From the NCBI GenBank assembly GCA_036337435.1, contig JAYZEG010000095.1, positions 7,393 through 71,392 of the forward strand: a stretch of 64,000 nucleotides of DNA, in the 5' to 3' direction. Below the pieces are notes generated by a model that saw only the letters and a list, made by a program, of their open reading frames with translations, had not been told where the DNA came from and did no database searches. This document shows, piece by piece, positions 1 through 64,000 of this stretch. The number at the start of each line of letters is the position of its first letter. The first letter of the stretch is position 1. The position numbers were made by a program, and so were the translations under genes. Source of the DNA: Myxococcota bacterium (GTDB lineage Bacteria; Myxococcota_A; Bradymonadia; UBA7976; UBA1532).

Positions 1-23
1 CGAGCACACTCTTTTTGATATAG

Positions 24-743
24 GTGCTTCTCTTGTTTGACGGGCACTCTTTTTTTACTGGGTCTAAGGCGAGGTTACTCCGCTTATCAAAGGCCAAACT
101 GGGGCTATGCTTCGGCGCACTGGTCCTGGCTGGTTGCGCGGCATCGTCTCAGCATGTTGTTTTATCACTGCAGGACATCAGTTGCTCGAGTTGCGGTGTA
201 CACAGCGTTGACGTACTTCGTGGTGCGAAGGGCGTTCGACGCGTCCAGTTCCATAAGGTCAAAGCTGAACTCTCGATTCATTACGAGACGGGAAAACAGA
301 CACCCGATGCTCTACAGAGGTTGGTCAGTAGTCTAGGTTATGGCGTCACAGTGGGTGCTGGCCAGGGTCGGTACAAAAAGCCCGGGCTAGAGAAGACCGA
401 TAAAGATGTCAGAACCATTCGTAATCCAGGTAGAGAACTGGATGTCGCGCGCTTGGCTGTGTCTGGTAAAGCAACGATCGTCGACTTCTTTGCCATTTGG
501 TGTGGCCCCTGTCGACAAGTAGACGAATACGTCATGGGCATTCTCCAAAATGAGCCGGACCTTGCCTATCGTCGAATCGATATTGGCGATTGGGATTCTG
601 TGATTGCAAAGCGGTATTTGGGCCGTGTTCCAGAACTGCCATTTGTCATTGTCTACGACCGAAATCGAGTTGAAGTCGGCCGACTATCCGGACTCCAGTT
701 TGGGGCGCTAGACGAACTCATCGATAAGGCACTGACACAATGA
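24..743 (+). CDS. Lipoprotein fusing a heavy-metal-associated (HMA) domain to a thioredoxin domain
   Basis: The N-terminus has a lipobox (LVLAGC). An HMA-like ferredoxin-fold segment carries CxxC (ISCSSCG). The C-terminal thioredoxin motif is FFAIWCGPC. The stop overlaps the next ATG (ATGA at 740-743). Confidence 0.8.
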   Translation: MLLLFDGHSFFTGSKARLLRLSKAKLGLCFGALVLAGCAASSQHVVLSLQDISCSSCGVHSVDVLRGAKGVRRVQFHKVKAELSIHYETGKQTPDALQRLVSSLGYGVTVGAGQGRYKKPGLEKTDKDVRTIRNPGRELDVARLAVSGKATIVDFFAIWCGPCRQVDEYVMGILQNEPDLAYRRIDIGDWDSVIAKRYLGRVPELPFVIVYDRNRVEVGRLSGLQFGALDELIDKALTQ

Positions 744-832
744 GCCGACTGTTCGTTAGCATGGTGATCGCCGGTAGTGTTATCGCCTTTTCGTTTCCTG
801 GGGTTGCCCTCGGCGGTGCCTGAAGTGGCTGA
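740..832 (+). other. Sec-type signal peptide mini-ORF (MSRLFVSMVIAGSVIAFSFPGVALGGA) ending in TGA-AGT-GGC-TGA, in the same frame as the 878..1771 ORF
   Basis: I read the codons directly. ATG is at 740, the in-frame TGAs are at 821-823 and 830-832, and the frame (position mod 3 = 2) is identical to ORF 878..1771. Confidence 0.6.
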
Positions 833-877
833 ACAAACCCAAATCTCGCCGGTGGCGGGGATCACGGTGGTTATGGA

Positions 878-1771
878 TTGCATCTTGGCAAGCTCAGACT
901 CACCATATCGACAATGGGGGCCAGGGTACGGGTGAGTCACACTGTACCATCGAATCAGTATGAGCCAGGTGTTGCCCAAGAACAGCAAGCGATGACCCAT
1001 GCTCAAACCCTTGATTTATTGAACACAGACCTCACCGTTTCGTATGTTTTTACTCAGAGGGTCGAGCTGTCTTTAGCGATCCCGTTAAGGCTGGTCAGAA
1101 GTTCCGTGGATTTTCTCGACCAGGCAGGGCGTAAACTCAACGGATTTGAAAGTATCCATCATCGAAACGAGACCATCACAGGCGTCGATGATTTGCGTCT
1201 CGAGGTCCGTCATCGGCTGTTGACGCCGGCGTCGTTAGATACGCTTCGTTTGGATGTGAAATACGGCATCAGTTTTCCGGTTGCCGCCATAGAACCGGAC
1301 CCATTTGAGTTAGGCCGACGAGGTCGGAGACATCAACATGTGTTCTTTGGCACCGGGACGTTTGACCCGCTGGCGGCGGTCCAAATCGAATACGGGTTCG
1401 GAGAATTCGTGCTTGGCGGTGAGACGGAATGGACGGGTTCACTCTACGCCAATCGATATGGATACCGTGGTCCTATCTCATTGACCCAACGCGTTGCGAT
1501 TGGTTCGTCCTTCGGCACGACCACGTGGTTCCCTAGCTTGGGGACAGAACTCTTCAAAGAGTTTCCTGCCAGGTGGTCCAATGAGGTTGCCGAGAACAGT
1601 GGGCGTTTGGAAGTCAGCCCAATGGTGGCGTTGCGCGCCGCTGCGACACGTTGGGTGAGTGTGATGGCGTCAGTGAAAAAGCCGTTCATTCTGTCGGCTC
1701 AGTCGACGACACTCCATGTGCCCTTGATCGTTATGCTGAGTGTGCAGACAGCAGTGGACACGCACCGCTAG
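878..1771 (+). CDS. Putative exported/outer-membrane beta-barrel-like protein; body of the 740..1771 reading frame (possible selenoprotein or pseudogene)
   Basis: There are many alternating hydrophobic/polar strands (LTVSYVFTQRVELSLAI, LRLEVRHRLL, LRLDVKYGISF, AAVQIEYGF). The track start is a TTG with no signal peptide. A signal peptide lies upstream in the same frame. Confidence 0.55.
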   Translation: MHLGKLRLTISTMGARVRVSHTVPSNQYEPGVAQEQQAMTHAQTLDLLNTDLTVSYVFTQRVELSLAIPLRLVRSSVDFLDQAGRKLNGFESIHHRNETITGVDDLRLEVRHRLLTPASLDTLRLDVKYGISFPVAAIEPDPFELGRRGRRHQHVFFGTGTFDPLAAVQIEYGFGEFVLGGETEWTGSLYANRYGYRGPISLTQRVAIGSSFGTTTWFPSLGTELFKEFPARWSNEVAENSGRLEVSPMVALRAAATRWVSVMASVKKPFILSAQSTTLHVPLIVMLSVQTAVDTHR

Positions 1772-1852
1772 GCCAACACGGCCAAAAGACGCCCAGGGCA
1801 CCAGCGGACTGCTCGGTGGGCATCCTTGGCCCCGTGCGGGCAAGATGGCGTG

Positions 1853-2845
1853 TTATTGGGCCGGTGTTGCCAGGGACGGCCGACGATGGGACTGACCGTC
1901 GAAGCGGCCGAACCCCTTCAAGTAGCGCAAGAAATCGTGATCGTCAGCTGAGAGAACGAGCCGCATTTTGCTGGAAAATGTCTTTGGAAAAAGGTCGAGA
2001 CTTCGACTGAATGAGTAGAACTCTGAATCTTTACCGTATGCATCAGCATAAATCTTAAGCACTTCGGCATCAGCGGAGCCTCGAATCGTGGCGGCCGATG
2101 CGTATCCCTCTGACTCAATCTTTTCGAGGTCTTTTGCCATTTTACCTAAGATTTTCGCCTCTCGCTCGCGACCTTCCGATTCGTAGCGATTGGCGATACG
2201 GATTCGTTCGGACCGCATTCGTTCATAAATTTTTGGAATGACCGATTTGACATAGTTAAACGTCTTAATTTGTAGCCCGTTGATGGTGAATCCGTACTCG
2301 TCGACAGCCCCTGTACCCGCTCGAGTGAGAATCTCATTGGCGACCTTCTCACGGCCAACGGCGATTTTGACGTTTCGCGCCGCTTCGGCTTCTTCGAGTT
2401 CCTCTGACTCATACTGCAGACGTCTTTGCGTATTTCTCAGCGCTTCATAGAGCCGATTTGCGGATATAACATTCTTAACCGAGGCTTCAACGACACCGTC
2501 CAAAACGCTTTGGCCGGCACTTTCGGTCCTCACAGCCTCATAGAAACGCCTCGGTTCTGTGACCTTCCAGCGGGCCCAGGTATTGACCTCGATGTTTTCC
2601 TTATCGATGGTCAAAAGGTCACTCGGCTCGCCATCCCAATTCCGAAGGCGGCTGTCGATCATCGTCACTTCTTGAATGAATGGAATTTTAAACTTGAGGC
2701 CCGGCTCTTTGACTTCTTCGACCACCCGACCAAATTGAGTCACAATGGCAAACTCGTAGACGGGAACAACGTACATCGATGCTGCACCGACGGCTGTCGT
2801 CGCCAGTATTGCAGCGGTCAGGGCAATCCATGCTTTGTTCTTCAT
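1853..2845 (-). CDS. hflC: Protease modulator HflC (SPFH/band-7 family)
   Basis: It has an N-terminal TM and the SPFH motif GLKFKIPFIQEVTMIDSR. It is the second gene, overlapping hflK by 4 bp. Confidence 0.9.
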   Translation of the reverse strand: MKNKAWIALTAAILATTAVGAASMYVVPVYEFAIVTQFGRVVEEVKEPGLKFKIPFIQEVTMIDSRLRNWDGEPSDLLTIDKENIEVNTWARWKVTEPRRFYEAVRTESAGQSVLDGVVEASVKNVISANRLYEALRNTQRRLQYESEELEEAEAARNVKIAVGREKVANEILTRAGTGAVDEYGFTINGLQIKTFNYVKSVIPKIYERMRSERIRIANRYESEGREREAKILGKMAKDLEKIESEGYASAATIRGSADAEVLKIYADAYGKDSEFYSFSRSLDLFPKTFSSKMRLVLSADDHDFLRYLKGFGRFDGQSHRRPSLATPAQ

Positions 2846-3867
2846 TTTGCTCCTCCCTTCTTGAGGTCCAGGAGTTTCAACACGCCGTTATCTTTGTCGT
2901 CGATGAGCATGATGTCACCGACCTTGGGAAGCGATGCTTCCATCGCTTCTAGGTAGAGCCTGCGACGGGTGATGTCTTCCGCTTTCCGGTATTCAGCCAA
3001 GACGGCTAGGAATGCATCGGTCTCGCCCTTCGCGCGATTGACTCGGCCGATTTTGTAGCCCTCCGCTTCTTTGACGACACGTTCAGCTGCACCGCGTGCG
3101 GCAGGGATCTTTTTGTTCCGCTCGCCCTCGGCTTCATTGACGATTCGAGCTCTCACTTGCATCGCTCTATTGACCCCACTGAAGGCGTCTCGAACTGCAT
3201 CCGGTGGCGATGCACGGCCCAGGTTGATCTTAACGATTTGGATCCCACATTTCAGGGCGTCTAAGCCCTCTTGCATTTTCTGTTTCACGGCACTTTCGAT
3301 AGCTGGGCGGTCCAAAGTGAGCGCCTCATCGACTGAGCGGTCTCCGATTTCAATGCGCATGACGGCTTCCGACACATCCCTCAGGGTTTGCTCAGGGTCT
3401 CGAACTTCAAACAGATAGTCCTTTAACTTGTTAATTTTGTAGCGGACCTCCCAGGTAATCATCACCAGGTTGAGGTCGCCGGTAAGCATCGATGCCTCGG
3501 CAACGACGCCTGGGCTGTTGTAGTCGAATTGACTCTTTACACCCGCACTGAGTGTCCGGTAGCCGAACTCGGCAGAGTGCACTGTTTTGACCGCGCGCTT
3601 GTGCACTTGGTCAATGCCGAACGGCAGTTTCCCGTGAAAACCAGGCCCATAGACATCATGGATTTTTCCTAAACGGAGGACGACAGCTTCTTCGTTTGCT
3701 TCGACCGTATAATAGGCAGACGATCCGCCCCAGAGTAGGACGAGGACCAGCACAACCAACCAAAACAGCTTAAACATGCGTTCTGGATCGATGTTGATAT
3801 GGAAATCATCCGGTGTGCGCTGGCCGCCACCGCCTTGCATATTCTTTACCCAGTCAAACTCACTCAT
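2842..3867 (-). CDS. hflK: Protease modulator HflK (SPFH/band-7 family)
   Basis: An N-terminal TM is followed by YYTVEANEEAVVLRLGK..GPGFHGKLPFGID and a C-terminal coiled coil. It is coupled to hflC. Confidence 0.9.
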   Translation of the reverse strand: MSEFDWVKNMQGGGGQRTPDDFHINIDPERMFKLFWLVVLVLVLLWGGSSAYYTVEANEEAVVLRLGKIHDVYGPGFHGKLPFGIDQVHKRAVKTVHSAEFGYRTLSAGVKSQFDYNSPGVVAEASMLTGDLNLVMITWEVRYKINKLKDYLFEVRDPEQTLRDVSEAVMRIEIGDRSVDEALTLDRPAIESAVKQKMQEGLDALKCGIQIVKINLGRASPPDAVRDAFSGVNRAMQVRARIVNEAEGERNKKIPAARGAAERVVKEAEGYKIGRVNRAKGETDAFLAVLAEYRKAEDITRRRLYLEAMEASLPKVGDIMLIDDKDNGVLKLLDLKKGGAK

Positions 3868-4000
3868 CGAGAGCCTCCAAATAACTCATTACAACTCATC
3901 TACTGTGGATCGCCCTTAAGTACAATGGACAATTAAAAGAAGTCACAGCCCAGGTGCATTTAATTCTGCCTCACAGGCGCACTCTCGCCAAGACAGCTCC

Positions 4001-4426
4001 TCACGAGCGCGGCTTTCGCCAGCGCCAGACAAACCACAAGACGGCCGCAATTATGATAGCCGCACTCACTTTTGGGTTACGGACAAAACGAACAAGGATC
4101 GGGGTCCCGATCACGATCAGGGCCCAATTGAGGAATCGTTGAATTCGCAGGGTCGTTGACTGCGCGGTTGGTTGCGTGCCCGCTGTCGAGAAAACACGTG
4201 TCGGATCACGGTCGTAGCGCGCTCTTTGTTGCGGATTTGACAGGATCTCATAGGCTTCATTCAGCTCTTGGAGTTTTTCTTCTGCGAGCTCACGAAGCGC
4301 ATTATCCTGGTGTTTATCCGGGTGATAGCGACTCACCAGGTCACGATACGCAGCCTGAATCTCTTTATCCGATGCCGTCGGTTTTACGCCGAGGATTCCA
4401 TAATAATCTTTACCCAACCCAGACAT
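4001..4426 (-). CDS. J-domain protein with C-terminal transmembrane segments
   Basis: The J domain is DYYGILGV...YHPDKH (HPD motif). The C-terminal hydrophobic stretches are [14 protein letters not shown] and [13 protein letters not shown]. Confidence 0.85.
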
Positions 4427-4442
4427 CTTTGCCCTACCAAAC

Positions 4443-5870
4443 CTACGGCCGACGGATCGCCAAAAGCCGAATCTCGCTCATGTCATCCATGGAGTAACGA
4501 ATCCCTTCGCGGCCTAAGCCGCTGTCTTTAACACCACCATACGGCATATGATCGACTCGCCAGCTCGGAATATCTCCGATGATAACACCACCGACATCAA
4601 GGGCATCCCATGCCTGCTGCGCTTTGTATAAATCCCTGGTAAATACCCCCGCTTGCAGGCCAAACCGGCTGTCGTTGACTTCGTTGATTGCATCTTCAAA
4701 ATCGGAAAATGGGGTCAGTAAAGCAACGGGTCCGAAGACCTCCTCTCGATATAAACGCACATGCCGAGGTACATTCTCCATGAAGGTTGCATTGACGAAT
4801 GCGCCGTCTCTTTGTCCACCACAGAGCAGTCTGGCCCCCGCGTCTTGTGCCTCTGTAATCCAGCGTTCGACCCGAATGGCTTCATTCTCGGTGATCAAGG
4901 GGCCGATACTGGTTGATTCATGACGTGGATCTCCTACCAGAAGTTGGTTTGCGCCATCGACCAATTTCGTTTTCAGTTCATGATAGATTTGTTCGTGAAT
5001 CAAAACCCGCTGCACACCGATGCAGCTTTGCCCTGATTGATAAAATGCACCGCGTAGAATACGCGTGGCCGCGTCGTCCAGATCCCAGTCTCTGTCGACG
5101 ATGCATGCGGCGTTGCCCCCGAGTTCGAGGATGACGCGTTTTTTTCCTGATTGACTTTTCAGCTGCCAACCGACGTCTGCCGAGCCTGTGAAGCTGAGCA
5201 GTTTGAGTCGGGGGTCTGTCGTGAATGCACCAGCGGACTCCCGGTCGCATGGCATGATTGAAAATGCGCCATCAGGGAGGCCTGTTTCTGCGAGGATTTC
5301 GCCGATCAACAATGCGCCGATAGGTGTTAAACTTGCTGGTTTCAACACGAAAGGGCAGCCCATAGCGATGGCTGGCGCAATTTTGTGTGCCACCAGATTA
5401 AGAGGGAAATTGAATGGCGTAATAAACGATACGGGCCCGATTGGGACACGCTTCCACAGACCGCTGTAGCCTGCTGTACGGGCTGAAATTTCCATATCCA
5501 TGACCTGGCCTGTGGTCCGCACGGATTCAGCCGCAGCAAAGCGAAAGGTATCGATTAAGCGAGCCACTTCCCCTCGCGCATCGCGGATTGGTTTGCCGGC
5601 TTCCAAACACAGCGCATTAGCGAATTCTTCGGTTCGGTTTTCGAAGGCAGAGACACACTGATTGAGGATGTCTTGTCGCGCATAGCTGGGCAGCGCCTTC
5701 ATGGCGTTCGCGGCATTTACAGACTCGGCAATGCCCCTTTGGATGTCGTCTGTCGATGCTTTTGAGACCGAGGTGATTCGTTGGCCGGTGTATTTGTCGA
5801 ACACGTCGATCCGAGCGTCGGTCTCAATGGCTTTCCCGCCAATGTAGAGGGGGTAGTGTGACTTTAGCAT
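4443..5870 (-). CDS. NAD(P)+-dependent aldehyde dehydrogenase family protein
   Basis: ALDH motifs are present: [10 protein letters not shown] and the catalytic Cys context [10 protein letters not shown]. The length of 475 aa fits the family. Confidence 0.9.
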
Positions 5871-5924
5871 CTTATCTATCCTGCATTGGTCTACTCTCGG
5901 CGCGAAGACTTTGACGTGTTCCAG

Positions 5925-6497
5925 CTAACCGGTCCATTCATGCTTTAAAATAGAATAGCAGGCTGTTTCCCGCCGTGAGCCATCGACTGGGTTATATTGG
6001 TGCCGAAGTGTGCCCTCCCGGACCATCGAGTTCGATTCGGCGCAGCGAATGCTTGCAATGTTTTCTGCATTGCAACGCCAAGCTAGACGCACCCATGGCC
6101 AGTCGGTAAATCCCCAGTTGATGATGGCTCTTAGGGCTTTTCGGCCCAGACCGCGCCCTGCATGAACCTTATTTATCCACAAACCGATTTCCGCGCTCTG
6201 GGTTTTAAGCGGACCTTCCCTTAGATGAAAACCGCTGCCGCCGAGTAAGTTCGTCTCATCCTGATCCCAGATACTGAAGACGAAGTCGTCGTTGGCCTCG
6301 TAGGCGTCGATGAAATTCGCGATTAAATCTCGCGTCTCATCGACGGATTGTGATGCGGTAGCCCATGGCATGAACCGCTTTAAGTGGTGGTACGATTCGT
6401 AGGTCGCATCCATCAGCGGTTGAGCATCCTCGATCCGATAGCAGCGGATAATCAAACCGTCTTCCATGGTTCGTTTGGGTGCCAAAAACGTGTTCAT
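5925..6497 (-). CDS. GNAT family N-acetyltransferase (RimJ/RimL-like)
   Basis: The acetyl-CoA binding motif is HAGRGLGRKALRAIINWGF. The ORF is open up to 6560. I prefer the ATG at 6497 (MNTFLAP...), which gives 190 aa. Confidence 0.8.
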   Translation of the reverse strand: MNTFLAPKRTMEDGLIIRCYRIEDAQPLMDATYESYHHLKRFMPWATASQSVDETRDLIANFIDAYEANDDFVFSIWDQDETNLLGGSGFHLREGPLKTQSAEIGLWINKVHAGRGLGRKALRAIINWGFTDWPWVRLAWRCNAENIASIRCAESNSMVREGTLRHQYNPVDGSRRETACYSILKHEWTG

Positions 6498-6561
6498 GCC
6501 TCGGCCTTCGCGTTCTCTAACGGGCTTGATTATCGCACACAGTCGGTGGATGTCACGCACA

Positions 6562-7341
6562 TTAACCCCGAATGATTTGACTCACAAGGTCTAACCCGTC
6601 GGTGAGGGCCGCTGGCCCTGGCTGTAAAATGATACATGGATCGATTTCGTAGATGCGCTGTTTTTGCACGGCGGGAATGCCATGAAACCCAGCGCGGCTT
6701 TTGATCTGATCAATATCCACAGGCTTTCCGCACCAAGACGCCAGTATGATATCTGGTTGAGCGGCGATGATTTGTTCAGACGTGACAACACGCTCCATCG
6801 CGCCTTTACATTCTGCCAGATCGGAGAATACGTCTGTTCCACCGGCGACCTCGATGAGCTCGCTGACCCATTGAATTCCGCTGATCATCGGGTCATCCCA
6901 CTCCTCGAAGTAAACTCGTGGGCGATAGCTGAGTTTGCGTCCGGCTGTCGCGATTTGGTCAAGACGTCGTCGGTATTGGTCCACCAGAGCATTGGCTTTG
7001 GCAGATGCATCGACAATGCGGCCGAGGGTGCCGATCACCTCGAGGATTTCAGCGATGGTGCGCTGATTAAAAATCAAGACGGGCAGGTGGGCTTTGATCA
7101 ACTTGGCAGCGAGTTCGCTTTGAATATCTGAGAAACCGACCACCAAATCCGGTTTCAGAGCCTTAATTTTTTGAACACTGCCATTGATGAAGGCGGATAC
7201 GATAGGCTTTGTTTTCCTGATCTCCGGTGGGCGCACGGTATAGGCACTGATGCCGACAATCCGGTCTGCTTCTCCGAGCGCCCACAAGATTTCTGTCGGC
7301 TCTTCTGTTAGACAGACAATCTTGGTGGGGCCTCGTTTCAT
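6562..7341 (-). CDS. Periplasmic-binding-protein fold (BtuF/Fe-siderophore type, class 8) protein without recognisable signal peptide
   Basis: Family-like segments are KIVCLTEEPTEILWALGEADRIVGIS and LKPDLVVGFSD. The ORF is open to 7434, but that would overlap the upstream gene by 86 bp. The ATG at 7341 lies 7 nt after the upstream stop. Confidence 0.75.
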   Translation of the reverse strand: MKRGPTKIVCLTEEPTEILWALGEADRIVGISAYTVRPPEIRKTKPIVSAFINGSVQKIKALKPDLVVGFSDIQSELAAKLIKAHLPVLIFNQRTIAEILEVIGTLGRIVDASAKANALVDQYRRRLDQIATAGRKLSYRPRVYFEEWDDPMISGIQWVSELIEVAGGTDVFSDLAECKGAMERVVTSEQIIAAQPDIILASWCGKPVDIDQIKSRAGFHGIPAVQKQRIYEIDPCIILQPGPAALTDGLDLVSQIIRG

Positions 7342-7348
7342 CGTGGGC

Positions 7349-8656
7349 TTACTGTCGGGCGGGGACGCAAGCCAATCCACCCGCGCCTGGAGGTGTTCGG
7401 CAAACGCCATCAATTTGGCGTCCATCAATCTCAAATGAACACGCGTCCATGTCAGCTAGGCCCACACATGCGGCCACGGCTTCAGCCGGAGGCTCCATGC
7501 CGCCAGCCCCCATGCCACCAGGCTCTTGACCACCTGGTGCTTGTCCGTCGCCTGGCTGCATCGTATCTCCCGCCTCGACGACGCCGTGGTAGCACCCAAG
7601 CAGGTAGGGGAATGTGTTGGTCGCATGGTAGCGATATGTTCCATCCGGCCCGATACGCCCATTACATTCATCGAGCCAACCCTCGCCGGCTTGTTGTTGA
7701 TAGGCATGGTTATCCCACGCATAGTCTTTGAAAACGCAAGCCGTGGTAACCACGCCATCGATGACCGCATTTGCGCACACATAACTGTTTTGATCGCTGC
7801 ACGCTTGGCCGAGCGTGCACCCGACTGAATCCGCTTCGTAATTCGTTGATTCCCAACTGCTCTTGAACGTGATGACCTCTTGGCAGTCTGCGTCTGTGCA
7901 CCCTCGCGGTCCGTACACGGGAAAGCCGTCGAGGGCAAAACCAAGAATCGGTGATGGCCCCTCGAGTGCCTCCATGGGCTCATCATCATACAGATTAGGG
8001 ATGCCGTCACCATCTGCATCAAGAAACGTTTGTTCAACAAACATGTGATAGTGATAATCAGCATTACCGCCCGTATGCCCCTGGGACTCGTCCATGACGT
8101 CATTGGCCACAGGATCTCCGAATGGATCTGGCATGGGGCCTTCATTCGGTCCGTAGATTGGGATCCCGTTGATGGCGAAACCAACGGTCCCAAGAAGAGG
8201 AATTGTTGTTGTCTCCTCGCTGTACTCAGGCGATAGAGGAATCGTCCAAGAGTGGTTTTGTGCACTGAGTCCATTGGGCGTGGTCGACATGTAGGTATAA
8301 TGTGGAATCCCGTTTGTCGTCACGGTCATATCAGACTGTGTGCAGGTCACTTGGAGGGTTGGTGCTGGATAATTCGCGCCAGGTCCCTGGAATGCGGCCA
8401 CGTCCAAAAAAACGTCATCAGGGCAATTGTCAGCGATGCCACCAGCACCGCCGGCACCCCCTTCGGCACCAGCACCGCCGGCACCCCCTTCGGCACCAGC
8501 ACCGCCAGCACCTCCTTCGGCACCAGCACCGCCAGCACCGCCTTCGGCACCAGCACCGCCACTACCGCCAGCACTGCCAGTGGACTCGTTATCATCCCCA
8601 CATCCGCTCAGCACAAGTGCGAAAGATGCAAGTACCGTAATCAATGCGTATCTCAT
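7349..8656 (-). CDS. YHYH-domain lipoprotein with a Gly/Ala/Glu tandem-repeat linker
   Basis: The lipobox is LVLSGC. The linker is (GGAGGAGAE)n. The YHYH-type motifs are GGNADYHYHMF and DGTYRYHATN. A strong SD (AGGAGAGG) lies upstream of the ATG at 8656. Confidence 0.85.
   Translation of the reverse strand: MRYALITVLASFALVLSGCGDDNESTGSAGGSGGAGAEGGAGGAGAEGGAGGAGAEGGAGGAGAEGGAGGAGGIADNCPDDVFLDVAAFQGPGANYPAPTLQVTCTQSDMTVTTNGIPHYTYMSTTPNGLSAQNHSWTIPLSPEYSEETTTIPLLGTVGFAINGIPIYGPNEGPMPDPFGDPVANDVMDESQGHTGGNADYHYHMFVEQTFLDADGDGIPNLYDDEPMEALEGPSPILGFALDGFPVYGPRGCTDADCQEVITFKSSWESTNYEADSVGCTLGQACSDQNSYVCANAVIDGVVTTACVFKDYAWDNHAYQQQAGEGWLDECNGRIGPDGTYRYHATNTFPYLLGCYHGVVEAGDTMQPGDGQAPGGQEPGGMGAGGMEPPAEAVAACVGLADMDACSFEIDGRQIDGVCRTPPGAGGLACVPARQ
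8438..8569. repeat. 27-bp in-frame tandem repeat, about 4.9 copies (ttcggcaccagcaccgccggcaccccc and variants)
   Basis: I read the units directly at 8462, 8489, 8516 and 8543, plus a partial unit from 8438. It encodes GGAGGAGAE on the minus strand. Confidence 0.9.
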
Positions 8657-8658
8657 AT

Positions 8659-8666
8659 CCTCTCCT
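8659..8666 (-). promoter_or_regulatory. Shine-Dalgarno (AGGAGAGG) for the YHYH lipoprotein gene
   Basis: This is the reverse complement of cctctcct, 2 nt upstream of the ATG at 8656. Confidence 0.55.
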
Positions 8667-8854
8667 GATTTGGATCGTGTCGACCAGGCGCATACACCCA
8701 ATATGGCCTCCGTCTCGCCCGCGACGGTAGCCTATTCATTGACCCAACTGCAAGCCTACAAACACGGTTGAATCATCACGCTCATGGTGAGCATACAATG
8801 GCCAACAAGTCGTTTTAAGATTAGACTGATAGACGCCGGCTGCGGCCGGACAAA

Positions 8855-9769
8855 TTGAGGATGAAAAGCGGAGGTTTCTTGAGCGAATCTTTAGCCAAAT
8901 TAGTCGATCTACTTTCAACTCAAACCAATGGGGAGAATCGGTTTTCTGGGGCGAGTCAAGACCTTGGTTGGGGGACAGTTTTTGGTGGCCAAGTTCTCGG
9001 GCAAGGTTTGATGTCAGCCGCTCTGACTGTGGTCGATGATCGACCTATCCACTCTCTTCATGCTTATTTTCTCAGAACGGGCTCTGTTGAGCATCCCGTC
9101 TCGTATGAGGTTGAGCGCACTCGAGACGGTCGGAGCTTTTCGACTCGCCGGGTCCAGGCATTCCAACGGCAAAAGGCCATTATGACCATGTCACTCTCCT
9201 TTCACCAAAACGAGGCAACTTTAGACAGACAATCTGAAATGCCGTCCGTCCCAGGGCCGCAGACCCTTCGTTCGTCCCAAGATTATGTCAACGAACTGGT
9301 TGATTCTGTGCCGCAAAAATATCGCATCTTGCTCTCGGCCGAACGACCCTTCGAAACTCGGCCTGTTGAGCCCGTCAATCCATTCGATCCAACCCCGGGA
9401 CCAGCTCATCAAATGTTCTGGTATCGAACGAGAGGGTCCTTGCCCGACCGGCACAGCTTGCACCGGGCTTTGCTCGCTTATGTATCCGACTTCAATTTTT
9501 TGACGACGGCCCTCAGGCCATTTGGGATGTCTTGGCCGACACCTGGGATCCGAATGACAAGTTTGGACCATGCCATCTGGTTTCACAGGCCTTTTCGTTG
9601 CGACCAATGGCTGCTCCATACCATCGATTCACCGACCTGTTGCGGAGGGCGTGCACTCGTCCGAGGCCAATTTTTCGATCTCGATGGTCATTTGGTGGCA
9701 TCGACGACGCAAGAAGGCATGGTTAGATATCGACCACCCGAGGGGGCGCAGGCCAAATCAGTGAAATAA
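8855..9769 (+). CDS. tesB: Acyl-CoA thioesterase II
   Basis: TesB-like segments are SQDLGWGTVFGGQVLGQGLMSA, HSLHAYFLRTG and RDGRSFSTRRV. The start could be TTG 8855 or ATG 8861. Confidence 0.88.
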   Translation: MRMKSGGFLSESLAKLVDLLSTQTNGENRFSGASQDLGWGTVFGGQVLGQGLMSAALTVVDDRPIHSLHAYFLRTGSVEHPVSYEVERTRDGRSFSTRRVQAFQRQKAIMTMSLSFHQNEATLDRQSEMPSVPGPQTLRSSQDYVNELVDSVPQKYRILLSAERPFETRPVEPVNPFDPTPGPAHQMFWYRTRGSLPDRHSLHRALLAYVSDFNFLTTALRPFGMSWPTPGIRMTSLDHAIWFHRPFRCDQWLLHTIDSPTCCGGRALVRGQFFDLDGHLVASTTQEGMVRYRPPEGAQAKSVK

Positions 9770-11134
9770 TCGACAGGTCGTAGACCGCCAGTCCAAGGCC
9801 GCTTCCAATTGTGCGCTTAAGGCGAGAACCAGATGGTCAGCACCAGGATGACCAGCCACTTGAACACCGATGGGTAGACCGGACTGAGTCAGACCAGCTG
9901 GGAGACTAGCAGCGGGTCCATGGGTTAAGTTGAAGGGGGCCGTAAACGCGCCGAGTGGTGCAGATTTTTTGAACCACTGTTCAGGATCCGAATGGTCATC
10001 GAACTCTCCGATCAACGGAGCAGGAATCGGCACCGTCGGGCTGAGACATAGGTCGAATCCATCGAGCTGGTTATGGATTTTTTGTGCCATTGTTTGACGT
10101 CGTTGTTCCACCTGTTCGAAAGGCAGCTTTTTGCCTGATTCACGGAGCCATCTGGTCACTGGCATGAGCAGTCTTTCTGAGAGGGCAGGCACGCCGCTGA
10201 CGGCAAATTGCCAAACGGGTAAAAACTCATCTAGGTTTGCATCAGCCGGACGGACCGGTTCGATTATGTGGCCCATTTCTTCCAGTAATCGGGCTGTATT
10301 TTGAACGGCGTCCAAGATCTCTTCGTCGACGTCCCCGATGGTTGATTCTGTAAGCAGAGCGATCCTCAATGGGCCAACAGCTTGATCGCAAGCAGCCAAA
10401 CACGAGTCGCCAGCCGATCGCCTGTTCGGACGGCGCGCCATCACATCGAGCATGCCAGCAGCATCGGCGACGTTATGGGCCAATGGACCCATAACGGAGA
10501 GGCCGAGTTGGTTGTATTTGCCGTGTAGATTGCCGAGTAATGATAGGGACGGCTTGAAACCAAATAAATGGCACAAAGCTGACGGGATCCGCACGGAGCC
10601 GCCCCCATCAGACCCGTGGGCAATAGGGAGTAATCCAGCTGCGACTGCGGACCCTGAACCCCCGCTTGACCCCCCTGGTGTTCGAGCCTGATTCCATGGG
10701 TTTCGTGTGGGCGGATGGATCTCCGGCTCCGTGGTTGGCAAGACACCGAATTCCGAGGTTGTGAGCTTGCCCAGCGAGACAAAACCACCGTCATAGATAA
10801 AGCGTGCGACGGCCCCATCGGAGGGGCCAATCATATATCGGTAGGCTCTCGACCCCAGCCGGGTTGGTTGCCCGCGTGTTGGGACCAAGTCTTTTATGCC
10901 GGTCGGCACCCCTAGGAAGAGCGGACCTTCATTGGCCTCGAGTTTGCGAAGGGCTTTATCGGCGTTTCGAGCTTGCTTGAGTGCAGACCGCTTCGCGACA
11001 TGCGAGAATGCATGAAGTTGTGGGTTATAACGGTCGATTCGGTCAAAGTAGTGGCGGACCAATTCTTCGGAACTAAATTGGCCACCTCGCAGGGCTTGGG
11101 CTTGCTCTAACGCTGTGAGCTCATGCAGTCTCAT
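9758..11134 (-). CDS. Amidase-signature family amidase (GatA-like)
   Basis: The amidase signature is GGSSGGSGSAVAAG...GSDGGGSVRIPSA. It has a 12-bp convergent overlap with tesB. Confidence 0.88.
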   Translation of the reverse strand: MRLHELTALEQAQALRGGQFSSEELVRHYFDRIDRYNPQLHAFSHVAKRSALKQARNADKALRKLEANEGPLFLGVPTGIKDLVPTRGQPTRLGSRAYRYMIGPSDGAVARFIYDGGFVSLGKLTTSEFGVLPTTEPEIHPPTRNPWNQARTPGGSSGGSGSAVAAGLLPIAHGSDGGGSVRIPSALCHLFGFKPSLSLLGNLHGKYNQLGLSVMGPLAHNVADAAGMLDVMARRPNRRSAGDSCLAACDQAVGPLRIALLTESTIGDVDEEILDAVQNTARLLEEMGHIIEPVRPADANLDEFLPVWQFAVSGVPALSERLLMPVTRWLRESGKKLPFEQVEQRRQTMAQKIHNQLDGFDLCLSPTVPIPAPLIGEFDDHSDPEQWFKKSAPLGAFTAPFNLTHGPAASLPAGLTQSGLPIGVQVAGHPGADHLVLALSAQLEAALDWRSTTCRLFH

Positions 11135-11166
11135 ACCGGTCCATTATCTTCGTTTCTCTGCGTGCT

Positions 11167-12690
11167 CTATCGGCAGGCATAATCCCGCCGAACACATTGC
11201 TTGGGAATATAGAATAGTTCAGGGTCGTCAACCAGCCGCGCGCAACGATATCCGTTGCCACACGCCGTATCATGTGTACACGCCACCCCACACATGCCGC
11301 CACCCCCGTAGCCCAGGCATAGATTTCCGCCAGCCCCACAATCGGCATCCTGAGTGCACGGGGTACATGCGACATCGGTACTGCCGTTCGGATTGAGTTG
11401 AGGATTGTTTGCAATTCCGTGGACACCATAATGGACGCTTTTGAATGCGGGTCGATTGACGCCTCTCAAAATCGCTTTCCAACTCAACGGTAGATGACGT
11501 CCTTCATCATTGGTGAGAGTCATCCAATAAATAAATTCCCAAATGAGCTGAAAGCCTGCCGAAAACGGGGTTGTGTTGATGGTCGTGACAATATCGACAT
11601 TCTCAAAGGTTTTCGTTGGATTGGCCATGATATCCCGGATGTATGTTCTGTAGGTCCGACATCCATCCATCAGATAGATTTGATATTTGTTCGCCATTGG
11701 AATCGACGCGAATTCCGATGCGCGAATCTCGTGTCGCGGTTGGTAATCCATAATAAAACCAGAGTTTTCCCCGGCATGTCCAGAATAGAGGACGATATCG
11801 CGTGTTGCCAAACTGGTCTTTATGGCATCGCTCAACAGGGCTTCATCGGCAGGTTCGACCATATCGGAATGAGAGATGTGCAGCTCCACTATGACCTGGC
11901 CGCCGTCAATGTTGAGCGTCCTTTTGAACGGACCCGAGTCGATCTTCAAATCATCGAACTCTTTGACTGTGGGATGGGTCCAGTCCCCATCGACCAAAAC
12001 ACCCACCAGCCACTTCGCGGTCTCCAAGTCGAATCGCTCTTCATTGTAATCGCCGCCGAAGTGAATTCCGATATCGAGAACACCGTCCTCGAATAATTCT
12101 GCGTATCGTGGAAACGCATCTTTTGCTTCACTGCCTTTGACGTTTACGCCGATGGTCTCCGATACCCGTCCATTGTAATCGACGATATCGACCTCGAAGC
12201 GCCGTGTCTGTGCTCTGCCCGGCGCAAGCTTACTCATCAGGTAAACACTGCCGACAAAATCCAGCCGAAAGTCATATGCGATGCGGCCATCCGACCCGAT
12301 TTCGAGGTTCTGGGATGACTGTGATTCACCGCGTCTAAAGTACGTAAAATAAGTTGCTTTCTCACCGGTCACACCGTTGTTGAACTCACTGAGGACAGCG
12401 TCGATGTGTTTTCGGACTGATCGCGACACGGTCATCAGGTGCCGATCGACACTTTTCTGGAGTGCTTGACCACGCGCTTCCCCGACCAGGTCATCAAAAT
12501 TCTCCGGCAATTGGGCGTGTGCACGCCCCGTAATGGCATATTCGCGGGCGTTTGTGCTCACATAGTTATCGCCTCGTGCCTTCAGATCCGTCAGATCATG
12601 ACCGTTGCTCTGATTCGTGTCTGGGAGTTGGTGACACCCAATCGTGAGCAACATGATGACCGTTATGAGTTTATGCATTCTCGTCTCCAC
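11167..12690 (-). CDS. Secreted lipoprotein with a possible clan-CD-like His/Cys dyad and a C-terminal Cys-rich module
   Basis: The lipobox is LLTIGC. The candidate dyad is DIVLYSGHAG ... QIYLMDGCRT. The C-terminal segment is CTPCTQDADCGAGGNLC...CTHDTACGNGYRC. Confidence 0.75.
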   Translation of the reverse strand: METRMHKLITVIMLLTIGCHQLPDTNQSNGHDLTDLKARGDNYVSTNAREYAITGRAHAQLPENFDDLVGEARGQALQKSVDRHLMTVSRSVRKHIDAVLSEFNNGVTGEKATYFTYFRRGESQSSQNLEIGSDGRIAYDFRLDFVGSVYLMSKLAPGRAQTRRFEVDIVDYNGRVSETIGVNVKGSEAKDAFPRYAELFEDGVLDIGIHFGGDYNEERFDLETAKWLVGVLVDGDWTHPTVKEFDDLKIDSGPFKRTLNIDGGQVIVELHISHSDMVEPADEALLSDAIKTSLATRDIVLYSGHAGENSGFIMDYQPRHEIRASEFASIPMANKYQIYLMDGCRTYRTYIRDIMANPTKTFENVDIVTTINTTPFSAGFQLIWEFIYWMTLTNDEGRHLPLSWKAILRGVNRPAFKSVHYGVHGIANNPQLNPNGSTDVACTPCTQDADCGAGGNLCLGYGGGGMCGVACTHDTACGNGYRCARLVDDPELFYIPKQCVRRDYACR

Positions 12691-12772
12691 TGAATACCCG
12701 TCGGCGTGGTTGTCCGGGGCTCGCGCGGGATGATATCACAGGTTCCACTTCGAAGGTGAAGTTTCCCTGGTC

Positions 12773-12839
12773 CGTGATGTGTAGAGCGCAGGCCAACCAC
12801 GCTGTATCGCCGGCTGACCACACGCAGCTCTACATCACG
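12773..12839. repeat. Intergenic imperfect inverted repeat (13-bp arms with a GT bulge, ~39-nt spacer)
   Basis: The arms are CGTGATGTGTAGAGC (12773-12787) and GCTCTACATCACG (12827-12839). Confidence 0.6.
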
Positions 12840-12916
12840 TCAGGTCTCTCGTCGACCGCTTTGCGACCACCAACATGACTCGGGGTATGGTCTCAAGGCT
12901 GACTCAGTGACTCTGG

Positions 12917-14419
12917 TTAAAGGCCAGAGCGTTTGTGGATCTCGGAATGGAAGTGTGCCAAAGGTGGGGCCAATGATGCTTCCAGGGCAAATTCCCAAGC
13001 CCAATGCCAGTGCTCAGTCAAATTGGGTTCCGCAAGCAAAGCCGTCAATTCGCCATCGGCATCGGAATAGGACTTACTCAATGAGAAAACATAGGCACGC
13101 GCGGCACAGCTCACCGCGACTGGAACCTTAAATGGCCCCGAGGTCAGCCGATTGATTTCAGACAGGTCGCCGTGCTCGACGGCGTGTCGAAACAATTGGC
13201 CCCACACAAAGTCGAGTGTTGGGTATACATCGAGATGCGCCCTGTAGAGCGCATGTATTTCCGCTTCGCTGTCTGCTGACGCAGCGTCTATCTGCAGTCG
13301 ATAGAGTGCAAGCTCTGCGTCGTCATCGAGGTGCGAGAAAAGTGCTGATGCAGATTCGAAGTCTCCTTTTTCCATGTGCAGCCGGCACTCGATCTTCATG
13401 AGGTCATAGCGTTCTGGCCACGCTTCGCGGGCCTGCGCGACCATGCTCATCGCCTCATCTTGATGACCGTGTCTCGACATTAAGTCTGCCATTGCGATTT
13501 GCAGACTCAGAGAATCTGGCCACTGTTCTCTGTACTCTGCGAGCAGCTCGTATGTCATTTGAGGCCCCTCAGCGATCTCGACAAGCTGGCTCACGAAGTT
13601 TGCATGCAAACTGGTGCCTGCGACCAACCCATGGAGGGCATCCAACTGCTCTCGCGCCTGCGCTTGCTCTCCGCGCTGATGCGCGATGTGGAATAGCGCA
13701 AAGCGCCCATAGAAGGAGCCTGGGTACAACGCCAGTGCCTGTTTAGCCGCGCTCTCCGCTGCCACCAAATCCGACGCAAAGACCGCATACATGGCCTCAA
13801 CACCATGTAAGGTGTGACCTTGGGCGTTGAGGGCAATTTGTTCTCGGATTTTTGCACGTGCGGACGCGTAGTCGCCTGTATTTGCTATGGCTAAGGCCAA
13901 GTTGACAGAGCACGACCGTCGAGCCGGAAAGCGGTCGACCAATTCTTTCAACCGATGAACCTGCTCGGATGGACTCAATCGAGGATCCATGGCCGCTTCA
14001 GCGAGTAAATCCGGATGCTCTGGGCTTAAATTGAGCCCGTCGTCTATCGCCTCGGTGGCTTTTGCCTCTTCACCTGCCAGTCCGAAGGCTGTGCTCAGAG
14101 CGAACCAAGCATAGCCACAACCGATGTCTGATTCGATTGCACTCTGGGCATATCGAATGGCATCGACGGCTTGATACCGGGCCTGTGCGATGTGAGAACG
14201 GACCGCCCAAAGCTCTGAATAATCACCATGGCTGAGCCCTTGTTGTGCCAGTTCATCGGCACCTGCATAATCACTCGTTTCCAAAAGCAATCTGGCGAGG
14301 GGACCATAGGCGGCCAGGAGACTGGGGTGCTCATCCACAATGGCAGAGTAAAGCACGACCGCTTGTCTAACCGCGTGTCTCTCATCGGCGGCATGCGCCG
14401 CTATCAGGCGTTCATCCAT
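12917..14419 (-). CDS. TPR-repeat protein (cytoplasmic, function unknown)
   Basis: It is a 500-aa all-helical sequence with repeated A/L/Y-rich ~34-aa units (AW..LA.A....GD...A). There is no signal peptide. Confidence 0.75.
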   Translation of the reverse strand: MDERLIAAHAADERHAVRQAVVLYSAIVDEHPSLLAAYGPLARLLLETSDYAGADELAQQGLSHGDYSELWAVRSHIAQARYQAVDAIRYAQSAIESDIGCGYAWFALSTAFGLAGEEAKATEAIDDGLNLSPEHPDLLAEAAMDPRLSPSEQVHRLKELVDRFPARRSCSVNLALAIANTGDYASARAKIREQIALNAQGHTLHGVEAMYAVFASDLVAAESAAKQALALYPGSFYGRFALFHIAHQRGEQAQAREQLDALHGLVAGTSLHANFVSQLVEIAEGPQMTYELLAEYREQWPDSLSLQIAMADLMSRHGHQDEAMSMVAQAREAWPERYDLMKIECRLHMEKGDFESASALFSHLDDDAELALYRLQIDAASADSEAEIHALYRAHLDVYPTLDFVWGQLFRHAVEHGDLSEINRLTSGPFKVPVAVSCAARAYVFSLSKSYSDADGELTALLAEPNLTEHWHWAWEFALEASLAPPLAHFHSEIHKRSGL

Positions 14420-14519
14420 AGGGGCTCGTCTGCTTTGTCGCTGGCGATGGAGGTGAGGATCAATCGTCTATGGCGTGAGCACACCCAATCGCTTTCACAG
14501 GGTGCTTTGACAATCACAA

Positions 14520-15149
14520 CTAGAGGTCGCAGAAGAAGGTCGAACCGGTTTCAATGGACACCGTGACCGATTCGTCGATGGGATTTCGAGGCGCTCCTTG
14601 TAGGTCTGTTTGAATGAGGTTTGAACAGGCGACATCGACGTTGAGTCGCGGTTCGTCATACGTGGTCGTTAGCGTGCATGTGCCGGTGTAATTGAACGGT
14701 TTCTCGCTATCGACCTCTCGGTGCATTGCATAGCGATTCACTGAGGTTTCAGGGTCGGCTAGGGAAAGGGATACGCTGCATGAATCAAACTTATTTCCCA
14801 CGGCGTCTTCAGCATTATCCGTGGCTTGTGTGCACGTGTAGGTGTTTGGCGTTGTTGAAAAGCCTTTCACTTTGATGTCGAGGGCGACACCGTTCGAACC
14901 GGTGAATCGGCCAGAAAAGAAGCCTGTATCAGAGTCGTTTTCGCATTCAGCCGCGGTCATAATGATCTCGCCGCCTTCACAGGGTGGGTTTTCTGCGTCA
15001 CCGCATCCGGCTTCGTCTAGAGAAGACGCCACTTGCAACTTGACATATTCCACGACCGTTTCTGAGTTGCCCTCATCACCCAGTCCACATGCTGTGAAGC
15101 TGATCGCAGTTGTGCATAGAACAAGGAGGGGAATGCGTGTATTGATCAT
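14520..15149 (-). CDS. Hypothetical Cys-containing lipoprotein
   Basis: The signal peptide plus lipobox is AISFTACG. There are multiple paired Cys. I recognised no family. Confidence 0.65.
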   Translation of the reverse strand: MINTRIPLLVLCTTAISFTACGLGDEGNSETVVEYVKLQVASSLDEAGCGDAENPPCEGGEIIMTAAECENDSDTGFFSGRFTGSNGVALDIKVKGFSTTPNTYTCTQATDNAEDAVGNKFDSCSVSLSLADPETSVNRYAMHREVDSEKPFNYTGTCTLTTTYDEPRLNVDVACSNLIQTDLQGAPRNPIDESVTVSIETGSTFFCDL

Positions 15150-15502
15150 TGTTTTGTTCCTTTGATTCTGTTCTCAGTATTTCGACCACGTGAGGATAGA
15201 AAGTTCCCGGAGCCTGATGCAAGTGTATTTCGCGCCATGTCGCTAAATGTGTCATCCCTTCGCGAGTCAATTCCATTCGGTTTGCGGTGGGGCACGGGTC
15301 GATTTGGAGCTGACGCTAAGATTTCTGGACCAATATGGGTATTACGACCACCCGTGGTCACATCACGCGTATAGGTCTGATCGAACACGAGTCTGATTAT
15401 TTTTCTTCGATAGATGCATCCCGTCGTTGGTTTCGCTAATCTATGAATGCCTGCCCATGTGGCCTGGTCAATTTGATGAACGAATGTGTGGAGTAACGCT
15501 CG

Positions 15503-16027
15503 ATGGCAACCGCGAGTCGACTGATCGAAATCCTAAAAGAAACCGCAAAACGGCTTGAATCCGGCGCGACCTACCGCTGGACGCACCAGGGCAGATGTAA
15601 CTGTGGGCATTTGGCGCAGACCATCACCGGTATGAGCCCCGATGATATCCATCAAATCGCCCTCACTGGAGAGGGAGAGTGGCGCGATCATGCGCAGACA
15701 TTCTGTGAAAACAGCGGTCTGGCCGTCGATGACCTGATCACCCAACTCTTAAACGCGGGTTTGACCATCGAGGAGTTGGGTCACCTCGAGTGGCTATCCG
15801 ACCCTGAGGTGCTCAGGTGGGTTCCAAGCGCACAGCTACCCCTCGACTACAAACGCCGATCTGACGTCGTGGCGTACTTCAAGACCTGGGCCAAAGTGCT
15901 TGCCGCCGAGGAAGAACTACGTCGAAATCCGGCAGCCAATGTGGAACTCAATGGCCGTCCCTATGTCCGCCGCTTCAGAGCGGAAACCGCGCTGGATGAA
16001 AATCCCGTCTCCGGCCGAGCCGCCTAG
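15503..16027 (+). CDS. Hypothetical protein (CNCGH motif)
   Basis: It is a clean 174-aa ORF in a divergent intergenic context, with the motif WTHQGRCNCGHLAQ. I recognised no family. Confidence 0.55.
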   Translation: MATASRLIEILKETAKRLESGATYRWTHQGRCNCGHLAQTITGMSPDDIHQIALTGEGEWRDHAQTFCENSGLAVDDLITQLLNAGLTIEELGHLEWLSDPEVLRWVPSAQLPLDYKRRSDVVAYFKTWAKVLAAEEELRRNPAANVELNGRPYVRRFRAETALDENPVSGRAA

Positions 16028-16179
16028 CAGTTGCGTCACCCCGCCAGTCAACGAGCCGAGAGCTGACTTCGCAGTCCGAGTGACCGACACCAATAAGGTG
16101 CATTTGGGTTGAGCTTTCGTGGGTTTGTTGGACGAAGAGGTCTCGTTAAGGGTACTGTGTAGTCTCTTGGGGGTCCACG

Positions 16180-19100
16180 ATGGGGATGGTGCGCGTGTTG
16201 ACGACGAATGACTTGATTCGCTTACTGGGTTTGTGTGCGCTCCTGTTTTTTTGTGGCGCGTGCTCCCAGACATCCCGACATCAGACGGTCACCACACAGG
16301 ATACCAAGACAATTGTCGAGGGCACCAAGGAAGACAATTATCCAACGATTGGTGCATTGACGCTGTTGATGCCCGAAGACGACTACACCGGGAGCTTCTG
16401 CACCGGAACCTTGATCGATCCACAGTGGGTGCTCACCGCTGCCCACTGCATCGAGGGGGGGTATGGCCGAATGGGCAATCGGCCTGGTGCCCCAGATGAT
16501 ACATGGTTCCATTTCTTTGTGGGGACGAGGGCAAACCGTCGAGCGACGGGTCGACTCCATCGGGTGGATGAGGTGTTCATCCACCCAGCCTATGGTCAGC
16601 GAGGCGGAAAACGTTTTTATGACATCGCTTTGATGAGGCTGGAAGAGCCCATCGACGATGTTCCAAGTTTTCCGATATTCCGCGACTCTCTTGTCGAGCA
16701 CCAAGGTGCCGAGCTCTTTTATGCAGGCTTTGGCATGACCAATCCTGAAGACCCCGGTTCCAGCGAAGTGAAGTATTCTAAAACGCTCGTATTAGACGCG
16801 GTCTACACAAGAACATACGTGACCCGACAGCAAAATGGTGGGGTGTGTTTCGGGGACTCGGGTGGCCCAGGCTTGCTGACCATCGACGGTGTTCAATACG
16901 TTGTAGGGGTCAATAGTGCGGCCATCGGTCAAGCTGTATGCCGAGGTTGGAGTAGCCAGATCCGTGTTGATGCCTTCAGAAGTTGGATCGACAGCGTCAT
17001 GGAACGCGGCGAGTCATGCCTAGACCGGCCAGGCTTGTGTGAGTGCCAGGCTGCCTGTGGCAATGATGGTATCTGTGATAACGGCGTTTGCCTTGATACC
17101 ACGTGTGGAGAGACTTTCGGCTGTTTACAAAATTGTGACTCGCCAGCATGCCAATTTGGGTGTTTTGCGCAATTGGACCGACTGGAATATTTCCTGTTTG
17201 AGCACTTCTATGCATGCATCGATGCAAACTGTCCTGGAGGGAATGATCAATGTGTTCGTTCGGCCTGTCGACGCGAATTGTTCGCTTGCCAAGTCGGCGT
17301 TGATAATGCTGTCGGAGATGGTGCATGCGATGATGTATACCGCTGTGTGAGTGGCTGTGATCGTCTGTCTTGTGTTGATGGCTGCTATCGAACTGGGACA
17401 TTAAATGCCCAGGCGGCCTACGATCCCGTTGAAGATTGTTTACAGCAGGAGTGTGGAGATGCCGAGGGAGAAGACCTGCTCAGTCAATGTATCTCGCGGA
17501 ACTGCCGCAATGAGCTGTTGTCCTGCATGCCAAATGATCGGTGTCGTCTGGTCGGTGGTGATTGCGATTCGGAGTCGGCCTGCGTACCCGATGTGTGGGG
17601 GGCGACCTATTGCCGTCCAACCGAAGGCCGAGCCGTTGGTGCGCCCTGTGAAATTGGTTCGACGGTGTGCGCTGATGGCACCCTGTGTTTGGGCGGTCCT
17701 GATGGCAGTTTTTGCCATGAAATTTGTGTGACGCGAGGCGATTGTACCGACTCGCCGGGGCCATGCATGCGTTCGGTCAAACCCGGCGCCCCATTTCCCC
17801 TCGGCGTGTGTGAGGGAAGCTGTCTTGATACCGATGGTGACACGGCCTGTGATCCAGACGATTGCGACCCCTTAGACCCAGCCCGACATCCGGGTCATAT
17901 GGAGGTTTGTGATAATGAAACCGACGACGATTGCGACGGCACCGTCGATGAAAACTGTGCTGTATGCGTCGATGGTGACGAGGACGGCGTATGTGCAGAT
18001 GAAGACTGCGATGACAATAATGCGGAGTTAGGGCAAGCCAGTGATGAGGTCTGTGGGGACGACATCGACAATGATTGCAATGGCTTTGTAGACGAAACAT
18101 GCCCGGGCCCAATCGTGCCCGACATGGCTGCGCCTGACATGGATATTAGACCTGATTCCGAGCCGGACGCGACGCCCGTGACCGTTGATCAAGCTGAAAC
18201 CAAGAATTCAGGTGCGGGCTGTGCATGTAACGCATCGTCCGATGGTGGCCATACACCAGCCACCTTGGTCGGCCTACTGGTGATTCTCGCCGGATTTCGG
18301 CGACCGCATCGACTGCGCTCTAAACAATTGGTTATCGGTGCGATCGTGGCCCTCTCATTCCTGAGTGGATGTATTCGAGAAGAGAACATTGATCGTTGGT
18401 TTGATTCAGGCGTTGAGGCTGACCTTACCGTTGACTCTGCGGCCGTTGATGCGTTTATAAGTCTCGATGGTGAGCCGACAGACGAAGACGTGATGCAGCC
18501 GGTGCCCTCCCTCGACATGACGGTCATGACGGACACCTCCCTGGACATGGAGCTCGATGCCGTTCCGCCTGCCGTTATAGATGCAGCCGGTATGGCCGAT
18601 ATGACCACTGCGCCGCCGACCATTAAGAGAATTCAGCAAGGTCAAGTCCAGGTCCTCCAACAGATTTCTTTGACCGATGTCATTGTCGCGTCACCGATTT
18701 GGCGGGGCGGTTTTTTTATCAGTGACCAGACCGCTGAGGCATACAGTGGGTTATGGGTCCAGAATGATTCTCGGGTGAGCACAGGCACGTTAGCACCCGG
18801 ACAGATGATTACCCTGACGGGTTACGCCGAAGAATTTGCCGTCAACAACGGGGGCGAGATGGCCGACCCTGAGGCACAGCGGACCATCGACACCAGAACC
18901 CAATTTCAAATCGAATCGTTCGAAGTGCAAGACCCAGATGACCTCAATCCATTACCTGAACCCATCGAACTCACCTTAGGCGAGGTGTCTATTCCAGATA
19001 TCGCAGAACTGTATGAAGGGGTTCTGATCGCTCTCAACGATGTCTCCGTCACAGGCTTATCTAGGCCGATATTTGAACTCAACGGTGCCATCGATGTTGA

Positions 19101-19698
19101 TCCACGACATATTGAAGGCACCGATGGATGGCTTGTTGATGGCGTCGAGTTTGACCGGATCGTGGGTATCCTTGACTTCGCGGCCAATTCTTATCGACTG
19201 GTGCCCCGGGCCGCCGATGATATGCCGCGACCACCCGTTGATCTCGATGGCTGCATCCCCATGGGTGAATTTTATGCCTTTTGCGCTGAGGGATTTGGGT
19301 GGAGACGATGTATCGATGAGTGTCTGCGTCGGGGTGGCCGCTTGGTGGTCCTTGAAACTCCGGAAGAGAACACGCGCGTCGGCGAGTTAGTGAGCCAATG
19401 GCACGGTGGATCCTTTTGGATTGGCTTGGGCGACCAAATGACCGAAGGGGAATTCGTTTGGATCGATGGTCAACCGTTGGACTATTCCGGCTGGGCGGAC
19501 AACGAACCCAATGATTATGGCAACGGTGAAGATTGCGCCGAAAGCAATTGGCGAGGCATCGGCGTATGGAATGATGGCCGTTGCGGTGGTCGCAGGCCGT
19601 TTGTTTGTGAGTTCGTCGATGGCGTTCCGCCTTGTCGGAACAATGAAGATTGCGGCGGCGCGCAATGCGACGATGGTCGATGCATACCCACTCCCTGA
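16180..19698 (+). CDS. Multidomain surface protein: signal peptide, S1 (trypsin-like) serine protease, Cys-rich region, MopE-type Asp/Cys repeats, internal MYXO-CTERM-like signal, lipobox, beta-rich domain, C-type lectin domain
   Basis: The catalytic triad contexts are TAAHC, DIAL and GDSGGP. The repeat motifs are CDNETDDDCDGTVDENC and CGDDIDNDCNGFVDETC. See the sub-features below. Confidence 0.85.
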   Translation: MGMVRVLTTNDLIRLLGLCALLFFCGACSQTSRHQTVTTQDTKTIVEGTKEDNYPTIGALTLLMPEDDYTGSFCTGTLIDPQWVLTAAHCIEGGYGRMGNRPGAPDDTWFHFFVGTRANRRATGRLHRVDEVFIHPAYGQRGGKRFYDIALMRLEEPIDDVPSFPIFRDSLVEHQGAELFYAGFGMTNPEDPGSSEVKYSKTLVLDAVYTRTYVTRQQNGGVCFGDSGGPGLLTIDGVQYVVGVNSAAIGQAVCRGWSSQIRVDAFRSWIDSVMERGESCLDRPGLCECQAACGNDGICDNGVCLDTTCGETFGCLQNCDSPACQFGCFAQLDRLEYFLFEHFYACIDANCPGGNDQCVRSACRRELFACQVGVDNAVGDGACDDVYRCVSGCDRLSCVDGCYRTGTLNAQAAYDPVEDCLQQECGDAEGEDLLSQCISRNCRNELLSCMPNDRCRLVGGDCDSESACVPDVWGATYCRPTEGRAVGAPCEIGSTVCADGTLCLGGPDGSFCHEICVTRGDCTDSPGPCMRSVKPGAPFPLGVCEGSCLDTDGDTACDPDDCDPLDPARHPGHMEVCDNETDDDCDGTVDENCAVCVDGDEDGVCADEDCDDNNAELGQASDEVCGDDIDNDCNGFVDETCPGPIVPDMAAPDMDIRPDSEPDATPVTVDQAETKNSGAGCACNASSDGGHTPATLVGLLVILAGFRRPHRLRSKQLVIGAIVALSFLSGCIREENIDRWFDSGVEADLTVDSAAVDAFISLDGEPTDEDVMQPVPSLDMTVMTDTSLDMELDAVPPAVIDAAGMADMTTAPPTIKRIQQGQVQVLQQISLTDVIVASPIWRGGFFISDQTAEAYSGLWVQNDSRVSTGTLAPGQMITLTGYAEEFAVNNGGEMADPEAQRTIDTRTQFQIESFEVQDPDDLNPLPEPIELTLGEVSIPDIAELYEGVLIALNDVSVTGLSRPIFELNGAIDVDPRHIEGTDGWLVDGVEFDRIVGILDFAANSYRLVPRAADDMPRPPVDLDGCIPMGEFYAFCAEGFGWRRCIDECLRRGGRLVVLETPEENTRVGELVSQWHGGSFWIGLGDQMTEGEFVWIDGQPLDYSGWADNEPNDYGNGEDCAESNWRGIGVWNDGRCGGRRPFVCEFVDGVPPCRNNEDCGGAQCDDGRCIPTP
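18211..18318 (+). other. MYXO-CTERM/PEP-CTERM-class tripartite sorting-signal-like segment located internally
   Basis: The segment is GAGCACNASSDGGHTPATLVGLLVILAGFRRPHRLR: a Cys motif, a spacer, a hydrophobic helix and an Arg-rich tail. Confidence 0.65.
18319..18372 (+). other. Lipoprotein signal-peptide-like segment (h-region plus lipobox LSGC) immediately after the sorting signal
   Basis: The segment is SKQLVIGAIVALSFLSGC, with the Cys codon at 18370-18372. In-frame alternative starts are GTG 18280 and TTG 18328. Confidence 0.6.
19252..19614 (+). other. C-type lectin-like domain with EPN and WND motifs
   Basis: The domain runs C..FYAFC...W..C...C...GG.LVVLETPEEN..V......FWIGL.D...EG.F.W.DG....Y..W...EPND....EDCA.....G.WND..C....PFVCEF. 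EPN is at 19504-19512 and WND at 19567-19575. Confidence 0.8.
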
Positions 19699-20800
19699 CG
19701 CACTCGTTTGAGTCGTGCGCATGAGATGCGGACGTCGTTTGCAGGGCAACGGCTTTGACCGGCTTGATGGGGTCACTGTCCGCAGGCATAGCCAGGATAC
19801 CCATTGCGGTCTGTTACTCGGGTCGATGGATTCTTGACTGCATTCGAACAGCACTGGCTTGAATTCATCTGTTCTTCATTGTCCTCAGTGGGCCCGGCGG
19901 GTGCGTCTCTGCATGAGACGTCGTCCCTTTTTTGTCGACGTGGCTTTTCTGAGATCCGGTCAGTGAGACACCTGTCCATTGGAAAACGACCATTCAGGCG
20001 GCATCGGAAGAGTCTGGACTAGGTGTGGTTTTAGCCCCGTGCTTTCAATGCCCGACTTTAGCTCACCGACCGACAGTGTCTTGTATGGTCTTGCCGCGAC
20101 CAGTGGCTGTGCTGTCGTTGAAAGTGTCATCTTTTTCATCAACGCGTTCCAGAGCGAGGGCAGGCTGATTTGGTGAGAGACAGTCCGTCTGCGTCTGGGG
20201 CCTCCATTGTTATCCATGGCAGATGCACTGCCGGTGTGGGCTTGTACCTGGGTGTCAGTCATTGGGTGTCTGATCGGTGGTTGACCTTGGTTTTTTTCAC
20301 AATCGGCTGGACCGTCGCAAAAGCGGCACAGTCGACTTGGACTGCTATACTGGAGACGAGCAGCATCGCCGTTCAGACAGGCTACACAGACTTGGCTTAT
20401 CTGTTCTTAGTTTGTTTTTTGTCACCGGCATGACCCTGCTGATGCTGGCTGTTCAGTTCGCAGCGTCGTTCTTGAAACGAGAGCGTCTGGTGGACGTTAA
20501 AAGGGGATCACATCGGTACAGTGGAACGTCTTTACAGGTCCCACCTCAAGACGGTCGCACCAATGGCTGCCAAAGAATGGGTCGAGAACCCGGATGGTAA
20601 GGCGTACCCGCCATTTGGCCCAGGCAAGACGACGAACCCGCCGGACAGATGGTGGTGCCGATGAGTCCATTGAGATGCAGAGGGCGCAACTCTGAGCCAC
20701 GAAAGAGCATCAAGGTGCGAACAAACCGGAGTTTGTCTCGAGAACGGAGTCACCGTGCCTGTCGATAGAGTTGTATTGGTTAATGTAGTATAAGCCCCGT

Positions 20801-23257
20801 ATGGCGAACACAAAGCATAAGATTCACGCTGCAAAAAGCGACTTTTACGCCCGTTGGGCTCGGTTGATTCTACGATATCGGTTCGCCGTCTTAGTTGTCC
20901 TGACTTGCTCCACACTGGGGCTCGCCTACTATGCGGCGACGCACTTGCGCGTTGACAACAGCGTCGAGTCTTTTGCGCCGCCCAACTCAATCGAAATTAA
21001 GGCACTTAAAGATTATCGGGCCACATTTGGTCGAGCAGACCCGTTTCTGATTCTGATCGAAGGCGCCGTGTTTGACTTAGATTTTCTCAAGCGACTCGAC
21101 GCCTTACACGGTGAGCTGCGAGCCCTCAAAGTCGATGTGAGACCGCCGACATCAGCACCCAAGATAGAGGAAGCACCGCCAACGGAGAACACCGAGTTTG
21201 GTTTTGAAGATGACGGCGATGACGGCTGGGGCGAAGAAGACGGTGGCGGCATATTTAGCCGGGTCACTTCGCTCATTAACGTCCGGCAAACGAGAGCGGT
21301 TGGCGATGGTATTCAGGTCGATAAGCTGATGACGCCGCTTCCAACCGAGGAACAAATAGCGGACAAAAAAAAGATGATCTTGGCCGATTCGTTTCTCGTT
21401 GGCCAAGTCGTCGATGAAGCCGGTCGTTTCGCCTTAGTCACCGCCTATCCCATCAATATGTATGACGGCGACCTCGAAAAAGTCACAACGGAGGTTTTAA
21501 AAATTGTCGAGTCTTATTCGCGCGATGGATTTCGAATTTACGTGACGGGGCCTCCAGCAATTGCATCTCTCATCAATCAAATGGTTATCTCCGACCTAAC
21601 GCGTCTCGGCGGGTACTCATTGATCCTTGTCGTTTTGGTGCTTGCGGCTTTGTTTCGACATTGGATCGGGATTTTGGGTCCAGTTTTGGTGATCCTGGTG
21701 TCGGTCTTTTGGACCCTGGGCGCGATGGCACTCTTCGACTTGCCCGTCACAATTCTATCGGGGATTTTGCCGGCATTTTTGTTTTGTGTGGGTGTTTGTG
21801 ATTCCATCCACATGCTGTCGATATACCGGTCGCTCAGGGTCGAAGGTGTCGAAAATAAACAGGCGATTATCGATGCGGTCGCGATTACCGGTCCACCTGT
21901 TTTCTTCACGTCTTTGACGACAATATGCGGGCTTTTTAGTCTCAATTTTGCCTCCGTCACGGTCATTGCTGAAATGGGGATTGCTGGTGGTGTCGGCGTT
22001 GCGTTTGCCTGGTTTTTCTCACTGACTTTGCTGCCGATCATTCTCACGTTTAATGAAGCCTCAGTCCTGGGCGCGAGGGAGGAGAGCAAAGGCCTGACCA
22101 TACGCTTTTTAGAATGGGCTGTCGGCTATCGCGACACTCAGCCACGACGGAGAGATGTGCGTGTGCTCATTTTGACAGCAGTCGTGGCCCTACTCTGTAC
22201 CTGGGGGGTATCGCAGATTCGAGTCTATCATGATGACTTGGAAATTTTACCAGATGGCTCGATGGTCAAGGTTGCTGTTCGCGTGCTCGATGAAAATGTT
22301 GGTGGCGCGGCTCTAGCTGAACTGGTTTTGACACCGCAACAGGGCAGCTTGAAGGATATCGAGGTGCTTCGGGGCTTGTCCAAGGTCATTGATGACGTCC
22401 TCGCTTATCGAGACCCAGTGACCAATGAACCCGTCGTGACGCATGCGCTTAGTTTGGTCGACGTGTTTAAGGAAACGAGGCGCGCCTTTAATGGCGGAGG
22501 CCAAGATGAATACCGGCTTCCGACCAGCCAGAATGAGGTTAACGATTATGCATTCGTTTTCGAAAATCAAAGTCCAGGAGAGTTGGGTAAATTGACCACT
22601 GTAGATTGGTCTAAGACCCATGTCTCCATGCGCGTTAAATGGCGGGAAGCGACCGATTACGGACCCCTACTGAGGTACATCGAAACGAGCCTGACCACGC
22701 ATCTGGGTGACAAAGCCAAATGGGTTGGCACAGGACCGGTATATGTCGTGAATCGCCTTGTCAAAGTCATGCTGATGGATTTAGCCGTCAGTTTCGGGAC
22801 CGCGTTTGCCTTCGTCACCTGCTTCATGCTCGTCATGCTCGGCAATGTGCGCATGGGCTTAATCGCGATTCTTCCGAACTTGTTTCCCATCATGTTGGTG
22901 CTTGGAATGATGGGTCTCTTGGGCTTACCGTTGGATTTGAACTCCCTTCTCATCGCGTCTATCGCCCTTGGCATTGCCGTTGATGATACGGTGCATTTTC
23001 TCCATCATTTCAAGACGGCCTATCGGGATTCTGACGATTGTCAATCGGCCCTGGAATCGGCCAGTTATCATGCAGGCCAGGCGATGATCACCACGTCCAT
23101 CGTTTTGGTCGCGGGCTTCAGTGTCTTGTGTCTGGCGACCAATGCAGCTGTCTTTCGATTTGGGTTTCTTACGGCGTTGACTGTCTTGGCAGCCCTACTC
23201 ACCGATTTGATCGCCTTGCCCTCAATTTTGCGAGTGATTTATAAGAAGCGAGCCTAG
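20801..23257 (+). CDS. RND-superfamily exporter (MMPL/HpnN-like, two sterol-sensing-like 6-TM halves)
   Basis: It is 818 aa with two hydrophobic blocks, each preceded by a large loop. Typical segments are SDLTRLGGYSLILVVLVLAALFRHW and IALGIAVDDTVHFLHHF. Confidence 0.85.
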   Translation: MANTKHKIHAAKSDFYARWARLILRYRFAVLVVLTCSTLGLAYYAATHLRVDNSVESFAPPNSIEIKALKDYRATFGRADPFLILIEGAVFDLDFLKRLDALHGELRALKVDVRPPTSAPKIEEAPPTENTEFGFEDDGDDGWGEEDGGGIFSRVTSLINVRQTRAVGDGIQVDKLMTPLPTEEQIADKKKMILADSFLVGQVVDEAGRFALVTAYPINMYDGDLEKVTTEVLKIVESYSRDGFRIYVTGPPAIASLINQMVISDLTRLGGYSLILVVLVLAALFRHWIGILGPVLVILVSVFWTLGAMALFDLPVTILSGILPAFLFCVGVCDSIHMLSIYRSLRVEGVENKQAIIDAVAITGPPVFFTSLTTICGLFSLNFASVTVIAEMGIAGGVGVAFAWFFSLTLLPIILTFNEASVLGAREESKGLTIRFLEWAVGYRDTQPRRRDVRVLILTAVVALLCTWGVSQIRVYHDDLEILPDGSMVKVAVRVLDENVGGAALAELVLTPQQGSLKDIEVLRGLSKVIDDVLAYRDPVTNEPVVTHALSLVDVFKETRRAFNGGGQDEYRLPTSQNEVNDYAFVFENQSPGELGKLTTVDWSKTHVSMRVKWREATDYGPLLRYIETSLTTHLGDKAKWVGTGPVYVVNRLVKVMLMDLAVSFGTAFAFVTCFMLVMLGNVRMGLIAILPNLFPIMLVLGMMGLLGLPLDLNSLLIASIALGIAVDDTVHFLHHFKTAYRDSDDCQSALESASYHAGQAMITTSIVLVAGFSVLCLATNAAVFRFGFLTALTVLAALLTDLIALPSILRVIYKKRA

Positions 23258-23351
23258 TGATTCGATAACATGTCGTACACGTTTGAGCGGCTTTGTGGTA
23301 CAACACGCTGTCTTTAGCGGGGTGTATAGTGCCCGACAACGGGAGACTTAA

Positions 23352-24104
23352 ATGAGAAATGCGATTCTTTTAATGGCTTTTTTGCTCTGTATGGGCTGTT
23401 CATCTGATGAGATCAGAGCACCAAGCAATACGACCGGATCAAATCAGTCGAGTGGCAAAACCGACAATGCTGTCGAAGGAGACGCCGGGCTTTACGATGA
23501 TGCATATGTTTTCGATACAGCAGGCGATGGGGGTACATTTGAATCGGATGGTGACCTGATACCGACACCGGACGCGGAACCAGAGCCTGTCGTAGACCCC
23601 TTTGAGCAGGCATGGGATGTAACCATCCACCGCGTGGAATTTCCCGAAGGCACAGGGGCACCGGATTACAGACGCGCTGCGGGTGTATCAAGGTTTAGTC
23701 TAGGCGGCACCGAGTTTTGGCAGAAGTGGCCTACCGGTCACAACCCAACCTACAGTTATTCGGAAGGGACTGAATTAGGACGCCGGTGCATGTTTGCCAG
23801 TGCACGTCGTTTCGAAGCGATTATGACAGACCCGCCCCAGGCCATCATTGATCTCGTTGAAAACAGTGACTGGAGAGGCAGTTTCTTTAACTGGAACGAT
23901 GATTTCTCGGAATCTGAATGGGGTGATGGACGATCCGCGCGCCTTTGGGCCTGGCGGACGACTCTGGTCAAATGGATCAGTCAAACAAACGTCGATGGCA
24001 GTTGCTATTTGCCGACCTACGAAATGGTTGAAGAACTCGCCGAGAGTTGTGCGATTCAAGCGGCGCGGCGGGAGGGTGAAATTCAGGGCTGCCGCGCTCC
24101 TTAG
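23352..24104 (+). CDS. Hypothetical lipoprotein
   Basis: The signal peptide plus lipobox is FLLCMGCSS. I recognised no family. Confidence 0.65.
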   Translation: MRNAILLMAFLLCMGCSSDEIRAPSNTTGSNQSSGKTDNAVEGDAGLYDDAYVFDTAGDGGTFESDGDLIPTPDAEPEPVVDPFEQAWDVTIHRVEFPEGTGAPDYRRAAGVSRFSLGGTEFWQKWPTGHNPTYSYSEGTELGRRCMFASARRFEAIMTDPPQAIIDLVENSDWRGSFFNWNDDFSESEWGDGRSARLWAWRTTLVKWISQTNVDGSCYLPTYEMVEELAESCAIQAARREGEIQGCRAP

Positions 24105-24901
24105 TCGAGAATTTTAACCGGGTCGCCCACGCGAATCGTTCCACGATTGACTGGAATTAAGTTCACTCCGAAAACAACACCACTCGAGGTGCGTTGATAA
24201 TCTGAAAGGGTCTTGAGCGGCTCGCCATCAGTGCGCCTCTGGCCCGTCTGCGGATCCAGTACCGTCATCGCGCATCGGACGCACGCCCCACCTGACTTAA
24301 ATTCGACTGCACCGATCCTCAAGGTATTCCATCCTAGTTCAGCAAAGGCCTTAGCGTCCTCAATGACGACATTTGGACGAAATGCACCCATTGAAACGGG
24401 GGTACTCAGTTTTTCATTCAGATGAGCGAGGCTCTCCCCATTGGTCAAAAGCAGGGGATAGCCATCCGCGTAGCTCACCTCATCACCCGGACTAGACTTT
24501 ATTGGGCGCACGACATCCGTCGACATATACACAAGACGGCAGCCGATCCCGGTGAGATTTGACAGCCACTCATCGATTGAACTATCGAATGTCAGCCCGC
24601 TTGTCTGACAACCCCAGATCTCGACATTCATGGTTTCTGTGCGTCCGGTGAGCTCGGCCTTAATTCGCCGGCCACTGTCGTCGCTGAGCTCCAATGTGCC
24701 ATTGTCCCCAGGGGTCGCTCTGATGCGAAGTAACTGAGGGTGAGTTCGTGCTGTTAAAAAAACGCCATGGGTGTCAACCAGCATCCAGCGGCGGTCATTT
24801 TGTAGACCGCGGCGGACAACACGTGCGCTCTGTGCATTTATCCCACGGCCCGACTTAAGTGGGTAATAGACAAGCTCTGTGACAGAAATCTCCGTCCTCA
24901 T
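24101..24901 (-). CDS. MOSC-domain protein (MOSC_N beta-barrel plus MOSC; YcbX/mARC-like, no ferredoxin domain)
   Basis: Motifs are YYPLKSGRG and the conserved Cys context GGACVRCAMTVLDPQTGQR. It has a 4-bp overlap with the upstream gene. Confidence 0.85.
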   Translation of the reverse strand: MRTEISVTELVYYPLKSGRGINAQSARVVRRGLQNDRRWMLVDTHGVFLTARTHPQLLRIRATPGDNGTLELSDDSGRRIKAELTGRTETMNVEIWGCQTSGLTFDSSIDEWLSNLTGIGCRLVYMSTDVVRPIKSSPGDEVSYADGYPLLLTNGESLAHLNEKLSTPVSMGAFRPNVVIEDAKAFAELGWNTLRIGAVEFKSGGACVRCAMTVLDPQTGQRRTDGEPLKTLSDYQRTSSGVVFGVNLIPVNRGTIRVGDPVKILD

Positions 24902-26736
24902 TGGCCTGAGTTTACAACGAAACTGGCTTGAAGATAGGCGACTAAATCAGCCAATTCCTGATCTGTGAGTCCATCCCAAGCCGGCATGTTACCAACCCCG
25001 GTCAAAAGCAACCTAATCAAGTCTTGCTTAGTCCGGATTACGTTTCGTGTCGCCAGGTCGGGCCCATCGGTGGTGCCACTGCCATCTGAGCCGTGGCATG
25101 CGGTGCAGTAGGTCTCAAAAACCGTTGTTCCGGATTCGACCTCGTTCGACAGGTCATTGATGTCGAGAATCCGTTGGTTATATTTTTGCCGCTCCAGGTC
25201 ATCGAAGTGACGAACCTCCGTAAGCATCAGTTGGCGTAAATTATCGACCCGCTGGGTTGTCCATAGGTAATCGGTCGGAAAGATTGTGCGCTGTTTCGTG
25301 CGCCCGTTGAGTGGATAGAGGGTCTCGTCTGAAATGATTCGATCGAGGTCGAGGGCATCGAGGCGCCCATCATTGTTCAAATCGAATGCAACCGTCGACC
25401 CTCCATGCTGATGACACCCAATACAATTGGTTCGTGCGTTACCTCGCCCATGTTCGATGTATGGGTTGCTTGCCCACGTCAGAGCACTCGATTGAACAGC
25501 CAATGCATCTTGCAAGCTCGGAAACGCCTCCAAACCGCTCGTAACATCCGGATCCCGTTCCTCGTAGTCCACGACGACGGTCATTTTGTAGTTGTTCCAC
25601 ACGGAGTCGGCATTGCGAGTCAAGGACGCCGGTCGATCAGCGCCGAAATCTGACTCCGGCGTGTCGCTCCACCAGAGAGTGACCCAAACCCAATGCCTCA
25701 ATTCTTTCGTCATGATGTGGAGACCGACGAGTCGGTATAGGTCTCCTGTACGGGTTCGGATCGTGTAAATCTCGTCAGCAGATGGTGTAGCACGCCGTGA
25801 CGGTGTTGCCCAATGCGCACTTTTGTCGGGCCCAATGACACCTTGTAAACTCTCCGCATCTGTATCGAAGACATCGACAGCTCGACCGAAGTTCGCACGG
25901 GCCCACTGTGCTTTGATCAGAACTGACGAGATGGGGAATTCATCGCCCAGGCATGCTGTAAAGTTTAAGTCACTTGTCATCGATTGAGCATCGAGCGTCA
26001 ACTCAGCCAACTCGGGCAAGCAATCCAGATTATTTTGGTAATTTTTGATCAAGTGTTTCAGTGTTGCGGGACTGTATGTGATGCGGGCGTTGCCGGTGGC
26101 AGCACCGCTGAAGTTGGATTGCAGGCTGCGCGCACAATCTGCGTCGCTCAAATCGGACTCACATTGAGCCAATTCAGAGACGTGTTTGAAGAAACGCTCC
26201 AATGGCCAGCGCGCGGAACGCTCCCGTGCCTTAACGTTCCAGTCTAATGCATCTTCGATGCTCGACTCGCTAAACGGGGCTCGACGTCTGCGTTCAGCAT
26301 CGGTCAACCCGTTGAAGAGCCGTCTAAATATCCGTCTGAAATCATCGACGCCATACCAGGTCTGCCATCGAGGGACTTCTGGTATACCGCCCTCAATTTC
26401 TAATGGTCGGCCCGGTTCGACCATTTCCAGTCCGAAGAGCGGAACATTTTCAAGAACACGCTCTGCAACGGCCCAGCCCAATTCCCGTCTCAGCTTCATG
26501 TCTCTCTGGAGTTCCGATTCGAACGAACTGACGTTTGGGTCAGCGGGGTAGGGGTCTGCGAGGCCGACTAGAGCTCGACCAAAGACATCAACTTTGCCAT
26601 TTTCAGGGCCGGGGAAGGCGAGTTCATCAAGCGTCCGGCCATCGTCCGCCACAATTGGCGCATCACTGCATGCGATGGCCATCAGCATCAGAAGCCAAAG
26701 AACACGTCGTCGGTATGGGTGAGGCACCCGCTTCAT
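24898..26736 (-). CDS. Lipoprotein with two CXXCH motifs, the C-terminal one in a class-I cytochrome c-like domain
   Basis: The lipobox is MAIACSD. The heme motifs are NCIGCHQHGG and, at the C-terminus, YCTACHGSDGSG...GVGNMPAW. It overlaps the upstream gene by ATGA. Confidence 0.8.
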   Translation of the reverse strand: MKRVPHPYRRRVLWLLMLMAIACSDAPIVADDGRTLDELAFPGPENGKVDVFGRALVGLADPYPADPNVSSFESELQRDMKLRRELGWAVAERVLENVPLFGLEMVEPGRPLEIEGGIPEVPRWQTWYGVDDFRRIFRRLFNGLTDAERRRRAPFSESSIEDALDWNVKARERSARWPLERFFKHVSELAQCESDLSDADCARSLQSNFSGAATGNARITYSPATLKHLIKNYQNNLDCLPELAELTLDAQSMTSDLNFTACLGDEFPISSVLIKAQWARANFGRAVDVFDTDAESLQGVIGPDKSAHWATPSRRATPSADEIYTIRTRTGDLYRLVGLHIMTKELRHWVWVTLWWSDTPESDFGADRPASLTRNADSVWNNYKMTVVVDYEERDPDVTSGLEAFPSLQDALAVQSSALTWASNPYIEHGRGNARTNCIGCHQHGGSTVAFDLNNDGRLDALDLDRIISDETLYPLNGRTKQRTIFPTDYLWTTQRVDNLRQLMLTEVRHFDDLERQKYNQRILDINDLSNEVESGTTVFETYCTACHGSDGSGTTDGPDLATRNVIRTKQDLIRLLLTGVGNMPAWDGLTDQELADLVAYLQASFVVNSGQ

Positions 26737-29700
26737 TCAGCTTGTCCACCTGCTTCGGCCAATTGAATGGCCAAATCACTGGCGACAACGTACTCGTCCT
26801 GTCCGTCACGCAACAGAAAATACAACCAATTGTCGGAGCGAAAATGTGGAAACAAGGCTTTGGTGCCTTCCGGTACATCGGCGACAAGATGCTGTTCACC
26901 TGTCTTTAGGTCAACCATAATAATGACGCTCCTGTCTCCGGTGTATTGGTGGGTGGCGACGAAGCGCTCATCAAATGAAATGTTGGCTTTGGCACCAGGA
27001 ATACATAAGCGTGCGACCACCTGACCGATGTCGATGTCGTAGCTGTCTGCCGTTCGAGTCGTGACCACCTTTCGGATCACATACCCTAGGCTGTCACCGT
27101 CTTCACCCCCAGCCAGTCGACTTACGACCAACTTACCCGACGGAGAGAGCACAGAGTCCCCCTCGAACGGAGAATCGACAATGACGCTTCTCAACTGTTC
27201 ATACTGGCTGCCATTGAAGATCATGGGCGAGAACTTCATCGTTGCGTTGGCACCGAAATGCGCAACCGGATTGTTTGTGGTTCGATTACGCCCAGAATCG
27301 CTGGTAAACTGAGAATTGATTACAAAATAATCGCCGCCGTTACTGCCGCGCGCAACATGTTGGTACAGGTTGATGTTGGTGCCGCGAATACAGCCCTCTT
27401 CTTCAAATGTGATTTCTTCTGCCGTCTCTAAAATCGGCTGGGGGCAAATCCCTGTGCCTCCGCCCTGAAAGATGAAGCCGCTGTTGTCTGGGAAAAAGCT
27501 GGGGTCGTAACTGGCTTTTACTTTGATATCACGATTTCGAAGAAGGTCTGTCACCGTTGCGCCACCCTGAACACCGCCACCATTGGCAACGAAACGACCA
27601 TCGGCAGAGCTCCTCGTCCAAAAACTAGTTTTGAATTGCAACTTGAGCACCTCTCTGAGCTGACCCTTGGCACTGCCCCAGTCAGACGAGCGGTCTAAAT
27701 AGCCCGTTTGGAAACAATTGCGCGCACGCCCACCTTCGCACCCAAACATCCGAATGCCATTTTCCTGATTTACTGCCCCCCAACCTTCGAAGGCCATCTC
27801 GGAAATATGAGCATTCACTGCTGCACCATCGATAAAGGGCTCACACGTCGTCGGGGCAGGTGGATCCTGGATGACCGAATCCAGGTCGGGCAGCTTTTGT
27901 TCGAACCACTTCAAAACCACTGCATACTCGCGCTCATTGAGTGCCGAATAGGTTCCTTTTGGCATTCCAACTCGTCCTTTGAAAGAGACAAATTGCCTGA
28001 GCCACTCAGTCTCGCCATACGCTTTTTGAAAGAGCTTTCGAAAATAGCCATAGCGGGCGCCGGTGGTCAAAATGCCAATCTTGTCCGCTGCAAAAACCGA
28101 TGCAGGGTCAGTACTGCGAGCGCGCATGCAGTGAACGCTTTCGAGTGCTTGTTGTTGGCTCATGTCCTCGGGGTCAACTTTCAACTCGCAGCGGTCGAGT
28201 GCTGTCTGCGTGAGCTCGAGCCAGTGCCTCAGGCCGCCTTTCGACACAGAGTGACATTCTGCGCAGCGTCTGGTTGCGCAATCACCGTTCTCTCCATCGC
28301 ATCGTTCATCACTTGTATCACTGACATTGGCGCCGAGAATCTTGAGAGCTTCTAGTGCCAGTTGGGGCCCTTCGAGCTCAACTTCTGGCAGCTCGCCGAC
28401 GTCGATGACCTGCTCTGTTGGTAGTTCTTCGAACTTACAGTCGTAGATAGGCCCGCTATCACCCGTTGGGTTACTCGGACGCGCGCAGGCTTGGATGAAG
28501 TCGAGGGCTTTGCCATATTCAGACTCAGCCCAGGTGCTTTCATCGAGATGATGCATCTCGGGCGGCATCCAAAAGCGCTTTTCAAATTTCATCCCCTCGT
28601 CGGTTAATAGATTGTTCCAAAAAGTATCCGTCCCTTCTAGACGTCTGAGCCACGATTTTGCCCACCGGCCATCGGCCACGCGATGGCACTTGGTACATGC
28701 AGCAGTCTCGCTGCTGACCAAGTTCTTCGGCATTGTCCAGCCTTGTCCTTCGGCATCGACAATGCTGTAGGGGGCCTCATTAAATCCTAGAGTATATCCA
28801 TCGTGCACGCCCATCATCGGAATGACGGTATCCCCGTTTTCATCTTTTGCACCGTCGATCCACGGGGTATGGATGAAGGGGTCCGTCGAATGGCATTCGG
28901 CACATTGAATGCCGCTGCCTAAACCGCCGTGAATCCCGTTCCATAACGAATTGGATGTCTGAGGCGATGCGGTCGATTCGAGGTCATCTGCCGGGTGTGG
29001 AATGTGAACGCCATCGGTTTTCGAATAGAGCGCGTTTTGGAAATAACAGGTTTTCCCCGTGTAGGGGTTATGTCCGATCATTGCCACATCATTGTATTGA
29101 CCCTCTTCCGTCAATGCTTTGCGACACAAAAGCACCCAGTATGTCCCCTGGTCATTGACGCGTCGTGCGACTCGCGGTCCATTGGTGCGGCCGTTGACTG
29201 CATTTGGTTCGCATGAATTGTAGATAAACTGGGGGTCGTCACATTTAGACTGGGTCGTCTCAGGAAATGTTTTTGTGCCGTCTTCCAGGGTGACTGTCAT
29301 GGGGATAGGCACGGAATCGAGGCAGTTGTAGGTCGCGTAATCGTTCTCTGCAATTTTTTCGAAAAATGGGATTTCACCCAAGTTGTTGACACACGCTTGA
29401 CCGTACGCAACCGTACTTCGGATGGCCTCATTCGCATCACCATACCCGTCGAATTTGCCGCTGCCCCTCTTGTCCAAAGCGCGCCTGATATCGAGCTCCG
29501 CCTTGCGGACGACTTGATCGCCGTTCATCAAGCAAAGGTCGATTGTATAGATGCCAGCCAACGCGATATTGATCATGTCCAGGGTCGGCTCTTCGGCTTC
29601 GACGAAAGCTGTGTTGTATTGGTCCAGAAACATGTCTGCTCTGGCAAATGGACCCAGGAAGGTATCCCCCGACTCGGAGGCGGTCGGTTGTTCATCGATG

Positions 29701-29948
29701 CGGGGAATCTCAGGGAGCATCTGCCCACATTCGAGAACGCCGCTGGCACCGTTACGAATCCGAGCGTGCAGGGTTTGCCCGGCCTTCAACGCTGGATAGA
29801 CTGAGACTTTGAGTTGGTTCGTCATCTCGTCTAATTGTACTTCGAACAGCGGTGGCCCCTTATATTCGTCCATCGGTGCATCAGAACAGCCGACGAAAAG
29901 CAGCGTAAGAATGGCTATAGATCGCCCAAGTGGGCCAAATAAACGCAT
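26733..29948 (-). CDS. Large lipoprotein (1071 aa) with three CXXCH motifs and a beta-rich C-terminal region
   Basis: The lipobox is LLFVGCSD. The heme motifs are QCAECHSTD, ACTKCHRVADGRW and RCAECHSVSKGG. The C-terminal third is rich in beta-strand/Gly-Asp turns. Confidence 0.8.
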   Translation of the reverse strand: MRLFGPLGRSIAILTLLFVGCSDAPMDEYKGPPLFEVQLDEMTNQLKVSVYPALKAGQTLHARIRNGASGVLECGQMLPEIPRIDEQPTASESGDTFLGPFARADMFLDQYNTAFVEAEEPTLDMINIALAGIYTIDLCLMNGDQVVRKAELDIRRALDKRGSGKFDGYGDANEAIRSTVAYGQACVNNLGEIPFFEKIAENDYATYNCLDSVPIPMTVTLEDGTKTFPETTQSKCDDPQFIYNSCEPNAVNGRTNGPRVARRVNDQGTYWVLLCRKALTEEGQYNDVAMIGHNPYTGKTCYFQNALYSKTDGVHIPHPADDLESTASPQTSNSLWNGIHGGLGSGIQCAECHSTDPFIHTPWIDGAKDENGDTVIPMMGVHDGYTLGFNEAPYSIVDAEGQGWTMPKNLVSSETAACTKCHRVADGRWAKSWLRRLEGTDTFWNNLLTDEGMKFEKRFWMPPEMHHLDESTWAESEYGKALDFIQACARPSNPTGDSGPIYDCKFEELPTEQVIDVGELPEVELEGPQLALEALKILGANVSDTSDERCDGENGDCATRRCAECHSVSKGGLRHWLELTQTALDRCELKVDPEDMSQQQALESVHCMRARSTDPASVFAADKIGILTTGARYGYFRKLFQKAYGETEWLRQFVSFKGRVGMPKGTYSALNEREYAVVLKWFEQKLPDLDSVIQDPPAPTTCEPFIDGAAVNAHISEMAFEGWGAVNQENGIRMFGCEGGRARNCFQTGYLDRSSDWGSAKGQLREVLKLQFKTSFWTRSSADGRFVANGGGVQGGATVTDLLRNRDIKVKASYDPSFFPDNSGFIFQGGGTGICPQPILETAEEITFEEEGCIRGTNINLYQHVARGSNGGDYFVINSQFTSDSGRNRTTNNPVAHFGANATMKFSPMIFNGSQYEQLRSVIVDSPFEGDSVLSPSGKLVVSRLAGGEDGDSLGYVIRKVVTTRTADSYDIDIGQVVARLCIPGAKANISFDERFVATHQYTGDRSVIIMVDLKTGEQHLVADVPEGTKALFPHFRSDNWLYFLLRDGQDEYVVASDLAIQLAEAGGQAE

Positions 29949-30086
29949 GACTCATCCCCCCAATGTGAAGGTAACCCCGGTAATACGACCAGCATGTCTC
30001 GAGACACGTACCCCCGACCGCGCGCGAATGATACGGCAAAAGGTCTTTGAAATCAAGCCTTAGGAGACCGCCGGTTCTTCCATTAA

Positions 30087-30995
30087 CTAGGGTTCTGAGC
30101 AGGTCAAAGTCGTTCCGGGGTGGGCGGTTTGACTGCCTTCGCAGACAGCGTCCCCAGAACATCCGCAGAAGCCGTCGATACACACATCGACAGGCCCGGT
30201 GGTGCATTCGCCATCGTTGCGGCAGCGGCAAAAGCCATCATCGCCACAGAGCGTGCCGTTGGTTTGGCATGAGTCAGCCGTACATTTACAGCGGCCCGAC
30301 TCAACATCACAGCTCGGATAATCCCCGAGGCAGTGACTGTCGTTGCCGCATGGAACAGCACAGTTGCCTGCGCCATCGCATGCCGCTCGGTCTTGCACGC
30401 ATACGCGAATGGCCCCAGTGCCGTCAGCGCGATTCAATTCCAATTCTGCCATTGTGAGGGTGTCACAACCGATAAAATCGTTCGGTATGATGGCGCAGGC
30501 GTTGAGTCCGTCGTAGTTGATGCACGCTTGGGTCCCATTCGTACCGCCAGGACAGTCGCTGTCTGTCTCACAGCTGTCTATCCAGGCCGAGAAAATGGCG
30601 ATGCAATCTCGATCCGTTCCGCAATTTTGCGTACAGACGCCGTCATTACAGGTGTGGCCGTCCAAACAATCATCATCGGCCTCGCATCGCTCCTGGCACA
30701 ATTGGTAGTCATCGGGCAACACGAGACCGCCCCCGCCGCCAGTGCCGCCGGTCCCAGCAGAACCACCGGACCCGCCCGTGGTACCCATGTCGCCATTTTC
30801 AGCGGTCGTGTCACCTGCATCAGACGATGCGTCGCCACCACCAGAGCCTCCGGTTCCACCAGAGCCTCCTTGCCCGGCATTACCGCCGGTTGCCATCATC
30901 GCTGGCCGATCGTCTGAACTGGAGTCACAGCCCCACACGGTGAGGGAGAGAGCACAAAAAAGCGCGAGATAGGTTTCGGAACGTTTAATCCCCAT
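30087..30995 (-). CDS. Lipoprotein with a Gly-rich linker and CxxDxDC-type cysteine-rich repeats
   Basis: The signal peptide has a probable lipobox (VWGCDSS). Gly-rich tracts include GGNAGQGGSGGTGGSGGG. The repeats are CEADDDCLDGHTC, CGTDRDC, CETDSDCPGG, CGNDSHCLGD and CRNDGEC. Confidence 0.75.
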   Translation of the reverse strand: MGIKRSETYLALFCALSLTVWGCDSSSDDRPAMMATGGNAGQGGSGGTGGSGGGDASSDAGDTTAENGDMGTTGGSGGSAGTGGTGGGGGLVLPDDYQLCQERCEADDDCLDGHTCNDGVCTQNCGTDRDCIAIFSAWIDSCETDSDCPGGTNGTQACINYDGLNACAIIPNDFIGCDTLTMAELELNRADGTGAIRVCVQDRAACDGAGNCAVPCGNDSHCLGDYPSCDVESGRCKCTADSCQTNGTLCGDDGFCRCRNDGECTTGPVDVCIDGFCGCSGDAVCEGSQTAHPGTTLTCSEP

Positions 30996-31142
30996 AACAA
31001 GCTCCTAGAATGCGGGTTGAGTTGATCCGCCGACTAGCTAACACGGGTTTTGGCGATTTGCTAGGTTCATCATGGTGGTTTCCTGACTGTTGGAAAGGTT
31101 ATTCTTGCTCTCGAAACAGTGCTACAGTCGGGGCCAGAGATC

Positions 31143-31147
31143 GGAGG
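31143..31147 (+). promoter_or_regulatory. Shine-Dalgarno (GGAGG) for the copper monooxygenase-like gene
   Basis: GGAGG lies 6 nt upstream of the ATG at 31154. Confidence 0.6.
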
Positions 31148-31153
31148 TATGCA

Positions 31154-32137
31154 ATGAAACGCTTTGTTTGGATGAGTCTCTTTCTATTTTTTGGAGCGTG
31201 TGGTTCCGATGAAGCTGACCAAGTATCGGATGGGGTTGACGAACCTGCCGTTATACCCCTCGCTCCACCGCCAGAAGGGGCCGGTTATCAATTGAACTTT
31301 GAGGCCGTCGCCCCGCCATTCTCAGAAGTGTGGCTCTGCAAAGTCGGACCTATGCCAAATCTTGAGCTGGCCAATGTGAATCGAGTTCAGGCTCAGCAGA
31401 ACCCAGGCACTCACCACCTGACCTTGTCTACATTGGGCTTAGCCCCATCAACACCCGTTGAGCATGGCGTTTACAATTGCGACGACCTCTACGGTGATTC
31501 AAGTCTCATGCAGGATCAAATTATGTTCTATGGAAACCAAGGTGAGGCTGAACACGAATTGATCATGCCCGATGGCGTGGCTGCGGGCATTCCCCCTATG
31601 CTGGATGTCATTCATGAGGTCCATTACGTCAATACGACAGATCAACCGGTGAATCTCTACTCAAGAATCAACGCTTGGACGATGCCTGCCGCGGATGTCG
31701 TCGAAGGCATTTGGGGGAGCCAAGTACGCGATGAAACCATCGAGATTCCCCCGCGTTCGACAAAAACGGAATGGAGCCGCTGCGTTTTCAACGAGGACGT
31801 AGAGATTATTTTTATGGCGTCTCATACCCATAAACTCGGGAAAGAATTCACAATTGCGCCTTTTGATGGCCAGGAGACCGGAGAGATCATCTATCGAAAT
31901 GATGATTGGCACACGCCCAAGATCGTGCCCTACGATCCACCACTTGTGGTCAAGGCAGGCGAGGGTTTTGAATGGGCATGCACCTTCGATAATCCGACTG
32001 ATGAGGCCGTAGGTTACGGGTCCAGTGCCGATGATGAGATGTGTAATCCGACCTTTGTACACACGCCATTTAGCCTGTCGGCACGGTGTGAGGTTGTAGA
32101 GACCAGCGACGGTGTCCTGTGGTCGCCAGACCAGTAA
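31154..32137 (+). CDS. Copper type II ascorbate-dependent monooxygenase-like (PHM/DBH-like) lipoprotein
   Basis: The lipobox is LFFGACG. The ligand pattern is HH (87,88), H (154/157), HTH (224,226), M (296). Its spacing matches the PHM CuH/CuM ligands. The SHTHKLGK and DEMC contexts also fit. Confidence 0.8.
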   Translation: MKRFVWMSLFLFFGACGSDEADQVSDGVDEPAVIPLAPPPEGAGYQLNFEAVAPPFSEVWLCKVGPMPNLELANVNRVQAQQNPGTHHLTLSTLGLAPSTPVEHGVYNCDDLYGDSSLMQDQIMFYGNQGEAEHELIMPDGVAAGIPPMLDVIHEVHYVNTTDQPVNLYSRINAWTMPAADVVEGIWGSQVRDETIEIPPRSTKTEWSRCVFNEDVEIIFMASHTHKLGKEFTIAPFDGQETGEIIYRNDDWHTPKIVPYDPPLVVKAGEGFEWACTFDNPTDEAVGYGSSADDEMCNPTFVHTPFSLSARCEVVETSDGVLWSPDQ

Positions 32138-32220
32138 GGGCAGCGTCTTTCTTACCTCGCGAATCGCTGCAATGAGCTGAACGCAGCTGCTGTGAACAGA
32201 CGCTCTGAGTTGGAGGCAAA

Positions 32221-33159
32221 ATGGCCATTAACTGGTTTCCAGGTCACATGCACAAAGCGCGTAAAGAAATCGCGCAAATCATGCCAAAGGTCGATTTATT
32301 GATCGAGGTCGTCGATGCCCGGATTCCGTACTCAAGTGCGAACCCCTTGGTGGATGAATGGCGTCGGGACAAGCCGATGCTTAAGATTCTCAATAAGATC
32401 GACCTCGCTGACCCATCGATGACTCAAGATTGGATCGATGATTTCGAGCAAGATTCTGATATCCGGGCACTGACCCTCGATGCGCGCAACGCGCAGCACT
32501 GTCGCGAGTTGCTCAATCGCGGCCGTAAGCTCGTCCACGCGCCGAGGTCGCCTGGTAAGCCGCTCACAGCTATGATTCTCGGCATCCCCAATGTGGGGAA
32601 GTCCACCTTGATCAACGGCATGGCGGGGCGCTTGATCGCGAAGACCGGAAATGTGCCCGCCGTCACAAAAAAACAACAACGGATCCCGCTTGCACAGGAT
32701 TTTGTGCTCTTGGATACACCGGGTTTTCTTTGGCCCAAGTTGTGGCCTGACGGCTGTGGCTACCGGTTGGCGATAACGGGCGCCATCAAAGATGCGGTTA
32801 TCGATTACGACGACATCGCTTATTTCGCCACCGACTTCTTCAGGCAACACTATCCGGATGCTCTTCTAGCCCGCTACCGTTTGGATTCGATCCCCGATAC
32901 GACCATCGAACTGATGGAGGCCATTGCAGCCCGGCGTGGCTGCATCGGAAAAGGAGGTCTCATCCGCTTATCTCAAGTCTCGGAGCTTTTGATCCGTGAA
33001 TACCGACAAGGCAAACTCGGCCGTGTCAGCCTTGAAACGCCACAGTTGATCCGAGCTGAGTTACGGGTGGCCGAGCGTGAAAAAGCCGAAAAAGACGCGG
33101 CCAAGCAGGCACGCCTAGAGATGCGGCAGCAGAACAAAAAGAAGACCAAGAGGCGATAG
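32221..33159 (+). CDS. rbgA: Ribosome biogenesis GTPase A (YlqF/RbgA), circularly permuted GTPase
   Basis: Motifs are INWFPGHMHKA, DARIP, the permuted LNKIDL, GIPNVGKSTLIN and DTPG. Confidence 0.9.
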   Translation: MAINWFPGHMHKARKEIAQIMPKVDLLIEVVDARIPYSSANPLVDEWRRDKPMLKILNKIDLADPSMTQDWIDDFEQDSDIRALTLDARNAQHCRELLNRGRKLVHAPRSPGKPLTAMILGIPNVGKSTLINGMAGRLIAKTGNVPAVTKKQQRIPLAQDFVLLDTPGFLWPKLWPDGCGYRLAITGAIKDAVIDYDDIAYFATDFFRQHYPDALLARYRLDSIPDTTIELMEAIAARRGCIGKGGLIRLSQVSELLIREYRQGKLGRVSLETPQLIRAELRVAEREKAEKDAAKQARLEMRQQNKKKTKRR

Positions 33160-33163
33160 TGGT

Positions 33164-33643
33164 ATGGTGACGTACAATCTACGAGTCTGTCTCTTTTTGG
33201 CTGCTCTTTTTGGGTATGATTTAGGGCGTGCCCACGGTGAAACAAAGACGCTTGGCTTGGGTGTGCTACTTGGAGAACCGACGGGTCTAAGCGGCAAGCT
33301 ATTCATGGATGATGACCATGCAATCGCAGCGGGTCTTAGTTTCAGTTTTGTCGACGACAACTTGCACTTACATGCTGACTATTTGTTGCACTTCCGCGGT
33401 CGACTCAGTCAGCTAGAGGGGGGTAAATGGATTCCATACGTTGGAATCGGAGGTAAGTTTAGGGTCTGGGAAGACCAGGGAAGGGGCGATGATGGCCTCT
33501 CTGTTCGCGTTCCGGTCGGACTTGTTGTTCACCTCCATTCTACGCCACTCGATGTGTTTTTGGAATTCGTGCCCGGGATGAGAATTCTGCCTGCAACAGA
33601 TGCTGATTTGGGGGCAGCTCTGGGCGTGAGATGGTATTTTTAA
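33164..33643 (+). CDS. Small exported beta-barrel-like protein (hypothetical)
   Basis: It has a signal peptide ([13 protein letters not shown]), alternating beta-strand patterns, and a C-terminal aromatic (RWYF). Confidence 0.55.
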
Positions 33644-33763
33644 ACGCACCGTGCTCCAAATTCGCACCTTTCTTGGAACGGAGCTGTATCGCCTGACGGT
33701 TCTCGCGCATCTTGCAGGGCTCGCAGCGGTTTGTGCTGCGGTGCGGTTTTATGACAGACGGAC

Positions 33764-33769
33764 AAGGAG
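33764..33769 (+). promoter_or_regulatory. Shine-Dalgarno (AAGGAG) for msrB
   Basis: AAGGAG lies 10 nt upstream of the ATG at 33780. Confidence 0.55.
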
Positions 33770-33779
33770 TCAAGTGACC

Positions 33780-34175
33780 ATGAGTACCAAAACAGACGCC
33801 GAGTGGTTAGCTCTGCTGGGACCCGAAGCATTTAGAGTCGCGCGACAAGCCGGCACGGAACGCCCGTTCTCAGGACGATATAACGCCCATTACGATGTCG
33901 GCACTTACACGTGTATCTGTTGTGGTCTGCCTCTGTTTAAGAGTGACTCAAAATTTAATTCAGGCTGTGGTTGGCCCAGCTTTTTTGAACCATTGGATGC
34001 CGCTCATTTAGTTGAAGTCCGCGACACCAGTCACGGCATGGTTCGAACGGAAATCCGGTGCACGGGCTGCGACGCCCATCTCGGGCATGTTTTCAACGAT
34101 GGTCCGCCCCCCACCGGCATCCGTTATTGCATCAACTCAGTCTGCTTAGATTTCGATGAACAGGTCGCCAGCTGA
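33780..34175 (+). CDS. msrB: Peptide-methionine (R)-S-oxide reductase
   Basis: Motifs are two CxxC pairs ([22 protein letters not shown]), GCGWPSF and RYCINS. I prefer the ATG at 33780 (131 aa) over the track start at 33651. Confidence 0.9.
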
Positions 34176-34293
34176 ACTCACCTGGCACCGGCCCTTCACC
34201 ATGTCCATTGAAGTCGGCAACACGTCGCGCGCATTCCCGCCTTTGCACCACCCCACATCCGTGTCATAACGGCAGCGATTTATTTGATCTGAG

Positions 34294-35355
34294 ATGATGA
34301 TGGCGTCGCGTGTTTTGATCGTAGGTTGCGGAGGGATTGGCGGTGTGTTGACTGCGTCAGCAGCGCGGGCCCCCTTTGACTCTTGGACCGTGTCCAGAAA
34401 CGATGCGGTCCGTGACCGGATTGCCAAAAACGGCCTCATATGCATTCGAGGACGCACTCGCCAGCGGTCTAAGCCACGGGTCGTCGACACCGTTGAGTCC
34501 ATGACTTTTGATTTGGTGGTCTTGGCGACTCAGCCGACCGATGTCGAATCCGCAGCTAGACAATACGGGCCGCATCTGTCCGATGATGGTGAGATGCTAG
34601 TGTTACAAAATGGCCTGTGTGAAGAGCGGGTCGCGCGGGTATTGGAATCACCTGAAAGGGTGGTCGGGGGCGTTGTTGCATGGGGGGCGAGAACCCATGG
34701 TGTGGGTGTGGTCGAGCAGACATCGGAAGGACACGTTATCATTGGAACGCTCACCGGCCGCCGCCCACGCCAAATGTCGCTCATAAACGAGCTCTTCAAC
34801 CCGATAGCGACAGTTAAGTGGACAGACAATCTTTTGGGCAGTCGTTGGAGCAAGCTCATTTTAAATTGTATCGTGTCGTCACTCGGCACGCTGAATGGAA
34901 CCCACTTGGGGGCGGTCGTTCGCGCACTCAACGGGCGTCGTTTGGGCCTCAAAATCTTAGCAGAGGGGGTTGCTGCGGCCGATGCTCTCGGCATTGTCTT
35001 GGAACCTGTATCAGGCACCATTGACCTGCGCCAGCTCAGTCTTGCTGGCTCTACACCGAGGGGCAGTCGATGGCGCGTCATTTACGCGCATGGGATTCTG
35101 CTGGTGGTTGGTTTTAAGTATCGGAAATTGTATAGCTCGTTGCTCCGGGCCATCGAAGCTGGTCGACCGCCGGCTGTCGATTTCTTAAATGGTGAGTTGG
35201 TTCGGGCTGGTCGATCCGTTGGTCTACCTATGGTCGTCAACGCGGCGATTTGTGACAAAGTCCATGGGTTTGCCCGCGGGCAAATCGAACCCGGGCCACA
35301 GACCATCGACAGGTTGTTGGAGACTGTCAGCTCCGTCGATAACGAGGTGCCATGA
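34294..35355 (+). CDS. Ketopantoate reductase (ApbA/PanE) family oxidoreductase
   Basis: The N-terminal Rossmann motif is VLIVGCGGIGG. The length and C-terminal helical domain pattern fit the family. Confidence 0.7.
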   Translation: MMMASRVLIVGCGGIGGVLTASAARAPFDSWTVSRNDAVRDRIAKNGLICIRGRTRQRSKPRVVDTVESMTFDLVVLATQPTDVESAARQYGPHLSDDGEMLVLQNGLCEERVARVLESPERVVGGVVAWGARTHGVGVVEQTSEGHVIIGTLTGRRPRQMSLINELFNPIATVKWTDNLLGSRWSKLILNCIVSSLGTLNGTHLGAVVRALNGRRLGLKILAEGVAAADALGIVLEPVSGTIDLRQLSLAGSTPRGSRWRVIYAHGILLVVGFKYRKLYSSLLRAIEAGRPPAVDFLNGELVRAGRSVGLPMVVNAAICDKVHGFARGQIEPGPQTIDRLLETVSSVDNEVP

Positions 35356-35402
35356 GTCCGCAGAGATAGGCTCGAATTTGCCAAAATAAGGATGTAGAAC
35401 CG

Positions 35403-36212
35403 ATGGGAAAACTTGCCTGGTTGACCGACCCGCATTTTGACATGTTGAGTGACCACGAATTTACCGCATTGCTCGATACGTGGTCAAAAATCGAGGTTGA
35501 CGGTCTAGTCATCACCGGTGACATTGCCGATGGTGATACTTTATTCGCTGTTTTGACCGCTCTCGATGCCACTCTCCCATTCCCAATTTGGTTTGTTCTG
35601 GGCAACCACGACTATTATGGCACAAGCATTGACGAACAACGTCTTGCTGTACGGCAATGGTGCCTCCAGGCGAAACGGACAACTTGGCTTGCTGATGTGA
35701 GGCATATCCATCTATCCAACGAAACGGCATTACTTGGACACGGTGGCTGGGCGGATGGTGGCTATGGTGATTTTCATGCATCGAATATCGTGCTGAACGA
35801 TTACCGCCTCATCTCAGAACTTACAGGTCACCCAAAGCGTGAACTCGCTCGGCGTTTGGCTCATCTCGGTCGGGACGCGGCTGCTGTCATCGAGCGCCAA
35901 CTTGTCGACGCCTTTCGGACTCATAAGCATGTTATCCTCGCAACCCATGTTCCGCCCTTTGTCGAAGCGTGTTGGTATCAAGGGCAGGCGACTGTCAATG
36001 AATGGACACCCCACTTTAGTTGTAAGGCGGTTGGAGATTGCCTACGAGACGTAGCAGCGACCTATCCTGAGCATACCATTCGAGTCTATTGCGGCCACAC
36101 CCATTCGGGCGGCGTAGCGCAAATTGCCCCGAACCTACACGTCACAACCGGTGGGGCGACTTACGGGCAGCCAGGTCTTCAGGCCGGTATTCTCTGGAAA
36201 GACGAGGCCTAG
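35403..36212 (+). CDS. Calcineurin-like metallophosphoesterase
   Basis: Motifs are LTDPHFD, GDIADG, GNHDYY, GHGGW and GHTH. Confidence 0.85.
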   Translation: MGKLAWLTDPHFDMLSDHEFTALLDTWSKIEVDGLVITGDIADGDTLFAVLTALDATLPFPIWFVLGNHDYYGTSIDEQRLAVRQWCLQAKRTTWLADVRHIHLSNETALLGHGGWADGGYGDFHASNIVLNDYRLISELTGHPKRELARRLAHLGRDAAAVIERQLVDAFRTHKHVILATHVPPFVEACWYQGQATVNEWTPHFSCKAVGDCLRDVAATYPEHTIRVYCGHTHSGGVAQIAPNLHVTTGGATYGQPGLQAGILWKDEA

Positions 36213-36748
36213 TCGTCCAGTTTTTCTACGACCGTTTGAAAGTTTTCCCCGTTACTTTCGATGAAGACCTCGCCATCAGTGCGGACAATAGACCATTCAT
36301 TCGTCCTCTTAATCGATGCGCCAAGCCGACTTAAAACGTCCGGATCCAACGTGAAACATTGGACATATTCTTTTCGGTCGTAATCGAGTTTTTGAACGGT
36401 ATCCAAAAGTCGGTTGACGGCGCGATAGGCGTAAATCGTCACGTGTTTGGCTATTTTTGTCGCTTTGTTGAGCCGATCAAGACTCGGGCAACCGATGTCA
36501 AACCAGTGGACAAAATCACCATTTATTTTACGCACGAACAGCGGCGGTTCACTTGGGTCGCCAAGGCCTGCACGCGAGAAATTTAAATGATCTTGCTGGT
36601 GCAACGCGTAAATGAGTATCCGAGTGGCCAAGAATGACTCGGTTTCCGATGGATGCTGTGCCAGTCTCAGCTCGACAGTATCGAAGTAATTTCGGTCGAC
36701 GTCTGAGATGGATATATCGAACCGGCGCATGATTGATGGTCTGGCCAT
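36209..36748 (-). CDS. yaeQ: YaeQ family protein
   Basis: The family-typical segment is FDISISDVDRNYFDTVELRLAQHPSETESFLATRILIYAL. I prefer the ATG at 36748 (179 aa). The ORF is open to 36817. Confidence 0.85.
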   Translation of the reverse strand: MARPSIMRRFDISISDVDRNYFDTVELRLAQHPSETESFLATRILIYALHQQDHLNFSRAGLGDPSEPPLFVRKINGDFVHWFDIGCPSLDRLNKATKIAKHVTIYAYRAVNRLLDTVQKLDYDRKEYVQCFTLDPDVLSRLGASIKRTNEWSIVRTDGEVFIESNGENFQTVVEKLDD

Positions 36749-37018
36749 AATGTCTGAGTCCTCATATTTGTCTGGCAACGCGCGCACCATCTGAGCTTGG
36801 CGAGAAAGGGTGGTCAAGTCCGAAATCAGCCCGCTATGAAAAATGGTCTTCTTCGGGACCGGAACACCTCATTTGCCATGCGTAATGGCCGAACAAACGA
36901 AACATAATCGGGCGTCGGTCTGGCTGTTGCCACCGATTTCTCAAGCAATAGTCTTGCGTTTAATTCAATGCTGGCACCTAATTAGACTGCTAGGACCAGA
37001 TGGGACGCGTGTGTATTA

Positions 37019-38311
37019 ATGTCAGCAACCCCAAACGAGTTAATCAAATTTATCGACTCGAGCCCGAGTCCGTATCATTGCGTTCAATCGGTCGTCGAAA
37101 GACTCTCGAACGCCGGTTTTACGGAACTCAATTCCGAATTGATTTGGCCCAAATTGAGTGTCGGTGACGGCCATTTTATTCGTCGGAATGGCACATTGAT
37201 CGCTTGGAGAAACGGCACGGGTGCACCTGCTGGGTCAGGATTTCGTATCATTGGTGCACACACTGACAGTCCTAATCTCAGATTAAAGCCGACTCCGGAA
37301 TATCTGAGTCATGGACTCACCCAGTGGGGCGTTCAAGTCTACGGGGGCGTTCTTCTCTACACGTGGTTTGACCGAGACCTCGGTCTCAGTGGTAGGGTCT
37401 TTACCAAAAGTGGGGATGGGCTCATTGAACACTTGGTCAATGTCAGTCGACCCATCGCACGAATTCCAAGCCTCGCAATTCATTTCAACCGGAGTGTTTC
37501 GGAGTCTGGATTCAAACCCAATAAGCAAGACCATCTGCCTCCGCTCGTTGCCTTGGACTGGGCTCATGAGCAGGGCGTGCTCGACCATCTGGTGTCCGAG
37601 TCAATCGGGCTCGAACCAGACCAGATCGTTGGCCATGACCTCATGCTTCATCCGCTCGCCCCCAGCGCCTTGGGTGGGGTGGACGAGGAATTTATTTTTG
37701 CACCACGCATAGACAATCAAGCCTCGTGTTACACGGCGTTAGAAGGCTTGCTCGGCGCACCGCTTGGTGACCCCACCGCGCTGATTGCGCTTTTCGACCA
37801 TGAAGAATGTGGCAGTGGCTCTGCCCATGGAGGCGATGGGGCCCTCATTGAGCATGTGCTTCGTCGTATTGTTGGTCGGCACGAAGTGCAAGCGGAAGGC
37901 GGCTTTGAAAGAGCTGCAGCCAATAGTTATATGATCAGTGCTGATATGGCCCATGGTGTTCACCCCAACTATTCTGCATACCATGACGGACATCACAAGC
38001 CGCTCCTCGGCGGGGGGCCGGTCATCAAGACTCATACAAATCAGCGCTATGCGACCGATGGCGAGACCGCTGCGCGTTTTAGATCGGCGTGTGCGGCCTT
38101 GGATATCCCAGTGCAGGAATTTGTGATTCGCACCGATTTGCGTTGCGGGTCGACGATCGGACCGATCACCTCATCCAACTTAGGGATAAGAACGGTCGAT
38201 GTCGGTTGTTCGATGCTGTCTATGCACAGCATTCGCGAGCAAGCTGCATCGGCGGATGTGTCGATGATGGCAGCTGTCAAAGCCCACGTACTTGGCGGTG
38301 CCAATTCGTGA
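37019..38311 (+). CDS. M18 family aspartyl aminopeptidase
   Basis: Motifs are FIDSSPSPYHCV, IGAHTDSPNLRLKP, DHEECGS and SADMAHGVHPNY. Confidence 0.9.
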   Translation: MSATPNELIKFIDSSPSPYHCVQSVVERLSNAGFTELNSELIWPKLSVGDGHFIRRNGTLIAWRNGTGAPAGSGFRIIGAHTDSPNLRLKPTPEYLSHGLTQWGVQVYGGVLLYTWFDRDLGLSGRVFTKSGDGLIEHLVNVSRPIARIPSLAIHFNRSVSESGFKPNKQDHLPPLVALDWAHEQGVLDHLVSESIGLEPDQIVGHDLMLHPLAPSALGGVDEEFIFAPRIDNQASCYTALEGLLGAPLGDPTALIALFDHEECGSGSAHGGDGALIEHVLRRIVGRHEVQAEGGFERAAANSYMISADMAHGVHPNYSAYHDGHHKPLLGGGPVIKTHTNQRYATDGETAARFRSACAALDIPVQEFVIRTDLRCGSTIGPITSSNLGIRTVDVGCSMLSMHSIREQAASADVSMMAAVKAHVLGGANS

Positions 38312-38504
38312 GCAAGACAACGGACATCATCTGCAGACTGACGGGCATCGGTCTCAGGTTGTGATGGGCATTTGGGGCTGGCTGAGATCCATTTGAGCTG
38401 CCTGTTAATGGGACCGTCTCTAGAATTTCACGCCAGAACTTGCGCTCTTCGCATCGGCCTCCGTATCCTGCGTCTAGATTGGTCATCAGCACTGAGCACT
38501 CAGC

Positions 38505-39845
38505 ATGGTTCGTAAAATTAAAAAACGCCGTAAACCTGGTCGAAAGGGGCAACGAAACGCAGTTGATACGCGGGCAAGTAACCGGCCGATCAAAACACCT
38601 CCCGTCATGTCTTCTTCGCCGTCCAAGCCTCAACTCCCTGATCGGCGTGACCAATTCTCAATTTCGCTTTGTATGATCGTCAAGAATGAATCTCGTCTGA
38701 TCGCCGAATGCCTGCGCCGAGCGCGGTCCATTTGTCGCCAGATGGTCGTCGTTGATACAGGGTCTGAGGACAATACGGCCGACCTAGCTGAAGCGGAGGG
38801 TGCTGAGGTTTATCATCATCCATGGCCGGGTCACTTCTCTGCGGCGCGTAATCTTTCATTAGAGTATGCAAAAGAAGAGTGGATTCTGATCTTGGATGGG
38901 GACGAGTTACTCGAGCCGGAATCCCTCGCTGCACTTACGCAAGCTGACCTGACAGGCTTGGCACAGGCGGCAGTTGAATTTGAAATCGTCAATTTCCTAT
39001 CCGATGAAGCCCAGCCGTCCAATGCCCATTTCCAGAAGCAGATCCGACTGTTCAGACGGAGAGCAAATCACCGGTACGAGGGGTTGATCCACAACCAGCT
39101 TATCGATACGGAGACAGGCGGTCCATTGAGCTCCGTTTTCAGGCGAATCCAAGTCCTTCACTATGGTTATACGCCCACAGTCTGGGACGCTCAGAACAAA
39201 GCCCAGCGACTCGGCATGCTGGAAAAGGCTCTGGTTGAGAATCCAGACTCACTCTTTTGTCATTACAACTTGGCCAACCATCTGAAAATTCTGGAACAGT
39301 TTGAGCGGGCAGTGTTTCACTATGAAAAGTGCTTTGAGGGAGATCTTGGACAAGAGTGGGTCAAAATAGCACACTTCAGTGCCGCCTTTTGTGCAAACCA
39401 GCTTGGGCGATTTGAGCGGTCCATCGAAATCTGTGAGCGTCTATTGGCTCGAGAACCCTACGTGGCTGACGCACTGTTGAGGTGGGCTGAAGCGCAATTG
39501 GGTTTGGGATTACCTGAAAATGTAGTGGCGACCATCGCCCCCGTGATTAGCCATCCCTCTCTCATGGCCTACAAGCAACAGGCGCTCGAATTTGCGCTTC
39601 CCTACAGACTGGGTCGAGCTCATTTTGAATTGAATCAGCATCGGGACGCGTTACCTATTTTCGAGGGACTAGCCGAGTTTAGCCGCGACCCGACAGTATT
39701 TACTCATCTTTGTCTGTGCGCGCTGCATTGCGGCCAAGTTCAATTGGCAAGAAAGGCTTATTTGCGAGGGGTAGAGCTCGCACCCGATGACCCGGATTGG
39801 CCCGGGCTTAAATCTGTTTTCGATGCCAACAATATTCCCATTTAG
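38505..39845 (+). CDS. Family-2 glycosyltransferase fused to TPR repeats
   Basis: The GT2 N-terminal segment is SLCMIVKNE...VVVDTGSEDNT...ILILDGDE. The C-terminal half is helical TPR-like. The start is uncertain (ATG 38505, or a later ATG encoding MSSSPS). Confidence 0.8.
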   Translation: MVRKIKKRRKPGRKGQRNAVDTRASNRPIKTPPVMSSSPSKPQLPDRRDQFSISLCMIVKNESRLIAECLRRARSICRQMVVVDTGSEDNTADLAEAEGAEVYHHPWPGHFSAARNLSLEYAKEEWILILDGDELLEPESLAALTQADLTGLAQAAVEFEIVNFLSDEAQPSNAHFQKQIRLFRRRANHRYEGLIHNQLIDTETGGPLSSVFRRIQVLHYGYTPTVWDAQNKAQRLGMLEKALVENPDSLFCHYNLANHLKILEQFERAVFHYEKCFEGDLGQEWVKIAHFSAAFCANQLGRFERSIEICERLLAREPYVADALLRWAEAQLGLGLPENVVATIAPVISHPSLMAYKQQALEFALPYRLGRAHFELNQHRDALPIFEGLAEFSRDPTVFTHLCLCALHCGQVQLARKAYLRGVELAPDDPDWPGLKSVFDANNIPI

Positions 39846-39866
39846 CGACCCATCTGACGAGGCGTC

Positions 39867-41045
39867 TTAAAGGTCGACGATATCGATTTCAGCAATCGCA
39901 GCGTCGACCAGTGCGTCTATCTTGAGCGGGCTCTCCGCAGACTCTAGCACGGGCTGCTGACCGCGGGTTGCTGGGTGTTTTGGAACGAAGAGTGAGCAAC
40001 AGTCATCATAGGGGAGGGTTGAGGTCTCTAAGGTATCGATTTTTCGGGCCAGTTTAACGATCTCTGCTTTGTCGTACGTCACCAGTGGCCTCAAGGTCAT
40101 CATGTTCGTGGCCGAGTCGACCATGTGTAGATTTTCTAATGTTTGACTGGCGACTTGAGCAAGGCTCTCGCCTGTACACAGTGCATAACAATCAGCCTGC
40201 TTGGCCACTTTTGCTGCGATTCGGTACATGAACCGTCGGTAAAGGAGCACCGTCAGTTTTGGGTCGCATTCGTCTCGGATTGCCTTTTGGATCTGTGTAA
40301 ACGGGACCACATGGAGACGCATGCCGCCCTGTCGCATGGCAAGACGGCGCGCGAGTTCTTCTACTTTCTCGCGGCTGGCCTCGCTGATGAATGGCGGTGA
40401 GTGAAAGTAAATTGCGTTTAGCCTACAGCCTCGTTTCTGCGCGAGAAAACCTGCGACAGGCGAATCGATTCCTCCGCTCAACAGCAGCATGACTTCGCCC
40501 GTTGCACCGATTGGCATCCCGCCCACGCCTTCAATGGACTCGATCCAGAGATGGGCGATATCCCGTTTGTAGGAGATATTCATCACCACTTGGGGGGCTT
40601 TCAAGTCAACTTTTAAGTCGAGCGCGTCTAGAATTCCTGCAGCGACGTGTTGATTCATCTCCGGTGATGTCATTATGCAGCGTTTATCGGCCCGTTTCGA
40701 TTTCACAGCAAAGGTCAGTTGCTGCCCCTGCCAGGCTCTGACAGCGAGCTGGGTGGCTGTATCTCGAATCAGGTCGGGATCAGTGTTGACTCTGACCACT
40801 GGACTACAGCTGGTCAGCCCCGGCGTGCTGGCACAGATATCGAGCGCGGTCTCCAGTTGGTGACTTGATTCCAGATGAATGAAGAGTTGTCCTCGCGTTT
40901 CTGTGATTTTGCACGGGCCAACGGCGTCGTGTAGGTTTGCTTTAAGATTGCTTCGAAGCTTTTTGACGAACCAACTCTGATTTTGCCCCTTGAGGAAGAG
41001 TTCTCCCATTCGTGCGAGAATCAGCTTACTTTCGAGAGCCATCAT
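39867..41045 (-). CDS. thiI: tRNA uracil 4-sulfurtransferase ThiI (no rhodanese domain)
   Basis: It has a THUMP-like N-terminus and the PP-loop motif LLLSGGIDSPVAG. Confidence 0.9.
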   Translation of the reverse strand: MMALESKLILARMGELFLKGQNQSWFVKKLRSNLKANLHDAVGPCKITETRGQLFIHLESSHQLETALDICASTPGLTSCSPVVRVNTDPDLIRDTATQLAVRAWQGQQLTFAVKSKRADKRCIMTSPEMNQHVAAGILDALDLKVDLKAPQVVMNISYKRDIAHLWIESIEGVGGMPIGATGEVMLLLSGGIDSPVAGFLAQKRGCRLNAIYFHSPPFISEASREKVEELARRLAMRQGGMRLHVVPFTQIQKAIRDECDPKLTVLLYRRFMYRIAAKVAKQADCYALCTGESLAQVASQTLENLHMVDSATNMMTLRPLVTYDKAEIVKLARKIDTLETSTLPYDDCCSLFVPKHPATRGQQPVLESAESPLKIDALVDAAIAEIDIVDL

Positions 41046-41067
41046 GCCGACAATTTTATCCTCTGGT

Positions 41068-42198
41068 TCATAGGTAGACAGAACGCAGCTCTTGGACTAC
41101 GGCCGCTAATTTGTCAACGACGATGGGAATTTCCTCCCTTCGGTTGAAGCGTCCAAGGGTCAACCGCAAATACGCTCCGTCTTCGGGTCGTCGCCCAAGA
41201 GCGTGGAGTACGGCACTAAAGCGCCCAGAACTGCATGCGCTACCGCCACTCACGAAAACGCCAGCGGAACTCAACGCATTGATGACTGGCTCCGTGGGTA
41301 GGCCGGGAATGCAGATGTGAATATTGTTGTAGATTCGTGTTGGTCCGAAGGGGCATCCAGTCAAGGTGATGTCCGGGAGCGTCGCACTCAGTGACCGCCA
41401 GAGTTCATCTCGGAGGGCTTCGATCTTTGCAGCATCGTGCTTTTGACGTTCATGGGCCTCGGCCAGTGCCCACGCATGCGCGAGGGATGGCGTGCCCCCT
41501 CGACGTCCAAACTCTTGCCCACCGCCCTTTGCAATGGGTTGGAGCTCATGCCGGGACCAAAGTGCGCCACATCCCTTTGGCCCATGCAGCTTGTGCGCTG
41601 CGATGGCGACGCAATCGGCACCAAGCTGCGCTGTTTTAAATGGAATTTTTCCAAAGCCTTGGACAGCATCAACCACCAATCTGGCCCTCGGCGCACAGCT
41701 CCGGACGACTCGGCTGATCGAGCTAATGTCATTGATGCTGCCGATCTCGTTGTTTACCATCATGGTTGCAACGATTCGTGTTTCCTCGTTTAAAGTGGCT
41801 CGCAAGGTGCTCTCGGTCACGAGTCCGTGACCGTCAACTGGTATTTCGTCAATGACCCAATTGAATTTTTCCTTTAGCCAGCGCGCTGACTCCTTGACCG
41901 CTGAATGCTCGATCTGTGAATAGGCGATTCGACCCGGTCGGTCGCCAGCACTCCCGATAATGGCCAGTGTGATCGCCTCCGTCCCCCCGCCAGTGAATGT
42001 GACCTCGCGTGCTTTCGCGCCAAATGCTTGCGCCAATTTTTGTCGAGAACTCTCGAGCTTCTTACGGGCGTCTATGCCCAATTGATGAGCTGAGCTGGTG
42101 TTGCCATAGTACGCTGTCTGGAGAGCGACCATTCCACTCAATATCTCTGGGTCAGGTGGGGTCGTTGCGCCGTTATCGAGGTATATAGAATCAAGCAT
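41068..42198 (-). CDS. Cysteine desulfurase (NifS/IscS-like class V aminotransferase)
   Basis: The PLP-Lys context is AIAAHKLHGPKGCGAL and the active-site Cys loop is SGGSACSSG. It lies upstream of thiI. Confidence 0.88.
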   Translation of the reverse strand: MLDSIYLDNGATTPPDPEILSGMVALQTAYYGNTSSAHQLGIDARKKLESSRQKLAQAFGAKAREVTFTGGGTEAITLAIIGSAGDRPGRIAYSQIEHSAVKESARWLKEKFNWVIDEIPVDGHGLVTESTLRATLNEETRIVATMMVNNEIGSINDISSISRVVRSCAPRARLVVDAVQGFGKIPFKTAQLGADCVAIAAHKLHGPKGCGALWSRHELQPIAKGGGQEFGRRGGTPSLAHAWALAEAHERQKHDAAKIEALRDELWRSLSATLPDITLTGCPFGPTRIYNNIHICIPGLPTEPVINALSSAGVFVSGGSACSSGRFSAVLHALGRRPEDGAYLRLTLGRFNRREEIPIVVDKLAAVVQELRSVYL

Positions 42199-42319
42199 TG
42201 TGTACTAAAATCACCGTCATTGGTCGTTTTTCATCCAAATCGATTCTGTAATCCTACTATGTTATCGCCAGAAGGTCATCGCTTGTTGAGGCCCGTCAAT
42301 CGATGGAGACCATTTCGCC

Positions 42320-43450
42320 GTGTCATTTGGCATTTACGTCCATTATCCCTACTGCGCAAGGGTTTGTCCGTATTGTGACTTTAATGTGGTCGCCCGCCAC
42401 AGCATCCCACACCAGCGTTACGCCGATGCGATATTGACGGAGCTCGATTCGAGAGCCCTCGAATTCACCGATCGAGGTGACGTGGTGTCCATCTATTTTG
42501 GCGGTGGAACACCCGGGTTATGGCCAGCGGATCAAATCGGACGAGTACTCGATGGCATACGCGTCCATTTCTCTCTCGCATCAGATGCTGAAATCACGAT
42601 CGAGCTCAACCCAGAAGATGCAACCGAAGACGGTTTTCGAGACCTGTCTGAAATAGGTGTGAACCGAATGAGTCTAGGTGCCCAATCATTTCAGCCGGCG
42701 TTATTGCAAAAACTGGGTCGGCAACATACTCAAGACGACATTGTAAATGCCATTCGATGGGCTCGACTCGCGTCGATCAACAACATCAGTGTTGACCTTC
42801 TTTATGGCCATATAGGCCATGGGCTGGAGAGCTCTCTGGAGGATGTCAAACGTGCCGTCGGGCTGGGAGCGAAACACATCAGCACCTACCAGCTCACCAT
42901 CGAAGACAAAACGCTCTTTGGTCGGGAATTTGAGATGGGGATCAATCGTCTTGAACCTGAATCTCATCTCCTCGACATGTTTCGCTCGATTCGTCGTTTC
43001 CTCGTCGATGCGGGTTATTCGACCTATGAAATTAGCTCTGCCGCTCGGCCGGGTTATCGGTCTCAGCATAATCTCGTCTACTGGACGGGCCGTGATTATT
43101 TGGCACTGGGTGCTGGGGCACATGGGTTCTACCGAACGGATTCTGGTGAGGGGATTCGTTGGGGCAATATTTGTTCGCCTGAGCGATACATGGATGCGGT
43201 TGAAGCCGGTCGTCCGACGGAGCAATTCAAGCAGACGTCGACTGGGCAAGACCTGCAAGAAGAACTGCTCATGATGGGATTGAGAATGGAGGAAGGGCTC
43301 TTGGTCACCGAGCCCATGAAAGCCTATTTCGCCGACAACGCTGATCGTTGCGCGCGACTCGGACTCATCGTGATAGAAGGGGGTCGGTGGCGCGTGAGCG
43401 CGCGGGGCCAAGAAATTCTTGACGCTGTTACATTGGAGATGATCAGCTGA
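42320..43450 (+). CDS. hemW: Radical SAM heme chaperone HemW (HemN-like)
   Basis: The CxxxCxxC motif is in YVHYPYCARVCPYCDFN, with GGGTP also present. It has a GTG start. Confidence 0.88.
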   Translation: MSFGIYVHYPYCARVCPYCDFNVVARHSIPHQRYADAILTELDSRALEFTDRGDVVSIYFGGGTPGLWPADQIGRVLDGIRVHFSLASDAEITIELNPEDATEDGFRDLSEIGVNRMSLGAQSFQPALLQKLGRQHTQDDIVNAIRWARLASINNISVDLLYGHIGHGLESSLEDVKRAVGLGAKHISTYQLTIEDKTLFGREFEMGINRLEPESHLLDMFRSIRRFLVDAGYSTYEISSAARPGYRSQHNLVYWTGRDYLALGAGAHGFYRTDSGEGIRWGNICSPERYMDAVEAGRPTEQFKQTSTGQDLQEELLMMGLRMEEGLLVTEPMKAYFADNADRCARLGLIVIEGGRWRVSARGQEILDAVTLEMIS

Positions 43451-43738
43451 TGCCCTCCGCTGTTTATGGGGAATTCGGCACCTTTCCAGGAACGGCTGAA
43501 CCATGGCGGGACCGATGGGCTTATGGATTGGTCAATGGATGGGTCTCAATCTGGTCGCCGAGACAGATTAAAAAAATCCTCGTTCGGGTTGTCATAGTCA
43601 AAACCGTGTACATTATTGCCGAGCAAGGTCAGCGCGGGCGTTTTTTTCGTTCAGAAGCCATCGGATCGGTGACTATCGGTTGACCGCAGCGTCGATTTGT
43701 AGAAGAGAAGTACAAAACAACGACAGCAGAGAACGACT

Positions 43739-44398
43739 ATGTCAGAGAACGAAGTATCAAATGTCGAGGATGAGGTGTCCACTGAGGAGGCCAATGAAGA
43801 CGCCGATGCAGCCGTAGACGCGACTGCAGCCGATGAGATTAATCTAAACGAAGTGACGACCGATGATCCGAAAACCGAACGGATCAACGAACTCGAACTG
43901 GCTGTCGAAGACTGGCGGACTCGTGCCTATCGGTCTGCAGCCGACTTAGAGAATCTTCGCAAACGCTTCAACAGAGAGCGCGATGAACTCAAAAAATTCG
44001 GCGTTGAAGGCTTACTTAAGGACATTTTAGGTGCCATCGACAATCTTGAACGAGCGCTTGGACATGCCGAGCCAGACAACAGCCTCGCCGAGGGCGTTCA
44101 GATGGTTCTGCGTCAGTTTGTCCAAATGGCAGCCAAATATGGCGCCGAGCCATTTGAAGCGGCTGGACAGCCATTCGACCCACAAATTCACGAAGCGATG
44201 ACCCAGATCCCCACCAACGAAGCGGAGCCTGGAACGGTGATGGATGTTTTCCAACGAGGGTGGACGTTGCATGGGCGATTGGTCCGACCTGCAATGGTTA
44301 CCGTCGCAGCCGCAATGCCGCAATCAGCCGTTCAAGAATCGGACGCTGCTGGAAATCCTGAGCAAGAAGCGTCGAATGATGTAGACGCGGAGGGCTAG
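43739..44398 (+). CDS. grpE: Nucleotide exchange factor GrpE
   Basis: It has an acidic N-terminus, the segments AADLENLRKRFNRERDE and FDPQIHEAM, and sits upstream of dnaK. Confidence 0.93.
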   Translation: MSENEVSNVEDEVSTEEANEDADAAVDATAADEINLNEVTTDDPKTERINELELAVEDWRTRAYRSAADLENLRKRFNRERDELKKFGVEGLLKDILGAIDNLERALGHAEPDNSLAEGVQMVLRQFVQMAAKYGAEPFEAAGQPFDPQIHEAMTQIPTNEAEPGTVMDVFQRGWTLHGRLVRPAMVTVAAAMPQSAVQESDAAGNPEQEASNDVDAEG

Positions 44399-44499
44399 GC
44401 TGGAGACAATAGGAACAGTAACGTCTAACATACGGGCTCTGTCGTCGTTTGAATACGTTCAGAATGCCCTTAGAACGGCGCTTTGGGGGACAATAGGCA

Positions 44500-46341
44500 A
44501 TGATCATTGGTATCGATTTAGGCACAACCAACTCCTGCGTATCATACATCGAGGGGGGGGATCCGGTTGTTATTCCGAATGCGGAAGGCAGTAGAACGAC
44601 GCCCTCTATGGTTGCGATCACTGAAAGTGGCGAACGTCTCGTAGGACAGATCGCGAAGCGCCAAGCCATCACGAATCCCGAACACACAGTCTTTGCGTCC
44701 AAACGCTTGATCGGCCGTAAGGTAGAGAGTCCGGAACTCGCCGACCAAATCGACCGTTTCCCCTATGAAATCGTCAAGGCAGACAACGGCGATGCGTGGG
44801 TCAAATTGCGAGACCAGGGGTATAGCCCCGCAGAGATCGCGAGTTTCATACTCACCAAAATGAAGCAAACGGCAGAAGACTATCTTGGGCAAGAGGTGAC
44901 TGAGGCGGTCGTGACCGTCCCAGCATACTTCAATGATGCACAGCGGCAGGCCACCAAAGATGCCGGTAAAATCGCCGGCTTAGAGGTGAGACGGATCATC
45001 AACGAGCCGACTGCGGCCGCTCTCGCCTATGGACTCGAGCGTGAGGCGGGTCAGCGAGTGGCTGTCTACGACCTCGGCGGGGGCACCTTCGATATCTCTG
45101 TACTCGAATTATCCGATGGTGTCTTTGAGGTCTGTTCGACCAGTGGTGACACCTATTTGGGCGGTGAAGACTTCGACTTTCGCCTGGTAGAGTACTTGCT
45201 CGAGGAGTTCGAGAAATCCGATGGCATTGATCTCAAAGGCGACAAAATGGCGTTGCAGCGTCTGAAGGAAGCCGCCGAAAAGGCAAAGCATGAGCTGAGT
45301 TCAGCACTTGAGACGGATGTGAATTTACCATTTATCACTGCAGACGCCAGTGGACCCAAACATCTCAACTTAAAAATTACTCGGACTCGGTTTGAATCGA
45401 TGGTAAGCGATCTGATCGAGCGAACCTTGGAACCATGCCGGATCGCGTTGGAAGATGCATCTGTTACCAACGACGAAATTGACACGGTTCTTCTCGTTGG
45501 CGGAATGACTCGGATGCCGCTCATTCAGCAACGGGTTGGAGAATTCTTTGGCAAGACGCCGAGTAAGGGCTTAAATCCAGACGAGGTTGTCGCGGTCGGT
45601 GCCGCCATCCAAGGCGGCGTCCTGACCGGTGAGGTTGAGGACGTCATTCTCCTTGATGTTACGCCACTGTCTCTGGGTGTTGAAACACAGGGCGGCGTTT
45701 TTACGCGCATCATAGAGAAGAACACAACAATTCCGTATAGCCGAGCTCAAGTCTTTAGCACGGCAGTCGATAATCAGCCCATGGTATCGGTCCACGTACT
45801 TCAAGGTGAACGTGAACTGGCAAAAGACAATCGGTCCTTAGCCCGATTTGACTTGGTGGGTTTGCCACCGGCACCCCGTGGTGTGCCCCAGATCGAAGTA
45901 TCTTTCGAGATTGATGCTGATGGCATCTTGCATGTCAATGCAAAGGACCTTGGAACGGGTCGGGGCCAGCAGGTTGAAGTTCGTCCATCCAGTGGGCTCT
46001 CCGAAAACGAGATCGATCGGATGGTCACCGAGGCTGAGAGGCATAGGGAAGTTGATGAAGAACGCCGAATGCTCATCGAGTTGCGAAATTCAGCTGAGGG
46101 CTTAGTCCTCACCACCGAACGTTCTCTGCATGAGTACGGAGACCTGTTGACCCCGCTGGATATTGAAGACATTCGCACTGATATCCAGACACTGAACGAC
46201 ACACTCGACACCGTTGACCCTGAGGAGTTGCGCCTCGCGATTCAAAATCTCGAGCAGTCTGCTTATCGGATCGCGGACGCCATGTACGATGATGCAACCG
46301 GCGATGAACCGGATGAGGATGAGGTTGACCCGGAGGAATAA
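44500..46341 (+). CDS. dnaK: Molecular chaperone DnaK (Hsp70)
   Basis: Motifs are [20 protein letters not shown] and [11 protein letters not shown]. The C-terminal tail is acidic. Confidence 0.97.
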
Positions 46342-46416
46342 GTGGCGCGTGCGCCGATGTTGAGCGCGTGTTGGACGGCACACTGGCCCGTCCGCTGATA
46401 TGATGTGAGCTAGACC

Positions 46417-47535
46417 GTGTCCACCAAAAGAGATTATTACGAGATCCTCTCCGTTCCACGTGATATCGATGCTGCGGGTCTAAAGCAGGCCTTTCGTAAG
46501 CTGGCCCTCAAATACCATCCAGACCGCAATTCGGACCCAGATGCAGATCGTCTCTTCAAGGAAGTCAATGAGGCGTATGCCGTTCTCTCTGATACCGAAC
46601 GGCGAGCCAATTACGATCGATTTGGGCATGCGGCCGAAAATGGAATGGGCGACCCATTTTCTGGTGGTTTTCGCCAGGATGATTTTCGGGATATTTTCGG
46701 AGGTGATGTCTTCGAGCAGCTCTTTGGGCAATTCTTTCGGCGTAGTGGGACTCAACACGGGCGCGATCTGCAAATCACCCTTGGCATTTCACTCGAGACG
46801 GTGGCCTTTGGCGATGATTATCAGCTGTCCTATCGACGAAATGCACCCTGTGAGACCTGCAATGGGTCTGGATGTCGTCCTGGAACACAACCCGTTCGCT
46901 GTGAAACCTGTAACGGGATGGGTCAGGTTCGCGTTTCACGTGGTTTTTTCGCATTAGCCCAATCGTGCCAAGCATGTTCGGGGACAGGCTTGACGATTCC
47001 GAATCCATGTCCGGCATGTTCGGGTCAAGGCGTGGCATCGCAAGAAGTGACTATTGAAGTCCCGGTGCCCAGCGGTATCTCGACCGGTCAAAAATTAAGA
47101 CTCGATGGTGAGGGCCATCACGGCATGCAAGGCGGTGAACCCGGAGACCTTTACGTCCTCATCAACGTAGAAGACCATCCATTTTTTCATCGTGATGGTG
47201 ACAATTTGATTTGTGAGGTGCCCATTTCATTTGCCCAAGCGGCATTGGGAACCACAATCGATGTTCCAACCCTAAAAGGACGCGCTAAGGTAAAGGTGCC
47301 GGCGGGGACGCAGTCAGGTAAAGCGCTTCGTTTGAGGGGAAAGGGCTTGCCCAACATTGGTCGGGCGGGTTTTGGCGACCAGCACATTCGACTCCAAGTT
47401 GAAACACCCACAAAATTGAATCATGAGCAGCGCGCCTATCTTGACCAATTTGAGTCAATTTTTGGTACGGCCACGGGCAGTGCTGAACCCAGGCGCAGTT
47501 CATTTTTGCAAAAGTTGAAAGAGTTCTTTGATTGA
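46417..47535 (+). CDS. dnaJ: Molecular chaperone DnaJ
   Basis: It has a J domain with HPD, a G/F region and four CxxCxGxG zinc motifs. It has a GTG start. Confidence 0.95.
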   Translation: MSTKRDYYEILSVPRDIDAAGLKQAFRKLALKYHPDRNSDPDADRLFKEVNEAYAVLSDTERRANYDRFGHAAENGMGDPFSGGFRQDDFRDIFGGDVFEQLFGQFFRRSGTQHGRDLQITLGISLETVAFGDDYQLSYRRNAPCETCNGSGCRPGTQPVRCETCNGMGQVRVSRGFFALAQSCQACSGTGLTIPNPCPACSGQGVASQEVTIEVPVPSGISTGQKLRLDGEGHHGMQGGEPGDLYVLINVEDHPFFHRDGDNLICEVPISFAQAALGTTIDVPTLKGRAKVKVPAGTQSGKALRLRGKGLPNIGRAGFGDQHIRLQVETPTKLNHEQRAYLDQFESIFGTATGSAEPRRSSFLQKLKEFFD

Positions 47536-48335
47536 GTCGTTTGATTTTACCCCAGGCCGTTAGGGGGTTTATTGCTTGCGTGGGTGGGCGAGGGTTTGAT
47601 GAAAAAAAAAACGTGGCCGATCCCGTTCTTCGTTGTTTTCAAGCCGCTTATCCTGATGCGCTGACATACTTCGCGGCGACACGCGTCGATGGAGACCAGA
47701 CTGAAGAGCCAAGTCTGGTCATTGATGATGGGCTTGTGAAGTCCAGGGAACAGCTTTTTGAGACGCCAGATTTACAAGACACCTTGCATTGGGCATACCC
47801 GATTAAAAAAAGCATTGCACCGCCTCCGGATGGGGCCGATCCTGGACGCATTCGCCATATGGGTTTACTGAAATTTTTGTATGGTGCCGACAGGAAGGCC
47901 GTTCGTAAACATCTCGTCGACGTGCGGTGGCTGCCCGGCTTGTCTCAGCGGGTCATCAAATTTAACGGACGCCATGGGGCGGCTGCTGCCCTGCAGAGCG
48001 TCAGTGACGAACTTGCACAGTTACCGCGCAAATTCCATAAGTACATATTGAAAACCAACGGCACATTTAACTGGAGATATATCAAGGGAACCACGCGTCT
48101 GAGTGCCCATGCCTTTGCAATCGCTATCGATCTCGATATCCGTCATACGGATTATTGGCGTTGGGCCAGGGACAAGCAGGGGCGATTTAAGTTTAGGAAT
48201 CGGATCCCAATTGAAATCGTCGAGGTTTTCGAAAAAAACGGTTTCATATGGGGCGGACGCTGGTGGCATTTCGATACGATGCATTTTGAGTATCGTCCCG
48301 AATTTTTCGAATCTGAATGCATGGCAAAGCGTTGA
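47532..48335 (+). CDS. M15-family (LAS superfamily, VanY-like) zinc peptidoglycan peptidase
   Basis: Motifs are SAHAFAIAIDLD and GGRWWHFDTMHFEY. The TTG start overlaps the dnaJ stop, and the start is uncertain. Confidence 0.8.
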   Translation: MSRLILPQAVRGFIACVGGRGFDEKKNVADPVLRCFQAAYPDALTYFAATRVDGDQTEEPSLVIDDGLVKSREQLFETPDLQDTLHWAYPIKKSIAPPPDGADPGRIRHMGLLKFLYGADRKAVRKHLVDVRWLPGLSQRVIKFNGRHGAAAALQSVSDELAQLPRKFHKYILKTNGTFNWRYIKGTTRLSAHAFAIAIDLDIRHTDYWRWARDKQGRFKFRNRIPIEIVEVFEKNGFIWGGRWWHFDTMHFEYRPEFFESECMAKR

Positions 48336-48336
48336 C

Positions 48337-49761
48337 CTAGGAAGGTGACTTCGCCGCGCCATTTGCGTCTCCGCTCAGTCCGGTCATGTTCCAACGATTG
48401 AGATAATACAAAAGAATCATACCGGGACCAGCGACCAGCGTTGTCGCTCCGAAATAAAATGCCCATCCAATGGCTGTTGGAGTGCCGATGGACTCGAGTG
48501 GTAACGCTGCGGCCAGCGCTTTGAAGTATTCGACCGCGTGACCCGCAAATGCCGCTAAACCAACCTTAACGAGACCTGAAGCGGACATCAGCATAGCGTA
48601 GTGCGTGGCTCCGTAGGACCTCGAACACAGCGCACTGAGATAGGCAACGAAGGCAGCAGCGGCGATACCAACCGTAAATTTTTCAAGGAAGATTGTCACG
48701 ATCAGGGCCCATATATTATCGCCGATCAGTGCTTGAGCGGAGAACGCCAGATTGAGAAACATTTGCCCCAATCCACCAAGCCATAGCGCCCGAATAACGC
48801 CTAGGCTCTTGACCATAGAGCCACCGACAAAAATGCCCGCAATGGTCGCTGCGATCCCAAAACTTTTGACGACATTCGCGATCTCAAGTTTGCTAAACCC
48901 AATCTCGCGCATGAACGGATTTGTCATGGTGCTCAGTAGGGCTTCGCCGAGTGTAAAAAGCATAATAAATGTGATGAAAAGAAATGAGCCATGGCGACGG
49001 AGCATTTCAACGTAGGGTAGAATTGCGCCTTCGACGAAGCTGCGCCACAGAAAACCTGGAATGGCCTCGTCTGCTCTCTTTCGCAGGTGTTCACCGGACC
49101 CTTCAGGCTCTTCGGCGTATAAACTAGCCGCGAGGCTTGGCAGTAGAAATACACCCATAACAAGATAAGCGGCATTCCAACCAAATGGACTCGTATAGTC
49201 CGCTGCTTGAGTACAAAAGCCGCCAACGGAGCCGAAATAATGCGCAAAGTAGAGCGCACCAGCCCCTGAGACGATCATCCCCATTCGATAACCAAGGACG
49301 GCCACAGCTGAGCCTGCACCCTGTTCATTTGGGTCTAAGAGTTCGACACGATAGCCATCTACGATGATGTCGTGGGTCGCTGAGACGACGGCGAGAGCGG
49401 TGGCCCAAGCGATGCATTGCCATAAGTCATTTTGGGGGTCTGTCATGCCCAGAGCGAGGATGGTTCCGAGCAAGGCCAATTGTGTGAGAATGAGCCAGCC
49501 CCGACGAAGACCAAAGACGGGTATGGGTAACCGGTCGACAAGCGGTGCCCAGAGAAATTTGAGCTTGTAGGGTAATAGAACTGTTGATGCAACGCCTATG
49601 GTTTTCAGGCTAATACCCAGCTCGAGCATCCACAGTGATAGTGTGGAGAAGACAAGCATAATCGGTAGACCGCTGGAGAAGCCCAAACCCAGTAGGATGA
49701 GCATACGGCGATCCTTGTAGACGGCTAGGGACCTCTGCATGTATTGGATAAGTGGGGTCAC
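48337..49761 (-). CDS. ampG: MFS muropeptide permease AmpG family
   Basis: It is a 474-aa polytopic protein with the family-like segments LGFSSGLPIMLVFSTLSLWM and KFLWAPLVDR. Confidence 0.85.
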   Translation of the reverse strand: MTPLIQYMQRSLAVYKDRRMLILLGLGFSSGLPIMLVFSTLSLWMLELGISLKTIGVASTVLLPYKLKFLWAPLVDRLPIPVFGLRRGWLILTQLALLGTILALGMTDPQNDLWQCIAWATALAVVSATHDIIVDGYRVELLDPNEQGAGSAVAVLGYRMGMIVSGAGALYFAHYFGSVGGFCTQAADYTSPFGWNAAYLVMGVFLLPSLAASLYAEEPEGSGEHLRKRADEAIPGFLWRSFVEGAILPYVEMLRRHGSFLFITFIMLFTLGEALLSTMTNPFMREIGFSKLEIANVVKSFGIAATIAGIFVGGSMVKSLGVIRALWLGGLGQMFLNLAFSAQALIGDNIWALIVTIFLEKFTVGIAAAAFVAYLSALCSRSYGATHYAMLMSASGLVKVGLAAFAGHAVEYFKALAAALPLESIGTPTAIGWAFYFGATTLVAGPGMILLYYLNRWNMTGLSGDANGAAKSPS

Positions 49762-49931
49762 ATTTTTCTCTTACACTATGCGACTTAAACCTACACATTA
49801 ATGGGGGCTTGCGACACTGAAATCGAAACTATTTTAGGGACTGCTGTACCTGGCGGTCGGTCGAAGAAGGAGGGAAACAAAGGCGTGCGGGCCGTCTCGC
49901 AATCCTCAAATTTGAGTGGTTTAGGGTGGGT

Positions 49932-50912
49932 TTAAAGCGGTGTTTCCACCATGTTAACCACATCACGAATAATCCGCTCACTTTCATCGGTGCTGCCCAG
50001 GGCACCTGTGACCTGATTGCATTTGATCCGGTGTGCCAGAGTTGGGACTGCGAGTTGTTTGACATCATCAGGAATCACATAATCACGCCCTTGAACCAAA
50101 GCATACGCTCTGGCCGCTCGTTGAAATGCCACGGCAGCGCGGGTGCTGATGCCAAGTCGTAATTCGGGATGATGCCGAGTCGCGGTTACGAGCTTGACGA
50201 TATAATGGCGCAGCGGGTCGCTCACCTTGACTTGGTCAACCAACTGGCAAGCGCTCAATACGAAAGTGTCATCGGACACGGGGCGCAAGTCTGTAATTTG
50301 GTCAGCCTGGCCGTCAGATTTGAGAATGGCGTATTCGGTTTCCGGGTCTGGGTACCCCACTTTCAATCGAAACATGAAGCGGTCCAACTGGCTCTCAGGC
50401 AGTGGGTAGGTTCCTTGAAAATCAGTCGGATTTTGAGTTGCAATCACCGTAAAGGGATTCGGCAACTCATGGGTTTCCCGATAAACCGAGACCGTTTTCT
50501 CGTTCATCGCTTCGAGTAAGCTTGACTGAGTTTTCGGTGTCGTCCGATTGATCTCATCGGCGAGAACGAGTTGCGCAAAAATTGGGCCTTGCTCAAAGGA
50601 GAAGGCCTCCGATGAACGGCGGTATACTTGCACGCCAACAATGTCGCTGGGTAGCAGGTCACTGGTAAATTGAATCCGGCTGAAACTCAGATTGAGAACC
50701 CGGGCTAATGTTTTTGCCAACGTGGTTTTTCCCACCCCCGGTACGTCTTCGAGCAGTACATGCCCGCCAGCGAAGATAGCCGTCAGAATTTTTTTGATAA
50801 CCGAGTCTTTTCCCTGAATGACTTGGCTAACCTGTGCCGAAATTTGTGTGATGTTAGCCTGGACTTCGGCGAATTTTTCGTGAGTTGGGTCTTTTTCTAG
50901 GTCGGATTTCAT
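49932..50912 (-). CDS. MoxR-family AAA+ ATPase
   Basis: The Walker A context is HVLLEDVPGVGKT and the Walker B is LADEINR. The segments FTVIATQNP and LDRF are also present. Confidence 0.9.
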   Translation of the reverse strand: MKSDLEKDPTHEKFAEVQANITQISAQVSQVIQGKDSVIKKILTAIFAGGHVLLEDVPGVGKTTLAKTLARVLNLSFSRIQFTSDLLPSDIVGVQVYRRSSEAFSFEQGPIFAQLVLADEINRTTPKTQSSLLEAMNEKTVSVYRETHELPNPFTVIATQNPTDFQGTYPLPESQLDRFMFRLKVGYPDPETEYAILKSDGQADQITDLRPVSDDTFVLSACQLVDQVKVSDPLRHYIVKLVTATRHHPELRLGISTRAAVAFQRAARAYALVQGRDYVIPDDVKQLAVPTLAHRIKCNQVTGALGSTDESERIIRDVVNMVETPL

Positions 50913-51092
50913 ATCAATTTTCCGAGTGATATTGAGTCAAACGTTGTTTCGTTTGTAACCAAGTTTAAGCGTCTTTCGTCTGACCGATACAAACCAGAAT
51001 GGCCGCGCCCCTACAAATAAAAATGACTAGGGGGCTTGATCCCGTGGCATTTAGTGTTAAGTCTTCAGGCGCGAAAAGCCAGCAATTTGATT

Positions 51093-51096
51093 GGAG
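51093..51096 (+). promoter_or_regulatory. Shine-Dalgarno (GGAG) for topA
   Basis: GGAG lies 6 nt upstream of the ATG at 51103. Confidence 0.5.
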
Positions 51097-51102
51097 CGAC
51101 AA

Positions 51103-53703
51103 ATGACAGAGAGTTCTGCGGCCGCCACGAACGCACTTGTCATTGTGGAATCACCCACAAAGGCCAAGACCATCCGACGATACCTAGGCGATGGGTTTAC
51201 CGTTGAAGCTTCCATGGGGCACGTCCGTGATTTACCGTCATCTGCAGCAGACTTGCCTGCCGCAGCGCGAGGCCAACCTTGGGCCCGCTTGGCTGTCGAT
51301 GTCGCCAACGGCTTTCAGCCACTGTACGTGGTACCAAGTGATAAGAAAAAAATCGTGTCCGAGCTCAGAAAAGCTCTCAAAGGCAAGGATGTTCTCTACC
51401 TCGCAACCGATGAAGACCGCGAAGGCGAAGCCATTGGCTGGCATCTTGTTCAGTTGCTTAAGCCCAAAGTTCCCACCCATCGACTCGTTTTCCATGAGAT
51501 CACCAAAGACGCCATCAAAAGAGCCATCGACACACCGCGTGAGCTCAACGAGCATGTTGTGCAAGCCCAGGAAGCACGCCGTGTCCTCGACCGACTGGTC
51601 GGTTATGAAATTTCACCACTTCTGTGGAAAAAAGTCGCACCGGGCTTGTCAGCAGGACGTGTCCAAAGCGTAGCGGTCCGTCTCCTGGTGCTCCGAGAAC
51701 GTGAACGTCAGCGGTTCGTGACCAGCACGTGGTGGGATCTTCGAGCGAAGTTTGCCGCCGATAACAAGGTCTTTGATAGCAACCTGGTCGCGGTCAACGA
51801 CCTTCCGATCGCCACCGGTCGGTCCTTCGATGAGACGACAGGCGAACTGAAGACTGGTCTCAATGTGCGGTTGTTGGCAGAGTCCGACGCGCAAGCACTC
51901 AAGGCGCGCATCTTGAAGCAACCCTTCGCCGTGAGCGATATTGAGCGCAAAGTACAGGCGCGACGCCCGTATCCACCGTTTACAACGTCGACGCTACAGC
52001 AAGAGGCCAATCGGAAGCTTGGATTTGGTGCAAAACGAACGATGCAAGTTGCACAGCGCCTTTATGAAAATGGACATATCACGTACATGCGAACCGACTC
52101 CGTGAACTTGTCGGAAGAGGCGATTAGCGCCGTGAGAAGCATGGTGAGTCGCCGCTACGGTGATGAACTCCTTTCGCCAAAGCCAAGACGCTTCACGACC
52201 AAAGCGAAGGGAGCCCAAGAAGCGCATGAGGCTATCCGGCCGGCGGGTACATCGATGGCGACCTCGAAAGAGCTTCAGCTGGCCAGCGATGAGGGCAAGC
52301 TGTACGACCTGATTTGGAAGCGCACTGTATCGACGCAAATGGCCGATGCGAAGATCGCATTGACCACCGCAAAAATCAGCGTGACTGACCCCGAAACCAA
52401 GCAGCAATTGACGTTCAGGGCATCAGGCCGTGAGGTTGTCTTCCCGGGTTTCTTCAGAGCCTACGTTGAAGGGTCGGACGATCCAGATGCAGTGTTGGAA
52501 GATAAAGACCAGCCACTGCCAACACTGACTGTCGGACAGGGGTTAGATTGCCGCGACCTCGATGCCCATGGGCATGAAACCCGTCCTCCGTCGCGATACT
52601 CTGTCGCATCTCTTGTCAAGGCACTGGAGACCCAAGGGATCGGGCGTCCGAGCACCTACGCCAGTATCATTGAGACCATTCAAAAACGTGGATATGTTCG
52701 GGATGAACGAAAGCAATTAATCCCCACGTTCACGGCGATTGCCGTCACCCAATTACTCGAGGAAACACTCGGCCAGGTCATTGATGTCGAATTCACAGCG
52801 TCAATGGAGGCGTGGCTTGATGAGGTAGCCATTGGCAAAGACGCGCAGGAGTATTTAGGGGCCTTCTACCATGAACAGCTGCTCAATTGCATTGAACAGG
52901 GCAAAGAGATTGACCCGCGTTCTGTATGCACACTTCGAAATGAGCGGATACAGCCCTATCGAATTCGGGTTGGTAAGTTTGGCCCATTCATCGAGTACGA
53001 TGTTGAGGGAGAAGAGAAGGCGCGCATTGTCAATCTACCTGATGACGCGGCCCCAGCCGATGTGAATTTGGAGTTCATCGAACAACTTCGAGCGGATGCT
53101 TTGAAGGCTGAGCAGCCCATCGGTATCGATCCCGAAACCGGACTCAATGTGTATGTTCGCAAAGGTCGCTTTGGGCCCTATGTGCAACTGGGTGAACAGG
53201 GCGAAGGCAAGGAAAAGCCGCGTCGAGCCAGTTTATTGCCCGGGCTGACACCTGCCGATATCGACCTGGAATTGGGTCTGAAGCTGCTTACGCTCCCGCG
53301 CGAGGTTGGGCGCCATCCCGATGATAACGAGCCCATTATGGCCAACGTCGGCCGATATGGACCCTACGTGCAACACTTGCGGACATTTGCGTCTGTCAAA
53401 GCGCCGGAGTCGATTCTCGAGATTGGCTTGGATAGGGCACTGGTGCTTTTAGCCGAACGGGCCAAACAGACCAAAAAAGCAGAGCCCCTGCGCACCCTAG
53501 GCGTCCATCCCGATGATGAAACACCAGTTGTGGTGATGGATGGTCGATATGGACCTTACGTCAAACACAAACGAACCAATGCTACACTGCCCGACGGGGT
53601 TGGTATCGATGCGGTGACCTTAGAACAGGCCCTTGAGCTTCTTGCCGCGAAGGCTAAAAAAGGCCGCTCAAAGGGCGGCCGTCGTCGCGCAAAAAAATCG
53701 TAG
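51103..53703 (+). CDS. topA: DNA topoisomerase I with a cysteine-less GxxGPY-repeat C-terminal domain and a basic tail
   Basis: The Toprim segment is LVIVESPTKAKTI and the active-site region is ITYMRTDS. There are four GxxGP(F/Y) repeats and the tail KKGRSKGGRRRAKKS. Confidence 0.95.
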   Translation: MTESSAAATNALVIVESPTKAKTIRRYLGDGFTVEASMGHVRDLPSSAADLPAAARGQPWARLAVDVANGFQPLYVVPSDKKKIVSELRKALKGKDVLYLATDEDREGEAIGWHLVQLLKPKVPTHRLVFHEITKDAIKRAIDTPRELNEHVVQAQEARRVLDRLVGYEISPLLWKKVAPGLSAGRVQSVAVRLLVLRERERQRFVTSTWWDLRAKFAADNKVFDSNLVAVNDLPIATGRSFDETTGELKTGLNVRLLAESDAQALKARILKQPFAVSDIERKVQARRPYPPFTTSTLQQEANRKLGFGAKRTMQVAQRLYENGHITYMRTDSVNLSEEAISAVRSMVSRRYGDELLSPKPRRFTTKAKGAQEAHEAIRPAGTSMATSKELQLASDEGKLYDLIWKRTVSTQMADAKIALTTAKISVTDPETKQQLTFRASGREVVFPGFFRAYVEGSDDPDAVLEDKDQPLPTLTVGQGLDCRDLDAHGHETRPPSRYSVASLVKALETQGIGRPSTYASIIETIQKRGYVRDERKQLIPTFTAIAVTQLLEETLGQVIDVEFTASMEAWLDEVAIGKDAQEYLGAFYHEQLLNCIEQGKEIDPRSVCTLRNERIQPYRIRVGKFGPFIEYDVEGEEKARIVNLPDDAAPADVNLEFIEQLRADALKAEQPIGIDPETGLNVYVRKGRFGPYVQLGEQGEGKEKPRRASLLPGLTPADIDLELGLKLLTLPREVGRHPDDNEPIMANVGRYGPYVQHLRTFASVKAPESILEIGLDRALVLLAERAKQTKKAEPLRTLGVHPDDETPVVVMDGRYGPYVKHKRTNATLPDGVGIDAVTLEQALELLAAKAKKGRSKGGRRRAKKS

Positions 53704-55374
53704 GCTCACTGACTCCGAGGTCCCGCTCACTTGAACTCGGCTGTCTTGGAGCGGACAGAGAACGCTGAGCAGTCGAAAGGGCAGCGTGATGAAGTGGGAC
53801 CCATCGTCACTCTGCACGTCGTCTTGCCAATAAGTCCTGACAGAGGCCAGCGCGTCTTTGTCTACAGTTGGGCCCGATATGGTCAGACGAATTTCAGTTT
53901 CATCCGGTTCATCAATCACCTTGATCTGCACTGTTCCGCCCGTGAGACAGTCTCTGAGTACACCCATGCATAACGCGAGTGCTCTCGCGGTTTGCGTAGC
54001 GTCGATGGTGAGCCGATTTGCATCCGGGTCACCCGTTGCATCCTGGGTGTTAATCACGACGCTGATTCGACCGAGGGGATCGTCTCTATATTGCTCCTTA
54101 AGCATGCTGAGGACAGCATTGACAGAGCACGCTCTGATCCGTAGAGCAGCCACATCTGAATGAACGGCCAAATCCTTACGAGTTCCGTCCAATTTAGATA
54201 GGTCAAGAAGGGCCAGTATAAACCTGAGAAGCGTGTCGCCCCGATGCCAAATTTCAAGAATTTCTTTGCGTTGAGTTTCATTTATTGGGCCTTCAATTTC
54301 GTTCACCAACAACTCAGAGAATCCTAGGATGCTGTTCAGGGGGCTTTTCAGTTCGTGGCTGATATGCGCTAAAAATCGGTTTTTTTGAGTCTCAGCTTCC
54401 CGGCGTTTTTTCGCTGCGCTTGCGATCTGGTTTTGCTGCCGTCTAAAGCCATCGGCCGCCCTCTCAAAATCAGAAAAGATCTCTGCACATTCTTTGAGAC
54501 CTACGGAGGTTTTCCGAGCATCAACCGGGGCGGGCTGCTCCACTCTCGCCAAAGCTGCTGTGATGGCTTTCAAGTCAGTGGCGACATCGTCCGCGATGGC
54601 TCGGCATGTGCGGTATGAGAAGAAGAGAATGCCGAGCACCAACAAGAACGCTGTCGAGTCGAAAGATGACGACTCCAAACCGCTGACCAATGGCACGGAC
54701 TGTTGAGGCATTTGGATTCGGACATTGGCAGCCAGTTCTTTTTCCGCGCGTCGCGCAACGGTTGCATGCATTGTCCTAAACGTTGTTTCTATCTCTTCGA
54801 CACTGTTGGTGTCGCTCAAATGCTGAACGAGAACCATGCCGAGCCCACACATGACGACGGGCAGCTGTATCACAAAGACCATGCGCATTCGAATGGTCTG
54901 CCGCACCCCACCCAGTGTACGTGTTCCAGGTTGGCCCTGTGTCATGGGACGCAATAGTCGTCGGAGCCAAAGGTAGAGCAACAGATTGGGTAAGGTTGTG
55001 ATGAGGTAGGTGAGGACACCCGTTGCGATTGCCTCACCAAGGTCTCTTGACCTCATGGATTGAAGCACGGTGATGAGAATTGCCGCGACCAAGGCACCAA
55101 CGAAACAGAAACGCATCACGCTGAACGGATAAGAATACGCGGCGGCGCGGCTGGCATTGGAGTCTGCCCCTGACTCGAGACCCGTTTTTTGGGGAGTGGT
55201 CCAGACGATGAGAAGTAGTGCCGCGAAAAAACCAAAGCCGCACAACGCAAATTGTGTTGTCGCGTCGAATTGGTCTCCTGGTACGACATAACCCAAAATC
55301 ATGGAGGTCAGGGTGACGGAGACGGAGATCCAGGTGAAAATCCATAATCGCAATGTGGTCATGGACCGATTCAT
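53668..55374 (-). CDS. Polytopic membrane histidine-kinase-like protein: intact H-box, degenerate (non-ATP-binding) catalytic domain
   Basis: The H-box is FLAHISHELKSPLNSILGFSELL (His codon 54355-54357). The region aligned to HATPase_c lacks the N-box Asn, the G1 DxGxG (it reads ISGPTV) and the G2 GxGLGL (it reads DGSHFITLPF). Confidence 0.8.
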   Translation of the reverse strand: MNRSMTTLRLWIFTWISVSVTLTSMILGYVVPGDQFDATTQFALCGFGFFAALLLIVWTTPQKTGLESGADSNASRAAAYSYPFSVMRFCFVGALVAAILITVLQSMRSRDLGEAIATGVLTYLITTLPNLLLYLWLRRLLRPMTQGQPGTRTLGGVRQTIRMRMVFVIQLPVVMCGLGMVLVQHLSDTNSVEEIETTFRTMHATVARRAEKELAANVRIQMPQQSVPLVSGLESSSFDSTAFLLVLGILFFSYRTCRAIADDVATDLKAITAALARVEQPAPVDARKTSVGLKECAEIFSDFERAADGFRRQQNQIASAAKKRREAETQKNRFLAHISHELKSPLNSILGFSELLVNEIEGPINETQRKEILEIWHRGDTLLRFILALLDLSKLDGTRKDLAVHSDVAALRIRACSVNAVLSMLKEQYRDDPLGRISVVINTQDATGDPDANRLTIDATQTARALALCMGVLRDCLTGGTVQIKVIDEPDETEIRLTISGPTVDKDALASVRTYWQDDVQSDDGSHFITLPFRLLSVLCPLQDSRVQVSGTSESVSLRFFCATTAAL

Positions 55375-57260
55375 GCCGTGCCTCCCGAACCGGGTTCGAG
55401 CGGTAAAAGTAGATGAAAATTACTGCCTTCCCCCTCAACGGAGACGACCCATAATTTGCCATCGTGGCGATCCACTAAGCGCTTAGCAATTGCCAATCCT
55501 AACCCCGTGCCAGGTCGATCTCTTTGCTCGCTCACGCGATAGAATTCGTCGAAGATTGTTTCCTGTTCGGCCGAGGGGATACCCGGTCCGCTATCCCAAA
55601 CCGAAACATGGACGGCCGCACGCCCATCGTCGAAATGATCTCTAATGGTGGTGACTCGAACGTATCCGGAATCTGTATACTTGAAGGCATTTTCAATGAG
55701 GTTACTCAAGACTTGAGTAATTCGTTTTCGATCTGCATGGACCAATGGAACATCATCTGCCGCTGCGATTTCGGCCTTGATTGTTGGCTTTGCGCGGTCT
55801 GCCAAGCGGGTCATCACCTCTGTTGCTAATTCATTCATGTCAAAGGCATTGATATCCAATGGGATATCCTGCCAGTGATCGAGTTCCGATAGCATGAGAA
55901 TGTCTCGGACGTGATCGTTTAATTGTTCAGCCGCTTGGTCTATGACCGCCAAATCGTTTAGTTGATCTTGATTGAGGGTTTGAGCCGCGAGCTCCGTGCA
56001 GCTCTGCCGAATCGACCGGAGTGGTTCTTGTAATTCATCGCTTGCCGAGCGCAGAAAAATATTTTGAGCTTCATTGCTCTGAGCGGCCAAGTTTAATTCT
56101 CTGAGCAGGGCGCGTTGAACCGTTGTGTGGACCTGCATTCTATCGTTTAGATGCGTGGCGAGGTCGCCGGCCTCATCGTTTCCGGGTATCGGAATTCCAC
56201 CCATGCTGCCTCCGTATCGCACGGGTGTGCCCGACGACGCCGGCACCGAGACATTACCTAGACGCTTAAGACCATCTGAGATCGACCGAAGTGTGTTGCG
56301 GATTTCAAGGGCTGCAAGCCAAGCCGCGAGCGGTGAGCCGAAGAGCAGGGCTATCAAAAACACCAGCGAGAATGCAAACTCTGGTGCTGTCGCCGGTGGT
56401 GACAGCGTGCCGGAGACGCCAAGCCAAAGAACCGCATCTTGATAGGGTCTTGTGACAATATGCCATCGACTCCCATCAGGGCTTAGTGCATAAAAGCCAT
56501 AGGCGGTTGGCTCCATTCTATCGCTGGCACCGAGCCAACTCGGGACGTCGTTATTTTTGACCAGTTCGGGAAAGATGAATTCTGTTCGGCGCCAGATGGA
56601 GAGAATCCTGTTCCGTTTTTGCTCATCTTTGGCCAGAGCCAGTTCTGCCCCGATCCGCTCGGCTATATCGATGAGCGCATTTCCTTTTAAATTGCTCAAA
56701 CGCCCTGCTGAACGCGCCGTAAGCCCGACGCCTAGCAGGCAGGCTAATATGACACAAATCACAGTTGCATTCAGGGTGGTGATGGTATTGAGAGCAGGTA
56801 AGTGTTTTGACCCGACCTCCCGGCGCGCTCGTCTCAGACTCCGACGCCCTTCGAAGTAGGTTGTCACAGCGATGATAAACCCGGTCCCAATTTGGCAGCT
56901 TAGAATCGCGAAATTTTCAAAGTTAGGAAGTCGGATATCACCAAGCCCTGATAACCATCGGGCCAGCGCAGTAGCCAAAACAAACGCGATGAGATCCCGC
57001 GCGGCACGGTACGGAAACCCTCCGTCTAATTGCTGTCTCAACCGAAATATCGAGACGCTACACCAGGCTGCGGCTGTAACCAACCCAGCGACTATGCTCG
57101 CGAGCCTGACCGACCCGGTTGAGATGGGGTCTAATGCGAGGAACCAGGGAACAAGATAGCCCCATATTAAGGGGAGACTCGCCATCAGTCCCAGCATTGG
57201 TGCCCAAGGGATACGCGTCGTTGCCCGAGGCATTAGCCGTTCGGGATCATTGGTCGTCAT
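55371..57260 (-). CDS. Polytopic membrane histidine kinase with Asp replacing the phospho-acceptor His; intact ATPase domain
   Basis: The H-box position reads FLRSASDELQEPLRSI (Asp codon 56037-56039). The other boxes are intact: N-box LSNLIENAFKYT, G1 VWDSGPGIP, F-box IFDEFYRV and G2 GTGLGLAIAKRLV. The ORF is open to 57353. I prefer ATG 57260 or 57233 to limit overlap with the upstream gene. Confidence 0.82.
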   Translation of the reverse strand: MTTNDPERLMPRATTRIPWAPMLGLMASLPLIWGYLVPWFLALDPISTGSVRLASIVAGLVTAAAWCSVSIFRLRQQLDGGFPYRAARDLIAFVLATALARWLSGLGDIRLPNFENFAILSCQIGTGFIIAVTTYFEGRRSLRRARREVGSKHLPALNTITTLNATVICVILACLLGVGLTARSAGRLSNLKGNALIDIAERIGAELALAKDEQKRNRILSIWRRTEFIFPELVKNNDVPSWLGASDRMEPTAYGFYALSPDGSRWHIVTRPYQDAVLWLGVSGTLSPPATAPEFAFSLVFLIALLFGSPLAAWLAALEIRNTLRSISDGLKRLGNVSVPASSGTPVRYGGSMGGIPIPGNDEAGDLATHLNDRMQVHTTVQRALLRELNLAAQSNEAQNIFLRSASDELQEPLRSIRQSCTELAAQTLNQDQLNDLAVIDQAAEQLNDHVRDILMLSELDHWQDIPLDINAFDMNELATEVMTRLADRAKPTIKAEIAAADDVPLVHADRKRITQVLSNLIENAFKYTDSGYVRVTTIRDHFDDGRAAVHVSVWDSGPGIPSAEQETIFDEFYRVSEQRDRPGTGLGLAIAKRLVDRHDGKLWVVSVEGEGSNFHLLLPLEPGSGGTA

Positions 57261-58506
57261 CGTTGGTTTCCAAGTAGACTTCCTGAATGGCTCGAGCACT
57301 GGCGCGTCTGACCGTGAGAGTATGGCCACTCTCCAGAACGACGGTCTCTCCAACCCTTGGTATTCGTCGAAGTGTTTCGAGGATAAAACCGGCGACCGTC
57401 TCGTATTCGGTTGACTCAGGTATGCCAGCGTTCAGTTCTTGATTCACCAATTCAACTGTTGCTCGTGCATCGATTGCAATGCCGTACTGAAGTTGGCGCC
57501 ACAGGCCCGTACGTGAATCGTGTTCATCGTGTATCTCACCTACGATCTCTTCGATGATGTCTTCGAGTGTCAGCAACCCAACCGTTCCGCCAAACTCATC
57601 GACGACGATTGCGGCTGACGCAGCCTCCCGTTGAAGAACAACCATCACCTCATCGACATCTTGTGTCTCTGGCACAAAGTGCGCAGGACGCATCAGTTTG
57701 GCGACGTTGATGTCATCGCCGGTCGCGGTAAACAGATCGAGATGATGAAGAATGCCGACAATGTTGTCGATTCGCTCGTCATAAACGGGCAGGCGGGAAT
57801 AGCCAGCCCGCGCGATCAGCTCGACCGCATCACGGACGGTGCTCGTGTGGCTGATGGCAACCATTTCGGCCAGCGGCACCATGCTGTCGCGTGCACGCAA
57901 TTGATTGAAGGCAAAGATGCGGGAAATCATTTCCCGCTCGTCTTCTTCGATCTCACCTGGGTCATCGCTGACCTCCATGAGAAGGACAAGTTCTTCGCGG
58001 GAGACCATGGTCTCATCGGAAATCTCTTCGAGTCCCAGTAACCTGTACAAGAGCCGGGTGTAGCTTCGAACCAGCACAATAAATGGCGTAAATAGTCTGT
58101 TGACTATGTAGAGCGGCGTTGCGAGTACACCAGCGAGCGAATCGGCTCGGCTCTGCCCGATGCTTTTGGGAATAATTTCAGCCCCGATCAGAACCAGTGG
58201 TGACATTAAAAGCATCGCCCACCACCCTCCATTGGCGGGATCAATTTTAATCAGGGTCAGCGATGCAACGGTCGACCCCGTGACCGTTGAGAAATTAGTG
58301 CCAAGTAGGGTGGTGCCAAACAGACGGTCTGGCCGTTCTCGAAACCAAAGGACACGTTGAGCCGAGCTGCTGCCCTTGCGCACCGCTTCTTCGAGACGAA
58401 TTCGGTTAGCGGATACGATGGACAACTCGGACATCGCAAAAAAAGCTTCTGCAAGAATACAAAAACCAACGGTGATCCAAGGTAGAAGGGAGACGAAGAT
58501 GTCCAC
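57247..58506 (-). CDS. HlyC/CorC (CNNM) family transporter: DUF21, CBS pair and CorC_HlyC domains
   Basis: The N-terminal 4-TM DUF21 has a SELSIVS motif. It is followed by a CBS pair and the C-terminal segment ETVAGFILETLRRIPRVGETV. Confidence 0.85.
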   Translation of the reverse strand: MDIFVSLLPWITVGFCILAEAFFAMSELSIVSANRIRLEEAVRKGSSSAQRVLWFRERPDRLFGTTLLGTNFSTVTGSTVASLTLIKIDPANGGWWAMLLMSPLVLIGAEIIPKSIGQSRADSLAGVLATPLYIVNRLFTPFIVLVRSYTRLLYRLLGLEEISDETMVSREELVLLMEVSDDPGEIEEDEREMISRIFAFNQLRARDSMVPLAEMVAISHTSTVRDAVELIARAGYSRLPVYDERIDNIVGILHHLDLFTATGDDINVAKLMRPAHFVPETQDVDEVMVVLQREAASAAIVVDEFGGTVGLLTLEDIIEEIVGEIHDEHDSRTGLWRQLQYGIAIDARATVELVNQELNAGIPESTEYETVAGFILETLRRIPRVGETVVLESGHTLTVRRASARAIQEVYLETNDDDQ

Positions 58507-59537
58507 TAGCGTCCCCCCCTTTCGTCCGGGTCATTAAGGCCGGGATGAGCATCTGTGATGGGCCCAAAGAGCTCCTCCAAAAGGTCTTCCATCGTACAGA
58601 GACCAATGGCCTGGCCCGATCGATTGATGACGATGGCCATATGGGTGCGGGATGCACGAAATTCTTCAAGCAACTCTGCTGCCGGCCGCCGAGCAAAAGT
58701 AAAAAGGGGGTCTCTTCTGAGATGATTGAGTGCACGTTTAGGTCGAAGTCCCCAGCGGATTGCAAGAAGGTCCTTGGCCATGAGCAGACCGACCACATTT
58801 CTCGGGTGCCGTCGCCAAATTGGAATTCGGCTGTGAGGTTCTCCTGAGACAAGCTCAATGGCTTTCTCAATAGGCGTTTTGTCCTCGAGGGAAAAAACAC
58901 GGTCCCAAGGCCGCATAACATCGCCTACCGACAGGTCACCAAAGTCCAGCACATTTTTAATCAGTTGGTGCTCTTGCGCCTCAAGAACGCCCTCTTGTTC
59001 GCCCACTTCAATGAGTGTTCTAAATTCACTCTCATCAATGGTTGTGTCCGCTTGTTCGCCGACCGGCTTACTCAAATTTCGATCGATTGCAAAATCTGTC
59101 AATGCCCTTAGAAAGCCGATAATTGGTCTTGTCGCCTTGATGAAAATCATGATTGGGCGTGCCACCAGCGCCGCGATTAACTCGGGTTTTTTAGACGCGA
59201 CGGTTTTCGGGGTAATCTCACCAAGAATGAGCAGTATGGGAATCACCATTGCGGCCGATAACAGTGCCTGTTTAGTCAGAGAATAATCACTGAGCCACTG
59301 GCTTGTAATACTGGCACCAACAATAGACAGTGCAACGTTTGTCAACTCGTTACCCAACAAGACACCGACCAATAGGTCTTTGGGTTTCTCAAGCAGTGAG
59401 CTGATCACACGCTCTATTTTTCGCTCCGATTGCTGCAATCTGGCATGGGCGACCTTGCCAATGCTAAATAACGCTGTCTCCGACCCCGAAAAGAAACCGG
59501 ACATAAACAGTAAAACGCCAAATATTAGGTATTCCAC
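58506..59537 (-). CDS. DUF21 plus CBS-pair (CNNM) membrane protein lacking the CorC_HlyC C-terminal domain
   Basis: The N-terminal DUF21 segment is GSETALFSIG and a CBS pair follows. The protein ends shortly after the CBS pair. Confidence 0.8.
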   Translation of the reverse strand: MEYLIFGVLLFMSGFFSGSETALFSIGKVAHARLQQSERKIERVISSLLEKPKDLLVGVLLGNELTNVALSIVGASITSQWLSDYSLTKQALLSAAMVIPILLILGEITPKTVASKKPELIAALVARPIMIFIKATRPIIGFLRALTDFAIDRNLSKPVGEQADTTIDESEFRTLIEVGEQEGVLEAQEHQLIKNVLDFGDLSVGDVMRPWDRVFSLEDKTPIEKAIELVSGEPHSRIPIWRRHPRNVVGLLMAKDLLAIRWGLRPKRALNHLRRDPLFTFARRPAAELLEEFRASRTHMAIVINRSGQAIGLCTMEDLLEELFGPITDAHPGLNDPDERGGR

Positions 59538-59539
59538 GT

Positions 59540-60457
59540 TTAGTTCGTTCCTCGTAAAAAATGGTCATAGCCTTGGCCATCGACAGGATGTCCATCGAGA
59601 TAAACGCCGTGTCCGGGCACACATGAACCAATCCGCAATGCCCAATCGGGTAATGGGGTTTGTGCAGACGCTGTAAAGAGCAGAACGTAGTCCTCACCGC
59701 CTGTAATCGCCGTCGACAGATCGCCGATGACTGGAATTAAGCTCGACTGAAGTTTAATTTTAACACCACTTGCAGCAGCCATACGAGACGCATCCAATAG
59801 GAGACCATCTGAAATGTCCATACATGCATGAACGCCATCGGTTTTGGCGAGAATTGCCGCCTCCGCAAGGTGTGGTCGCCATTGATGACGCGCTGTCCGA
59901 AAAGCGTCAGTGGGGGATAGGTATCCTCTTGTCGCACGACCGAGGCACCCTGAGATGAGGACGTCATCCCCAGGCACAGCTGCTGTTCTGAGAAGTGGTT
60001 TTTCACCGATCAGATAGCCGGCCGCCGTGACTGAGATCACACTGGGGCCGGGTTTCAGCGCCAGGTTACCGGTAATCAGCTGGGTCTGATGAAGTCTCAA
60101 TTCCGAAGCCATGCCCTGGGTCAGTTCATAGACATCGTCCAGACTCCACTGTCGGTTTAGATTTAAGGTCCAGCTCACCCAAGCAGGTGCTGCACCACTG
60201 GCCGCGAGATCGCTTAAATTGACGACGGCTGCTTGTCGACCGATGTCGTATGGGCGATCGAATTTACGATTGAAATGTGCATCTTCTACCAATGAGTCGG
60301 TGGTCACGATCTCTGTCGACCGCGGTGCCAAGCCACAATCATCAGTGGTGTCGATGTGAAGTCCGCTTTCGTTGAGTGCCCTCTTAATGACCCGTACAAA
60401 ATCCGCTTCATTGAGTACTCTGTCGGCGTTTTCCTTCTCTTGCTGCGGACCAGTCAA
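59540..60457 (-). CDS. thiL: Thiamine-monophosphate kinase
   Basis: Motifs are DDCGL..TTDSLVEDAHF, NLSDLAASGAAP, DISDGL, GGEDYVLLFT and GYDHF. Confidence 0.9.
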   Translation of the reverse strand: MTGPQQEKENADRVLNEADFVRVIKRALNESGLHIDTTDDCGLAPRSTEIVTTDSLVEDAHFNRKFDRPYDIGRQAAVVNLSDLAASGAAPAWVSWTLNLNRQWSLDDVYELTQGMASELRLHQTQLITGNLALKPGPSVISVTAAGYLIGEKPLLRTAAVPGDDVLISGCLGRATRGYLSPTDAFRTARHQWRPHLAEAAILAKTDGVHACMDISDGLLLDASRMAAASGVKIKLQSSLIPVIGDLSTAITGGEDYVLLFTASAQTPLPDWALRIGSCVPGHGVYLDGHPVDGQGYDHFLRGTN

Positions 60458-60462
60458 TTGCC

Positions 60463-61737
60463 CTACACCTGTGTCAACGGTATCGCAAACGAGAAGGTCG
60501 AGCCTTGCCCCATGCGACTAAAAACTTCTATCCGTCCGCCGTGAGCTTCGACAAAATTTTTTGCAATCGACAGCCCAAGACCTGCTCCACCGTACTCCCG
60601 GGTCACGCTGTTGTCCACTTGGTAGAAGGCATCAAAGATTCGGATGAGGTGTTGCCGTTCAATCCCTTTACCTGTGTCCTGAACAGACACCTTTATCCCG
60701 TATTTTGGCGAGCGGCGCGTGCCTTGCTGGTCGCCTGTTGGTAGTCGCGTTCGCGAAAGCGCGACGGTGACCTGTCCGGCCGCCCCAGTAAACTTTACGG
60801 CATTGCCGATGAGGTTTAGCAGGACTTGGCGGATTTTTTGAACGTCAATCTGGATCTCTGGCAGGTCTGGCTCAATGGATTGATTGAGGTGGATATCGCG
60901 TTTCAGAGCTGTTGGGCGAAGGGTTGCTAAGGCATCCTCGACGAGTGTGTCTAGCGCACACTGTTCGAGGTCAATGGATGCTCCGCCCCGTTGTATGACC
61001 GAAATTTTAAGTAAATTGTCGATCATTTCTAACAGCGTCTGTCCACGTTCTCGGATGATTTGGACATACTCGGCTTGCTCCACATTGAGCTCGCCACCAT
61101 AGCCGTCGAGCAACATGTCAGAATAGCCCATCACAGAGGTGAGTGGGGTCCTCAATTCATGGCTGACGGTGGCCAGAAATTGGCTCTTTAAATCATCGAG
61201 TTCGCGCAGCCGATTCAGATTTGCTGCGAGTGCTGCGTTCCGAGTTTCCAAGGCTTCATTGGCGACTTGAAGTTCTTGGGTTAAGACCTGTGCGGCGATG
61301 GCGTTTTGCTCTCGCTCTCTGAAGCCCCTAGCTGCAGATCGATAAGCCAAAATCAGGCTGGATGTAAGAGACGTTGCCATCTCTACGGTATGACGTGATG
61401 CCGAACGGCCTTGGATGGTACCGGTCGAGGCACTCTGATGGCTGTGACCGCCTCCATGAACTTGACCGTCCAATTCACTGACGCAGAGATTGGCTAGGTG
61501 TCGACTCTGATCGATGACAGCGAACTCGGTTTGAGCACTGGGGGCTTTGATACTCAAGTCCAGATTTCGGGACCGATCTGTTTTGGGAACACAATCGACG
61601 ATCATCTCTCCGCTGACTGCACTCAGTTGGATGCGGACGGAAAAACAATCTGCAAATACCTGACACATGTCCGTCAAGGGCTCAAGGCCGATGATCTCAT
61701 CGATGGGGATCGATGAAACTTCGTCCGTGATTGTCAT
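60463..61737 (-). CDS. Soluble sensor histidine kinase (canonical HisKA plus HATPase_c; N-terminal sensory domain of unclear type)
   Basis: The boxes are H-box FLATVSHELRTPLTSVMGYSDML, N-box LLNLIGNAVKFT, G1 VQDTGKGI and G2 GGAGLGLSIAKNF. I saw no TM segments. Confidence 0.88.
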   Translation of the reverse strand: MTITDEVSSIPIDEIIGLEPLTDMCQVFADCFSVRIQLSAVSGEMIVDCVPKTDRSRNLDLSIKAPSAQTEFAVIDQSRHLANLCVSELDGQVHGGGHSHQSASTGTIQGRSASRHTVEMATSLTSSLILAYRSAARGFREREQNAIAAQVLTQELQVANEALETRNAALAANLNRLRELDDLKSQFLATVSHELRTPLTSVMGYSDMLLDGYGGELNVEQAEYVQIIRERGQTLLEMIDNLLKISVIQRGGASIDLEQCALDTLVEDALATLRPTALKRDIHLNQSIEPDLPEIQIDVQKIRQVLLNLIGNAVKFTGAAGQVTVALSRTRLPTGDQQGTRRSPKYGIKVSVQDTGKGIERQHLIRIFDAFYQVDNSVTREYGGAGLGLSIAKNFVEAHGGRIEVFSRMGQGSTFSFAIPLTQV

Positions 61738-62456
61738 CGGTCAAACTGCCAAGCCGTCTGAGATTGTGTGATAAAATAATAGGCTAATGCGAACAGCAGC
61801 AGTAGCAACCCGCCGGTGAGAATGGTCGCAAGACCACGCTTGCTTCCAGCAGCCACTCGAGAGATCTTTTGATCCATATGGCCTGCTTCTACCAATGCGG
61901 CCTGAATGACCTTCTGGCGGTATTCCGACGCCTTCTCGTTCTCTGGATCGGCATCTAAGGCCTCTCGGTAGCAGGATCCAGCATAGGTCAGCAAACGCTG
62001 ACTCGCACAAAGAGCAATGAATTGTTTGTGCCCGTCTTCATCGTCCCAATTTGCCTCGAGTGACGCCCATAGGGCCGGTAGCTTTTCCTCGAGCGGATGT
62101 CCACTCAGGGGATTCTTCCATTTTTCGAGTTGCCTTGGATTGGCAGATTTTGGCACCAACCCACAGCGTGGACAGGCCTCATTTTCAGTCTCTTTAGGCC
62201 AACTACATTTTGGGCATGAGATGATGAGGGCGGGTGCAGTCCGAGGGGCGGGCGGGGTTGCACTCTCCACTTGGCTCGTGCCTGTTGCCGTTGTTGAATC
62301 CTTGGCGTCTGTAGATGTTGAGCCGCGATACTTTGGAACCGGACCGATCGACGTTTTGTGTCCACAACTCTCGCAGACGAGTACAAAAAAACCCTCTAGG
62401 GCTTGGCATTGACTGATGAGATGGCTTTGGCCACACGCTTCGCATTGAATATCCAC
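61734..62456 (-). CDS. Double zinc-ribbon protein with a C-terminal transmembrane anchor
   Basis: The zinc-ribbon pairs are CEACG...CESCGH and CPKCS...CPRCG. The C-terminal hydrophobic segment is LATILTGGLLLLLFALAYYFI. It overlaps the downstream kinase gene by ATGA. Confidence 0.7.
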   Translation of the reverse strand: MDIQCEACGQSHLISQCQALEGFFVLVCESCGHKTSIGPVPKYRGSTSTDAKDSTTATGTSQVESATPPAPRTAPALIISCPKCSWPKETENEACPRCGLVPKSANPRQLEKWKNPLSGHPLEEKLPALWASLEANWDDEDGHKQFIALCASQRLLTYAGSCYREALDADPENEKASEYRQKVIQAALVEAGHMDQKISRVAAGSKRGLATILTGGLLLLLFALAYYFITQSQTAWQFDR

Positions 62457-62530
62457 GCCCCTATTGTGCTAAAAGACAGCCTTGGGTCAAGGCTTCATCG
62501 ACGTGTTGTCGAAGTAAAAAGTGATCGCCC

Positions 62531-62962
62531 ATGCATGACTGCGTTGCACGCGGGCCATGTCCGGCATACATTCGAGAAGCTAGGCTCGACATTTTGGGAG
62601 TGAAGACAGTGAAAATATCACGAAATGCCCTCTGCCCATGCGGCAGCGGTAAAAAATATAAGCACTGCTGTCTAAAAAACGGTGTGTACGACTTCGGACA
62701 AGGCGCGGTGGGTGAAGCTGGAGGCGTAGTCAGTTCCCGCAAGAAAACCGGTCAAGTCGCGAAAATTCTTGCGGTGACCGGGTTGTTGGCGGCCATTGGT
62801 GTCGGGATTTGGCAGGACGACGCCTTTACGGGCATTGGGATCGCTGCCGCTTGGACCTTGGCCAGTGTCGCTTATTTGAGTTTTCGCGACCCTCCACCTC
62901 CAAATGAGAATGCGGGTGACCCAGCAGCACTCAATTTCGGACGGCCAGCCGATCGAAAATAA
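62531..62962 (+). CDS. SEC-C motif protein with C-terminal transmembrane segments
   Basis: The SEC-C metal-binding motif is [13 protein letters not shown], followed by two hydrophobic segments. The start is uncertain; in-frame GTGs at 62600 and 62609 lie close to the motif. Confidence 0.7.
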
Positions 62963-64000
62963 GTGCTGTATTCGCTCATCTCAGGTCTTTTCTGTCTGGC
63001 ACTCAGGCTCTTCTATCGATGTCAATATATCGGGGTTGAGCTCCCGTCGGATGGGCCAGTTTTGCTGGTCGCTAATCACCCTAATGGGCTCATCGACCCG
63101 GTCATGCTGATGGATCGAGCTCATCGCCCTGTGCGCTTTCTTGGTAAAGCGCCGCTCTTCGAGATGCCCGTTATCGGTTGGCTCATGACCCAGCTTAAAT
63201 GCCTCCCCGTCTATCGTTCGCAGGATGGACAGGGGACAGGGGGTAACCAGAGTACTTTTGCTGCCGTCAGCGCGGCGTTAAATAAAGGGGAAGTGGTCTG
63301 CCTTTTCCCTGAGGGCATAAGTCACGATGAACCTCAACTACAGCCTTTGAAAACGGGAGCTGCTCGCATGGCCTTCGACGCTTTATTCGCGGCACCGGAG
63401 ACCGAACCGATTCAAATTGTTCCAGTTGGGTTGCACTATTCGGACAAGTCTATTTTCCGGACGCAAGCAACGGCCCTTGTGGGACACAGCTTTTCCATCG
63501 ACGATGACTTGGCAGGCTTGTTCGCGGAAGACCCGCGCGGTGCAGTTCTTGAATTGACGGGGCGGATCGATGCAGCGATACGCGATGTCACCCTTAACCT
63601 TGACGATTGGACCCAGTTGGCTGCGCTCGAAATCGCACGACAACTGGACCCGGGCGATGCTGAGGTTGTGAGCTTATTAAATTTGGCACAGGCGGAACGA
63701 GTTTTGGCTCATGCACAGCCCGTTCGACTCAAGCAGCTCAAAAATCAATTGGTTGAGTTTAAAGCAGATATTGACTGGTTGGGTCTGAGCATGGCTGATG
63801 TCCGGTCAGAGTCCTCTACGGTCAGTCCGCCAGCGATGGCCATTTCAGCGGCCGGTCGACTTTTTGCTTTAGCGCTTGTCGCTCTGGTCGGGATTATCGC
63901 CTACGCGATACCCTACTTCTCCGTCCGTTTAGTCGAGCGGCTTAAGCCCGTTGACCGAGACGTTGTCGCGACGGTGAAATTGCTGTCTGGCATGTTGTTC
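62963..64000 (+). CDS. Lysophospholipid/glycerol-phosphate acyltransferase (PlsC family), 3'-partial; not in the supplied ORF track
   Basis: My manual translation from GTG 62963 (the codon after the preceding TAA) is open to the window end. Motifs are LLVANHPNGLIDP, FPEG (VVCLFPEGISHDE) and C-terminal TM helices. Confidence 0.8.
   Translation, partial: MLYSLISGLFCLALRLFYRCQYIGVELPSDGPVLLVANHPNGLIDPVMLMDRAHRPVRFLGKAPLFEMPVIGWLMTQLKCLPVYRSQDGQGTGGNQSTFAAVSAALNKGEVVCLFPEGISHDEPQLQPLKTGAARMAFDALFAAPETEPIQIVPVGLHYSDKSIFRTQATALVGHSFSIDDDLAGLFAEDPRGAVLELTGRIDAAIRDVTLNLDDWTQLAALEIARQLDPGDAEVVSLLNLAQAERVLAHAQPVRLKQLKNQLVEFKADIDWLGLSMADVRSESSTVSPPAMAISAAGRLFALALVALVGIIAYAIPYFSVRLVERLKPVDRDVVATVKLLSGMLF

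What the first reader, a model, noticed from the sequence alone, without database searches (positions are those of the whole stretch)
18211..18372. A C-terminal sorting signal fused head-to-tail to a lipoprotein signal peptide in the middle of a 1172-aa ORF
At about aa 678-713 the frame encodes GAGCACNASSDGGHTPATLVGLLVILAGFRRPHRLR. This is a Cys motif, a spacer, a hydrophobic helix and an Arg cluster. That is the tripartite architecture of MYXO-CTERM/PEP-CTERM-class signals, which normally terminate a protein.

Here the frame continues without a stop into SKQLVIGAIVALSFLSGC. This looks like an N-terminal lipoprotein signal (h-region plus lipobox, Cys731). It is followed by 441 more residues, including a C-type lectin domain.

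There are three possible readings:
- It is a fusion of two formerly separate genes.
- There is internal initiation at in-frame GTG 18280 or TTG 18328.
- It is a genuine out-in-out helical hairpin processed on both sides, by a sortase-like enzyme and by Lgt/LspA. That would release two lipid-anchored surface proteins, a protease and a lectin, from one polypeptide.

The last option would be an undescribed biogenesis route.
Basis: partly seen in the sequence, partly recalled or inferred. Interest (0 to 1): 0.68.

Follow-up and report, generated by a model that had tools for sequence, protein, structure and literature searches.

The report
Two sorting signals fused mid-protein
A conserved bacterial gene joins a surface protease and a sugar-binding lipoprotein through a tail-anchor signal followed directly by a lipoprotein signal, so one precursor is probably cut into two lipid-anchored envelope proteins, which has not been tested.

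Summary
ORF 16180-19698 (1172 aa) carries a MYXO-CTERM-type signal at aa 678-713 and a lipoprotein-type signal ending at Cys731, with no stop between them.

It is not an assembly error:
- At least 35 homologs (33-85% identity, Myxococcota/Bradymonadia MAGs, independent assemblies) have the same single ORF and the same junction.
- In the junction alignment (19% mean identity) the only invariant residues are the two signal cysteines.
- About 80 protease-only relatives end in a true C-terminal MYXO-CTERM, so the internal motif derives from a real terminal signal.
- One sublineage carries the split form: a protease ending in MYXO-CTERM, an ATGA overlap with a GGAGG motif upstream, then a stand-alone lectin lipoprotein whose N-terminal signal is the homologous segment. 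It nests inside the fused clade in 100/100 bootstraps for both halves.

Best reading: an old gene fusion whose junction is an out-in-out hairpin of two cleavable signals. Myxosortase would cut at Cys681 and Lgt/LspA at Cys731. This is inferred, not shown.

Internal initiation has no support. One clade has lost the hydrophobic segments, so processing is not universal. Internal MYXO-CTERM motifs were already noted in the literature for MXAN_5598, so this is a new variant of a known kind.

The parts
16180..19698 (+). Single 1172-aa ORF: protease, Cys-rich region, MopE motifs, MYXO-CTERM-type signal, lipoprotein-type signal, acidic linker, OB-like module, C-type lectin
   Evidence: ORF; Pfam. Compared with its 85%-identical homolog it has the same 3519-nt length, no indels, and far more synonymous than non-synonymous differences.
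16180..16263 (+). N-terminal signal peptide (aa 1-28, ...LLFFCGAC/S). Lipoprotein-type in most homologs; non-canonical lipobox in the window.
   Evidence: N-termini are listed. The PS51257-type pattern is met in 26 of 33 homolog N-termini but not in the window or P0001.
16390..16989 (+). Trypsin-like S1 serine protease domain (aa 71-270). TAAHC His89 is at nt 16435-16449 and GDSGGP Ser227 at nt 16852-16869.
   Evidence: Pfam PF00089 E 5.6e-22; motif positions.
17020..18129 (+). Cys-rich region (49 Cys between aa 281 and 677) including two MopE-type metal-binding motifs (about aa 561-650)
   Evidence: Pfam PF11617 E 1.5e-10, two stretches; Cys count. This region is shared with the protease-only MYXO-CTERM relatives.
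18211..18228 (+). MYXO-CTERM-type signature motif G-A-G-C-A-C (aa 678-683). Cys681 is invariant in 35 of 35 family junctions and is the predicted lipidation and myxosortase site.
   Evidence: TIGR03901 alignment; invariant column C26 of alignment A1.
18253..18297 (+). First hydrophobic segment (aa 692-706, TPATLVGLLVILAGF), predicted to run from outside to inside
   Evidence: Kyte-Doolittle 15-residue mean 2.05. The family median length is 14 residues.
18298..18324 (+). Basic loop RRPHRLRSK (aa 707-715, five Arg/Lys and no acidic residues), predicted cytoplasmic. It serves both as the Arg cluster of the MYXO-CTERM signal and as the n-region of the lipoprotein signal.
   Evidence: R707 is nearly invariant. 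The split form breaks exactly in this loop.
18325..18372 (+). Second hydrophobic segment plus lipobox (aa 716-731, QLVIGAIVALSF-LSG-C). Cys731 (nt 18370-18372) is invariant and is the predicted Lgt/LspA site.
   Evidence: Invariant column C76 of A1. The PS51257-type core is met in 31 of 35 fused members. It is homologous to the N-terminal signal of the stand-alone protein P0181.
18373..18609 (+). Acidic, probably disordered linker (aa 732-810; 20 Asp/Glu and 2 Lys/Arg)
   Evidence: Length and sequence vary across the family.
18610..19245 (+). Beta-rich module of about 212 aa with no Pfam match, modelled as a tandem OB-fold-like domain of unknown ligand
   Evidence: AlphaFold2 pLDDT 91.9 and pTM 0.88. 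Foldseek gives only weak matches (E >= 1.2e-3), all to OB-fold proteins.
19300..19614 (+). C-type lectin carbohydrate-recognition domain (aa 1041-1145) with the EPN motif (nt 19504-19512) and WND motif (nt 19567-19575)
   Evidence: Pfam PF00059 E 2.2e-16. Foldseek matches mannose-binding protein and collectin domains at E about 1e-9 with target-normalised TM up to 0.91. Motif positions.

Best explanation
This is a conserved gene fusion of a MYXO-CTERM-anchored S1 protease with a downstream lipoprotein (tandem OB-like module plus C-type lectin).

The fusion kept both sorting signals. The protease's C-terminal tail signal (Cys motif, helix, Arg cluster) now runs straight into the lipoprotein's signal peptide. 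The Arg cluster doubles as that signal's n-region, and is followed by the h-region and lipobox Cys.

Proposed biogenesis:
1. The N-terminal signal starts Sec export of the protease half.
2. The first hydrophobic segment stops transfer.
3. The basic loop stays in the cytoplasm.
4. The second hydrophobic segment restarts export of the lectin half.
5. Lgt and LspA lipidate and cleave at Cys731, releasing an ordinary lipoprotein.
6. An acyltransferase plus myxosortase MrtX lipidate and cleave at Cys681, releasing a C-terminally lipid-anchored protease for surface display.
7. A hairpin peptide of about 48 residues is left in the membrane.

The outcome would be two separately anchored envelope proteins made one-to-one from one transcript and one translation event.

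Shown here: the fusion, its conservation, the homology of both signals to working terminal signals, and selection on both cysteines. Inferred: the topology and both cleavages.
For: - At least 35 homologs at 33-85% identity, from independent NCBI, ENA, JGI and Logan assemblies, have the same single ORF and junction.
- All 8 informative GTDB species-representative genomes are fused.
- The junction alignment has 19% mean identity, yet its only invariant columns are Cys681 and Cys731. Gly680 and Arg707 are nearly invariant.
- TIGR03901 or TIGR03382 MYXO-CTERM models hit up to 18 of 35 junctions, best E 1.1e-6. The window scores 19.8 bits against a cutoff of 20.
- 79 of 86 protease-only relatives end in a terminal MYXO-CTERM-like tail.
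- The lipobox core pattern is met in 31 of 35 junctions.
- The hydrophobic stretches are short (medians 14 and 13 residues) and the loop is purely basic (median 5 residues). That fits cleavable signals rather than 20-residue anchors.
- A split form exists in two assemblies: protease P0046 ending ...RSRGGRSR*, an ATGA overlap, GGAGG 9 nt upstream, then P0181 starting MSRDGLFRGVIGLALVAASC.
- The split form nests inside the fused clade in 100 of 100 bootstraps for both halves. So the internal signals were good enough to work as terminal signals straight after fission.
- Purifying selection spans the junction: 15 synonymous against 7 non-synonymous differences in the MYXO segment compared with L003.
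- Literature (PMC11980579): MrtX cleaves MYXO-CTERM in a Cys-dependent way and also works in E. coli. The paper states that sorting tags work in mid-protein, citing LPXTG and an ArtA substrate, and proposes processing of the internal MYXO-CTERM of MXAN_5598.
Against: - There is no experimental evidence for either cleavage in this protein or any family member.
- No myxosortase, Lgt, LspA or T2SS gene lies in the 64-kb window, so the machinery's presence in this genome is assumed from taxonomy.
- The window's MYXO-CTERM score falls just below the curated cutoff.
- One clade (P0020, P0021, P0025, P0034; locus L017) has lost the hydrophobicity of both segments while keeping both cysteines. No alternative frame restores them. 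An unprocessed single chain is therefore apparently viable, and double processing cannot be universal in the family.
- I found no precedent for LspA acting on an internal lipoprotein signal in the held literature.
- It is unknown whether MrtX accepts a substrate with a second helix and a large domain downstream.
Confidence: 0.55

Rival explanations
1. Permanent hairpin anchor. The two hydrophobic segments simply tether one uncleaved 125-kDa protein in the inner membrane with both the protease and lectin halves in the periplasm. The signal-like features are relics of the fusion.
For: The degenerate clade (P0020, P0021, P0025, P0034; L017) shows that a single-chain protease-lectin protein without a usable hairpin persists in several lineages. 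There is no direct evidence of cleavage anywhere.
Against: Relics should decay. Instead the two cysteines are the only invariant residues in a region of 19% identity, and the lipobox pattern holds in 31 of 35 members. Stretches of about 13-14 residues are short for stable membrane spans. The fission product works with exactly these segments as terminal signals.
Confidence: 0.17
2. Only one cleavage occurs. For example, LspA releases the lectin lipoprotein while the protease stays anchored by the leftover hairpin. Alternatively, MrtX releases the protease and the lectin half stays on an uncleaved signal-anchor.
For: Each enzyme's tolerance of an internal or extended substrate is untested. No precedent for an internal lipobox was found in the literature. 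MrtX is described only on terminal tags, plus a proposal for MXAN_5598.
Against: Both cysteines are equally invariant. Both signals work independently in the split form.
Confidence: 0.18
3. Internal translation initiation (GTG 18280, TTG 18328 or equivalent) makes the lectin lipoprotein as a separate polypeptide. The full-length read-through product is minor or incidental.
For: In-frame GTG and TTG codons exist. A product starting at V701 (MILAGFRRPHRLRSKQLVIGAIVALSFLSGC) would be a plausible lipoprotein precursor. SD motifs are not universal in this genome, at 12 of 31 genes.
Against: There is no SD-like motif before any candidate start in six fused loci. GTG 18280 is absent in the 85%-identical homolog, and there is no conserved Met or start position across 35 junctions. 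By contrast the true two-gene form has ATG with GGAGG 9 nt upstream. Internal initiation would also leave the protease half still carrying the whole lectin half.
Confidence: 0.07
4. Assembly or sequencing artefact. Two ordinary adjacent genes are joined by a missed stop or frameshift in this window.
For: The adjacent PrsW-like gene in the window is broken across frames, so indels do occur nearby. A split form does exist in nature.
Against: The same uninterrupted ORF appears in at least 35 diverged homologs from independent assemblies and in 8 of 8 informative species-representative genomes. The window and L003 genes are both exactly 3519 nt with no indels.
Confidence: 0.02

Closest known systems
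MYXO-CTERM / myxosortase (MrtX) sorting of Myxococcota surface proteins, prototype TraA (Guo, Haft & Wall 2025, PMC11980579)
   Same: Same tripartite signal: a Cys-containing motif, a spacer of about 10 residues, a helix of about 14 residues, then an Arg-rich tail. Compare TraA ...FCCGTTADATPAGSTTFLLLLAAGLTFLRPRRPAR with ...GCACNASSDGGHTPATLVGLLVILAGFRRPHRLR here. It matches TIGR03901, and the paralogous proteases carry the signal at their true C-terminus.
   Different: Here the signal is internal, with 459 residues following the Arg cluster. It is immediately followed by a second, opposite-sense sorting signal. Cleavage is untested.
MXAN_5598 of Myxococcus xanthus: an internal MYXO-CTERM between an adhesin region and an OM beta-barrel/OmpA region (noted in PMC11980579)
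   Same: An internal MYXO-CTERM that the authors attribute to gene fusion, with proposed processing of the N-terminal part. The TraA/TraB genes overlap like the split form found here.
   Different: It is a single protein mentioned in a discussion paragraph, with different cargo domains. No lipoprotein signal after the tag is described, and there is no family-wide conservation, invariant-Cys analysis or fusion/fission evidence. I could not inspect its sequence.
Bacterial lipoprotein (Sec/SPII) signal peptides processed by Lgt, LspA and Lnt
   Same: A basic n-region, an h-region of 12-15 residues, and the lipobox L-S-G-C with an invariant Cys. The homologous segment is the real N-terminal signal in stand-alone P0181.
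   Different: The lipobox Cys sits at residue 731 rather than within the first 35 or so residues. The n-region is supplied by another signal's Arg cluster.
Haloferax volcanii ArtA substrate with a tripartite PGF-type signal that is not at the C-terminus (Abdul Halim et al. 2017, cited as reference 46 in PMC11980579)
   Same: Experimental precedent that a tripartite sorting signal can be processed when located mid-protein.
   Different: It is archaeal, uses a different enzyme family (archaeosortase) and is a Tat substrate. I could not read the paper because it is not held, so the details rest on the citing sentence.
Vibrio cholerae VesB: a trypsin-like protease with a GlyGly-CTERM tag, cleaved by rhombosortase and displayed through the T2SS (PMC11389362, title and abstract only)
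   Same: An S1 protease anchored to the cell surface through a cleaved C-terminal tripartite tag.
   Different: Different tag and enzyme. The tag is terminal and there is no fused second protein.
Viral polyproteins with internal signal and stop-transfer sequences cut by host signal peptidase, for example flaviviruses (my own knowledge)
   Same: One polypeptide threaded back and forth through the membrane and cut by membrane peptidases at internal signals into separate proteins.
   Different: These are eukaryotic ER systems that use signal peptidase I-type cleavage with no lipid attachment. There is no evolutionary relationship.

Membership tests
MYXO-CTERM sorting domain (TIGR03901 / TIGR03382) | Short signature motif with an invariant Cys (generic GCGC-like) | tested here: met
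   The motif is G-A-G-C681-A-C683. The Cys is invariant in 35 of 35 junctions and the preceding Gly is at least 90% conserved.
MYXO-CTERM sorting domain (TIGR03901 / TIGR03382) | Hydrophobic helix after a short spacer, then an Arg-rich cluster | tested here: met
   Segment 692-706 has a Kyte-Doolittle mean of 2.05 and is followed by RRPHRLR.
MYXO-CTERM sorting domain (TIGR03901 / TIGR03382) | Score at or above the curated HMM cutoff (20 bits) | tested here: not met
   The score is 14.4 bits in the whole protein and 18.8-19.8 bits on the isolated segment. The miss is narrow. 18 of 35 family junctions hit at E <= 0.1, best 1.1e-6.
MYXO-CTERM sorting domain (TIGR03901 / TIGR03382) | Located at the extreme C-terminus of the protein | tested here: not met
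   459 residues follow the Arg cluster. Protease-only homologs do carry the signal at the terminus.
MYXO-CTERM sorting domain (TIGR03901 / TIGR03382) | Myxosortase (MrtX, CPBP family) encoded in the same genome; Myxococcota host | not testable with these tools
   No CPBP gene is among the window's long ORFs and the rest of the genome is unavailable. The related loci come from Myxococcota and Bradymonadia MAGs.
MYXO-CTERM sorting domain (TIGR03901 / TIGR03382) | Cys-dependent cleavage by MrtX and surface display | not testable with these tools
   This needs experiments. It has been shown for TraA only (PMC11980579).
Bacterial lipoprotein signal peptide (Sec/SPII) | Lipobox [LVI][ASTVI][GAS]C preceded by an uncharged h-region (PROSITE PS51257-type core, recalled from memory) | tested here: met
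   AIVALSFLSGC passes the pattern, as do 31 of 35 fused members and P0181. The Cys is invariant.
Bacterial lipoprotein signal peptide (Sec/SPII) | Positively charged n-region upstream of the h-region | tested here: met
   RRPHRLRSK carries five Arg/Lys and no acidic residues. Family loops have a median of 5 residues and are all basic.
Bacterial lipoprotein signal peptide (Sec/SPII) | N-terminal position (Cys within roughly the first 15-35 residues of the precursor) | tested here: not met
   The Cys is at residue 731. It is met in the split ortholog P0181, where the Cys is at residue 20.
Bacterial lipoprotein signal peptide (Sec/SPII) | Diacylglyceryl modification and globomycin-sensitive LspA cleavage | not testable with these tools
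   This needs experiments.
Conserved fusion protein family (Rosetta-stone type) | Same domain order and junction in diverged orthologs, plus a separate-gene form of the two halves | tested here: met
   There are 34 full-length proteins and several partial ones. The split pair is P0046 and P0181. Monophyly is supported in 100 of 100 bootstraps.

The most novel reading that the evidence does not exclude
This would be a bacterial membrane polyprotein. One Sec-exported precursor would be cut at an internal hairpin by two different lipid-dependent sorting peptidases, myxosortase on the outgoing helix and signal peptidase II on the returning helix. That would yield two lipid-anchored envelope proteins, a protease and a lectin, in fixed 1:1 stoichiometry. 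The arrangement has been kept by selection across a whole Myxococcota/Bradymonadia lineage, and gene fission can reverse it at the cytoplasmic loop.
Probability: 0.45. Interest if true: 0.72.

Novelty: new variant of a known kind. Interest (0 to 1): 0.58.

Why it matters
Both signals are known, and an internal MYXO-CTERM has been remarked on once. A conserved family in which a C-terminal tail-anchor signal and an N-terminal lipoprotein signal sit back to back, each under selection, does not appear in the literature I could search.

If both cuts happen, several things follow:
- LspA and myxosortase can act on internal sites.
- Bacteria would gain a polyprotein-style way to make two lipid-anchored surface proteins in equal amounts.
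- It would offer a natural substrate for asking what MrtX and the still-unknown MYXO-CTERM acyltransferase recognise. The paper's leading candidate, Lgt, would here act on two cysteines 50 residues apart and in opposite membrane orientations within one chain.

There is also a practical point for annotation. Tools that look for sorting signals only at protein ends will mislabel such proteins, and gene callers may wrongly split them.

Tried and rejected
- Exact-sequence look-up of the window protein: not on record.
- Search for stand-alone relatives of the C-half with the word-indexed tool: mostly fragments from short contigs. P0125 turned out to be a frameshift-fragmented fused gene in a long-read assembly.
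- Exhaustive HMMER search: swamped by multi-lectin proteins, but it yielded P0181.
- PrsW-family intramembrane protease next to the closest homolog as a dedicated processing enzyme: rejected. It is absent next to four other family members and broken in the window itself.
- A hidden compensated frameshift to explain the degenerate clade: rejected, because the other frames in L017 encode no hydrophobic segments.
- My first automatic picker of the MYXO Cys chose the wrong Cys in several rows. The MAFFT alignment replaced it.
- A strict regex for further internal junctions found nothing, and even missed P0039, so it says nothing about how general the phenomenon is.
- Literature searches for internal lipobox or internal lipoprotein signals gave nothing relevant. 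One search failed on term length. The ArtA paper (PMC5350275) is not held.
- Fold search of the whole C-half saw only the lectin domain. The OB-like module alone gave only weak matches.
Full report
**1. The observation**

The window holds one uninterrupted ORF, 16180-19698 on the + strand, of 1172 aa.
- Residues 678-713 are GAGCACNASSDGGHTPATLVGLLVILAGFRRPHRLR.
- Residues 714-731 are SKQLVIGAIVALSFLSGC.
- Another 441 residues follow.

The other two frames across 18100-18500 are full of stops. Pfam finds these domains:
- a trypsin-like S1 protease at 71-270 (E 5.6e-22);
- two MopE-type Cys motifs around 561-650;
- a C-type lectin domain at 1041-1145 (E 2.2e-16).

The curated MYXO-CTERM model TIGR03901 aligns residues 678-708 to model positions 1-31 of 34. 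It scores 14.4 bits in the whole protein and 18.8-19.8 bits when the segment is scored alone, just under the 20-bit cutoff. The lipobox and its h-region meet the PROSITE PS51257-type core pattern, which I recalled from memory.

**2. It is not an artefact and not a one-off**

A homology search returned P0001 (85% identity, also 1172 aa) and P0002-P0033 (995-1133 aa, 33-46% identity). All carry both Trypsin and Lectin_C, and they come from NCBI, ENA, JGI and Logan assemblies.

Every one has the same junction layout: [G/S]-G-C-x-C, a spacer, a hydrophobic stretch, an Arg cluster, a second hydrophobic stretch, and a lipobox Cys.

A MAFFT alignment of 35 junction segments has only 19% mean column identity. 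Its only invariant columns are the two cysteines, Cys681 and Cys731. The Gly before the first Cys and one Arg are conserved in at least 90% of sequences.

TIGR03901 hits 18 of the 35 segments (best E 1.1e-6) and the sister model TIGR03382 hits 10. The lipobox core pattern holds in 31 of 35.

The window gene and its homolog in L003 are both exactly 3519 nt with no indels. Synonymous differences far outnumber non-synonymous ones in every domain, including the MYXO segment at 15 against 7.

In the GTDB species-representative genomes, all eight informative loci are fused. They come from Myxococcales, Bradymonadia, Myxococcota and "Deltaproteobacteria" MAGs. One of them, L013, is a new Bradymonadia member with a clean junction.

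**3. Where the two signals came from**

The next tier of homologs (P0035-P0120, mostly 650-900 aa) has the protease, the Cys-rich region and the MopE motifs but no lectin. These proteins end in a genuine C-terminal MYXO-CTERM-like tail. My regex finds it in 79 of 86, and most of the rest show it by eye. Several are named MYXO-CTERM proteins by their sources. The internal motif is therefore homologous to a real terminal sorting signal.

The exhaustive HMMER search with the C-half found one clear stand-alone form, P0181 (402 aa). It begins MSRDGLFRGVIGLALVAASCGDD, a textbook lipoprotein signal, and continues into the same OB-like and lectin modules.

Its locus, seen in two Logan assemblies (L010 and L011), is a two-gene arrangement:
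- Protease P0046 (697 aa) ends ...GCRCATRRGPDGAPRLLVPLILVSFSAARRVARAQSGRSRGGRSR*.
- Its TGA overlaps the ATG of P0181 as ATGA.
- GGAGG lies about 9 nt upstream of that ATG.

Bootstrapped neighbour-joining trees give the same result for both halves (first tree):
- Fused plus split forms are monophyletic in 100 of 100 replicates.
- The split pair nests inside the same fused subclade (P0023, P0026, P0028, P0029, P0030, P0032, P0033) in 100 of 100 replicates, for both the protease half and the lectin half.

The simplest history is one old fusion and a later fission by a frameshift in the loop. Several independent fusions from a two-gene ancestor is the less parsimonious alternative.

A search with P0181 found only one more possible split form, P0124. 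It is 56% identical and sits on a 1.8-kb contig. There, another frame ends ...RGRRAP* 64 nt before its GTG start (first seen). Split forms are thus rare and confined to one sublineage.

The fission matters for function. The break falls in the basic loop, and each product immediately has a complete, conventional sorting signal. So the internal signals were being kept in working order while fused.

**4. How it most likely works (inferred)**

Published work (Guo, Haft & Wall 2025, PMC11980579) establishes or proposes the following:
- MYXO-CTERM proteins are exported by an N-terminal signal and held in the inner membrane by the tag's helix.
- They are presumably lipidated on the invariant Cys. The enzyme is unknown and Lgt is the authors' leading candidate.
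- They are cleaved by the CPBP intramembrane protease MrtX in a Cys-dependent way.
- The type II secretion system then moves them to the surface.

Applied here, the steps would be:
1. The N-terminal signal exports the protease half.
2. Segment 692-706 stops transfer.
3. RRPHRLRSK stays in the cytoplasm, following the positive-inside rule.
4. Segment 716-730 restarts export of the 441-residue C-half.
5. Lgt and LspA act at Cys731, and the acyltransferase and MrtX act at Cys681.

Two features fit cleavable signals better than a stable hairpin of two 20-residue helices. The hydrophobic stretches have medians of 14 and 13 residues. The loop is short (median 5 residues) and purely basic.

The products would be:
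- A protease with an intact catalytic His (TAAHC) and Ser (GDSGGP). It would be lipid-anchored at its new C-terminus, and in most homologs at its N-terminus too, since most N-termini are lipoprotein-type.
- A lipoprotein with several parts. An acidic 80-residue linker is followed by a confidently modelled β-rich module (pLDDT 91.9) that resembles tandem OB folds only weakly. Then comes a mannose-binding-protein-like C-type lectin domain carrying the EPN and WND motifs.

**5. Rivals**

- Internal initiation. No SD-like motif precedes any in-frame ATG, GTG or TTG near the junction in six fused loci. GTG 18280 is not conserved in the 85% homolog, and there is no conserved start position. This is weak negative evidence, because only 12 of 31 window genes show an SD-like motif against a 10% background.
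- A permanent uncleaved hairpin, or only one of the two cleavages. Neither can be excluded. The strongest counter-observation to obligatory processing is one clade (P0020, P0021, P0025, P0034; locus L017). Both hydrophobic stretches have decayed there (for example ...GGCSVPRPTVSPVWGLWMRWRGPSPGPSLAGC...), both cysteines remain, and no other frame restores the helices.
- An assembly artefact. The family-wide conservation rules this out.

**6. Relation to what is known**

[quoted passage not shown] It names MXAN_5598 (adhesin, MYXO-CTERM, then OM barrel/OmpA) and suggests a gene fusion. It also proposes that the N-terminal part is processed, citing LPXTG and an ArtA substrate as evidence that tags work in mid-protein. 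The idea of an internal, fusion-derived MYXO-CTERM is therefore not new.

I did not find the following described in the held literature:
- the head-to-tail pairing with a lipoprotein signal that forms a hairpin of two opposite-sense cleavable signals;
- its conservation across a whole family, with both cysteines invariant;
- the fusion/fission evidence.

P0039 (1282 aa) has the same kind of junction between two protease units, each with its own MYXO-CTERM. This hints that such fusions have arisen more than once.

**7. Verdict**

It is a real, conserved gene fusion whose junction consists of two recognisable sorting signals. Double processing into two lipid-anchored proteins is the best-supported mechanism, but it is unproven; I give it about 0.45-0.55. 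I classify it as a new variant of a known kind, of moderate to good interest, and directly testable with tagged constructs, mrtX mutants and globomycin.

Noticed in passing
window 19750-20730 (+), compared with L003:11394-12377: The gene immediately downstream of the fusion gene is an intact 327-aa PrsW-family intramembrane protease in the closest homolog's contig. In the window the homologous region is broken over at least two or three reading frames, so it is a pseudogene or carries local indels. The neighbour is absent next to four other family members, so it is probably unrelated to processing.
   Followed up: partly
P0039 (1282 aa; no locus fetched): This is a tandem protease-protease fusion: lipoprotein signal, S1 protease, MYXO-CTERM (...GCSSAPGATGGGVPLMLLVLAFLWLKRSLPRAAGR), a second lipoprotein-type signal (LGPVALLLGCCVVVHGC), a second S1 protease, and a terminal MYXO-CTERM. 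It is an apparently independent second case of the same junction type.
   Followed up: partly
L017:2689-2790 (P0020); also P0021, P0025, P0034: One clade of the fusion family has lost the hydrophobicity of both junction segments (RWRGPSPGPSLAGC) while keeping both cysteines and the lipobox-like L-x-G/A-C. No alternative frame restores the helices. What these single-chain versions do, and why the cysteines persist, is unexplained.
   Followed up: partly
P0006 and P0013 (L005:6001-9402, L019): Two members have a much longer, very basic segment between the two hydrophobic stretches: 35 residues in P0006 and about 70 in P0013, each with about 12 Arg/Lys. This is compatible with a cytoplasmic loop, but its role is unknown.
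   Followed up: no
alignment A1 (35 junction segments): Eight junction segments also match NCBIfam NF058595, the 'lipo-invert putative C-terminal anchoring domain' (best E 7.7e-4). This recently curated tail-signal model may be related to MYXO-CTERM-type tags.
   Followed up: no
window 16180-16263: The window protein's own N-terminal signal ends FFCGAC (P0001: LQGAC) and fails the strict lipobox pattern, whereas most homologs have canonical L-x-G/A-C. It is unclear whether the protease half here is N-terminally lipidated.
   Followed up: partly
L002:3687-7425: In a pilon-polished long-read metagenome contig the same fused gene is called as four consecutive genes of 423, 331, 308 and 150 aa. 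This is evidently frameshift fragmentation, and it shows how such loci can be mistaken for separate genes.
   Followed up: partly
window 14520-15149 (-) and 15503-16027 (+): Two small ORFs upstream of the fusion gene have no Pfam match. The first (209 aa) starts with a lipoprotein-type signal (LLVLCTTAISFTAC). The second (174 aa) is conserved in the same position upstream of P0001 in L003.
   Followed up: no
window 18610-19245: The 212-residue module between the linker and the lectin domain has no Pfam family, although the AlphaFold model is very confident. It is found almost only in this fusion family.
   Followed up: partly

What the first reader, a model, noticed from the sequence alone, without database searches (positions are those of the whole stretch)
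53668..57353. Translationally coupled pair of reciprocally degenerate histidine kinases
Two adjacent polytopic membrane kinase genes overlap by ATGA at 55371-55374.

- The upstream protein reads FLRSASDELQEPL where the HisKA consensus is SHELRTPL. The phospho-acceptor His is replaced by Asp (codon 56037-56039). Its N, G1, F and G2 ATP-binding boxes are all canonical.
- The downstream protein keeps a canonical H-box, HISHELKSPL (His codon 54355-54357). Its catalytic domain has lost the N-box Asn, G1 (ISGPTV) and G2 (DGSHFITLPF).

Each protein lacks exactly what the other retains. This suggests an obligate heteromeric kinase in which one subunit supplies ATP binding and the other supplies the phosphorylatable His. 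Alternatively it could be a pseudokinase regulator pair. Single degenerate kinases (for example DivL with Tyr at the His position) and trans-phosphorylating kinase pairs are known. I am not aware of a described complementary split of this kind. No response regulator gene is present anywhere in the window.
Basis: partly seen in the sequence, partly recalled or inferred. Interest (0 to 1): 0.78.

Follow-up and report, generated by a model that had tools for sequence, protein, structure and literature searches.

The report
Paired kinases that split one job
Two overlapping membrane sensor-kinase genes each lack what the other keeps (one has the ATP-binding domain but no acceptor histidine, the other the reverse), and related genomes show this is an old, conserved partnership that most likely works as one two-subunit kinase.

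Summary
The 5' gene (A, 55371-57260, probably 629 aa rather than 660) has Asp where the acceptor His should be and intact N/G1/F/G2 boxes. The 3' gene (B, 53668-55374) has a canonical H-box and a C-terminal domain that still folds like a kinase ATP-binding domain but has lost every nucleotide-binding motif. They overlap by ATGA.

The pair is conserved in 45 distinct loci from Myxococcota/Bradymonadia. B's His and H-box are invariant and its ATP domain is dead in every one. A's ATP boxes are intact in every one. A's His is present in most lineages but was lost at least four separate times (D, Q, G/S, Y, A/V). The 4-nt overlap is kept in 37 of 45 pairs, and both genes are under strong purifying selection.

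So B's degeneracy is ancestral and A's is derived, not recent decay. The best reading is a heteromeric kinase in which A's ATP domain phosphorylates B's His. This is inferred and has not been shown biochemically. The idea has precedents (FasB/FasC, CheA3/CheA4). I call it a new variant of a known kind, in an uncharacterised family. No receiver domain is encoded in the window.

The parts
55371..57260 (-). Gene A: polytopic membrane kinase (629 aa) with an intact ATP-binding (CA) domain but Asp at the phospho-acceptor position
   Evidence: ORF. The start at ATG 57260 matches the annotated orthologues P0001/P0002. Five hydrophobic TM-like segments. Pfam HisKA 30.7 bits and HATPase_c 99.4 bits.
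56037..56039 (-). Asp codon at the position of the phospho-acceptor His in A
   Evidence: phmmer alignments to solved kinases put D opposite the acceptor H. Orthologues have D, Q, G, S, Y, A, V or H at this column.
55875..56066 (-). A DHp (HisKA) domain, lacking the His, the T/N at H+4 and the I-x-G-F/Y segment
   Evidence: Pfam HisKA residues 430-493 in 660-aa numbering. Grouped alignment. dN/dS 0.056 for the HAMP-DHp segment against L001.
55395..55733 (-). A catalytic ATP-binding (CA) domain with canonical N, G1, F and G2 boxes
   Evidence: Pfam HATPase_c 2.2e-28. The boxes are intact in all 45 A proteins tabulated. dN/dS 0.033.
55371..55374 (-). ATGA stop/start overlap that couples translation of A and B
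   Evidence: Sequence read directly. An ATGA or GTGA overlap is conserved in 37 of 45 distinct pairs.
55381..55386 (-). GGGAGG Shine-Dalgarno-like motif, 6 nt upstream of B's ATG and inside the end of A
   Evidence: Sequence read directly.
53668..55374 (-). Gene B: polytopic membrane kinase-like protein (568 aa) with a canonical H-box and a degenerate CA-like domain
   Evidence: ORF. Pfam HisKA 49.6 bits and no HATPase_c. Identical to the annotated P0121. Five TM-like segments.
54355..54357 (-). Codon of B's phospho-acceptor His (H340)
   Evidence: Aligned to the acceptor His of solved kinases. Invariant in 22 homologues and in all pairs with an aligned H-box.
54187..54387 (-). B DHp (HisKA) domain with the invariant motif F-L-x-H-x-S-H-E-L-K-S-P-L-N-x-I-L-G-F
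   Evidence: Pfam residues 330-396. Invariant columns in alignment A2. dN/dS 0.051.
53680..54147 (-). B pseudo-CA domain: kinase-type alpha/beta fold without the N-box Asn, G1 or G2, but with its own conserved motif (R430-x-D-P433, D458, T-A-R-A, G471, D475, G480)
   Evidence: AlphaFold2 pLDDT 80-90 over residues 410-565. Foldseek matches over whole DHp+CA cores of GacS, ZraS, RetS, HK853 and DivL. hhalign against A's CA domain E=3e-6. Conserved columns. dN/dS 0.18.
60463..61737 (-). HK3: a third, fully canonical and apparently soluble histidine kinase in the same operon. It could be a phosphodonor or a parallel pathway.
   Evidence: Pfam HisKA 70.6 bits and HATPase_c 99.9 bits, with SHELRTPL. 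Conserved upstream of the pair in the core-family loci whose contigs reach that far.
57247..60457 (-). Conserved operon genes between HK3 and A: a ThiL-like AIRS protein (59540-60457), CNNM-CBS (58506-59537) and CNNM-CBS-CorC (57247-58506)
   Evidence: Pfam and NCBIfam. Synteny across the core-family loci.
61734..62456 (-). First gene of the operon: a 240-aa zinc-ribbon protein of unknown function, overlapping HK3 by 4 nt
   Evidence: ORF. Weak Zn_ribbon_3 hit. Homologues lie upstream of HK3 in many core-family loci.

Best explanation
A and B are the two subunits of one heteromeric (split) HisKA-type sensor kinase. They are made in a fixed ratio from translationally coupled genes. Both are anchored in the membrane by five-helix N-terminal modules, and they associate through their DHp helical hairpins. 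A's intact ATP-binding domain phosphorylates His340 of B in trans. B~P is then the phosphodonor, and probably also the phosphatase, for a response regulator encoded elsewhere in the genome. B's dead CA-like domain serves a structural or docking role. In the ancestor, A was a complete kinase paired with an already CA-dead B. Because B's His was the productive acceptor, A's own His was dispensable and was lost repeatedly. In the window's lineage the phosphotransfer-related residues next to it were lost as well.

Shown here: the residue states, the fold of B's C-terminal domain, conservation, coupling, purifying selection and the repeated His loss.

Inferred: the physical A:B association, trans-phosphorylation, and the identity of the downstream regulator.
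For: 1. Complementary defects confirmed at residue level.
2. B never has a usable CA domain, so B~P must be made by another protein. Even so, B's His, the adjacent acidic residue (HE or HD) and the whole H-box are invariant in 22 homologues of about 27-79% identity and in every pair with an aligned H-box.
3. A's N, G1, F and G2 boxes are intact in all 45 A proteins. This includes at least four independent lineages in which A has no His (D/Q/G/S; Y; Q; A/G/V). An ATP-using domain is therefore kept without a substrate His of its own.
4. A is directly upstream of B in every core-family locus with enough sequence. The ATGA/GTGA overlap is kept in 37 of 45 pairs, even though the distant tier-2 pairs sit in an unrelated gene context. 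The pair is the conserved unit.
5. Purifying selection on both genes: A omega 0.07 (CA 0.033, His-less DHp 0.056) and B omega 0.09.
6. In the old His-less clades, A also lost the T/N at H+4 and the I-x-G-F/Y segment, while B keeps 'SILGFSELL' everywhere. Phosphotransfer-type constraint stays on B and relaxes on A.
7. B's cytoplasmic part models as a complete DHp+CA-like core.
8. Precedents show the mechanism is feasible: FasB/FasC (heterodimer; FasC kinase domain dispensable; FasC H246 essential; PMC12675982) and CheA3/CheA4 (PMC3591291). That paper also cites in vitro splitting of EnvZ's HisKA and HATPase domains onto separate polypeptides with activity retained.
Against: - No interaction or phosphorylation data exist. 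No multimer prediction could be run here.
- Most A orthologues keep their His, so in those lineages A may act as an ordinary homodimeric kinase and B may be an accessory.
- A third, canonical kinase (HK3) is always in the core-family operon. A stand-alone receiver follows HK3 in 8 relatives. B could therefore receive phosphoryl groups from a receiver, in the manner of Spo0B, ChpT or RedE, rather than from A.
- Trans-phosphorylation requires the right DHp bundle handedness, which was not assessed.
- The dS values are saturating (about 1.5), so the omega values are approximate.
- The tree used to count losses is a quick NJ tree.
- In L006/L007 a His sits one residue after the acceptor column and might conceivably still be used.
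Confidence: 0.55

Rival explanations
1. B is a membrane-anchored Spo0B/ChpT/RedE-like histidine phosphotransferase or phosphatase. It receives its phosphoryl group from a receiver domain that was phosphorylated by HK3, or by A where A still has its His, and passes it on or drains it. His-less A is a nucleotide-binding pseudokinase that only regulates this relay allosterically.
For: - DHp plus a non-ATP-binding Bergerat-like domain is the architecture of ChpT and Spo0B (PMC3433190). B models this way.
- Myxococcus RedE is a kinase-like protein that does not autophosphorylate. It is phosphorylated from the receiver protein RedD and acts as a phosphatase (PMC2755868).
- A single-domain receiver gene lies in the operon in 8 core-family relatives, and a canonical HK3 is always present.
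Against: - It does not explain why all catalytic ATP boxes of A stay invariant, with omega 0.033, after A's His is gone.
- None of the His-less lineages has the receiver gene in the operon, and none is present in this 64-kb window.
- The tier-2 pairs lack HK3 and a nearby receiver but keep the A-B coupling.
- B is a bona fide HisKA protein with a five-helix membrane module like A's, unlike the soluble Spo0B and ChpT.
Confidence: 0.22
2. A RetS/GacS-like antagonistic pair. One partner heterodimerises with the other through DHp only to block or tune its signalling. No phosphoryl group passes from A's CA domain to B's His.
For: - B's cytoplasmic model matches the RetS kinase region and the RetS-GacS co-complex among the top structural hits.
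- RetS-GacS is a described inhibitory kinase heteromer (PMC8498467, listed; discussed in PMC12675982).
- Most A orthologues are complete kinases that an inhibitor could target.
Against: - A pure blocker would not need an invariant acceptor His, HE/HD dyad and full H-box over the whole family.
- In the window's lineage A has no His to be inhibited, yet both genes remain under strong purifying selection and coupled.
- Strict 1:1 translational coupling is unusual for a regulatory antagonist.
Confidence: 0.1
3. His-less A is a dedicated, nucleotide-stimulated phosphatase for a response regulator. B is an independent phosphotransfer protein. The adjacency reflects co-regulation only.
For: - Phosphatase activity of EnvZ, NtrB and RedE does not absolutely require the His, and RedE's is stimulated by ADP/ATP (PMC2755868). 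That could explain a retained CA domain.
- The recent His-less variants (L015, L023 and several tier-2 proteins) keep T or N at H+4.
Against: - In the window's clade the H+4 T/N needed for HisKA phosphatase activity (motif HE/DxxN/T, PMC3591291) is replaced by E, S, K or Q, and the neighbouring conserved segment is gone.
- It does not explain where B~P comes from, nor the conserved 4-nt coupling.
Confidence: 0.08
4. The two genes are decaying remnants of a tandem kinase duplication and have no joint function.
For: Each lacks a residue or motif that a canonical kinase needs.
Against: - omega is about 0.07-0.09 for both genes.
- Intact full-length ORFs occur in 45 distinct loci down to about 27% identity.
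- The H-box of B and the ATP boxes of A are invariant.
- The overlap is conserved.
Confidence: 0.02

Closest known systems
FasB/FasC sensor-kinase pair of Streptococcus pyogenes (FasBCAX system; PMC12675982)
   Same: Two adjacent membrane kinase-like genes feed one pathway. The proteins heterodimerise but were not seen to homodimerise. One partner (FasC) is proposed to be a pseudokinase whose kinase domain is dispensable while its DHp His (H246) is essential. In the authors' model the other partner's kinase domain phosphorylates that His in trans.
   Different: No specific sequence relationship to FasB/FasC was looked for or seen here. In Fas, the ATP-providing partner is thought to keep a His of its own (H284), and FasC's dispensability was shown by deletion rather than by natural motif loss. 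The cognate regulator FasA is encoded in the locus, whereas none is present here. Fas is supported by genetics. The present pair is supported only by comparative sequence evidence.
CheA3/CheA4 split kinase of Rhodobacter sphaeroides (PMC3591291)
   Same: A natural bipartite histidine kinase. One protein lacks the phosphorylatable domain and the other lacks the dimerisation and catalytic domains. Neither autophosphorylates alone, and together the ATP-binding partner phosphorylates the His-bearing partner, which is also a phosphatase.
   Different: It is a CheA-class kinase (an Hpt-type P1 domain, not a DHp His). The missing domains are absent, not retained in degenerate form. The proteins are soluble and recruited to a chemoreceptor cluster. 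It is unrelated in sequence and context.
Rv0600c/Rv0601c/TcrA of Mycobacterium tuberculosis
   Same: Two adjacent sensor-kinase genes serve one regulator (PMC3544749). From my own recollection of Shrivastava et al. 2006/2007, which I did not verify here, one protein carries the ATP-binding domain and the other carries the His.
   Different: As I recall it, that case is a clean split into single-function proteins, not two full-length paralogues with reciprocal degeneration. A cognate regulator is adjacent. It is a different phylum with no detected relationship.
Spo0B / ChpT histidine phosphotransferases and Myxococcus RedE
   Same: A DHp-like hairpin with a phosphorylatable His plus a Bergerat-like domain that cannot bind ATP (ChpT, PMC3433190). 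RedE is a kinase-like protein that does not autophosphorylate (PMC2755868). B shares this domain logic.
   Different: Those proteins are soluble and are phosphorylated from receiver domains. B is a polytopic membrane protein with a canonical HisKA H-box. It is translationally coupled to a kinase with a live CA domain, and usually no receiver gene is nearby.
RetS-GacS multikinase network and the DivL pseudokinase
   Same: RetS is a kinase-like protein that pairs with another kinase through DHp. DivL is a kinase homologue with Tyr in place of the His, and one A orthologue (L015) also has Tyr. RetS and DivL are among the structural matches to B.
   Different: RetS inhibits GacS rather than completing it. 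DivL acts as a regulator of CckA (my own knowledge, not checked here). Neither forms a pair in which each member retains exactly what the other lacks.

Membership tests
Canonical class I (HisKA + HATPase_c) sensor histidine kinase | Phospho-acceptor His in the H-box of the DHp domain | tested here: not met
   A has Asp at the acceptor column. B has the His. A fails, so A is not a canonical kinase.
Canonical class I (HisKA + HATPase_c) sensor histidine kinase | Functional CA domain with N, G1, F and G2 nucleotide-binding boxes | tested here: not met
   B has no HATPase_c hit at E<=1. Its N-box Asn, G1 Asp/Gly and G2 Gly positions are all substituted. A has all the boxes. B fails, so B is not a canonical kinase.
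Canonical class I (HisKA + HATPase_c) sensor histidine kinase | Cognate response regulator, usually adjacent | tested here: not met
   No receiver domain anywhere in the 64-kb window. Receiver genes occur in the operon of only 8 relatives.
Split / heteromeric histidine kinase (CheA3/CheA4, FasB/FasC type) | Two polypeptides, each lacking one function essential for autophosphorylation that the other retains | tested here: met
   Residue-level motif states: A is His-minus and CA-plus, B is His-plus and CA-minus.
Split / heteromeric histidine kinase (CheA3/CheA4, FasB/FasC type) | Consistent co-occurrence and co-expression of the two partners | tested here: met
   A lies directly upstream of B in 45 distinct loci. 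The 4-nt stop/start overlap is kept in 37 of 45. The pair is kept in two unrelated gene contexts.
Split / heteromeric histidine kinase (CheA3/CheA4, FasB/FasC type) | Physical association of the two proteins | not testable with these tools
   No multimer prediction or interaction assay is available. Only a single-chain model of B was made.
Split / heteromeric histidine kinase (CheA3/CheA4, FasB/FasC type) | ATP-dependent phosphorylation of the His-bearing partner only when both partners are present | not testable with these tools
   Needs in vitro [gamma-32P]ATP assays.
Spo0B/ChpT-type dimeric histidine phosphotransferase (considered for B) | Helical hairpin bearing the His, plus a Bergerat-like domain that lacks ATP-binding motifs | tested here: met
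   AlphaFold2 model and Foldseek matches to DHp+CA cores, with the motifs absent.
Spo0B/ChpT-type dimeric histidine phosphotransferase (considered for B) | Phosphorylated by a receiver domain within a multistep relay | not testable with these tools
   Only indirect evidence: a receiver is present in the operon of 8 relatives but absent here and in all His-less lineages.
Spo0B/ChpT-type dimeric histidine phosphotransferase (considered for B) | Soluble protein with sequence relationship to Spo0B or ChpT | tested here: not met
   B has five TM-like segments. Its sequence matches to solved structures are ordinary HisKA kinases. No Spo0B or ChpT chain appears among the 20 hits at E<=0.01.
RetS-type inhibitory pseudokinase partner (considered for B) | Acts on a partner kinase that autophosphorylates on its own His | tested here: not met
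   In the window and its clade the partner A has no acceptor His.

The most novel reading that the evidence does not exclude
This is an uncharacterised, Myxococcota-wide family of obligate asymmetric two-subunit HisKA kinases. The ATP-binding subunit (A) and the phospho-His subunit (B) are different full-length membrane sensors, so two distinct sensory modules gate a single phosphorylation event. Evolution has run the classic EnvZ/NtrB complementation experiment naturally, deleting A's His at least four separate times. B's dead CA domain has been repurposed, with its own conserved R-x-D-P ... T-A-R-A ... G ... D ... G motif, as a docking surface for A or for the regulator.
Probability: 0.45. 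Interest if true: 0.72.

Novelty: new variant of a known kind. Interest (0 to 1): 0.62.

Why it matters
Histidine kinases are generally treated as homodimers that avoid pairing with their paralogues. A conserved family in which two different full-length sensor proteins must combine to make one active kinase would be a natural logic gate, with two membrane sensory modules and one output. It would also be a clear case of duplication followed by complementary degeneration at the level of domains.

The repeated, independent loss of A's histidine while its ATP site stays perfect is unusually direct evolutionary evidence for phosphorylation between different polypeptides. It also offers a ready-made set of natural variants for testing the cis/trans rules of autophosphorylation. 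The split-kinase modelling paper (PMC3591291) argues that splitting kinase and phosphatase functions can give switch-like, bistable responses. This family would let that be tested for HisKA-type kinases, which that paper only predicted from domain counts.

One practical point: automatic annotation calls both proteins 'sensor histidine kinase', which is misleading for each one taken alone.

Tried and rejected
- Exact-sequence look-up of B in the assembly index found nothing, although the identical protein P0121 is in the protein collection. Context was obtained through orthologues instead.
- The first protein search with A returned only three full-length orthologues, because generic CA-domain words swamped the candidate list. 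More A orthologues had to be recovered from loci found through B.
- Paralogy of the N-terminal membrane modules of A and B is suggestive only (collinear hhalign match, E=3e-4, probability 39%). I do not claim it.
- A literature search for the phrases 'heterodimeric histidine kinase' and 'histidine kinase heterodimer' found nothing relevant. A search combining Myxococcus with degenerate kinases also found nothing specific.
- Hik36-Hik43 of Synechocystis turned out to be a CheA-type split and not a close analogue.
- The nearby MoxR AAA+ gene looked like a possible conserved partner, since MoxR follows B directly in L009 and a MoxR-DUF58-TgpA cluster follows the Paraliomyxa pair. In the window it is separated from B by topA and is followed by an MFS transporter, so I dropped it.
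- I considered folding a fused A-linker-B construct to mimic a multimer.
- I considered whether another His in A could substitute. The conserved His in A's second DHp helix ('DHVRDIL') is present in His-containing orthologues too, so it is a family feature and not a relocated acceptor.

Full report
**1. What is in the sequence**

Two ORFs lie head to tail on the minus strand: A at 55371-57353 and B at 53668-55374. A's stop and B's start overlap as ATGA (55371-55374), and a GGGAGG motif lies 6 nt upstream of B's ATG.

The 660-aa length given for A is the maximal ORF from a TTG. The GenBank protein identical to it (P0001) and all orthologues start at the ATG at 57260. That gives 629 aa and a 14-nt overlap with the upstream CNNM gene.

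Pfam results:
- A: a weak HisKA match (30.7 bits) and a strong HATPase_c match (99.4 bits).
- B: HisKA (49.6 bits) and no HATPase_c at E<=1.

In alignments to solved kinases, A's 'SASDELQEPL' lies opposite 'MSHEIRTPL', so Asp occupies the acceptor position. B has 'ISHELKSPL'.

A profile-profile alignment of B's C-terminal domain with A's CA domain gives these correspondences (E=3e-6 for the domain alone):
- The two N-box Asn positions align to L and V.
- G1 'DSGPG' aligns to 'ISGPT'.
- G2 'GTGLGL' aligns to 'SHFITL'.

An AlphaFold2 model of B (alignment of 22 sequences, mean pLDDT 72) gives a confident alpha/beta C-terminal domain, with pLDDT 80-90 over residues 410-565. Foldseek matches B's cytoplasmic part to complete DHp+CA cores of GacS, ZraS, RetS, HK853 and DivL over about 240-260 aligned columns at probability 1.00. 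So B carries a CA-fold domain without nucleotide-binding motifs.

Both proteins have five hydrophobic TM-like segments. No receiver domain is detectable in any ORF of the window. The same model found 33 in other loci.

**2. Source organism and operon**

The identical proteins come from a Myxococcota MAG. The nearest relatives are marine 'Myxococcales' and Bradymonadia MAGs.

The pair is the end of a tightly packed, same-strand operon:

| Gene | Coordinates |
|---|---|
| Zn-ribbon protein | 61734-62456 |
| Canonical soluble kinase HK3 | 60463-61737 |
| ThiL-like AIRS protein | 59540-60457 |
| CNNM-CBS | 58506-59537 |
| CNNM-CBS-CorC | 57247-58506 |
| A | 55371-57260 |
| B | 53668-55374 |

This gene order is conserved in all loci of the core family.

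**3. Comparative survey**

B has 22 full-length homologues down to about 27% identity. All are HisKA-only by precomputed Pfam. In their alignment, H340 and the motif F-L-x-H-x-S-H-E-L-K-S-P-L-N-x-I-L-G-F are invariant. The C-terminal domain has its own conserved positions (R430, D432, P433, D458, T462-A-R-A465, G471, D475, G480) but no N/G1/G2.

An exhaustive profile search of 1.84 billion representatives finds only about 25 clusters at 50% identity for the core family. Scores then drop sharply.

Scanning GTDB representative genomes and extracting ORFs gave 45 distinct A-then-B pairs in two tiers:
- Tier 1 is the core family, 23 loci including the window.
- Tier 2 is a more distant set in Nannocystaceae and Polyangia. 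It includes the cultured Paraliomyxa miuraensis. These pairs lie in a different gene context.

In Paraliomyxa, the B-like protein still scores 24.3 bits on HATPase_c, just under Pfam's 26.4-bit cut-off. That is an intermediate stage of decay.

**4. The key pattern**

Findings across the pairs:
- B's His is present in every pair with an aligned H-box, and B's CA domain is degenerate in every pair.
- A's N, G1, F and G2 boxes are intact in every pair.
- A's acceptor residue is His in most lineages.

Exceptions at A's acceptor position:

| Locus or clade | Residue |
|---|---|
| Window, L001 | D |
| L005, L010, L023 | Q |
| L006 / L007 | G / S, with a His one residue later |
| L015 | Y |
| A Polyangia tier-2 clade | A, G or V |

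A quick NJ tree places these as at least four independent losses. Within the window's clade the site then drifted among D, Q, G and S.

In the older His-less clades, A has also lost the T/N at H+4 and the I-x-G-F/Y segment after the H-box. B keeps 'SILGFSELL' everywhere.

The ATGA/GTGA overlap is conserved in 37 of 45 pairs.

Comparing the window with L001:
- A has dN/dS 0.07 (His-less DHp 0.056, CA 0.033).
- B has dN/dS 0.09 (DHp 0.051, pseudo-CA 0.18).
- dS is about 1.5, so these values are approximate, but they are far below 1.

Neither gene is decaying.

**5. Interpretation**

B cannot make its own phospho-His, yet its acceptor site is the most conserved part of the family. A keeps a catalytically complete ATP domain even where it has nothing of its own to phosphorylate. 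The two are almost always translationally coupled.

The most economical explanation is a heteromeric kinase. A's CA domain phosphorylates B's His in trans, and B~P then serves an unlinked response regulator. The ancestral state was a complete A plus an already CA-dead B. A's His was redundant and was lost repeatedly. I put this at about 0.55. Association and phosphotransfer are inferred, not shown.

**6. Rivals**

(a) Phosphorelay (about 0.22). B could be a membrane-bound Spo0B/ChpT/RedE-like phosphotransferase or phosphatase fed from a receiver domain.
- For: the DHp plus pseudo-CA architecture (PMC3433190), the RedE precedent in Myxococcus (PMC2755868), the ever-present HK3, and a stand-alone receiver gene after HK3 in 8 relatives.
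- Against: it leaves the perfect conservation of A's ATP boxes in His-less lineages unexplained. Those lineages, and the tier-2 pairs, lack the receiver.

(b) RetS/GacS-like antagonism (about 0.10). This does not explain B's invariant His, nor a His-less target.

(c) A as a nucleotide-stimulated phosphatase (about 0.08). This is unlikely here because the H+4 T/N is gone in the window's clade.

(d) Joint decay (about 0.02). This is excluded by the selection and conservation data.

**7. Comparison with what is known**

Split kinases are characterised for the CheA class: CheA3/CheA4, where neither protein autophosphorylates alone. The same paper only predicted HisKA-type splits, counting 1556 HisKA proteins without HATPase in SMART (PMC3591291).

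The closest functional precedent is FasB/FasC of Streptococcus pyogenes (PMC12675982):
- The two proteins heterodimerise, with no homodimers detected.
- FasC's kinase domain is dispensable and its H246 is essential.
- The authors' model has FasB's kinase domain phosphorylating FasC.

M. tuberculosis Rv0600c/Rv0601c/TcrA is a system of two kinases and one regulator (PMC3544749). The division of labour between those two kinases is my own recollection and was not verified here.

What is new here is the family itself, which is unnamed in Pfam and NCBIfam beyond generic kinase hits. Also new are the retention of both partners as full-length membrane sensors with reciprocally degenerate domains, and the evolutionary record of repeated His loss. 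I therefore rate it a new variant of a known kind, not categorically new.

**8. Verdict**

The mechanism proposed is the best-supported one. However, the reciprocity is asymmetric in origin (B ancestral, A derived), precedents exist, and phosphorelay alternatives remain open.
- Interest is about 0.62.

Noticed in passing
window 57247-62456 (- strand): The kinase pair ends a seven-gene operon packed with overlapping stops and starts: Zn-ribbon protein, canonical soluble kinase HK3, a ThiL-like AIRS protein (TIGR01379 at 174 bits, just under its 184-bit cut-off), and two CNNM/CBS transporter-like genes, one with a CorC domain. The same order is conserved in all core-family relatives. Why a thiamine-phosphate-kinase-like gene and CNNM (Mg/Co-transporter-type) genes travel with three kinase genes is unexplained.
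   Followed up: partly
L009 4577-4960; also L011, L013, L016, L017, L018, L020, L026: A stand-alone single-domain receiver gene sits directly after HK3 in eight relatives, all of which keep the His in A. It is absent from the window and from every lineage in which A has lost its His.
   Followed up: partly
window 53668-53703: The 3' end of B overlaps the 3' end of the convergent topoisomerase I gene (51091-53703, + strand) by 36 nt. A similar convergent overlap occurs in L001 and L007.
   Followed up: no
L006 8118-10004 and L007 8118-10004: In these A orthologues the acceptor column is G or S, but a His sits one residue later ('ASGHLQKPL', 'ASSHLQRPL'). Whether this shifted His can be phosphorylated is unknown.
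   Followed up: no
L015 (A orthologue; ORF ends at 9809): One A orthologue has Tyr at the acceptor position ('TASYELRTPL'), the same substitution as in the Caulobacter pseudokinase DivL. It otherwise keeps a canonical H-box neighbourhood.
   Followed up: no
window 49932-50912; L009 11863-12801; L070 15199-19342: A MoxR-type AAA+ ATPase gene lies near the pair in both tiers. It lies directly after B in L009, and forms part of a MoxR-DUF58-transglutaminase cluster downstream of the Paraliomyxa pair. In the window it is separated from B by topA, so any link is uncertain.
   Followed up: partly
L070 10888-12930 (Paraliomyxa miuraensis SMH-27-4): The B-like protein of this cultured myxobacterium still scores 24.3 bits on HATPase_c (cut-off 26.4) and keeps a vestigial G2-like 'GLGL' motif. 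It is an intermediate stage of CA decay in an organism where the pair could be tested experimentally.
   Followed up: partly
window 53680-54147 (B residues 410-565): B's dead CA-like domain has its own invariant positions (R430-x-D432-P433, D458, T462-A-R-A465, G471, D475, G480) across proteins of about 27% identity. This suggests a new, unidentified function for the domain.
   Followed up: no
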